Assembly (NCBI GenBank): GCA_963692945.1
Contig: OY843585.1
Coordinates: 1,440,001 to 1,472,000, forward strand
Direction of reading: 5' to 3'
Length of the DNA: 32,000 nucleotides
Source: Bdellovibrionales bacterium
GTDB taxonomy: Bacteria > Bdellovibrionota > Bdellovibrionia > Bdellovibrionales > UBA1609
Below the pieces are notes generated by a model, which was given only the letters and a program-made list of their open reading frames with translations, was not told the origin of the DNA and did not search any database. Each line of letters starts with the position of its first letter. Within the stretch, counting starts at the first letter, position 1. A program made the translations under genes and the position numbers. Positions 1 through 32,000 of the stretch are shown here, piece by piece.

Positions 1-660
1 CACATTTCTAATAAAGGTCTTATCATTTTTACTGATTTGACTTTTAGATGCTGTTTTTTTATAGATAAGATCTAACTTCTTCCAAATCTCTTCGTCTCTC
101 AAAAGATCATAAATATCATTTACAATTTGTAATGTTTCTCGCCTTGATTTTTTTGTATATACAACTTTTGAGTCCAATCTTTCTAAAAGGAATGGCATAA
201 GCTCAAATAGTTCGTATCCCATTTCCAAGCCGACAGTTATTTTATAAATGCCATTAAATATATCGTCTAGATTCTTGTATTCATCCTTTCTAATAGATGC
301 ATACTCCCTCTTAACTTCTCGCTTCATGATTTGAAAAAAATCGATGAACTTTTGAGGAGACATATCCTTAAAATTAATATCTGGAGCAAACTTATAGGAG
401 TCCGAAGACTCAAAAGGATTATGGTAAAAATGGATGAACTTTGGAGGAGACATATCCTTAAAATTAATATCTGGAACAAACTTATAGGAGTCCAAAGACT
501 CAAAAGGATTATGGTAAATATAGTTATAGACAGGATTATTTATTCCTATAAAAGAAGAAAGACAACGACTAGAGACTCGGGCAGAAAATGGAATAGGAGA
601 TTCTGTGAAAGCCTGTACAGGAGATAAAAAGAGACAAAGAAGCAAAAAATAAAAATTCAT
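1..660 (-). CDS. Exported protein of unknown function, partial (C-terminus lies beyond the window start); contains an in-frame 30-aa tandem duplication
   Basis: Absent from the ORF track because it runs off the window edge. Reverse-strand ATG at 658-660. My own translation, MNFYFLLLCLFLSPVQAFTESPIPF..., stays open for all 220 codons down to position 1. The N-terminus looks like a Sec signal peptide (VQA|F). The + strand ORF 331..627 is its mirror image. Confidence 0.6.
   Translation of the reverse strand, partial: MNFYFLLLCLFLSPVQAFTESPIPFSARVSSRCLSSFIGINNPVYNYIYHNPFESLDSYKFVPDINFKDMSPPKFIHFYHNPFESSDSYKFAPDINFKDMSPQKFIDFFQIMKREVKREYASIRKDEYKNLDDIFNGIYKITVGLEMGYELFELMPFLLERLDSKVVYTKKSRRETLQIVNDIYDLLRDEEIWKKLDLIYKKTASKSQISKNDKTFIRNV
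343..518. repeat. Tandem duplication, 2 x 90 bp (343-432 and 433-518), about 95% identical
   Basis: The string catatccttaaaattaatatctgga occurs at 361 and 451, exactly 90 bp apart. On the minus strand it encodes YHNPFES(L/S)DSYKF(V/A)PDINFKDMSP(P/Q)KFI(H/D)F twice, in frame. Confidence 0.9.
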
Positions 661-1005
661 TAACTTTTTTTCCTTTTTGATTTAAATAAAAAATTGATAA
701 TAGTAAGTTTATCCTCTCTCGTTTAGCTAGCTTTAGCTACCACCCTTTTTTATAATCAAAATGAATATTAAGATATAGATAAAATAAAGTTTAACCACGA
801 AAACCGAGTAAGAAAATTAAAAAGTCTTAATTTTTAATGCTTCTTGTCTAAAAGATTCATACCTATAACTCTTAGCACAAAATCTCTTGAGAGAGCTTGA
901 TTTACAAGCACAAACTGATTCCCATAGTTCATTTCTTCAGATTTTTTTAATTTATCGTATGGTCTTTTCTCAAACTGAATCGCAGTAAAAAAACTTTGAG
1001 ATAAA

Positions 1006-1554
1006 TTAAAAAATCTTAAAAAGTTGCCTGTCTTTAGAGTCAGGGATCTTATTATTTCCAATAGTAAAAGCTTCAGGAAGCAGCTCTTCCATTGTATAAG
1101 TTTTTTTATACCCCTCTTCTGGAGTGTAAATATGAATCTTTGTATGAGCATTTGCAAACTCTGATAAAATTTGCCTGCAATTCCCACAAGGAGTGCCTAA
1201 AATTTCTTTATCCGCTTTAAATTGAGATTTAAGAACAATAACTATTGATTTTATTTCCTTCTCGCCTCCCACAATCATATTCCCAACAGCATTAGCCTCA
1301 GCACACTGAGTAGATCCATAAGCAGAGTTTTCTACATTACAACCACAATAAACTTTCCCATTGGCTGTTGAAAGAGCAGCTCCTACATAGTAATTAGAAT
1401 AAGGAGCATGGGATTGATTCCGAGCATTAACGGCCTCTTGAAATAAGTGAAAAGCCGGACCCTCATTAAAATTTGGACTACTAAAAACATCTGCACAGTT
1501 CCCAGAAGCAAAAAAAGGAAAAATAAATAATATGGATAATATACTTCTTATCAT
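1006..1554 (-). CDS. cdd: Cytidine/deoxycytidine deaminase (small homotetrameric Cdd type) with an N-terminal signal-peptide-like extension
   Basis: Zinc-site motifs CAE (QCAEANAV) and PCGxCRQ (TPCGNCRQILSEF). The APYSNYYVGAAL...GKVYCGCNVENSAY core aligns with B. subtilis-type Cdd from memory. The first ~34 aa (MIRSILSILFIFPFFASGNCADVF...) are hydrophobic, and I see no in-frame ATG/GTG/TTG between codon 1 and the start of the Cdd core. Confidence 0.85.
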   Translation of the reverse strand: MIRSILSILFIFPFFASGNCADVFSSPNFNEGPAFHLFQEAVNARNQSHAPYSNYYVGAALSTANGKVYCGCNVENSAYGSTQCAEANAVGNMIVGGEKEIKSIVIVLKSQFKADKEILGTPCGNCRQILSEFANAHTKIHIYTPEEGYKKTYTMEELLPEAFTIGNNKIPDSKDRQLFKIF

Positions 1555-1888
1555 AACAGCCCTAACATTTAAAAAAATGTCCCATATTTCTATAATAAAA
1601 TTTGTAAAAAATCAATAATTATTGCAGTTATTACAAAACTACAAAGTCCATTTAGAAAAATAGAGTTAAAAAAAGCCTCCTTTTGAATCCTAAAAGTGAA
1701 ATAATTACAACAAGTGATTTCTAATGAAAAATAGCAAAATAAAATCCTTTTTGTTAGGCTATTCTCCGTTACAATTTATTTAATAGTAAATGGTCTAAAT
1801 ATTATTTTTTTAAAGAGCCACTATAGATAAAAACAATTTTTTATTGTATATTTAAAACTAGAACATAACTTTTCAGATTTGAATAACA

Positions 1889-2515
1889 ATGCTGTTAAAA
1901 ATAAAATTACTGTCCTATCTCTTTTTGCTTTCTAGCTTAACCTGTTTTACATCTTGTTTTCATTCTAGCTGGCAAAACGCTTCACGAGATACTACAGGGA
2001 TTGCCCCTCTTGCAGAAAAATATAAAGAGTCTGTTGTTCAAATCTATGCTGCAAAACTTTTTGGTTTTAAAGGTTTAATAGCCGATCACACATGGATATC
2101 TACAAAAAAAGAAGGAGCGCATTTCTATAAAGTTTATGAAGTTTTGGGTTGGCTTAGATACTCTAATAGCGCCAAAAGCGATCTCTCTACTATCCTCTAC
2201 GACCTTTTTGGTTGGTCTAAATATCCTAAAGAAACAAATTCTGTCTTGAGAATCGCGAAAGATATCCCTGATAAATTATGGTATGGAAATAAACCAAGAA
2301 TTCTCCTTGATTTAAGAGGAAATAAAGCTAAAAAAGTGATTCATAAAATTCATCAAGCGGCTATCAGTTACCCTTATAAAAAAAATTATTCCCTGATAGG
2401 TCCAAACAGTAACACTTTTACAGCATGGGTTGCCTGTAAAGTCCCTGAGTTAAATCTACATCTTTCTTATCGTGCTATTGGGAAAAACTATTTAAAAACC
2501 TGTCAAAGTAAATAG
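1889..2515 (+). CDS. DUF3750-family lipoprotein
   Basis: Signal/lipobox-like N-terminus (LLSSLTC). The pattern RDTTGIAPL...VVQIYAAKLFGFKGLIADHTWISTKK matches my recollection of DUF3750 proteins. Confidence 0.6.
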   Translation: MLLKIKLLSYLFLLSSLTCFTSCFHSSWQNASRDTTGIAPLAEKYKESVVQIYAAKLFGFKGLIADHTWISTKKEGAHFYKVYEVLGWLRYSNSAKSDLSTILYDLFGWSKYPKETNSVLRIAKDIPDKLWYGNKPRILLDLRGNKAKKVIHKIHQAAISYPYKKNYSLIGPNSNTFTAWVACKVPELNLHLSYRAIGKNYLKTCQSK

Positions 2516-2562
2516 AATCGCAAAACAAAAAAGGATTTCCAAATAGATCTTCTTTTGAATCT

Positions 2563-3072
2563 TTAAAGGCAGGAAGATTTCTCGTGGATTGATATCTGAT
2601 CAGGATATGGAGTGCAATCATATTTTGATTTTGAGAGTTGGCTTTTAAAAAAATCTACAATATGTATATGCTTTACTGATCTTGATTGGATTGACCTTGC
2701 CATAGTAAAAGGGCTTTCACCGATATTATTTTTCTCACAAATATTCAATCCTTTTTCAACAAACAATGAAATGATATCAAAATGTCCACCCAAAGTAGCC
2801 CAATGAAGTCCAGTGTCTCCAGAATTATTTGTAATTCTAATATTGGCTCCTTCTTTAATAAGCAATTCAACCATTCCTAAATATCCACTTGAACTTGCAT
2901 AATGAAGAGCTGTATTACCCCCTTTATCTTTTAAATTAGGATTCATTCCTTTTTTCAAAAGAGCAGATAATTTTTCTACATTTCCATAGATAGCCGCTTT
3001 GTGAAATTCCTCAGCTATTACCGAAAAACTCGGTAGAAAAAAACAAAACAAAATTAAAAATTTTTTCTTCAT
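2563..3072 (-). CDS. Exported ankyrin-repeat protein (about 3 repeats)
   Basis: Ankyrin repeat consensus GNTALHYASSSGYLGMVELLIKEGANI and GDTGLHWATLGGHFDIISLFVEKGLNI. N-terminal signal peptide MKKKFLILFCFFLPSFSVIA. Confidence 0.85.
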   Translation of the reverse strand: MKKKFLILFCFFLPSFSVIAEEFHKAAIYGNVEKLSALLKKGMNPNLKDKGGNTALHYASSSGYLGMVELLIKEGANIRITNNSGDTGLHWATLGGHFDIISLFVEKGLNICEKNNIGESPFTMARSIQSRSVKHIHIVDFFKSQLSKSKYDCTPYPDQISIHEKSSCL

Positions 3073-3200
3073 ACTTCCTCCCCTTTCTGGTTTATAACTT
3101 GACTGATATTTAAATCTACATCATAAAAAAACATAAGTCTCTTTATTTTTATTACTTTATACACTATTGGAATACATCTAGACAACTTTAATTTCTTTTA

Positions 3201-3350
3201 CTGTTCACAAAGTTAACGGGTTACTGCAAGGATTTTGCCCCTTTTTCAGAAAAACATATAAAGAATCCTCCTTGATTTAAGAGAAATTAAGGCTAAAAAG
3301 TGGTTCCTAAAATCCATCAAGCCGCTATCAGTTACCCTTTTAAAAAAAAT
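3201..3350 (+). pseudogene. Internally deleted relic of a DUF3750 paralogue
   Basis: Positions 3261-3350 align to 2296-2387 of the intact gene at roughly 90% identity with two 1-nt indels. Positions 3221-3260 resemble 1996-2035 (the GIAPLAEKYKE segment). The ~265 bp in between is missing. Confidence 0.6.
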
Positions 3351-3356
3351 TTCTTA

Positions 3357-4307
3357 ATGAATGGAAAATCAAACGGATTGGGTTTGATTTTCCATTCATT
3401 AAAAGTTTTCTCATACTCTCTCTGCCTTTATTTTTTATTTCCTATTGCAACCATCCTCTGGCATAATAAAGAAGTGTCATATAAACTTGTAGAAACTTCC
3501 GCTTTAGTTCTTCTTTGTGATAAAGGGGTAAGTTATCAAACTCCTCTTTCTAAAAAATTTTTATCCTCCTTAGATACTTCTGCAGGGGAATCTATCTACA
3601 ATTGTTATTCTGATTATTTTTCTGAAATCAGTCGAATCATTACAAACCGAAAATACATCACTCATAAATTTTGTTCTCAATTTTTAAAACGTCATGGTTC
3701 TTCTGCTCAGTTGATTTTTTTAGCTTGTGGCTGGGACCCCGTCTTAATTAAAATGCAAGAACTGTTCCCAAAAAATAAAATTTTTGGAATAGATAGCCAA
3801 GTTAAAGAACCTGAAGAGCTGACTAAGAAAATTTTACCAATATCTTCTATCTCTTATTTAAAGGCAGACATTACTGATTCTAAAGAATGGTTGAAAGATT
3901 TAGTTCAAAAGGGATGGAATCCCTCCCATCCAACGGGTTTAGTGATTGAAGGAATCACTTATTACATTCCTCCTTCTCTTTTTTGGAAAAATATTTCCCC
4001 CTTAAAAAAAGCCTGTTCATCTTCTTTTTCTATCTGTGGAGATTTTTTAGTCCCCTTAAATAAAAAATATGTTTCAGAAAAAGGTTTAAAAATGGGACAG
4101 TTGATTTTTGAAACTATAAAAAACAAATGTCAAATTGAAAATTATTATAACTATTCACAAGAAGATATAAATGAAAGAATTTTATCTTTAGGTTTTTCTT
4201 CTCTTTCTCTTACTAATTTTGAAGACGTTGAATTAGAAAGATTTGGAGTTTGTAAAAACTGGAATGAAAAAGATTGTTACCTTCACTTTTTTTCTACTCA
4301 TGTATGA
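3357..4307 (+). CDS. Class I SAM-dependent methyltransferase, leucine carboxyl / TcmP-like O-methyltransferase family (tentative)
   Basis: LIFLACGWDPV resembles the VVxLGAGLDTR SAM-binding motif, and VIEGITYYIP resembles EG(V/L)xxYL of the LCM family. The start is uncertain. The track start at 3300 (GTG) reads through the DUF3750 relic (KIHQAAISYPFKKN), so I used the in-frame ATG at 3357. Confidence 0.5.
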   Translation: MNGKSNGLGLIFHSLKVFSYSLCLYFLFPIATILWHNKEVSYKLVETSALVLLCDKGVSYQTPLSKKFLSSLDTSAGESIYNCYSDYFSEISRIITNRKYITHKFCSQFLKRHGSSAQLIFLACGWDPVLIKMQELFPKNKIFGIDSQVKEPEELTKKILPISSISYLKADITDSKEWLKDLVQKGWNPSHPTGLVIEGITYYIPPSLFWKNISPLKKACSSSFSICGDFLVPLNKKYVSEKGLKMGQLIFETIKNKCQIENYYNYSQEDINERILSLGFSSLSLTNFEDVELERFGVCKNWNEKDCYLHFFSTHV

Positions 4308-4344
4308 TACAAAATCTTAAGACTTGGTTTTGTTTGAGAATGTC

Positions 4345-5556
4345 CTAACAATCTAAAATGGAAAATTCTTTTCCCAACCAAAACACTCGTCCCTTTCCAT
4401 CTGACAAAGTACAGTTGATTCTTTCACGAACGGCTTCGCCACTGGAGTTTGTAAAAGGGCGATTCAAAATGATATCCGCTTGATAGGAATTTTGTTTTTT
4501 TATTGTGATTTCACCATTGGAAGCAAAACAATTTAAACGACTTAAATCACGACTGCTGTTCAAATGGGAAACTATATCTGGTTGAACAGTCAAAGAAAAT
4601 TTCTTTTGACCAGCACTTGTACAAAAAGCCAAGTTCTTCGGAAAAAAACTTTGAAAAGGAAAATGACGACTATTCATTTTAGCACGAAATAGATCACTGA
4701 CTTTTCCATATCTCATATTCAAAGCAAAACGAGGTAAAGCAAACCGATTTGAAGCACATCCTACAGGACCAGATTGAGTGGTAAAAGCGGCTTTAAAATG
4801 AAAGTTTTTTCCACCTATGTTCCAACGATAATTTTTCAGCTCTTGAATAAAAGCATCGTTGGTTTCTCCATAAGGATAAGCAAAATATTGAGAAAGTCTT
4901 CCTGTTTCTTTGTACAAACGAAGGACAGATGTTTTGACATCCTTTTTTCTTTGAGACGAATTCATATTTCGAATCATATAGGCATGAGCATGACCGTGAG
5001 CCTCTAATGAAGCCCAACCCGATCGCTTGATTTCTCTGAGTTGATTCCATGTCATATAATCCCTTAACTTTCTATCAATCCCCTCTGTATTGACAAACAC
5101 TGTATAAGGAATTTTATTTTGAACAAACAAAGGATGAGCCACTTCATAAGCAGATTTATAAGCATCATCTATTGTAATGGCCAAAGTTTTTTTAGGAAAG
5201 CCTGTCCCATAAATATGGGCATTCACAATACGACTCAAAGGAACAATATCAAAACCTTTTGAGCGAAAAAAACCAATATGCTGTTTCAGCATTTCCCTTG
5301 TGACACTGGTGCTGGAATACTTACCATCAAAACGGTGATACATAAGGACTAAAGCATTGTGATGGTTCAAAGATAGATCAGAGGGATTGCATTTTTTAAA
5401 AGAACTGATTTGCCTGTAGGATGTAGTGGAAGACAAATCACTTGTTTGTTTATTCAATGAACGACAATGTGAAAAAGTTAAAACCAAAATCAGCAGAGAC
5501 AACAGAGAAAAAAAATACTGAATAAAATTTTTTATCTTTGAATTTAAAATAAACAT
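4345..5556 (-). CDS. Exported polysaccharide deacetylase (NodB homology domain) with an uncharacterised C-terminal domain
   Basis: NodB-type motifs LVLMYHRF, ITIDDAYKSAYEVAHPLF, TVFVNT and MTWNQLREI...LEAHGHAH. Hydrophobic N-terminus LLSLLILVLTFSHC. Confidence 0.8.
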   Translation of the reverse strand: MFILNSKIKNFIQYFFSLLSLLILVLTFSHCRSLNKQTSDLSSTTSYRQISSFKKCNPSDLSLNHHNALVLMYHRFDGKYSSTSVTREMLKQHIGFFRSKGFDIVPLSRIVNAHIYGTGFPKKTLAITIDDAYKSAYEVAHPLFVQNKIPYTVFVNTEGIDRKLRDYMTWNQLREIKRSGWASLEAHGHAHAYMIRNMNSSQRKKDVKTSVLRLYKETGRLSQYFAYPYGETNDAFIQELKNYRWNIGGKNFHFKAAFTTQSGPVGCASNRFALPRFALNMRYGKVSDLFRAKMNSRHFPFQSFFPKNLAFCTSAGQKKFSLTVQPDIVSHLNSSRDLSRLNCFASNGEITIKKQNSYQADIILNRPFTNSSGEAVRERINCTLSDGKGRVFWLGKEFSILDC

Positions 5557-5572
5557 AACTTAACCAGTTTTG

Positions 5573-6619
5573 TTATTTTTTGGCCACTCTTATATCACCA
5601 ACACTACATTTTCTACTCATAGAACAAACTTCACTCAATACACCTTGAATCTCTTGGGTGTACATTTTATTTTCTGCATAAAAATCAATATGACGGTGCA
5701 AAACATCAGCTTGCTGGCACTCATTATAATTTTTGCGCTGACTGTATAATTTAAAACGTCGAGACCTGTAATCTTGATATCCCCTTAAATGACTTCCATT
5801 AAATCGGGAAAAGTATTCATCTATAGAACCTCTATAATTATTAAATTTCAAAAGACACCGATTGAAACTTCTTTTTGCCCTTCTACAATTTGGATAGTTA
5901 TCCATACTGGAAGGATCGCGGAAAGCCACCTGTAAACCTAATATATTATTTTCTTCCTCAGCCAAGGAAGACTTTCCCCAGTTAGACTCTAAAGCCGCTT
6001 GAGCCAAAATCAACGAGTTAGGAATTTTTTGAACCTTAAGAGTAATCTCTTTTTGACAAGACGATTCAGTTAATTTGCTTTTTTTCACTCGATCTTCTTT
6101 AACAAAAAAACAACTGGTTGGCGGACCATTTTTTTCAAAATGCTTACGAGCCATTTGCTTCATCTTCTGCAAAACTTCTTCTGGAGGAGTGTAACGAGTA
6201 GAAGGAACATAATATTCCTTCATTTTATTATTCCTCAACAAACGATATTTAATCATTTTCTCAGTCATTTGAAGATGATCTTCAGTGGAAAGACTTTCTG
6301 GATTCTCTTTCATAGCTTTTATATAGTTTAGCATAAATTTTTGGTTTGCTTCTATCTCTTGGTTATTGAGATCTATCTCTTTTCTCACATCGCAAACAAA
6401 CTTTTCTTTATGGTTTTTACTTCCTTTTTCCAAAACTTTATGAATGTTAACAACAGAGAGTAATAATGGAGAATCATTACAGTCTTTTTGCTTCTCAAAA
6501 TTTCGAATCGCATGTCTAGATTGAAGATTCTTTGTCATTTCCTCCGTACTCCAACCTGCACTTCCATAAGCCCAAGTACAATAGAAAGGAATCAGTAGGA
6601 AAAGTCTATAAAACCACAT
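5573..6619 (-). CDS. Exported glucosaminidase-domain protein (FlgJ C-terminal / Bax-like peptidoglycan hydrolase)
   Basis: LILAQAALESNWGKSSLAEEENNILGLQ matches the mannosyl-glycoprotein endo-beta-N-acetylglucosaminidase domain signature. Signal peptide MWFYRLFLLIPFYCTWAYG. Confidence 0.7.
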   Translation of the reverse strand: MWFYRLFLLIPFYCTWAYGSAGWSTEEMTKNLQSRHAIRNFEKQKDCNDSPLLLSVVNIHKVLEKGSKNHKEKFVCDVRKEIDLNNQEIEANQKFMLNYIKAMKENPESLSTEDHLQMTEKMIKYRLLRNNKMKEYYVPSTRYTPPEEVLQKMKQMARKHFEKNGPPTSCFFVKEDRVKKSKLTESSCQKEITLKVQKIPNSLILAQAALESNWGKSSLAEEENNILGLQVAFRDPSSMDNYPNCRRAKRSFNRCLLKFNNYRGSIDEYFSRFNGSHLRGYQDYRSRRFKLYSQRKNYNECQQADVLHRHIDFYAENKMYTQEIQGVLSEVCSMSRKCSVGDIRVAKK

Positions 6620-6898
6620 TCACTCTATACTAAAGCAAAAAAACCAAAGAGTAAAACGATCCTAACTTTCTTTATGGATTAGATTCTTGAAAACCCCTTA
6701 TTTTTTAATTAAAAATTGAGTAAAAAATGTTTTAAAACTTTACCTTAAGGCTAGCTTTCCTGTTCCAGAAAAAACCAAATAGAACTCTTTTTTACTTTCC
6801 TTAGCTTATGTAGAACAAGGATTTCGTAAAATCTTGATACATTAGGTAGTAGATTTGTATTGCAACCACCTATTCCAAAATAGAACTTTAGAGACGGC

Positions 6899-7462
6899 TT
6901 ATTTGACTTTTCCCAGAATATAAACAAAAGGTTTTTCCTTTAAGCATTTATTATCTAATTTTTTTCGTTCCTCTTTTGTTTCTGCCGTCCAGTCATCGTC
7001 CATATCTAGATTGTGTCTTTGCTTATATTGTTCCCATGTTTCTCTACCTTCTTTTTCAATATCTCTTTTAGTTGTCCGCCAACTATCAACCCACTGGACA
7101 TTACAACACTCAGTTCCTGATTCAATTCTATTGCCAATAATTACTAATCTTTGATTTCTGATATAAAGAGTGATGCCACCATCGCCACCTCTAAGAATCA
7201 CCTTATCACGATGGATTGTATAAGTTCCTCTGTGGCTTTGCTCTTTACCTTGCACTTGTGCTGTCATATTAACATTTCTGTCGTCTGTAAAGTTAAACAT
7301 TCCAGCCGATACATCCGCAGAGGCTATAGGTTTTGAGATATGAGAATCTGAATCCAAAGAGGCATCTCTGCAACCAACTCCACTAAGAGTCCAAATAGTT
7401 CCGCTTAAATCCTCTGAAAAAGAAAATACAGGAAAAAATAAAACTAAAAATAATAATCTCAT
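6899..7462 (-). CDS. Exported protein of unknown function
   Basis: The internal ATG at 7460-7462 gives the signal peptide MRLLFLVLFFPVFSFSEDL. The longer track ORF (to 7552) would overlap the upstream lipoprotein gene. Confidence 0.55.
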   Translation of the reverse strand: MRLLFLVLFFPVFSFSEDLSGTIWTLSGVGCRDASLDSDSHISKPIASADVSAGMFNFTDDRNVNMTAQVQGKEQSHRGTYTIHRDKVILRGGDGGITLYIRNQRLVIIGNRIESGTECCNVQWVDSWRTTKRDIEKEGRETWEQYKQRHNLDMDDDWTAETKEERKKLDNKCLKEKPFVYILGKVK

Positions 7463-7469
7463 ATACACC

Positions 7470-7739
7470 TCACTCACAACGAAAATCCTTTTGCATATTT
7501 TCCATAGATCTTTGCATTTGTTCAACTGATAAGTGTCGACTCTGAATCTCAATTTGTTTCTTAAAAAATAATCGTTCTTTTTCAGTGCAAGCCTTATCTA
7601 AAGTGCCTTTTTTCAGTCTTTCCAATTCAAAATCCCAGTTATAAAGAGCCGTCTTATTGTATTCAATGTTTGTTGGATTCTGAATGGAATGATTACAACC
7701 AAACAGCACAAAAAATAAAAACAAAACAAAAAATCTCAT
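7470..7739 (-). CDS. Small lipoprotein of unknown function (89 aa)
   Basis: Lipobox MRFFVLFLFFVLFGC. It ends 8 nt before the next gene's start, so it is probably co-transcribed with 6899..7462. Confidence 0.55.
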   Translation of the reverse strand: MRFFVLFLFFVLFGCNHSIQNPTNIEYNKTALYNWDFELERLKKGTLDKACTEKERLFFKKQIEIQSRHLSVEQMQRSMENMQKDFRCE

Positions 7740-7770
7740 TAAATTAATTGTCGGATCAAGATCTGAAAAA

Positions 7771-7800
7771 CTTTAGGTTTTATTTTTTTCCCATTGTTCA
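7771..7800. repeat. 30-bp direct repeat A; partner copy at 8059-8088 (28/30 identical)
   Basis: ctttaggttttatttttttcccattgttca versus ctttaggttttattttttttctattgttca. The two copies bracket the 32-bp tandem array. Confidence 0.8.
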
Positions 7801-7830
7801 TAAAATACCTTTTTTTATAGATTTAATATA

Positions 7831-7982
7831 TAGTAAACCCCCTAAATTTTATAGTAGAAACATAGTAAACCCCCTAAATTGTATAGTAGGAACATAGTAA
7901 ACCCCCTAAATTGTATAGTAGGAACATAGTAAACCCCCTAAATTGTATAGTAGGAACATAGTAAACCCCCTAAATTTTATAG
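7831..7982. repeat. Tandem array, 4.75 x 32 bp, unit TAGTAAACCCCCTAAATTGTATAGTAGGAACA (iteron- or centromere-like)
   Basis: Units start at 7831, 7863, 7895, 7927 and 7959. Units 2-4 are identical. Unit 1 has 2 substitutions. Unit 5 is truncated at 24 bp and carries one of the same substitutions (G to T in AAATTGTA). There are no spacers. ATAGTA recurs at alternating 21/11-bp spacing. Confidence 0.95.
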
Positions 7983-8014
7983 TTTTTAGCGAGATTCAGA
8001 AATCTTGAAAAAAT

Positions 8015-8044
8015 CCTTTTAAATAAGGTTTTTTTGAAATTTTT
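8015..8044. repeat. 30-bp direct repeat B with a weak hairpin plus T7 (terminator-like); partner copy at 9979-10008 (29/30 identical)
   Basis: ccttttaaataaggttttttt(g/a)aaatttt occurs at both sites. The 9976-9995 copy forms AAACCTT-TTAAAT-AAGGTTT followed by T-run. Confidence 0.75.
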
Positions 8045-8310
8045 TTTTGTAAGTTATTCTTTAGGTTTTATTTTTTTTCTATTGTTCAAGCCTATCCAAT
8101 AAATACATATTGGAGTTTGTAAAAATTAATAGGAAACAACTATAGTTGTTAATAACCTCTTATAACCTACCAATCACTAAAAATTTTCTAGAAAAATCAT
8201 GCAAAAATCTCGTTAAGATTTGAAATCAAAACAAGAGCCCATATAACTAAAAGAATTTTTTAAACAAATATAAATAGCAAAAACCAAGTAAAATTATCTG
8301 AACAGATTCT

Positions 8311-8571
8311 TTATGCAGATAGTTTTTCAGTCATATTAGACCAAAAAGTTTTTTTCTTTCCAGAAAAAGGCTTAAAATAGCATCCAATCATATCGTCTCC
8401 ACAACCACATATATCACTTACAAAACCAACATAACCATGAGATTTACAAGGTTTATTTAAAACTAGAACTTCACCACAGGTTTTACAGGTTCTGTGTATA
8501 ATTTTTAAATTGTGTTTTTTAGCCCACTCTACTGGATCAATCTTTAAAAAATGCATACCTTTCATTGCCAT
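8311..8571 (-). CDS. Small Cys-rich (zinc-ribbon-like) protein, 86 aa
   Basis: CKTCGEV...CKSH...CGCGDDMIGC cysteine pattern. Divergent from the HTH gene. I recognise no family. Confidence 0.45.
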   Translation of the reverse strand: MAMKGMHFLKIDPVEWAKKHNLKIIHRTCKTCGEVLVLNKPCKSHGYVGFVSDICGCGDDMIGCYFKPFSGKKKTFWSNMTEKLSA

Positions 8572-8669
8572 TTTATTTTTCTTCTTTACAACTAATAAAA
8601 TAAAGTTTAAAAACCCTACATAACATACATAAAATATAACAAATTTATATTATATATGTGAAGACTAAT

Positions 8670-9026
8670 ATGGACTATAGATCAGTTGAAATTACAATTA
8701 AAGGCATAAAATATGGCTTAATTAAAAAATTATCCATTAAAAATGAAGATTTCCAAGAAATAATTAAAACCCTACAAAACACACATAGAAAAGATAATAA
8801 AAAATTTTCAGAGGCTTTAAATAACATAATGAATTCTTTAAATATCAAAACAGTTGATCTTGCTAATCAGATGCATTCAAATCCAAAATCTTTACGTCCT
8901 CAAATAAGTCGTTGGAAAAACGGACATAACTTTCCTTCAAATTATAATCAAAAACAATTAATCGAAATTTTTAAAAATTTATGTTATAGTAGTGGTAAGG
9001 AGAAAGAAACTTTACAACAGGATTAA
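8670..9026 (+). CDS. Helix-turn-helix (XRE-like) DNA-binding protein
   Basis: IKTVDLANQMHSNPKSLRPQISRWKNGHNFPS fits the XRE HTH pattern (...is.we.G...Ps). I chose the ATG at 8670 over the track's GTG at 8658. Confidence 0.5.
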   Translation: MDYRSVEITIKGIKYGLIKKLSIKNEDFQEIIKTLQNTHRKDNKKFSEALNNIMNSLNIKTVDLANQMHSNPKSLRPQISRWKNGHNFPSNYNQKQLIEIFKNLCYSSGKEKETLQQD

Positions 9027-9030
9027 GCAT

Positions 9031-9672
9031 ATGGACTTATTGAATACACAACTAGAAACAGCACAAAATTCTCAAACACTTGTCAAAAAAATCCAACTCT
9101 CTAATAAAAAAAGAGAACATTTTATTAAAAGAAATTACAAGAAAACAGATTGGAAAGACAGAATTCAGTATAGCACTGTATGCTACCAAGATTCAAATGA
9201 TAAAAATATAGTTCATGGATTGATTAACATTAGTGCAACGGGGGAAACGATTTTTCTTGAAAAAGCTAGAGATATAAATTTTAAAATTGTTTTGAAAGGT
9301 AATGAAACCTCGATTTATTATGAAGCATCAAAAATCTTGCTTAATCAAGTAACTGTGGAATTTATTTTTAAAACTATTGAAAACGCTATCTTAGAATTAG
9401 CTAAAAAAGCTATTAGTGAATCTAAAAAAACAGAAAATAATCACAAAACTACTGGTACCAGTAAAGAAGAGTCTGAAGAAGAGTCTAAAAAAAATACTCA
9501 ATATAGTACATCAAAATGGAAAGGTTATTATTTCTATAAACAACCTATGGATGATAGTGGAAGAAAAAGATTTAAAGAAGCAATTGCAGATGGTATTTTA
9601 TCCCAACAAATGTTTTCTGTGTGTAAAAAAAATAATTTTAATTTAAGAAAGTTTCCAAAAGATTTACAATAG
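9031..9672 (+). CDS. Hypothetical protein (213 aa) with a Lys/Glu-rich linker; probably co-transcribed with the HTH gene
   Basis: The ATG at 9031 lies 4 nt after the HTH gene's stop. I recognise no family. Confidence 0.45.
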   Translation: MDLLNTQLETAQNSQTLVKKIQLSNKKREHFIKRNYKKTDWKDRIQYSTVCYQDSNDKNIVHGLINISATGETIFLEKARDINFKIVLKGNETSIYYEASKILLNQVTVEFIFKTIENAILELAKKAISESKKTENNHKTTGTSKEESEEESKKNTQYSTSKWKGYYFYKQPMDDSGRKRFKEAIADGILSQQMFSVCKKNNFNLRKFPKDLQ

Positions 9673-9731
9673 AAAAAAATTTTCTGTTCATAAAAACTTC
9701 TGATTGGAAGCAAATTATTTTTAAGATATAT

Positions 9732-9915
9732 TCAATTTACAAAAGTTTGTTTAATATAAAACTTATGTTTATCCCCTGCAAATCTAAAAATCACTAAAAA
9801 ATAATCAATTTTTGTTTCTAACTCCGGCCAATCTATAGCTTCTATTTCACTTAATCCTTCCAGAAAACATTCCAGGGTGAACAACACTTCCAGGTTTAAA
9901 AGGGTTATATTTCAT
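9732..9915 (-). pseudogene. N-terminal stub of an AAA/STAND-type NTPase gene (frameshifted and truncated)
   Basis: The reverse-strand ATG at 9913-9915 gives MKYNPFKPGSVVHPGMFSGRIK*. NPFxPGxxVxxPxxFxGR is the typical N-terminus of AAA_16/Arch_ATPase-type proteins. An alternate frame continues EGLSEIEAIDWPELE... and stops at 9732. Confidence 0.3.
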
Positions 9916-10312
9916 AAAAATATCCTACTATAAATGGGTAATAATCGGTAATAATGATTGAGAAAACCTCATAAGAAACCTTTTAAATAAGGTTTTTTTA
10001 AAATTTTAGGCTAAAAAATAAAGTAAAGTATTTTATCTCATCTAATAAACTATAATTTATTGATAAAAGAAGATTGTAAGATTTATGGAATGCCTGCACC
10101 TAAAATATGGGGATGTTTTTATAGAAACCCTGTGTTTCAAAATGAGATAAATAGTAGATAGTGTTCAAAATCTCAACAATATGCTCTAAAAACCCTAATT
10201 GAGGGTTCTTGCTACATATCAATTAAATCCTATAAAAGTAAAGGTACAAGACTTTATTCATAAAAGTTAATTATTTTATCAATAACTCTTAATTTTATAT
10301 TACAATTATTGA

Positions 10313-11020
10313 ATGAGCATAAGAGTGGAAAAAAGGATTTTTCTAAATAGTATGGGGGGGGGCTTAATAGGTGCCTTAGTAGCATCTAGTATTATAGGGA
10401 TATCAGCTCTATCTTTTCAAAGACATCTCGTAGCTTCTACTCAAAATTTATATAGGTTAAGGCTAAAGAGCTCCGAGCAATTAATTACAGCAAATTTAAA
10501 AATAGCAGCTTTAAGTGTGTCAGCTTTAAAGCAAACTAAGAGTCATGAACTTCTCGTTAGACGATGCACTACCCCTTCAGGAACTTGTCAAGATAGTAGA
10601 AAAGTTAAAGTGGGTTGGTATGATGGATTAGACAAAAAAATATCTGATTCAGAGTCAGATTCAGGTCGAGGAATTCTTTATAACGATCAAGGTGAAATCT
10701 GCACAGATAGTCCTGTTTCTTTTGGTAAGAAATGCCCTTTTAAAGTCGCTTCTGAGATGTATTTTTATTGTTCTAGTGGTGCGAGTTGTTCTGAGGCAGA
10801 AAGTGCTAAAATTAAATTTTTTATTCTTAAGCATTCTTCCGTTTCAAAATATCTTAAAGACAGGGATTTTGAAGTTACAATTCCTAGAGTTACTCCAGAA
10901 GTAATAACAACTGAGAAAACAGTAGTTAAGCAAGGTACAACTAGAACCATAACCAGAACAGTTAATACATTTAGACCCCGTGCAGACGGAGACGGAGACG
11001 GAGACGGAGGTGGAAGATGA
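10313..11020 (+). CDS. Minor-pilin-like protein with a degenerate prepilin N-terminus, Cys-rich core and C-terminal (GD)n-GGG tail
   Basis: N-terminal hydrophobic helix GGGLIGALVASSIIGISALSF, with no Glu at +5. Paralogous to the next gene: shared CP(F/I)(K/R)V(A/V)S.M...C...SC core, TRTI motif and Gly/Asp tail. The stop overlaps the next start (ATGA, 11017-11020). Confidence 0.6.
   Translation: MSIRVEKRIFLNSMGGGLIGALVASSIIGISALSFQRHLVASTQNLYRLRLKSSEQLITANLKIAALSVSALKQTKSHELLVRRCTTPSGTCQDSRKVKVGWYDGLDKKISDSESDSGRGILYNDQGEICTDSPVSFGKKCPFKVASEMYFYCSSGASCSEAESAKIKFFILKHSSVSKYLKDRDFEVTIPRVTPEVITTEKTVVKQGTTRTITRTVNTFRPRADGDGDGDGGGR
10354..10362 (+). repeat. G9 homopolymer tract in the 5' coding region (codons 14-17, ATG GGG GGG GGC)
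   Basis: Read directly: tatggggggg ggctta at 10351-10366. It is the only G or C run longer than 5 that I found in the window. Confidence 0.95.
10985..11008 (+). repeat. Hexanucleotide simple sequence repeat, (GACGGA)x4, encoding DGDGDGDG
   Basis: gacgga at 10985, 10991, 10997 and 11003, at the 3' end of CDS 10313..11020. Confidence 0.95.
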
Positions 11021-11802
11021 TGATCGTTTTTAATAAAAAAGGTATAGGCTTGATCGAATTTGTTATTAGCTCATCTGTAGGTCTTATTGGGTTACTCATA
11101 GTATCTCAAGTTTTTATCAGTTCAGTAAAACACACTAAGAAAACAAAGATTATTCTTACTATGCAAAATATCAATTCAATTATTACAACTTCTTTATTTG
11201 ACTTAGATTTTTTTAAACCAGCAAGTGATAATAAAAACTATATCAAAAACAATGTAGTGTATAGATGTTTTGGAAAACCAACTGTTTGTAATTTTAATCA
11301 AGGTTCTTCGAAAAAAATATATCCACTTAAAATATTTGATATAAATGGAAACCAGTGGTCAGGGGTAGATTCAGAACCTAAGTATTTTGATGAATATGGC
11401 TCTTCTTGCCTAGAGCTATCTTCTAACTGCCCGATTCGAGTTGTATCAACAATGAAAGTAGGCTGTCCTGAATCTTCTATAAGCTGTTCTGGCATGAAAA
11501 TAAATGAGGTTTTCATAACTTACTCTATATCAGCACCACCTCAGTATTCTAAATTAAACATCAAAAATTCCGTAATATCTAAGACTATCACTGTACCTGT
11601 GTCTTTAAAAAGTACGGCAACTTCTGAACGAATCTATAAGGAAGTCATTACAGAAAATATTATTAACACATTGGTCACCAGAACTATTAATTACGGAAGA
11701 AACCCAAGTAGTAGCGGCGGCGACGGAGATGGTGGTGGAAATAGTGGTGGAAATAGTGGTGGATGTGATGGTGAAGCCCCTGATGGATGCTCACCAAGAT
11801 GA
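11017..11802 (+). CDS. Minor pilin / pseudopilin-like protein with a prepilin cleavage-methylation motif and a Gly-rich acidic tail
   Basis: NKKG|IGLIEFVISSSVGLIGLLIV has Gly at -1 and Glu at +5. The C-terminal tail is SSSGGDGDGGGNSGGNSGGCDGEAPDGC. ATGA overlap with the next gene at 11799-11802. Confidence 0.7.
   Translation: MMIVFNKKGIGLIEFVISSSVGLIGLLIVSQVFISSVKHTKKTKIILTMQNINSIITTSLFDLDFFKPASDNKNYIKNNVVYRCFGKPTVCNFNQGSSKKIYPLKIFDINGNQWSGVDSEPKYFDEYGSSCLELSSNCPIRVVSTMKVGCPESSISCSGMKINEVFITYSISAPPQYSKLNIKNSVISKTITVPVSLKSTATSERIYKEVITENIINTLVTRTINYGRNPSSSGGDGDGGGNSGGNSGGCDGEAPDGCSPR
11734..11763 (+). repeat. 12-nt simple sequence repeat, (GGTGGAAATAGT)x2.5, encoding GGNSGGNSGG
   Basis: ggtggaaatagt at 11734 and 11746, then ggtgga at 11758. 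Confidence 0.9.
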
Positions 11803-12803
11803 AAAAAGAATTGTTTTTTAATAAAAATAGAAACATAAAATTCATTTTACTATCTGTTTTTTTTATTTTTTTATTTGGATGTATAAAAAAATTTAATAAA
11901 GAAAAATCTAAACCTATAGTTAAGAATTTAGACACCCCTAAAAAATCTGATGAACAAAAAATAATATCTCCAGGAGATATTTATTATGTAGAAACTTCTG
12001 GTTTTTTTCAAAGAGGTATTACTTTTCAAAAAACAGATAGTCATAGTGTATCTTTATTCTCTAAAGGACCCTTGAGTTCAGTCTTTGTAAGTGACAGTCA
12101 AACAAGTTTATCTGTTCGTATTAAAAAAACATTAACTGCGTCAATTCAAAAGGAAGGCATAGGTGGAGTCATTGGTTCTTTAAAAGATAATAATAGACAA
12201 GGAGCTACTATTTACTTAGTAACTATGAGCAATGGAAAAAAACCTGCTTTAATCCTAGTTCCAACAAATTCGAAATTAACTCTGCCAACAGGATACTCTT
12301 TATTAAGTGAACCTCTATGGTATATTTCTATCGGTGGAAATACTAGCAAAAGATATATATCTGATTTTAGAGACTTCGGGGATGGAGTAAATCATTATTA
12401 TATGAATAGTATATATAGCGAAAGACATAAAGTGCCATTAAGTGCATTTAATGAACCAACAGAAATTAATAGGATATTTAGTAAAGCTCCTTATTATGCT
12501 CGTTATGTAATTTTAGATATTACAGTTGTTTTAAAGAATCAAAGAGGTAAAGTGGGGTATTTTGACATCATTGTAGATCCAGGAAGAAGACCTACATTAG
12601 TTGAAAGATTTATGCTTGCTAAATCTTTAGATCAGAGAATTTATAAAAGATCCATTAAAGTTCCTATTATGAAAAAAGAAGAAGGATATGGTAAAGGCAT
12701 TGCTACTATTAAAGCACATGCAAGAAATTTAACATCATCAAAGGGTTCAGATGCTTATGTTTATATTTATGTAAAAGGTTGGAAAAAAGTTAACCACTTT
12801 TAG
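11799..12803 (+). CDS. Lipoprotein of unknown function
   Basis: MKKELFFNKNRNIKFILLSVFFIFLFGC carries a lipobox (LFGC). I chose the start at 11799 because of the ATGA overlap with the upstream stop. I recognise no family. Confidence 0.6.
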   Translation: MKKELFFNKNRNIKFILLSVFFIFLFGCIKKFNKEKSKPIVKNLDTPKKSDEQKIISPGDIYYVETSGFFQRGITFQKTDSHSVSLFSKGPLSSVFVSDSQTSLSVRIKKTLTASIQKEGIGGVIGSLKDNNRQGATIYLVTMSNGKKPALILVPTNSKLTLPTGYSLLSEPLWYISIGGNTSKRYISDFRDFGDGVNHYYMNSIYSERHKVPLSAFNEPTEINRIFSKAPYYARYVILDITVVLKNQRGKVGYFDIIVDPGRRPTLVERFMLAKSLDQRIYKRSIKVPIMKKEEGYGKGIATIKAHARNLTSSKGSDAYVYIYVKGWKKVNHF

Positions 12804-12811
12804 TTATACTT

Positions 12812-13405
12812 ATGAAAAGATCTACTGTTTATTTTTCTCTTATCTATTTCGCTGTTTCCATAATTTATATTTATTTTTCCTATTTTCATAAGATTTTTTT
12901 TTCAGAAGATGTTGTTTCTTACCAGAGTATTGAAAAATTTAATATTATAAATAAATCTTTTAAAGATGCTAGCTTTGAAAATATTAATTTAAAAAGATGT
13001 CAAATATCTCAAAGTCAATTTTTACGGATAAATATGAAATCAAAAGAGATGTATAGTTGTTTTATATTTAACAGTTTATTTAAAAAAACTGATCTCCGAT
13101 TTCTTGATTTTAGAGAATCTATGGTTGCCGGATCCGTCTTTTTAAACACTAATATGGAAGGTATTACAACAAGAGGCTCAACGATTACTCATTCTACATT
13201 CCAAGATGTCATTCTTAAAAAAGCTAACTTAAAAGGAACAGCCATTACGTATACTTTATTTAAAAATGTAGACCTAAGAGGTGCTGACTTAAGCTCTTCT
13301 ATTTTAACAGGATCTGAATTTAAAAATGTACTTATAAATAAAGAGACTAATCTTCCTTTTTCTTATGAGACAGCTAAAAAATACGGATTTATTTTTAAGG
13401 ACTAA
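12812..13405 (+). CDS. Membrane-anchored pentapeptide-repeat protein
   Basis: N-terminal TM segment VYFSLIYFAVSIIYIYFSYF, then A(D/N)LxX-type repeats such as ANLKGTAITYTLFKNVDLRGADLSSSILTGSEFKNV. Confidence 0.75.
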   Translation: MKRSTVYFSLIYFAVSIIYIYFSYFHKIFFSEDVVSYQSIEKFNIINKSFKDASFENINLKRCQISQSQFLRINMKSKEMYSCFIFNSLFKKTDLRFLDFRESMVAGSVFLNTNMEGITTRGSTITHSTFQDVILKKANLKGTAITYTLFKNVDLRGADLSSSILTGSEFKNVLINKETNLPFSYETAKKYGFIFKD

Positions 13406-13409
13406 AGAT

Positions 13410-14624
13410 GTGATTAAAGCGAAAAAATATTTTGTGAATCAAATTAAAGAAATACAATCTTCAAAATCTTTAATTTATTTTGGAAGTTTTTTATCTTTAA
13501 CTCATCTTGTGACTTTCCAATTCTGGAATCACTTATCTTTCTATTACTTTAATACATCTAATCATCCGAGTAATATTTGTTGGAATTTTTTTTCTTCTTG
13601 TGATGTTTTAAGTTTCTCATCTGTTTTATTTTCAAAAATAGCTATCTTTATCTACCTTATTATATCTCTACTATCTATCTATTTTTTCATAATTAAACAA
13701 GTAAAATATGGATATCTTACTCTTTGTTTTTTGGTCTTTTTTAAATATATAGTTTTACTTATGAGTTTTTATCATATGGGAAATTATCACTATATGCCTT
13801 TCATTGTCTCTTTTCTATATCTATTTTTCCCTTTAAAAAGAATCTCTATTCCTGTCATGATATCTTTGTTTTATATTTTTGCTGGTTTTTTAAAATTAAA
13901 TAATTTAGAGTGGCTTACAGGAGGGAGTCTTTGGAAAATAGAAGGATGGAATCCTTACTTTATTACATTTTTAACAACTTCTGTTGTTTTTCTGGAAATT
14001 TTTATATCACCTATTCTTCTCTTAAAACATAAAATAAAATACATTGCTTTTTTCTTTTTCTGTTTATTTCATTTAGCTTCTTTTTACTGGGTGGGTTATT
14101 TTTATCCTATTAATTGCTTTGCTCTTCTTTCTATCTTTCCTCTTATTTGGTTTTTGGATAAATCTCATCTAAACTTAATCGAGAAAACCATCAGAAATAG
14201 TATCCCTAAGTCCTTGTCTATTATTTTTATTGTCTTTATAGTTGCTCAAGTTGTTCCTCGTTTTTATAAAGGAGATGAGGCTGTTACTGGTCAAGGTCGA
14301 ACTTGGTTTTTAAATATGTATGATGCGAGAGTATCTTGCCATTCCTATATGAAGGTAAGGTATAAAAATCGTACAGAGGAATTTTCAAGAGATTCAACAT
14401 GGTTATCTATAAGAATTCAATGTGATCCATATGTTTATTATTCAGATGCACAAAAAATTTGTAAGTGGGCGGAGAAAAATCCTGATTTTATAGATATAGA
14501 TTTTCATCTATCAACCAAAAGAAGGTCTGATATGGAGTGGACTTATCTAGTGAAATTAAAAAATTTCTGTTCACAAGATATAAAATATAATTTTTTAAAA
14601 GGAAATGCATGGATCAATTTCTAA
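13410..14624 (+). CDS. Polytopic membrane protein, HTTM / vitamin K-dependent gamma-carboxylase-like domain (tentative)
   Basis: About 8-10 hydrophobic segments. LFYIFAGFLKLNNLEWLTGGSLW resembles the HTTM signature (human GGCX ...YFYAGIAKLDADWVEGYSM..., recalled from memory). I prefer the GTG start at 13410, which lies 8 nt after AAGGA and 5 nt after the upstream stop. The track ATG at 13365 would overlap the previous gene by 41 nt. Confidence 0.5.
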   Translation: MIKAKKYFVNQIKEIQSSKSLIYFGSFLSLTHLVTFQFWNHLSFYYFNTSNHPSNICWNFFSSCDVLSFSSVLFSKIAIFIYLIISLLSIYFFIIKQVKYGYLTLCFLVFFKYIVLLMSFYHMGNYHYMPFIVSFLYLFFPLKRISIPVMISLFYIFAGFLKLNNLEWLTGGSLWKIEGWNPYFITFLTTSVVFLEIFISPILLLKHKIKYIAFFFFCLFHLASFYWVGYFYPINCFALLSIFPLIWFLDKSHLNLIEKTIRNSIPKSLSIIFIVFIVAQVVPRFYKGDEAVTGQGRTWFLNMYDARVSCHSYMKVRYKNRTEEFSRDSTWLSIRIQCDPYVYYSDAQKICKWAEKNPDFIDIDFHLSTKRRSDMEWTYLVKLKNFCSQDIKYNFLKGNAWINF

Positions 14625-15922
14625 AGAAAATAAATATTGTAAAATATATCTATCTGATTTACTTCTTGCTTTTTGTTTTTTTTATAATAAATATTTCCTA
14701 TACTATTCCTACTATTTTATTCTTTTCAAAAACAATAAATGATAATTACATCCCTCCCAAGTTGATTTATGGATCTGATTCTTTTACAGAAGAATCTATA
14801 CCTAGTATAAAGATAGTAAATTCGACCTATAGGGGTGACTATAAAAGAAATGGAATTTATCAAAATATTATTCCAGTAACGGGTTTAAAAATTTTATGGA
14901 AAAGTTTTACTATAAATAATATTATTCATGGAGCTTCTAAGGCTTCACCAGCTATTGATGATTCAGGGATTTATATAGGCGGTGATGATGGTTGGTTTTA
15001 TGCTTTTAATCATGATGGTTCATTGAAATGGAAATATTACACTTTTTATAATCACAGAGGCATTCATTCAACAGCGATGCTTGGGGACGACTATGTTTGG
15101 TTCGGTTCTTATAATGGAAGATTTTATTGTTTAGATAAAAATAATGGTAAAATTATTTGGAGTTTAAAATTGGCTGATGCAATTGGTTCTTCCCCTCTTT
15201 TTTATAAAGGATTTATTTACTTATCTGTTGAGACTAATTTCTTAGATGGTTATGTTGTTAAGATAAATGCACAAACTGGAAAGGTTACTTGGAGATCTCC
15301 TTGGCTTGGAGAACAGATACATTCTTCTGTTACTTTAAATCCTAAAAATAAACTTCTTTATGTAGGGGTAAATAATGGCATTTTATACGCTATTAATATG
15401 GATAATGGCTATCCTTTTTGGTCTTATAGTGCTGAAAAACCTATTAAAGGAACTGCACTTGTTGATATTGAGCAAGATAGAATTTATTTTTCAGGCTGGA
15501 ATAAGAGATTAACAAGCTTACATAGTGGAACAGGGCAAGTGGCATGGGAGACGTATATTGGATTTCCTTCTCAATCAAGCCCTACAGATATTCCTACTAA
15601 GGATGTTTTGGTTCTTTCTTCTCATAGATCAGAAGGACTTATGTATGGAATCCAAAAAAGCACAGGAAAAATTCTTTGGAAAAAGAAAATAACAAATAAA
15701 AATATAGGCATACATAGCGGGTTTAGTGCTCAAAATAAAAAAGGAAATTGGCTTTATTATGGAACATGTTCTAAAAATTTATTTTGTGTTTTAGACCCAT
15801 TAACAGGTAAAATTATTGGAGAAGTTAAAATTACTGGAGATCTTACAGGATCTCCTGTTCCGTATAAATCATTTATTTATCTAAGTTTAAATGATGGTGG
15901 GCTTTTAAAATTAGGGAGATAG
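14609..15922 (+). CDS. Membrane-anchored PQQ-like (BamB-type) beta-propeller repeat protein
   Basis: Repeated G(K/Q)(I/V)xW ... blades: DGSLKWKY, NGKIIWSL, TGKVTWRS, GYPFWSY, TGQVAWET, TGKILWKK. N-terminal TM segment IYLIYFLLFVFFIINISY. An AAGGA RBS lies 5 nt upstream. It overlaps the previous gene by 16 nt. Confidence 0.75.
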   Translation: MDQFLKKINIVKYIYLIYFLLFVFFIINISYTIPTILFFSKTINDNYIPPKLIYGSDSFTEESIPSIKIVNSTYRGDYKRNGIYQNIIPVTGLKILWKSFTINNIIHGASKASPAIDDSGIYIGGDDGWFYAFNHDGSLKWKYYTFYNHRGIHSTAMLGDDYVWFGSYNGRFYCLDKNNGKIIWSLKLADAIGSSPLFYKGFIYLSVETNFLDGYVVKINAQTGKVTWRSPWLGEQIHSSVTLNPKNKLLYVGVNNGILYAINMDNGYPFWSYSAEKPIKGTALVDIEQDRIYFSGWNKRLTSLHSGTGQVAWETYIGFPSQSSPTDIPTKDVLVLSSHRSEGLMYGIQKSTGKILWKKKITNKNIGIHSGFSAQNKKGNWLYYGTCSKNLFCVLDPLTGKIIGEVKITGDLTGSPVPYKSFIYLSLNDGGLLKLGR

Positions 15923-15924
15923 TT

Positions 15925-16347
15925 ATGATTTATAAAAAAGAAATAGAAAAAAGAAAAGGGTTTTCCCTTATAGAGTTAATGGTAGTTGTTGCTATTATGG
16001 GTATACTTAGCTCAGTAGCTAGTATTCACTATAAAAAGTATTTGGATCGCTCTAAGGCTGATAGATTAAGAAATGAGGTTTCGCTTATCAAAACCGCTTA
16101 TCAAACTTGTAGTATTTTATTGTCTTTAGACGATTGTAATACTTTAGAGAAATTAGATATATCAATTGACACACAAGAGTACACATATAGAAGTGCTAGT
16201 GGATCTAACCATATTTGCTTTTCATTAACAAATAAGGCAGGTCAAGAAGGTTGTTACAGCTCTTATAATACAAAACTATCAACCATAGATGAGATTTTAG
16301 ATACAACAGATTCGACTGGAAAATGCTCAGGAAATAGATGCCTGTAG
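15925..16347 (+). CDS. Type IV pilin (prepilin-type N-terminal cleavage/methylation domain)
   Basis: KRKG|FSLIELMVVVAIMGILSSVA is the canonical motif (Phe at +1, Glu at +5). C-terminal Cys pair CSGNRC. A GGGAGA RBS lies upstream. Confidence 0.9.
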   Translation: MIYKKEIEKRKGFSLIELMVVVAIMGILSSVASIHYKKYLDRSKADRLRNEVSLIKTAYQTCSILLSLDDCNTLEKLDISIDTQEYTYRSASGSNHICFSLTNKAGQEGCYSSYNTKLSTIDEILDTTDSTGKCSGNRCL

Positions 16348-16758
16348 ATGATTTGTTCAAGAGATCTTGTTTTCCAATCTATCAATCCTTAGAAATTTAA
16401 AAATCTTTTTAGTCCAGCTCTTTTTTTTTAGATGCTTTTTCTGATTCAAATTTATTCTTTTTTTCAGACTTAATCTCTATTTCTTTGAGACTCATTTTCT
16501 TTTTATTTAAAACCTGATTAATACTTTTTAAAATTCTTTTTCATCACAAAGAGGATTTATTTTTTGTGTGGAGAGGTTAAAAATGAGTTCAAAAACAATA
16601 TCCAGAGTTAGTGTCGGAAGGTTCAAGATAAAAAGAAAACCTTAAGGCTAAACTATCAAGGTCTTATTCCTGCTATTAAAATTTTACAAAAATATAGGGT
16701 CTATTTGTGGTTAGGATTGGTTATTACGAGAGATATTTATTCCATGATTTTTTAGAAA

Positions 16759-17796
16759 TCATTGAATAAAAAATCTTTTAAAAGACCTTAGAGTTTTATC
16801 AAACCAATTCCCAATTTCTCTTGAAGTTTTAGCATTGTAAGAGCGAAGTAACTTTATAAGTTCTTCATTTCCTTCATCTTCGGCAATATCCAAAACGGTC
16901 ATTCCATTTCCATTTTTTATATTAGGATCAGCACCAGCTTCCAGTAGAGGTTTAAAGATATTTTCTATCTCTTCTTCAGCTTCATCTTCATCAATTATAA
17001 AAGAATACATTGCTACAAATAAAGGTGTGTCATCTTCATTATTTTTAATATTCAAATCAGCCTTTTTTTGAATTAAAATATTTAGAAAATTTGGATTCAT
17101 TTCATTTGCAACTGCATAGTGAAGCGGAGTGAAACCCGCTTTATCTTTTGCATTTATTTGAACTCCATTCTTGAAAAAAAACTCTACGACGAGTAAATCT
17201 GTATCAAAATTCCGATCATATCTAGAGTGAGAAATCACATCGTTAAGAACAGAAGTATCTACTTGAGATCCATTCATAACAAGCACTTCCATAAATTCTA
17301 AATTTCCTTTAAGACCAGCTGCACCTAAAGGTGTAACTCCTTCATTATTTTTTTCATTAACATTCAACCCTTGACTTATAAGAAATTCAGCAATCTCTTT
17401 ATTGTCTGTTTTATGAAGAAATGTTTCTCCATCTCTATTTTTAAAATTTATGTCAGCTCCTCTATCTAGAAGAAACTTAACCATTTCTAAATTTTCTGCA
17501 TAAAATAAAGGGGAACTTCCTCTTCCTGTATACCCACCATCTCTTATATCTATGTCAACCCCATTTTTAAGATCTCTTTCTACACAATCAAATCTATTTT
17601 CTGAAACAGCACTATGTAGAGAATGACTAGATAAGCCATCTACAAACATTACGATAATACCATTCTCTTTAATTGCTCCAGAGTAAGAACCTTTTGGACA
17701 AGCAGAAGGGTCATCTTCGACATACTCATAACCGAAAACACCATCAACACAAGACACAAATAACAAGCAAGATATAAAAAATAAAAATTTCAGCAC
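16759..17796 (-). CDS. Ankyrin-repeat lipoprotein/exported protein (about 6-7 repeats)
   Basis: Multiple ANK units, for example GSSPLFYAENLEMVKFLLDRGADINFKN, GETFLHKT, GVTPLGAAGLKGNLEFMEVLVMNG and GFTPLHYAVANE. N-terminus MLKFLFFISCLLFVSC is lipobox-like. The apparent start is GTG at 17794-17796, and there is no in-frame ATG at or near this N-terminus. Confidence 0.85.
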   Translation of the reverse strand: MLKFLFFISCLLFVSCVDGVFGYEYVEDDPSACPKGSYSGAIKENGIIVMFVDGLSSHSLHSAVSENRFDCVERDLKNGVDIDIRDGGYTGRGSSPLFYAENLEMVKFLLDRGADINFKNRDGETFLHKTDNKEIAEFLISQGLNVNEKNNEGVTPLGAAGLKGNLEFMEVLVMNGSQVDTSVLNDVISHSRYDRNFDTDLLVVEFFFKNGVQINAKDKAGFTPLHYAVANEMNPNFLNILIQKKADLNIKNNEDDTPLFVAMYSFIIDEDEAEEEIENIFKPLLEAGADPNIKNGNGMTVLDIAEDEGNEELIKLLRSYNAKTSREIGNWFDKTLRSFKRFFIQ

Positions 17797-17847
17797 AGTT
17801 TTTTAATATTGCCAAAAAGAATTAAAATATACAAATATTTTTTTTAA

Positions 17848-17905
17848 TATAAAATCTAGAAAAACTATACTTTTTTTAATTATAAAATCTAGAAAAACTA
17901 TACTT
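17848..17905. repeat. Direct repeat, 2 x 25 bp (tataaaatctagaaaaactatactt) with a 33-bp period
   Basis: Identical copies at 17848-17872 and 17881-17905, between the ankyrin gene start and the tRNA-Glu 3' end. Confidence 0.9.
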
Positions 17906-17916
17906 ACAAAACAAAA

Positions 17917-17992
17917 TGGCGTTCCCTACGGGATTTGAACCCGTGTTTTCACCGTGAAAGGGTGGTGTCCTAGGCCTCTAGACGAAGGGAAC
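17917..17992 (-). tRNA. tRNA-Glu (anticodon UUC), CCA encoded
   Basis: The reverse complement GTTCCCTTCGTCTAGAGGCCTAGGACACCACCCTTTCACGGTGAAAACACGGGTTCAAATCCCGTAGGGAACGCCA folds as a cloverleaf. Acceptor stem is GTTCCCT/AGGGAAC, anticodon loop CTTTCAC, T-loop TTCAAAT. Confidence 0.95.
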
Positions 17993-18001
17993 ATTTGTAA
18001 A

Positions 18002-18077
18002 TGGTGACCTGCCTAGGACTCGAACCTAGGACCCTCTCCTTAAAAGGGAGATGCTCTACCAACTGAGCTAGCAGATC
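18002..18077 (-). tRNA. tRNA-Lys (anticodon UUU), CCA encoded
   Basis: The reverse complement GATCTGCTAGCTCAGTTGGTAGAGCATCTCCCTTTTAAGGAGAGGGTCCTAGGTTCGAGTCCTAGGCAGGTCACCA folds as a cloverleaf. Acceptor stem is GATCTGC/GCAGGTC (one G-U pair), anticodon loop CTTTTAA. Confidence 0.95.
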
Positions 18078-18457
18078 ACTATTAGCTTTCTATATTTTTC
18101 AGTAATGTTCCTTTTTGTCAAATGCTCAGTAAAGGTTCCGATTTTTTAGACCTTCATTTTAAAAATGATTTCCTAAAAGAAGGACTTATTTTTAAGTGTT
18201 TTTTACTCCTCAAAATGTTGATAGTTAGTCCTTTTCTCAAAAATCCTAACCCCTCCACAACTCTAAATCCCGAAAGGACTAAAACTCCAAGCATCAAAAT
18301 GACCAACCAAAAAAAATCTCAAAGACACAAAAAAACCATTAAAAAGCCAATCCCTACATTGACCAGAGTATAAAAATACAACCAATAAAAAGCCGATAAC
18401 TGTATTGGACTATTAAAACCTTGAGAAGCCTAGTTTCTTATGTCATTATAGTCTTGA

Positions 18458-18483
18458 CACCGAAGTAAAGTTCGGTGTTTTTT
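18458..18483 (+). terminator. Rho-independent terminator-like hairpin 35 nt upstream of the fusA ATG
   Basis: CACCGAA-GTAAAG-TTCGGTG (7-bp stem, 6-nt loop) followed by TTTTTTATT. Confidence 0.5.
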
Positions 18484-18517
18484 ATTACCTGAACTTTTTA
18501 AAAAGAGGAATACAGTC

Positions 18518-20623
18518 ATGGTTAAAAAATGGGATGTTACAAAAGTCAGAAATATAGGTATTTCTGCTCATATTGACTCAGGAAAAACCACTTTAACAGA
18601 AAGAGTTTTATTTTACACAGGCCGAATACATGCCATTCACGATGTGAAAGGAAAAGATGGTGTAGGTGCAAAAATGGATTCTATGGAATTAGAAAAAGAA
18701 CGTGGAATCACTATTAAATCAGCAGCTACAAATGTCTCTTGGAAAACAACAGATATCAATATTATTGATACTCCTGGACATGTGGACTTTACGATTGAAG
18801 TTGAAAGAGCTCTTAGAGTTTTAGACGGAGCGGTTTTAGTTTTATGTGGTGTAGCTGGTGTTCAATCTCAATCTATTACAGTGGATCGCCAAATGCGTCG
18901 TTATGATGTTCCTCGTATTGCTTTTATCAATAAGTTAGATAGAGCCGGTGCTGATCCTTTTCGCATCACTCAAATGCTTAAAGACAAATTGAGACATAAT
19001 GCCGTTTTGACACAAATTCCTATAGGTTTAGAAGATAAACATAAAGGAGTTGTAGATCTTTTCACAATGAAAGCCATTTATTGTGAAGGAGATGACGGAG
19101 AAAAAGTTACAATTAAAGAAATACCAGAAGATTTAAAGACTCAAGCCGAAGAGTATCGTCAAAAAATGATTGAAGTCATTGTAGAATTTGATGACAACTT
19201 AACAGAAAAATTTTTAAACGAAGAAGAGATTTCTACAAAAGACCTTTATCGTGTTGCTCGTCAAGCCACTTTAGATTTGAAAATCACTTTAGTTTTTATG
19301 GGTTCTGCTTATAAAAACAAAGGTGTGCAACCTCTGCTTGACGCTGTAGAAACTTTCTTGCCGAATCCAACAGAGGTCCAAAATACAGCACTAGATTTAG
19401 ATGATAATGAAAAAGTTATACCAGTGAATCCCTCTTCCGATAGCCCTCTCTTGTTGTTGGCTTTTAAACTGGAAGACACTCGTTTCGGACAATTAACTTA
19501 TATGAGAATCTATCAAGGAATTATCCGTAAAGGAGATTTTATTATCAATTCCAGAAATCAAAAAAAGGTGAAAGTGGCTCGTCTAGTCCATATGCACTCT
19601 GATGATATGGAAGAAGTGAATCAAGCTGAGGCTGGTGATATTGTTGCTATATTTGGTGTAGAGTGTGCCTCAGGAGATACTTTTACAAATGGAAAATTAA
19701 ATTATGCAATGAGTTCTATGTTTGTTCCAGACCCTGTTATGTCTCTAGCTATTGAACCTAAAGAACAAAGTTCCTCAGGAAATTTTACAAAGGCTCTCCA
19801 AAAATTTAGAAAAGAAGATCCCACTTTTTTCATTCATAGAGATGAAGAATCAGGACAAACTATCATTTCAGGAATGGGAGAACTTCATTTAAATATTTAT
19901 GTAGAACGGATGAAAAGAGAGTTTAACTGTGAAGTGAAGGTTGGAAAACCTCAAGTTGCCTATAGAGAAACAATCACTGGCACTGTCGCTTATGATTACA
20001 CCCATAAAAAACAAACAGGTGGTGCAGGTCAATTTGCAAAAGTGGTTGGAACTTTAGAATCTCTTGGTGAGAATCCTGAAAACAATTACGAATTTGTAGA
20101 TAAAATTGTAAGTGGGCGTATTCCAAAAGAATACATTCCAGCCGTGAACAAAGGTTTTCAAGAACAAATGACCAAAGGACCTCTGATTGGATTTCCTATC
20201 GTTGGTGTCAAAGCCACTCTTTCCGATGGAGCTTATCATGATGTGGATTCAAGTGAGATGGCTTTTCGTATTTGTGCTATGGCTGCATTTAGAGAATTTT
20301 ATATGAAAGCAAAACCTGTTGCCCTTGAACCCATTATGAAATTAGAGGTTTCTTGTCCTGAAGAATTTCAAGGAAATGTGGTTGGTCAAATCAATCAAAG
20401 AAGGGGTTTAATTAAAGGAGCAGAAACTCAAGAAGGTTTTACTGTTATAGAAGCAGAAGTGCCTTTAGCGGAAATGTTTGAATACTCTACAGAACTTCGT
20501 TCAGCCACTCAAGGTAAGGGCGAGTTCACTATGGAGTTTTTTCGTTATGCTGCCGTCCCAAGAAGTCAGCAAGAAGAATTAATCAAAGAATATCAAGCTA
20601 AAAAAGCAGCAGATGCCAAGTAG
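18518..20623 (+). CDS. fusA: Elongation factor G, mitochondrial EF-G1-like (spd-type) subfamily
   Basis: G-domain motifs [17 protein letters not shown] and NKLD. The segment [26 protein letters not shown] matches mtEFG1-type proteins rather than the canonical [29 protein letters not shown] RBS upstream. Confidence 0.97.
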
Positions 20624-20641
20624 AATGGAAAGGAGCAAAAC

Positions 20642-21178
20642 ATGATACTCTCTGATTCCAGCATTAAAAAACTTATTAAAACTAAAAAGCTTCAAATTAA
20701 AAATTTAAAAGCAGGAGCCATCCAACCCAGTTCCATAGACTTAACTTTGGACAATTCAGCTCTTCTTTTGAAATATTGGAAAACTACAGGAATTTTAGAT
20801 CTTAATACAAAAATGGACTATGAAAAAATCTCTGGTACACAATTTATTATTCCTCCTCATTCTTTTATTTTAGCTAGCACCAAAGAGTACATCTCTCTAC
20901 CAAAAGATATTTCTGGTTTTATAGAAGGGAGAAGCTCTATTGGACGAATGGGTTTGTTTATTCAAAACGCTTCTGTCGTGGGACCCGGCTTTAAAGGTAA
21001 ACTCACTTTGGAGCTTTACAACGCCAATATCCTACCCATCCGTTTAGAGGCTAACCGAAGAGTTTGCCAACTCATTTTATTTCAAATGGATAAAAAATCT
21101 CAAAAAGGCTATACAGGCAAATATCAACATCAAAATAACACGACTTCTTCAAAAATCTATATGGATAAAAAAAGTTAA
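20642..21178 (+). CDS. dcd: dCTP deaminase
   Basis: MILSDSSIKKLI..., QPSSIDLTL, EGRSSIGRMGLFIQNA and GFKGKLTLELYN are hallmark Dcd/dUTPase-fold motifs. Confidence 0.9.
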   Translation: MILSDSSIKKLIKTKKLQIKNLKAGAIQPSSIDLTLDNSALLLKYWKTTGILDLNTKMDYEKISGTQFIIPPHSFILASTKEYISLPKDISGFIEGRSSIGRMGLFIQNASVVGPGFKGKLTLELYNANILPIRLEANRRVCQLILFQMDKKSQKGYTGKYQHQNNTTSSKIYMDKKS

Positions 21179-21574
21179 TTTTGTTCAAAAAGAACATAGT
21201 ATTCCATCACAAAAAAGAGAAAAACTTACAAAAAATTACATTTTTTACCCTAGTATATAGCCAATTCATAAGTTTTAACTCCCTTTTTATAGCAATCTAC
21301 AATTTTTGAGTTTGTCTTTAAATAGTCAAAACTCTAGACATCTTTAACTCCTTTCATTTAAGAAGAAAGACCCTTTTTAAGAACTACAAAAAAAACATAG
21401 AAAAATACTTCTAATTGTGTTAGAAATAAGAAGATAAAGTATGTCCAGTTATTTATTCCCAGAAACTTCTGAAGATTGCTCAGGTCAGGTCTGTACAGAC
21501 CCCTTACCCTCTATTAAAAATCACCTTCAACAAGGAGAAAAAATTTGTTTATAGTTCCTCTATAAGCAGTTCCT

Positions 21575-22612
21575 ATGTTTCTACTTTATTTTTACTTTAC
21601 TCTTGCAGTCGTAGTTTCTTTTATTTGTTCACTTTTAGAATCAGTCATTTTATCGGTTCCCTATTCGCATGTCCAATCTGCATCTCAAAGGGGACTGTTT
21701 TATGCTCCCTTACTTAAAAAATTAAAATATCAAATAACCCGACCTCTCTCGGCTATACTAACAATCAACACTATTGCTAATACTCTAGGAGCAGCTGGAG
21801 TAGGAGCTCAAGTCCATCAACTTTTCGGAAGTTATTATGTAACAACCTTCTCCATACTTCTTACTTTTGTCATTTTAATTTTTTCTGAAATCATACCTAA
21901 AACTTTAGGTGCTAGTTATTGGCGAATCTTTTTACCTTTTACCGTCTATATGATTCAAGGTCTTATATACATTTGCTATCCCTTTGTCGTTTTCTCTCAT
22001 TACTTCAACAAAATCATTGGAGGGAAAAGTCATACGATTACAAGAGAAGACCTTATTGGTGCTGCAGAAATGGGAGCTACCGAAGGGGCTATCTATAAAA
22101 ATGAAAGTGAACTTTTAAAAAATATTTTAAAATTAAAAAACAGAAAAGTTTCAGAAATCATGACACCTAGAACGGTTGTCACAGCTTTTAGTAAAAAAAT
22201 GACCATAGGAGAAGTTGTTCAAAAATATCAACCTCTTCGTTTTGCACGAATACCAGTTTATGAAGAGAGCTTAGACCAAGTAATAGGTATGGTTCATCGT
22301 TATAAAATTCTAGAAGCTCATTCTCAAAATTGTGAAAAAGTGACAGTGGAATCTTATCTTAAGCCTCTCCATACAGTCCCTGAAAATATATCTGTAACCG
22401 CAGCACTAGATCAGTTTATCAAAAGAAAAGAACATATTTTTATTGTTGTTGACGAATATGGAACTGTGTCTGGCTTGGTCACTATGGAAGATGTTGTGGA
22501 AACCATTCTAGGAATAGAAATAGTTGATGAATTAGACCCTGTTGAAGACCTTAGAGAACAAGCTTTAAAACAATGGAAGCAAAAGAAAAGTCGTTTTAGA
22601 AAATTCTCTTAG
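21575..22612 (+). CDS. CNNM-family (DUF21 transmembrane domain plus CBS pair) putative divalent-cation transporter
   Basis: N-terminal 4-TM DUF21 pattern (LSAILTINTIANTLGAAGVGAQ, FSEIIPKTLG), followed by two CBS modules (VSEIMTPRTVV..., EHIFIVVDEYGTVSGLVTMEDVVETILG). There is no CorC_HlyC C-terminal domain. Confidence 0.85.
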   Translation: MFLLYFYFTLAVVVSFICSLLESVILSVPYSHVQSASQRGLFYAPLLKKLKYQITRPLSAILTINTIANTLGAAGVGAQVHQLFGSYYVTTFSILLTFVILIFSEIIPKTLGASYWRIFLPFTVYMIQGLIYICYPFVVFSHYFNKIIGGKSHTITREDLIGAAEMGATEGAIYKNESELLKNILKLKNRKVSEIMTPRTVVTAFSKKMTIGEVVQKYQPLRFARIPVYEESLDQVIGMVHRYKILEAHSQNCEKVTVESYLKPLHTVPENISVTAALDQFIKRKEHIFIVVDEYGTVSGLVTMEDVVETILGIEIVDELDPVEDLREQALKQWKQKKSRFRKFS

Positions 22613-22624
22613 TGCAAAAAAGAT

Positions 22625-22948
22625 ATGGATGCTAAAGATTTTATCCTCATTTATTGTACAGCACCTGATAAAAAGGTATCTAAAAAATTAGCTAAGCATT
22701 TACTTTCTTTAAATTTAATTGCCTGCGTTAATATTTTTTCTGAAATAGATTCTTTTTATAACTGGAAGGGAGAATTGAAGGAAGAACAAGAAAGTCTCTT
22801 GATTTGTAAGACTCAAAAATCTCTTTATCCCTTAGTAGAAAAAGAAATTATAAAAGAACATCCCTATGAATGCCCTTGCATTGTAGCTGTAGAACTTACA
22901 GAAGCCAACCCAAATTTTCTAAAATGGATACTCAACCAAAGTCCATAA
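22625..22948 (+). CDS. cutA: Divalent-cation tolerance protein CutA
   Basis: IYCTAPD...LIACVNIF..IDSFYNWKGEL..EQESLLICKT....L...I...HPYECPCIVAVEL is the typical CutA1 pattern. Confidence 0.85.
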   Translation: MDAKDFILIYCTAPDKKVSKKLAKHLLSLNLIACVNIFSEIDSFYNWKGELKEEQESLLICKTQKSLYPLVEKEIIKEHPYECPCIVAVELTEANPNFLKWILNQSP

Positions 22949-23054
22949 AACACTAAACCTGATACCTGATAGATCCTATCAATAGGTCAAAATTTTGTTA
23001 ATATTTTATAAAGATTATATCTAAAGCAATTTATATACCTTAACATTAAAGATA

Positions 23055-23522
23055 ATGCTACGCTATCTAATTGCAATTAACCTTGTGTTGCTAAGTTTTT
23101 CTCTGAACGCTGAAAATATTGTTATTGATTATGTTTTATATAATGAACAACCAAAAACAATAGAAGAAATTGTCGCAGAAGAAGAAAAAGAACAAAAAGA
23201 AAAAGAAAAAGAAAAAGAATCTCTAGAAAAATCTCAAAAAAAAAAGGACCATGATGAAAGTTTTAGTATCACAGACTTATCCTATTTTGATATCGTGAAA
23301 GAGAAAGATCGGGAAGACTACGAAAAGTACAAAGATGCTGAAGTGGAAGAATTGTCTTTCTCAAAACTTATATCAAGACTTCTTGTTTATAAAGCCCTGA
23401 AACACTATGATGAAAAAATTGAAGCTTTTCTAAAAAAACATCCTTACCTTGAAAGAATCATTGATCGCATTGATGTTACAAAAGACTCCATTAATGTTAT
23501 TATTTTTGAAAACGAATTCTGA
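23055..23522 (+). CDS. Exported Glu/Lys-rich protein of unknown function
   Basis: Signal peptide MLRYLIAINLVLLSFSLNA and a low-complexity EEEKEQKEKEKEKE segment. I recognise no family. Confidence 0.5.
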   Translation: MLRYLIAINLVLLSFSLNAENIVIDYVLYNEQPKTIEEIVAEEEKEQKEKEKEKESLEKSQKKKDHDESFSITDLSYFDIVKEKDREDYEKYKDAEVEELSFSKLISRLLVYKALKHYDEKIEAFLKKHPYLERIIDRIDVTKDSINVIIFENEF

Positions 23523-23605
23523 TTTTTTACTCATGTCAGATGACAACTTTCACTTTTGGAAAATACAGTAGATAAATGATTCATCTTCCCTATTTACGCA
23601 AACAA

Positions 23606-25159
23606 CTAAAATTTATTTCTCTTCAGTCTCAATCCTTTTGAAACAAAGAATGTCTCAAAAAAAGTTATAGAACGATCAAGTGCAATAGCTAAAATAGTGG
23701 CAGGAACAGCACCTAAAAAAATCAACTTAGAATTAACGGTTGCCATACCTCTAAATATGGGCTCCCCTAAACCTCCAGCACCGACTAAAGCAGCTAAAGT
23801 GGCTGTCCCAACAATAATCACAGCAGAAGTTCTTACTCCTGCAATGATAATAGGTAAAGCTAACGGTATCTCTATCTTATTTAGAGTTTGCCATTTTGTA
23901 AGACCTATACCAATAGCCGCTTCAATAGGATTTCTATCTACACTTTTTATACCTTCATAAGTATTACGTATTAAAGGTAAAAGAGAATAAATAAAAAGAG
24001 TAAATATAGCTGGAGCATAACCTATTCCTAAAAAAGGAATAAGAAATCCAAGAAGAGCCAAACTAGGTATTGTTTGAAAAGTATTAACAATGGGAAAAAT
24101 AATTTTGGCTGCCATTTTTTTACGAACCATAAGAATCCCAATGGGTAAAGAACAAAAAAGAGCGATCAATAAGGAAGAAAAGGTAAGTATAAGATGTTCT
24201 ATAAAAATTTTTAACAAATAATCTTTTTTAGAATAGTAATAACTGAATAAATTTTTATGTTCAAAGTTTACTACATTCTCGTCTAATAGTTTTTTTTGAA
24301 TTAAAAAATTCCTTGCAACAACATTGGTTTCATATTTTAACCGATCCACCTTATCGTTCAAACTAATGATTTCTTTTTCATCAATATTATTTTCTAAATC
24401 TTTAAAAGCTTGTTTCATTTTAGGAAATTCTTTAAAAATATTTTTACGAGTTAAATAAGCCGCTTCATAAGCTGGGAAATATTTTTTATCATCTTCAAGT
24501 AATTTTAAATGATAAGATTTGACTCTACCATCTGTAGAGTAAGACATAATCATATCTGCTTTTTTATTCTTTAAAGCAAAATACACTAAACCCGGATCCA
24601 TAGAATACACTTTATCTTCGGAAAAATGAATGTTATAGGATTTTTTAAAATTTTCATACCCGTCATTTCTTGCCATAAATTCATGACCTACAGCAAGAGA
24701 CAAACCTTCCACACGACCTACTAAATCACTCACTTTATAAATATTTTTAAATCTTTCATCATCCGACCGAACAGCTAAAGCATAAGTGTTGTTAAACCCT
24801 AGAGGCAGAGACAAAACCAATTGAAATCTTTTAGCAAATTGTTTTTTAACAATACGATAAATTTTACTAGCACTCTTTTTTTCTGAGAAATTTAAAATCA
24901 TAATATAACCTGTTCCTGTATATTCAGGGTAAACATCTATCTGTTCTGAATTAAGAGCATCAAAAACCAACTTTGTCCCTCCTATATTAAGTTTTCGTGT
25001 TACTTGATAACCATACTTTTCTTCTAAGAGAATGGATAACATTTCACCTAATAAAACATTTTCTGTAAAAATTTTTGAACCGACAACAATGCTTCTAGAT
25101 TCAACTTGAAAATGAAATAAAAGACAAAAAATAAAAAACAGGAGTTTAGAGTTGTTCAT
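23606..25159 (-). CDS. Fused substrate-binding (N-terminal) and permease (C-terminal) component of a glycine betaine/choline-family (QAT) ABC importer
   Basis: The N-terminal half is OpuBC/OpuCC-like (VVGSKIFTENVLLGEM..., DVYPEYTGTG). The C-terminal half is an OpuCB-like permease (FQTIPSLALLGFLIPFLGIG, LPLIRNTYEGIKSVD, EAAIGIGLTKWQ). Confidence 0.85.
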   Translation of the reverse strand: MNNSKLLFFIFCLLFHFQVESRSIVVGSKIFTENVLLGEMLSILLEEKYGYQVTRKLNIGGTKLVFDALNSEQIDVYPEYTGTGYIMILNFSEKKSASKIYRIVKKQFAKRFQLVLSLPLGFNNTYALAVRSDDERFKNIYKVSDLVGRVEGLSLAVGHEFMARNDGYENFKKSYNIHFSEDKVYSMDPGLVYFALKNKKADMIMSYSTDGRVKSYHLKLLEDDKKYFPAYEAAYLTRKNIFKEFPKMKQAFKDLENNIDEKEIISLNDKVDRLKYETNVVARNFLIQKKLLDENVVNFEHKNLFSYYYSKKDYLLKIFIEHLILTFSSLLIALFCSLPIGILMVRKKMAAKIIFPIVNTFQTIPSLALLGFLIPFLGIGYAPAIFTLFIYSLLPLIRNTYEGIKSVDRNPIEAAIGIGLTKWQTLNKIEIPLALPIIIAGVRTSAVIIVGTATLAALVGAGGLGEPIFRGMATVNSKLIFLGAVPATILAIALDRSITFFETFFVSKGLRLKRNKF

Positions 25160-25871
25160 TTAAAAAATCTTCCACGAATTTATTGACTGGCTTATTTTTA
25201 AAATCTAACTCTGTTCCATGTTGAACAATCTTCCCTTTTTTCATCAAAATCACTTGATCTCCTATTTCAAAAGCTTCATTGAGATCATGAGTAACTAATA
25301 AAATGGTTTTTTTTAATTTTTGATTTAAATATAAAAACTCTTTTCTTAAAGAAGAACGTGTAACAGCATCCAAAGCTCCAAAAGGTTCATCCATCAACAA
25401 CACAGGAGGATCTTCCATAAGAGCTCTTGCTATTCCTACCATTTGCTGCTGACCTCCACTCAACTCTACAGGATAACGACTCCTATATTGCTTAGGTTCT
25501 AGTCCGACAAGATTTAACAAATCCTCTGTTCGTTCTTTAATAAATTTTGAATCTCTTTTTAAAACTTTAGATAAAATAGAAATATTTTCTGAAACAGTTA
25601 AATGAGGGAAAAGCCCTGCTTTTTGTATCACATAACCAATTTTTCTTCTCCATTTTACACCGCTCATTCCATGGCTGTTAACACCATTAATTTCTACACT
25701 TCCAGAACTGGGTTCAATCATTTTGTTTATCATTTTTAAAGTTGTTGTCTTACCACAACCACTAGGTCCAATAAGACAAGCCACGCTTCCTGAATTTACA
25801 GAAAAACTCACATCTTCAACAACCATAATATTAGAAGGAAATATTTTTTTTAAATGATTTAAATAAATCAA
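25146..25871 (-). CDS. ABC transporter ATP-binding protein (betaine/QAT family, short form without CBS domains)
   Basis: Walker A GPSGCGKTT, signature LSGGQQQ, Walker B LLMDEPF. It overlaps the downstream permease gene by 14 nt. Confidence 0.9.
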   Translation of the reverse strand: MIYLNHLKKIFPSNIMVVEDVSFSVNSGSVACLIGPSGCGKTTTLKMINKMIEPSSGSVEINGVNSHGMSGVKWRRKIGYVIQKAGLFPHLTVSENISILSKVLKRDSKFIKERTEDLLNLVGLEPKQYRSRYPVELSGGQQQMVGIARALMEDPPVLLMDEPFGALDAVTRSSLRKEFLYLNQKLKKTILLVTHDLNEAFEIGDQVILMKKGKIVQHGTELDFKNKPVNKFVEDFLNEQL

Positions 25872-25880
25872 TGTTCTATA

Positions 25881-27506
25881 TTATAAACCACCAGAAGCAC
25901 CTTCTTTTCTACTCTCATGCCCAGCAGATAAAACACCTTTACGATTTAATGCCACTCCAAAAACTTGCCCCATATAATTCCTATATTCTACTTTATGCCC
26001 TTTCTGTTTTAATTGAAATGCAACCTCTGGACTCATTCTTTTATTTTCTATAAATAAAGTTCTTGGTAAAAATTGATTATGGATACGAGGAGATTGTATA
26101 GATTGATCAATGTCTAAACCATGAGACAAATAACGATAAAGAGTTTGAAGAACAGAGGTAATGATTTTAGGTCCACCTGCACCTCCTAAAGCCATAATCG
26201 TTTTTCCATTTTTTTCTACTATAACAGGAGTCATAGAACTCAAAGGACGTTTACCCCCTTCTACTTTATTGTTTTTACCTTGAACCAAACCATATAAATT
26301 AGATTTATTGAATAAAGTTGTAAAGTCATCCATTTGATTATTTAAAACAATACCATATTTTTTTGTAACTACACCGGAACCATAATATCCATTCAAAGTT
26401 AAAGTCATGGCAACTGCATTCCCTTTACGATCTATCAAAGAAATATGAGTTGTTTCTCCTGATTCTTTAACCTTAGGTAATAGTTTAACTTTATGAGAAG
26501 AAATGGTTTTATTCATATTATTTATCTTGTCTTTAGATAGCCAATCTCTCTCCTTAAAAGAAATAAAATCAGGGTCTCCCATTAAAAATCTTGGTTGAAA
26601 AGCTCGAGCCATAATCTCCCCTAACAAATGAAATTCTTCAACACTGTAAAGAGTTTTTTTATATAATTTTTGTTTCTCTATGAGTTTTAAAGCTCGTGAC
26701 AAGATAACACCTCCTGAACTTGGGAGAGGCATACTATTAACCTTGTAACCACGGTAACGAACAGACAATGGTTTTAACCATCTCACTTTATATTTTTTTA
26801 AATCCTTTCTACTCATAACACCCTTACTATTTTGAACAGCAGCAATAACATCACGACCTAAAACACCATGATAAAAATCTCTAGACTTATTTTTTTTAAC
26901 AAGATACAAAGCCTTAACTAATTTTGGTTGTTTAAAAACATCGCCAGGTTTATAAGCTTTCCCATTTTTAAAAAATATTTTTTTACCAGAAGTATTAAAT
27001 GCTTTTTTAGATTCATGAGTGATATCTGCCCAATCCCCAGAAACAAAGAATCCCTTTTGAGCCAAAACAATAGAGGGTTCAACAAGACGAGACCAAGAAA
27101 GTTTTCCGTATTTTTTATGAAGTTCCTCAAGACCCGCTAAAAAACCTGGAACACCTACAGCCGATCCACCTTTTTGAGAAGATAATTTGCTTTTCGTATA
27201 AAAATCTTCCTTCATCTCATAAGGAGCCATCTCTCTAAAATCTAAAACCTTTATAGAAGAGTTCATCTTAACAAGAGCAAATCCTCCACACCCTAAAGAA
27301 ACATAATAGGGATGAGTAACACTTAAACTGAGAGCACTCGCTACAGCTATATCTATGATATTTCCACCTTGATTATAAATATTTCGGACAATAGAAGGAA
27401 GATAAGGAGAGGGACCAGATATAAGAACTTTTGTCCCCTGAAAAGGAACCCCATAAACAAAAAAGTGTGAAAAAAATAAACTTACATAAACAAAAATTTT
27501 TATCAT
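25881..27506 (-). CDS. ggt: Gamma-glutamyltransferase
   Basis: GETTHISLIDRKGNAVAMTLTLN contains the autocatalytic Thr. Other motifs are GPSPYLP, PSSGG and MDDF. I chose the start at 27504-27506 (MIKIFVYVSLFF signal peptide) with an AGGAG RBS 7 nt upstream. The track start at 27575 is unlikely. Confidence 0.9.
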   Translation of the reverse strand: MIKIFVYVSLFFSHFFVYGVPFQGTKVLISGPSPYLPSIVRNIYNQGGNIIDIAVASALSLSVTHPYYVSLGCGGFALVKMNSSIKVLDFREMAPYEMKEDFYTKSKLSSQKGGSAVGVPGFLAGLEELHKKYGKLSWSRLVEPSIVLAQKGFFVSGDWADITHESKKAFNTSGKKIFFKNGKAYKPGDVFKQPKLVKALYLVKKNKSRDFYHGVLGRDVIAAVQNSKGVMSRKDLKKYKVRWLKPLSVRYRGYKVNSMPLPSSGGVILSRALKLIEKQKLYKKTLYSVEEFHLLGEIMARAFQPRFLMGDPDFISFKERDWLSKDKINNMNKTISSHKVKLLPKVKESGETTHISLIDRKGNAVAMTLTLNGYYGSGVVTKKYGIVLNNQMDDFTTLFNKSNLYGLVQGKNNKVEGGKRPLSSMTPVIVEKNGKTIMALGGAGGPKIITSVLQTLYRYLSHGLDIDQSIQSPRIHNQFLPRTLFIENKRMSPEVAFQLKQKGHKVEYRNYMGQVFGVALNRKGVLSAGHESRKEGASGGL

Positions 27507-27764
27507 AATTACAACTCCTATTTCATTTTTTAAAATTAAACTAACATAATATAAAATAGCTGTCATCATCCACATTCAGCCTAAAAAAAACAACTTTTCT
27601 TTATTTTCATCGTAAAAAACTAAGATCATTTTAAAACTGGAGAAACAAGGATGAAAATTTATAAACTTATTCACTCACTTTCTAAATCTTAACTTGACAA
27701 ATCACAACAAATCTTACAAAAAAAGAAATTAAAGAGTTTAAAAATAGAAAAAAACCATTAAAAT

Positions 27765-28484
27765 ATGTCTCACTCTTCTCAATTACAGGTCAGTAAAACA
27801 AAAAATATCAAATTCCCTAATAAATATGTTAAGAGTTTATACAATGATTTTACAGAGTGGATTTTTGATGAAGAATCAGCCATTCGTTGGAAAGGGAAAT
27901 GGAGGAAAAATGTTTTTCAAATCCCTGAAAATTCTCTACTTCATTTAGAGATTGGTTCTGGAACGGGAATTCATTTCTCTAGATTATGTTCACATCACCC
28001 TAAAGAATACTTTTTAGCTCTAGAATTAAAATACAAACCCCTTATACAAACCATTAAAAAAGTAAGAGATCTGAATTGTTGTAATGGAAAAATCATTCGT
28101 TATGATGCTGCATTATTAGATCATTTATTTGAGAAAAAGGAATTAAACAATATTTACATTCACTTCCCTGATCCTTGGCCTAAAACGAAACATAAAAAAA
28201 ACAGACTCCTAACAAATGAATTCCTACAAAAACTATATCAAACACAAAAAACAAATTCTCTATTAGAATTTAAAACAGATGCTAGAGATTATTTTTTAAA
28301 ATCTATAGAGGTTTTTAAAAACTCTGGTTATAAATTGATAGAATACTCAGAAAACCTGCATGAAAATAAAAAAGAAGATAGAAAATTTTTAGAAACTTTA
28401 TCTCAATTTGAATTTCTTTTTTTCCAAAAAAGAAAACCTATTCATTATGCTTTATTTATAAAAAATAAACCTATTACTTTCTAA
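27765..28484 (+). CDS. trmB: tRNA (guanine46-N7)-methyltransferase
   Basis: LEIGSGTGIHF (SAM motif I) and IHFPDPWPKTKHKKNRL are the TrmB signature. Confidence 0.9.
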   Translation: MSHSSQLQVSKTKNIKFPNKYVKSLYNDFTEWIFDEESAIRWKGKWRKNVFQIPENSLLHLEIGSGTGIHFSRLCSHHPKEYFLALELKYKPLIQTIKKVRDLNCCNGKIIRYDAALLDHLFEKKELNNIYIHFPDPWPKTKHKKNRLLTNEFLQKLYQTQKTNSLLEFKTDARDYFLKSIEVFKNSGYKLIEYSENLHENKKEDRKFLETLSQFEFLFFQKRKPIHYALFIKNKPITF

Positions 28485-28503
28485 ATATATTGACAGGTCA
28501 AGA

Positions 28504-30324
28504 CTAGTCTCTCAGGTCATAAAAAACTCTTAACTCTGAAGAAAAGTATTTCAATACATTGTCTTTATAAAATAAAACCCTACATTTCATGGCTTTGTTT
28601 TCATATAAATAATCCAAAACCAACGGATGAGAAAAAATAAGAGAAAGAGGTATGGATGACCCCAAACGTTCTATATCAAAAAAATCAAGATTCAGATCTG
28701 TTAAAGGTTTATTTTCTTTACCACACTTTAAAGTCATTTTATCAGGATAGGATTGCCAAGACCTTCTATTTGCTAATTGGTTTAAAAAAACCAAATTGAA
28801 ATAACCACCTTGTTCTTCTTGAATATCTGAAAGATTAAGATAGGACCTCTTTTCTTTTGATTTAGAAGATTCCGAGCGATTATCAGTATCCTTATTTTTA
28901 ATAGGATCACCTAAATTCACTCCATAACTGCCAGAATGCCATTTAAAATTATAGGAAATTTTAGGTAAAGTTCTAGTGATTTTTTGATCATCTACATCAT
29001 AACTTTCTAAGGAGATTTCATAGATACACTCCATATCTTTTCTTTCCTTCTTTATATAAAAGGAAGAAAAGATACTATCTTGAATAGGATTTCTTTTCTG
29101 GATATATTTATTTAATCTATTTACAAACTTGTCAAAATAATAAAGTTGAAAAAACCATTGAGGAGTAATACTCATAACTGAAAATTCTTCCGTCAATAAA
29201 AACTGATAATGATTTTCCAAACGATCATCCGAAGTTAACCCACTAGAGCAAGAGCTTTGCACATTAACTTGAACATCTTTATAGTCACTAGAATAAAAAT
29301 CTTTAGGTAAGCCTCTAAATCTTATAGCACTAAATAAATAATTAGAAGGATTCTCTTTACTCATATAAGGTCTGTAACCAAATAACTCTTTTACCGATGT
29401 TAAGGATTTATTGTTATCAATGATTTCATAATTTATTTTACTAATATCTAAAGTCTTTGCTTCTAAACCCAAATTATTAAAATTCACCTGAAACAATTGA
29501 GTCATTCCATGTATAAGACCTAATTTTTCAGAAAAAATACGACAATTTTTTATCCCTCTAGGTAAATTTTCTTGAGAAAAAATATGAAGTAAAAAAGAAT
29601 CTTCTAAATCTTTTAACTGAAACGAAATACCTTTCACAAAATCATTACAAACAAAATGATAACGATCTAGAATCTCAGAATCTTGTTTGATTAAAGAAAT
29701 GGTTTTTGCATCCCCTATCTCTATCGTTGAATAAATATTTAACGAATTATTACCCTTACCTTTAAGAATTAAACCTCTATTTTGATGAGAAGAAATAATA
29801 GGTTGCTGAGACACAATGTAACTAGAGGAATCCCTATCTTCATTCATAAAACTAAAGATGAAAGAGCAAGAAAAAGATTTTTCTTTAGAACTGACTAAAA
29901 CCTCTTCAGGTAGAATCTGTAAAAATGTGAAATGAGACTTATGTTTAAAACTAAAAAACTCCTTAACCGCTTTATCACCAGAGACAGTAGAATTACAGAG
30001 AGATGAAATCTTTACTGTAAAACCCTCCCCTTGCTTCATTCTATTAAAACTAAAAAACTCCACATCTTCTGAACTTTTTGGGAGAAATGGAAAAAAGATT
30101 TGATCGGAGAGATTTAAAACATACTTTGATCTATTAAATTGAGAAAGATTCACCTTTTCATTTGAAGAGTTTAAGAGAATATAAGGTTCTTCTTTATTAG
30201 AATCACTCCCTTCAAGAGTCTCCAATGTATCTTCTGACGAAGAAAACAAAGAGGTGTAAGTTTCTGGATCCATAACAGAACAAGAACAAAACAAAAAAAT
30301 TGAACCTAGTAAAAATATTTTCAT
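28504..30324 (-). CDS. Large lipoprotein of unknown function (606 aa)
   Basis: N-terminus MKIFLLGSIFLFCSC is lipobox-like. It is a long uninterrupted ORF. I recognise no family. Confidence 0.6.
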   Translation of the reverse strand: MKIFLLGSIFLFCSCSVMDPETYTSLFSSSEDTLETLEGSDSNKEEPYILLNSSNEKVNLSQFNRSKYVLNLSDQIFFPFLPKSSEDVEFFSFNRMKQGEGFTVKISSLCNSTVSGDKAVKEFFSFKHKSHFTFLQILPEEVLVSSKEKSFSCSFIFSFMNEDRDSSSYIVSQQPIISSHQNRGLILKGKGNNSLNIYSTIEIGDAKTISLIKQDSEILDRYHFVCNDFVKGISFQLKDLEDSFLLHIFSQENLPRGIKNCRIFSEKLGLIHGMTQLFQVNFNNLGLEAKTLDISKINYEIIDNNKSLTSVKELFGYRPYMSKENPSNYLFSAIRFRGLPKDFYSSDYKDVQVNVQSSCSSGLTSDDRLENHYQFLLTEEFSVMSITPQWFFQLYYFDKFVNRLNKYIQKRNPIQDSIFSSFYIKKERKDMECIYEISLESYDVDDQKITRTLPKISYNFKWHSGSYGVNLGDPIKNKDTDNRSESSKSKEKRSYLNLSDIQEEQGGYFNLVFLNQLANRRSWQSYPDKMTLKCGKENKPLTDLNLDFFDIERLGSSIPLSLIFSHPLVLDYLYENKAMKCRVLFYKDNVLKYFSSELRVFYDLRD

Positions 30325-30498
30325 TAGAACCCCTTTACTTTTTAAACTATGGATATAAACCTTTTTAAAAATTATTTCAATAAGAATAAAGCAAAAAAAA
30401 CACTTACAAAACTCTCTTTAAAAATGGTTCTTTTTAATTTATATGGGTAAATGACGAATAAAAGTTCGGATTTCGTCCTATTCAGTTTTAATTTTTTA

Positions 30499-32000
30499 TT
30501 ATTGTAAATGTTTTGGTATAGATGAAGGAATAGCATTTATAAGTTTTTTAGTGTAAGAGTTTTTAGGAGACCTATAAATCTCTTCGGAATCATTCATTTC
30601 AACAATTTGACCCCGATTCATAACGGCCACATAGTCAGAAATGAATTTTACAACCGTTAAATCATGAGATATAAAAACATAAGTTAAATTTAACTTATCT
30701 TGAAGATCTTTTAAAAGATTTAAAATCTGAGCTTGTATAGAAACATCTAAGGAAGAAACAGATTCATCACAAATAATAAATTCTGGTTGAACAGCAATGG
30801 TTCTAGCAATACATATTCTCTGCCTTTGTCCACCTGAAAATTCATGAGGGTAACGATTTCTCATATTTTTATCCAAACCAACTTGTTTCATAAGTTCTTC
30901 CACCTTGCTGATTCGCTCTTCTTTGTTAGGATAAAGATTATGGATCACCATGGGTTCCATAATAGAAGATCCAATGGTCATTCTAGGATTTAAAGAAGCA
31001 TAAGGGTCTTGAAAAATAATTTGTATTTTTCTTCTCATTGCTTTTAATTGTTTTCTATCTAAACTGGTAATATTTATATTATTATAAACCACTGAACCAC
31101 TGGAAGGCTCTATTAAGCGAAGAACAGCACGTCCCAGAGTTGTTTTCCCACAACCTGATTCTCCTACAAGACCTAAAGTGCTTCCTCTTTCCACTTTAAA
31201 AGACACATCATCAACGGCCTTTACCCAAGAATTAACTTTTCCAAAAAAAGACTTTTCCAACGGAAAATATTTTTTTAAATTTTTAACTTCTAATAAAGTC
31301 TCTCCTTTTGTTTTTTTAATTTCCTTTAAAGGCATCTGTGAAAAGTCTCCTCCTCCTTCTAAAAAATCACTAATCATTGGTAACCGAGACGTTTTTACAT
31401 CTAAAGTGGGACGACAAGCCACTAAACCTTTTGTATAAGGATGCTGAGGTTTGTTAAAAATATCTAAAGTGTTTCCTTTTTCAACAATCTCCCCTTTATA
31501 CATCACTAATACTTTTTTTGTTATTTGAGAGATGATACCTAAATCATGAGATATAAATAACATACTCATTTTCAATTTATCTTGCAGTTCTTGTAATAAA
31601 TCTAAAATCTGTTTTTGAATTGTAACATCCAAAGCCGTTGTAGGCTCATCCGCTATCAATAAATCAGGTTGGCAAGCAATGGCCATAGCAATCATAACTC
31701 TTTGTCTTTGCCCACCACTCATTTCATGAGGATAAGAATCAATTCTTTCAGAAGGTCGGACAATTCCTACCTGATTCAAAAGATCAATGGTTTTTTCTCT
31801 GGCTTCTTTTTTCGTCATATTTTGATGTAAAACCAAAGCCTCTGTGATTTGATAACCAATCGTAAAAACAGGATTCAAGCTGGTCATTGGTTCTTGAAAA
31901 ATCATAGAAATACGATTCCCTCTAACCTTACGAATCTCTCGTTCAGAACATTTAAGTAAGTCTTTCCCATCTAATAAAATTTCACCACCTGTAATTTTGC
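30499..32000 (-). CDS. ABC transporter ATP-binding protein with two fused ATPase domains (oligopeptide/dipeptide-type, YejF/GsiA-like), partial (N-terminus beyond the window end)
   Basis: Two signature/Walker B sets: [12 protein letters not shown]...[11 protein letters not shown] and [12 protein letters not shown]...[11 protein letters not shown] second Walker [10 protein letters not shown], is present. The frame stays open upstream of the track's Met (…[37 protein letters not shown]) to position 32000. Confidence 0.9.

What the first reader, a model, noticed from the sequence alone, without database searches (positions are those of the whole stretch)
10313..16347. Seven-gene, tightly coupled pilin-like operon with non-canonical partners (pentapeptide-repeat, HTTM-like and PQQ-propeller proteins)
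Seven + strand genes start at 10313, 11017, 11799, 12812, ~13410, 14609 and 15925. They are packed with ATGA start/stop overlaps (11017-11020, 11799-11802), a 16-nt overlap (14609-14624) and gaps of 9 nt or less.

The last gene is a textbook type IV pilin (KG|FSLIELMVVVAIMGIL). The second has a valid cleavage/methylation motif (KKG|IGLIEFV, Glu at +5). The first is its paralogue with a degenerate motif.

The order (minor pilins, then a large beta-propeller, then a final pilin) echoes the fimU-pilVWXY1Y2E logic, in which PilY1 carries a C-terminal propeller. Here, however, the propeller is a membrane-anchored PQQ/BamB-like protein. Three further proteins are intercalated: a lipoprotein, a TM-anchored pentapeptide-repeat protein and an HTTM-like polytopic membrane protein.

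The window contains no assembly ATPase, platform protein, secretin or prepilin peptidase. I do not know of a described pilus or pseudopilus module with this composition. It could be a specialised tip/priming complex with its own maturation machinery.
Basis: partly seen in the sequence, partly recalled or inferred. Interest (0 to 1): 0.7.

Follow-up and report, generated by a model that had tools for sequence, protein, structure and literature searches.

The report
Carboxylase-like enzyme module beside Asp-tailed pilins
A tightly packed seven-gene operon joins pilin-like proteins that end in glycine/aspartate-rich tails to a conserved membrane module built around a bacterial look-alike of the human vitamin-K-dependent carboxylase, a recurrent and undescribed pairing that suggests the enzyme processes those tails.

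Summary
Seven co-oriented, overlapping or near-abutting genes lie at 10313-16347. Six of the seven protein calls are confirmed. "HTTM-like" fails by sequence (Pfam E=3.5) but holds by fold: the g5 model (pLDDT 88) matches only human vitamin-K-dependent gamma-carboxylase (GGCX; 12 hits, E about 1e-6). The invariant Lys177 aligns with catalytic Lys218.

The seven-gene set is not conserved as a unit. The recurrent core is g4-g5-g6: pentapeptide-repeat protein, GGCX-fold enzyme and PQQ-type propeller. It occurs across Bdellovibrionota and some Myxococcota, and g5 and g6 are fused in some genomes. This argues against a PilY1-like tip role for the propeller.

Pilin-like genes flank the core in about half of the loci, in varying order. 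In all fetched DNA, every protein with a Gly/Asp-run C-terminal tail (13 of 469 ORFs, 8 lineages) lies within 3 kb of g5. g1 and g2 are among them.

At one Bdellovibrio site, strains with the triad have Asp-rich pilin tails. Strains without it there have Ser/Asn tails, against phylogeny.

Best reading, inferred and not shown: a periplasm-facing enzyme complex acts on the Gly/Asp tails of dedicated pilin-like clients. I found no description in the literature searched.

The parts
9673..10312 (.). 640-bp AT-rich intergenic region upstream of g1; presumed promoter region of the operon
   Evidence: No ORF of 60 aa or more. The promoter scan was not above chance. No Rfam match. The promoter role is inferred only.
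10313..11020 (+). g1: Cys-rich pilin-like protein (235 aa) with a degenerate class III signal (NSMG|GGLIGALVASS, Gly at +5). It ends in a Gly/Asp tail.
   Evidence: A profile built only from non-window globular domains hits g1 at 6e-10. Six invariant Cys are shared with g2 and the Bdellovibrio homologues. The Gly(+5) variant recurs in L001 and L003.
10979..11017 (+). g1 C-terminal tail RADGDGDGDGGGR
   Evidence: Translation. It meets the G/D-run tail definition.
11017..11802 (+). g2: Cys-rich pilin-like protein (261 aa) with NKKG|IGLIEFV (Gly -1, Glu +5), paralogous to g1. It ends in a Gly/Asp/Cys tail.
   Evidence: Pfam N_methyl E=0.16, below cut-off. The non-window profile hits it at 8e-11. 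Homologues P0171-P0176 carry PF07963 or pass TIGR02532, and NCBI names P0172 'PilW family protein'. The AF2 model is poor (pLDDT 52) but shows a helix at 10-61 followed by beta strands.
11707..11799 (+). g2 C-terminal tail SSSGGDGDGGGNSGGNSGGCDGEAPDGCSPR
   Evidence: Translation. The DGDGGG core aligns with the tails of L007 (280 aa) and L015 (332 aa).
11799..12803 (+). g3: predicted lipoprotein (334 aa from ATG 11799; lipobox FLFG|C) of an unnamed family
   Evidence: No Pfam or NCBIfam hit. Homologues are found only in the Bdellovibrio pilin blocks, two per block and each following a pilin gene.
12812..13405 (+). g4: pentapeptide-repeat protein (197 aa) with an N-terminal membrane anchor; the repeat domain is predicted to be periplasmic
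   Evidence: Pentapeptide_4 60.5 bits against a cut-off of 38. Hydrophobic segment at 4-24. The L007 orthologue has a cleavable signal peptide. It sits directly upstream of g5 in 17 loci.
13410..14624 (+). g5: polytopic membrane protein with the fold of vitamin-K-dependent gamma-carboxylase (HTTM superfamily) and a Cys-rich C-terminal periplasmic domain. The alternative start is ATG 13365, which is used for residue numbering here.
   Evidence: AF2 pLDDT 88, pTM 0.87. The 12 best Foldseek PDB hits are all human GGCX (E 1.7e-6 to 7.7e-5, TM 0.61-0.66); the next hit has E 0.18. Pfam HTTM scores only E 3.5. The family has 873 representatives at 50% clustering.
13869..13925 (+). g5 motif FYIFAGFLKLNNLEWLTGG, containing the invariant Lys177 (codon 13893-13895)
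   Evidence: hhalign's only local match to the PDB-verified GGCX 50-324 places Lys177 on GGCX Lys218. E improves from 0.0067 to 0.0005 with a deeper alignment. The residue is invariant or nearly so.
14609..15922 (+). g6: PQQ-type (BamB-like) beta-propeller (437 aa) with one N-terminal membrane anchor; the obligate partner of g5
   Evidence: Pfam and NCBIfam. It is adjacent to g5 in 24 of 26 loci where this could be tested. g5-g6 fusions exist: P0033, P0049 and P0081, about 800 aa.
15925..16347 (+). g7: canonical type IV pilin or pseudopilin (140 aa; KRKG|FSLIELMVVVAIMG)
   Evidence: N_methyl 2.6e-9 and TIGR02532 above cut-off. It scores below the cut-offs of the GspG, PpdD and PilA equivalogs. 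It is not a constant member of the module elsewhere.

Best explanation
The locus is a composite of an enzyme module and its probable clients.

The module is g4-g5-g6. It consists of a polytopic inner-membrane enzyme with the vitamin-K-dependent gamma-carboxylase (HTTM) fold (g5), an obligate membrane-anchored PQQ-type beta-propeller partner (g6) and, in Bdellovibrionota, a periplasmic pentapeptide-repeat protein (g4). The conserved Lys/His motifs of g5 and its Cys-rich C-terminal domain face the periplasm.

The clients are g1 and g2. They are disulfide-rich pilin-like proteins whose C-termini carry (Gly-Asp)n tails. They are accompanied by the lipoprotein g3 and the ordinary pilin g7.

Proposed mechanism, by analogy with GGCX acting processively on Glu-rich segments of docked substrates: after membrane insertion, the pilin-like proteins expose their tails at the periplasmic face. 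The propeller and/or the C-terminal domain of g5 docks them. g5 uses a membrane quinol and O2 to modify the tail, most simply at its Asp residues. The matured subunits are then taken up by a type IV pilus or type II-like machinery encoded elsewhere.

Shown: gene packing, domain and fold identities, conservation and fusion of g5-g6, recurrent adjacency of pilin-like genes, exclusive proximity of G/D tails to g5, and covariation of tail Asp content with local triad presence.

Inferred: a physical complex, the tail as substrate, the chemistry, the cofactor, and fibre incorporation.
For: (1) Fold. Only GGCX structures match the confident g5 model. The single local profile alignment puts the invariant Lys177 on catalytic Lys218. 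The GNYHYMP and FH motifs are 90% or more conserved.

(2) The triad is syntenic across 20+ loci of Bdellovibrionota and Kofleriaceae. The 16-nt g5/g6 overlap is conserved, and g5-g6 fusions exist.

(3) Prepilin-like genes directly flank the triad in 14 of 30 distinct loci and lie about 4 kb away in a fifteenth (L004). They sit upstream, downstream or convergent.

(4) 13 of 469 ORFs have a G/D-run tail. All 13 lie within 3 kb of g5, in 8 lineages. They include non-pilin secreted proteins in high-GC soil contigs.

(5) At one Bdellovibrio chromosomal site, triad-positive strains (L007, L008, L025) keep a near-identical Asp-rich tail although the pilin bodies are only 73% identical. Triad-negative strains (L021, L023) have bodies 80% identical to L025 but Ser/Asn tails with only 1-2 Asp.

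(6) The predicted topology places the g5 motifs, the g4 and g6 domains and the pilin tails all in the periplasm (positive-inside reasoning).
Against: - No biochemical evidence exists, and the chemistry is unknown.
- Sequence-level HTTM membership fails (Pfam E 3.5; hhalign probability only 6-32% over 29 columns).
- The tails are Asp-rich, not Glu-rich like GGCX substrates.
- The pilin block exists without an adjacent triad (L021, L023). The triad exists without nearby pilins or G/D tails (L009, L011, L017, L020).
- L001 and L003 replace the propeller with spermine-synthase-like proteins, and their pilin-like neighbours lack G/D tails.
- The closest relative, L004, lacks g1-g3 nearby.
- The triad-negative Bdellovibrio genomes could carry a triad elsewhere; this could not be checked.
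- Only about 20 kb per locus was examined, and many loci are related to one another.
Confidence: 0.5

Rival explanations
1. First reader's model. The seven proteins form a specialised pilus tip or priming complex analogous to FimU-PilVWX-PilY1. The propeller plays the role of PilY1, and the other proteins are structural accessories.
For: - Pilin-like proteins (one lacking Glu+5, as tip pseudopilins such as GspK do; my own knowledge) sit next to a large beta-propeller and a final pilin.
- NCBI names a homologue 'PilW family protein'.
- There is precedent for non-pilin accessory proteins in minor-pilin/PilY1 clusters of Myxococcus (PMC8833165, listed; abstract only).
Against: - No PilY1, PilV, PilW or PilX model hits.
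- The propeller has an inner-membrane anchor. It is translationally coupled or fused to the polytopic enzyme, which does not fit a protein that must leave the membrane on a fibre tip.
- The g5-g6 pair occurs without pilins (L016-L018, L030, L032).
- The pilin block occurs without the propeller (L021, L023).
Confidence: 0.12
2. The triad is a non-catalytic sorting, docking or anchoring device. It recognises the Gly/Asp tail as a C-terminal signal and directs or tethers the bearer. The logic is comparable to sortase- or exosortase-type systems. No covalent modification of Asp is involved.
For: - The tail is a portable C-terminal module on unrelated secreted proteins next to g5: pilin-like proteins, a lipoprotein and an InlB-B-repeat/DUF4215 protein.
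- Propellers and pentapeptide beta-helices are typical binding scaffolds.
- A conserved Cys lies 2-4 residues from the end in many tails: GSCSM, DGCSPR, GGCGG.
Against: - The GGCX catalytic Lys and neighbouring motifs are invariant across a very divergent family. This argues for retained chemistry.
- No transmembrane segment follows the tail, unlike known C-terminal sorting signals (my own knowledge).
Confidence: 0.2
3. There are two independent units that merely neighbour each other. One is a quinone-linked envelope enzyme module (g4-g6) with an unrelated housekeeping role. The other is a variable pilin island (g1-g3, g7). Their tight packing here is a local accident.
For: - The seven-gene arrangement is unique to this genome among those seen.
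- The closest relative, L004, has unrelated genes upstream of g4, including a TIR-domain gene.
- Each unit exists without the other somewhere.
Against: - Adjacency recurs in about half of the loci with shuffled order and strand. All G/D tails lie within 3 kb of g5.
- Tail composition covaries with triad presence against phylogeny.
- There are overlapping stop/start codons across the g3-g4 and g6-g7 boundaries' neighbours, and gaps of 2-8 nt at those boundaries.
Confidence: 0.15

Closest known systems
Vitamin-K-dependent gamma-glutamyl carboxylase (GGCX; Pfam HTTM, PF05090)
   Same: - Overall polytopic fold plus a lumenal/periplasmic C-terminal domain (Foldseek probability 1.0, TM 0.61-0.66).
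- The AG-x-x-K-L...W..G motif, with Lys177 aligned to the catalytic base Lys218.
- Candidate substrates carry a run of acidic residues.
   Different: - 12% sequence identity, and it fails the Pfam HTTM threshold.
- About 400 aa rather than 758.
- It has an obligate beta-propeller partner or fusion, and a pentapeptide-repeat neighbour.
- The candidate substrate tails are C-terminal Gly/Asp rather than propeptide-linked, Glu-rich N-terminal Gla domains.
- Cofactor and reaction are unknown.
Type IV pilus minor-pilin/PilY1 priming cluster (fimU-pilVWXY1Y2E) and type II secretion pseudopilins (GspH-K)
   Same: - Several pilin-like genes in one operon, one of them without Glu+5.
- A beta-propeller protein and a terminal pilin gene.
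- The assembly machinery is encoded elsewhere.
   Different: - No model hit to PilV, PilW, PilX, PilY1 or GspH-K above cut-off.
- Only two Cys-rich paralogues plus one pilin.
- The propeller is membrane-anchored and belongs with the enzyme.
- Gly/Asp tails are not a feature of known minor pilins, to my knowledge.
BamB (YfgL) and other non-catalytic PQQ_2 propellers
   Same: PQQ_2 repeat beta-propeller located in the periplasm.
   Different: - TIGR03300 scores 93.6 bits against a cut-off of 285.
- It has an N-terminal transmembrane anchor instead of a BamB lipobox.
- It is encoded or fused with a GGCX-fold enzyme rather than being part of the BAM complex.
C-terminal sorting-signal systems (sortase/LPXTG, exosortase/PEP-CTERM, rhombosortase/GlyGly-CTERM)
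   Same: A polytopic membrane protein is genomically linked to diverse secreted proteins that share a short, compositionally distinctive C-terminal module.
   Different: - No transmembrane helix or basic cluster follows the tail.
- The membrane protein has a carboxylase-like fold, not a protease or transpeptidase fold.
- The resemblance is one of logic only, recalled from my own knowledge.

Membership tests
HTTM / vitamin-K-dependent gamma-carboxylase superfamily (g5) | Match to Pfam PF05090 above the gathering score (27.7 bits) | tested here: not met
   g5 scores 7.6 bits, E 3.5. The best family member, P0049, scores 16.5 bits, E 0.0068. No PDB hit was found by sequence profile.
HTTM / vitamin-K-dependent gamma-carboxylase superfamily (g5) | GGCX-like three-dimensional fold | tested here: met
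HTTM / vitamin-K-dependent gamma-carboxylase superfamily (g5) | Catalytic base lysine (human Lys218) within the conserved AGxxKL...W motif | tested here: met
   hhalign aligns g5 FYIFAGFLKLNNLEW with GGCX VYFIAGVKKLDADW, placing Lys177 on Lys218 (E 0.0067, then 0.0005). The residue is invariant in 25 sequences and 90% or more conserved in 100. The alignment is short and of low probability (6-32%). The role of Lys218 is from my own knowledge.
HTTM / vitamin-K-dependent gamma-carboxylase superfamily (g5) | Quinol/O2/CO2-dependent carboxylation (or epoxidation) activity | not testable with these tools
   This requires biochemistry.
Type IV pilin-like proteins (class III signal peptide) | N-terminal motif with Gly at -1, Glu at +5 and a hydrophobic helix of about 20 residues, matching PF07963 / TIGR02532 | tested here: met
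   g7 scores 36.7 and 36.2 bits, above both cut-offs.
Type IV pilin-like proteins (class III signal peptide) | The same motif in g2 and g1 | tested here: inconclusive
   g2 has KKG|IGLIEFV by eye but scores 12 bits against a cut-off of 21.2. g1 has Gly at -1 but Gly at +5. Globular-domain homologues with canonical motifs pass TIGR02532, so the family is pilin-like. Cleavage of g1 is doubtful.
Type IV pilin-like proteins (class III signal peptide) | Prepilin peptidase and assembly machinery present in the genome | not testable with these tools
   None is present in the 32-kb window. The rest of the genome was not available.
Type IV pilin-like proteins (class III signal peptide) | Pilin alpha/beta-roll fold of the globular domain (g2) | tested here: inconclusive
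   The model has pLDDT 52, with a long N-terminal helix and beta strands. The fold search gave no significant hit.
FimU-PilVWX-PilY1 priming complex | A set of four core minor pilins (GspH/I/J/K-like) plus PilY1 (PF05567) | tested here: not met
   No such model matches g1-g3 or g6 at E of 1 or below. Only weak N-terminal-helix matches appear in homologues.
BamB (g6) | TIGR03300 / PRK11138 equivalog score and a lipoprotein signal | tested here: not met
   g6 scores 93.6 against 285.2 bits and 68.5 against 423 bits. Its N-terminus is a transmembrane anchor without a lipobox.
Pentapeptide-repeat proteins (g4) | Pfam Pentapeptide_4 / Pentapeptide above gathering scores | tested here: met
   g4 scores 60.5 against 38 bits and 42 against 20.2 bits. 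It is below the cut-offs of all named equivalogs such as Qnr, MfpA and HetL.

The most novel reading that the evidence does not exclude
g5 and its roughly 870 relatives are bacterial vitamin-K-carboxylase-type enzymes with natural protein substrates. Working with a propeller partner, they would use membrane quinol and O2 to modify, for example by beta-carboxylation, the repeated Asp residues of C-terminal (Gly-Asp)n tails on pilin-like and other surface proteins. This would create a strongly Ca2+/mineral- or surface-binding appendage on predatory-bacterial fibres. It would be the first GGCX-like post-translational modification system in bacteria and a new class of pilin modification.
Probability: 0.2. 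Interest if true: 0.92.

Novelty: new variant of a known kind. Interest (0 to 1): 0.74.

Why it matters
- The function of bacterial HTTM/GGCX-fold proteins is an open question. This locus supplies candidate natural substrates (Gly/Asp tails) and partners (propeller, pentapeptide protein), which makes the question directly testable.
- A cultured, fully sequenced strain, Bdellovibrio sp. HCB185ZH (CP178624, locus L007), carries the same module.
- For pilus biology, it points to an unrecognised maturation step for a family of disulfide-rich minor-pilin-like proteins in predatory bacteria, whose type IV pili are needed for prey invasion.
- It also defines a large unnamed protein family: 873 clusters at 50% identity.

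Tried and rejected
- Pfam and NCBIfam on g1, g3 and g5 gave nothing.
- Sequence-profile searches of the PDB with 25- and 100-sequence g5 alignments gave only chance hits: NCX_Mj E 0.04 and uL14m E 2.7.
- A word-indexed homologue search with g2 alone found only g2 itself.
- The g2 structure model was poor (pLDDT 52) and its fold search was meaningless.
- Promoter and terminator scans were at chance level. Rfam found only two tRNAs.
- The exact look-up of the window's g5 in the contig index failed, and cluster look-ups gave no names. The source organism is therefore inferred only from its relatives: all g5 homologues in the genome collection are Bdellovibrionota or Kofleriaceae.
- The metagenome scan did not cover the JGI samples holding the triad-negative Bdellovibrio contigs. 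I could not check whether those genomes carry a triad elsewhere.
- Literature searches combining HTTM with pilin or bacteria, pentapeptide with prepilin and PQQ, and carboxyaspartate found nothing relevant.
- Considered and rejected: BamB orthology (score far below cut-off), PilY1 analogy (fusion and membrane anchoring), and RTX-type GGxGxD repeats in the tails (the register does not fit, by eye).

Full report
**1. Observation**

| Junction | Arrangement |
|---|---|
| g1/g2 | ATGA overlap at 11017-11020 |
| g2/g3 | ATGA overlap at 11799-11802 |
| g3/g4 | 8-nt gap |
| g4/g5 | 4-nt gap if g5 starts at GTG 13410; 41-nt overlap if it starts at ATG 13365 |
| g5/g6 | 16-nt overlap at 14609-14624 |
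| g6/g7 | 2-nt gap |

The homologue alignment favours the GTG 13410 start.

A 640-bp intergenic region precedes g1. A convergent ankyrin-repeat gene follows g7. Consensus promoter and terminator scans are at chance level in this ~30% GC DNA. Co-transcription is therefore suggested by the packing but not shown.

The 16-nt g5/g6 overlap is also present in loci whose g5 is only 38-74% identical. This argues for conserved translational coupling.

**2. What each gene encodes**

- **g7** is a canonical type IV pilin-like protein. N_methyl scores 2.6e-9 and TIGR02532 is above cut-off. It is below the cut-offs of the GspG, PilA and PpdD equivalogs.
- **g4** is a pentapeptide-repeat protein (Pentapeptide_4 1.7e-16) behind an N-terminal hydrophobic anchor.
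- **g6** is a PQQ_2/BamB-like beta-propeller with one N-terminal transmembrane segment. It scores far below the BamB equivalog cut-off.
- **g3** has a lipoprotein signal (FLFG|C) and no family match.
- **g2** has KKG|IGLIEFV, but its N_methyl score is sub-threshold (E 0.16). **g1** has Gly at -1 and Gly at +5.
- **g5** has no Pfam or NCBIfam hit. HTTM scores E 3.5.

g1 and g2 are nevertheless members of a real pilin-like family. A profile built only from the globular domains of non-window proteins hits g1 (6e-10) and g2 (8e-11), and nothing else in the window. Six cysteines and a C-P motif are invariant. The non-window members have canonical prepilin motifs that pass TIGR02532. NCBI names one of them 'PilW family protein'.

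The window contains no pilus ATPase, platform protein, secretin or prepilin peptidase.

**3. g5 has the fold of vitamin-K-dependent gamma-carboxylase**

With 25 homologues, AlphaFold2 gave a confident model with pLDDT 88 and pTM 0.87.

Foldseek against the PDB returned twelve significant hits. All are human GGCX cryo-EM structures, with E 1.7e-6 to 7.7e-5, probability 1.0 and TM 0.61-0.66. The thirteenth hit has E 0.18.

Profile-sequence alignment against this segment found a single local match. It aligns g5 FYIFAGFLKLNNLEW with GGCX VYFIAGVKKLDADW. The E-value improved from 0.0067 (25 sequences) to 0.0005 (100 sequences).

This puts Lys177 on Lys218, the catalytic base of GGCX (the role of Lys218 is my own knowledge). 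Lys177 uses ATG-13365 numbering. It is invariant in 25 sequences and 90% or more conserved in 100. By eye, the conserved GNYHYMP and FH motifs resemble the GGCX NNHSYLY and YFHCMN segments.

The secondary-structure map and the positive-inside rule indicate that the N-terminus is cytoplasmic. They place the Lys/His motifs near the periplasmic face and the Cys-rich C-terminal domain in the periplasm. This matches the lumenal orientation of GGCX. This topology is inferred.

It fails the Pfam membership threshold.

**4. What is conserved around it**

An exhaustive profile search shows that the g5 family is large: 873 representatives at E of 1e-3 or better, and 490 at 1e-30 or better. About a dozen of the best 150 are ~780-815 aa long. 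These are g5-propeller fusions, with PQQ_2 at 1e-30 to 1e-42 in the C-terminal half.

I examined 30 distinct loci, taken from exact-protein look-ups, a species-representative genome scan and a metagenome scan.

- g6 is adjacent or fused to g5 in 24 of the 26 loci where this could be tested.
- g4 lies directly upstream of g5 in 17 loci.
- All genome hits are Bdellovibrionota (Bdellovibrio, Bdellovibrionales, Pseudobdellovibrionaceae, Oligoflexia) or Kofleriaceae.

The conserved unit is therefore g4-g5-g6, not the seven genes. The closest relative (L004, 74% identity) has the triad. It has unrelated genes upstream, including a TIR-domain gene, a pilin 4 kb away, and no downstream pilin.

**5. 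The pilin link is real but modular**

In Bdellovibrio sp. HCB185ZH (L007) the genes after the propeller run as follows:

1. A canonical prepilin of the g1/g2 family.
2. A g3-like secreted protein.
3. A second g1/g2-family prepilin ending in ...GNGRDGDGGGGGQGKDGGGDGGGAGGSCSM.
4. A g3-like lipoprotein.

These are the same gene kinds as in the window, but placed downstream of the triad instead of upstream.

Prepilin-like genes directly flank the triad in 14 of the 30 loci and lie about 4 kb away in a fifteenth (L004). Their order and strand vary. They include large degenerate forms such as KG|SAAIILSLMVSAG.

Each unit can also occur without the other.

- L016-L018, L030 and L032 have g5-g6 without pilins.
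- L021 and L023 have the four-gene pilin block at the same chromosomal site as L007 and L025, but without the triad.

**6. The Gly/Asp tail**

g1 ends in RADGDGDGDGGGR. g2 ends in SSSGGDGDGGGNSGGNSGGCDGEAPDGCSPR.

I defined a G/D-run tail as a 10-residue window within the last 35 residues that holds at least 8 Gly/Asp, of which at least 2 are Asp. Under this definition, 13 of 469 non-overlapping ORFs of 80 aa or more in all fetched DNA qualify. All 13 lie within 3 kb of g5, in eight lineages. None lies farther away, although most of the sequence does.

The bearers are diverse. They include pilin-like proteins in Bdellovibrionota. In high-GC soil contigs they include a small lipoprotein immediately upstream of g5 (L035, L036). 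Another is an InlB-B-repeat/DUF4215 protein (L031). Kofleriaceae loci have a neighbour with an Asp/His/Glu tail instead.

Tail composition tracks triad presence rather than phylogeny.

| Second pilin | Triad at this site | Body identity | Tail |
|---|---|---|---|
| L025 | present | 80% to L021/L023; 73% to L007 | nearly identical to L007; 5-6 Asp |
| L007 | present | 73% to L025 | 5-6 Asp |
| L021, L023 | absent | 80% to L025 | Ser/Asn-rich; 1-2 Asp |

Caveat: those genomes might carry a triad elsewhere. I could not check this, because the metagenome collection did not include those samples.

**7. Mechanism proposed**

I commit to the following model, at about 0.5 overall. g5-g6, with g4 in Bdellovibrionota, form a periplasm-facing inner-membrane enzyme complex. 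It acts on the Gly/Asp tails of dedicated client proteins. In this operon the clients are the pilin-like g1 and g2. The action precedes their uptake by a pilus or pseudopilus machinery encoded elsewhere. g3 and g7 are fibre-associated accessories.

My estimated confidence in each step:

| Step | Confidence |
|---|---|
| g4-g6 form one functional module | ~0.9 |
| g5 is a GGCX-fold enzyme that retains the catalytic Lys | ~0.85 |
| Functional link to G/D-tail proteins | ~0.7 |
| The tail is covalently modified | ~0.4 |
| The modification is Asp carboxylation | ~0.15-0.2 |

Nothing about chemistry, cofactor, complex formation or fibre incorporation is shown.

**8. Rivals**

- **PilY1-like tip/priming complex (0.12).** This is weakened by the membrane anchoring and fusion of the propeller, and by the absence of any PilVWXY1 signatures.
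- **Non-catalytic tail-recognition or sorting device (0.2).** This fits the portable-tail logic. It does not explain the invariant catalytic-type residues.
- **Chance adjacency of two independent units (0.15).** This is contradicted by the recurrent shuffled adjacency, the exclusive proximity of tails to g5, and the covariation.

**9. Novelty**

No Pfam or NCBIfam model covers g1, g3 or g5. Full-text searches found no paper linking HTTM/GGCX-like proteins with pilins, and none describing this gene combination.

The parts belong to known kinds: pilin-like proteins, the HTTM superfamily, a PQQ propeller and a pentapeptide-repeat protein. The module and its association with Gly/Asp-tailed clients appear to be undescribed. 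I rate it a new variant of known kinds. There is a minority chance (~0.2) that it is a categorically new bacterial post-translational modification system.

It is experimentally tractable, because a cultured strain with a complete genome carries it (L007).

Noticed in passing
L001 2663-8166; L003 7271-12647: In the subclade whose g5 is 54-57% identical, the propeller is replaced by spermine-synthase-like proteins (Pfam Spermine_synth, weak) together with a polytopic membrane protein. A 65-72 aa ORF retaining only the g6 N-terminal anchor (MDKFLKNINILK...) still overlaps the g5 stop by 16 nt. The neighbouring pilin-like proteins there lack Gly/Asp tails.
   Followed up: partly
window 4345-6619 (- strand) and L003 13560-15985: A glucosaminidase and polysaccharide-deacetylase gene pair flanks the cluster in both the window and L003. 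The chromosomal neighbourhood is therefore shared with that relative, although the cluster content differs.
   Followed up: no
window 2563-3072 and 16759-17796 (- strand): There are two ankyrin-repeat proteins in a ~30% GC window, from a contig of 1.56 Mb. This hints at a reduced, possibly host- or prey-associated lifestyle for the source organism.
   Followed up: no
L004 3174-3836: In the closest relative, a ThsB-type TIR-domain gene and small unknown ORFs sit between a pilin gene and g4. This looks like an inserted defence-type islet.
   Followed up: no
window 11785-11799 (g2 end); L007 14862-14876; L015 8770-8782; L003 7236-7250: Many tails, including Asp-poor ones in triad-negative strains, keep a Cys 2-4 residues from the C-terminus (DGCSPR, GSCSM, GGCGG, SVCSM, GSCGKP). 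Its significance is unexplained; it could be a disulfide or an attachment site.
   Followed up: no
L016 12674-14122; L032 12669-14135 (- strand): In Kofleriaceae loci, a 482-488 aa protein 1.4 kb from g5 ends in an extreme Asp/His/Glu tail (...DDHDDHDDHDDHDDYDEDD). This may be a lineage-specific counterpart of the Gly/Asp tail.
   Followed up: partly
window 8658-9672: Two overlapping small ORFs (122 and 226 aa) lie upstream of the 640-bp intergenic region. One has a weak DUF2199 match. Parts of their sequence look like a helix-turn-helix regulator by eye. L004 has an HTH_3 gene upstream of its pilin.
   Followed up: no
window 17917-18077 (- strand): tRNA-Glu(TTC) and tRNA-Lys(TTT) lie between the ankyrin gene and the EF-G gene. 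There is no sign of an integration scar next to the operon.
   Followed up: no
L002 4001-8730 (- strand), 12758-17735; L005 12680-17778; L010 15087-20295; L014 5015-9656: In small-genome relatives, the triad is followed by a pair of very large proteins (470-545 aa and 1055-1184 aa). They have degenerate prepilin-like N-termini (KG|SAAIILSLMVSAG) and lack Glu+5. Some have Gly/Asp/Cys-rich ends. L002 has a second such pair on the opposite strand upstream.
   Followed up: partly
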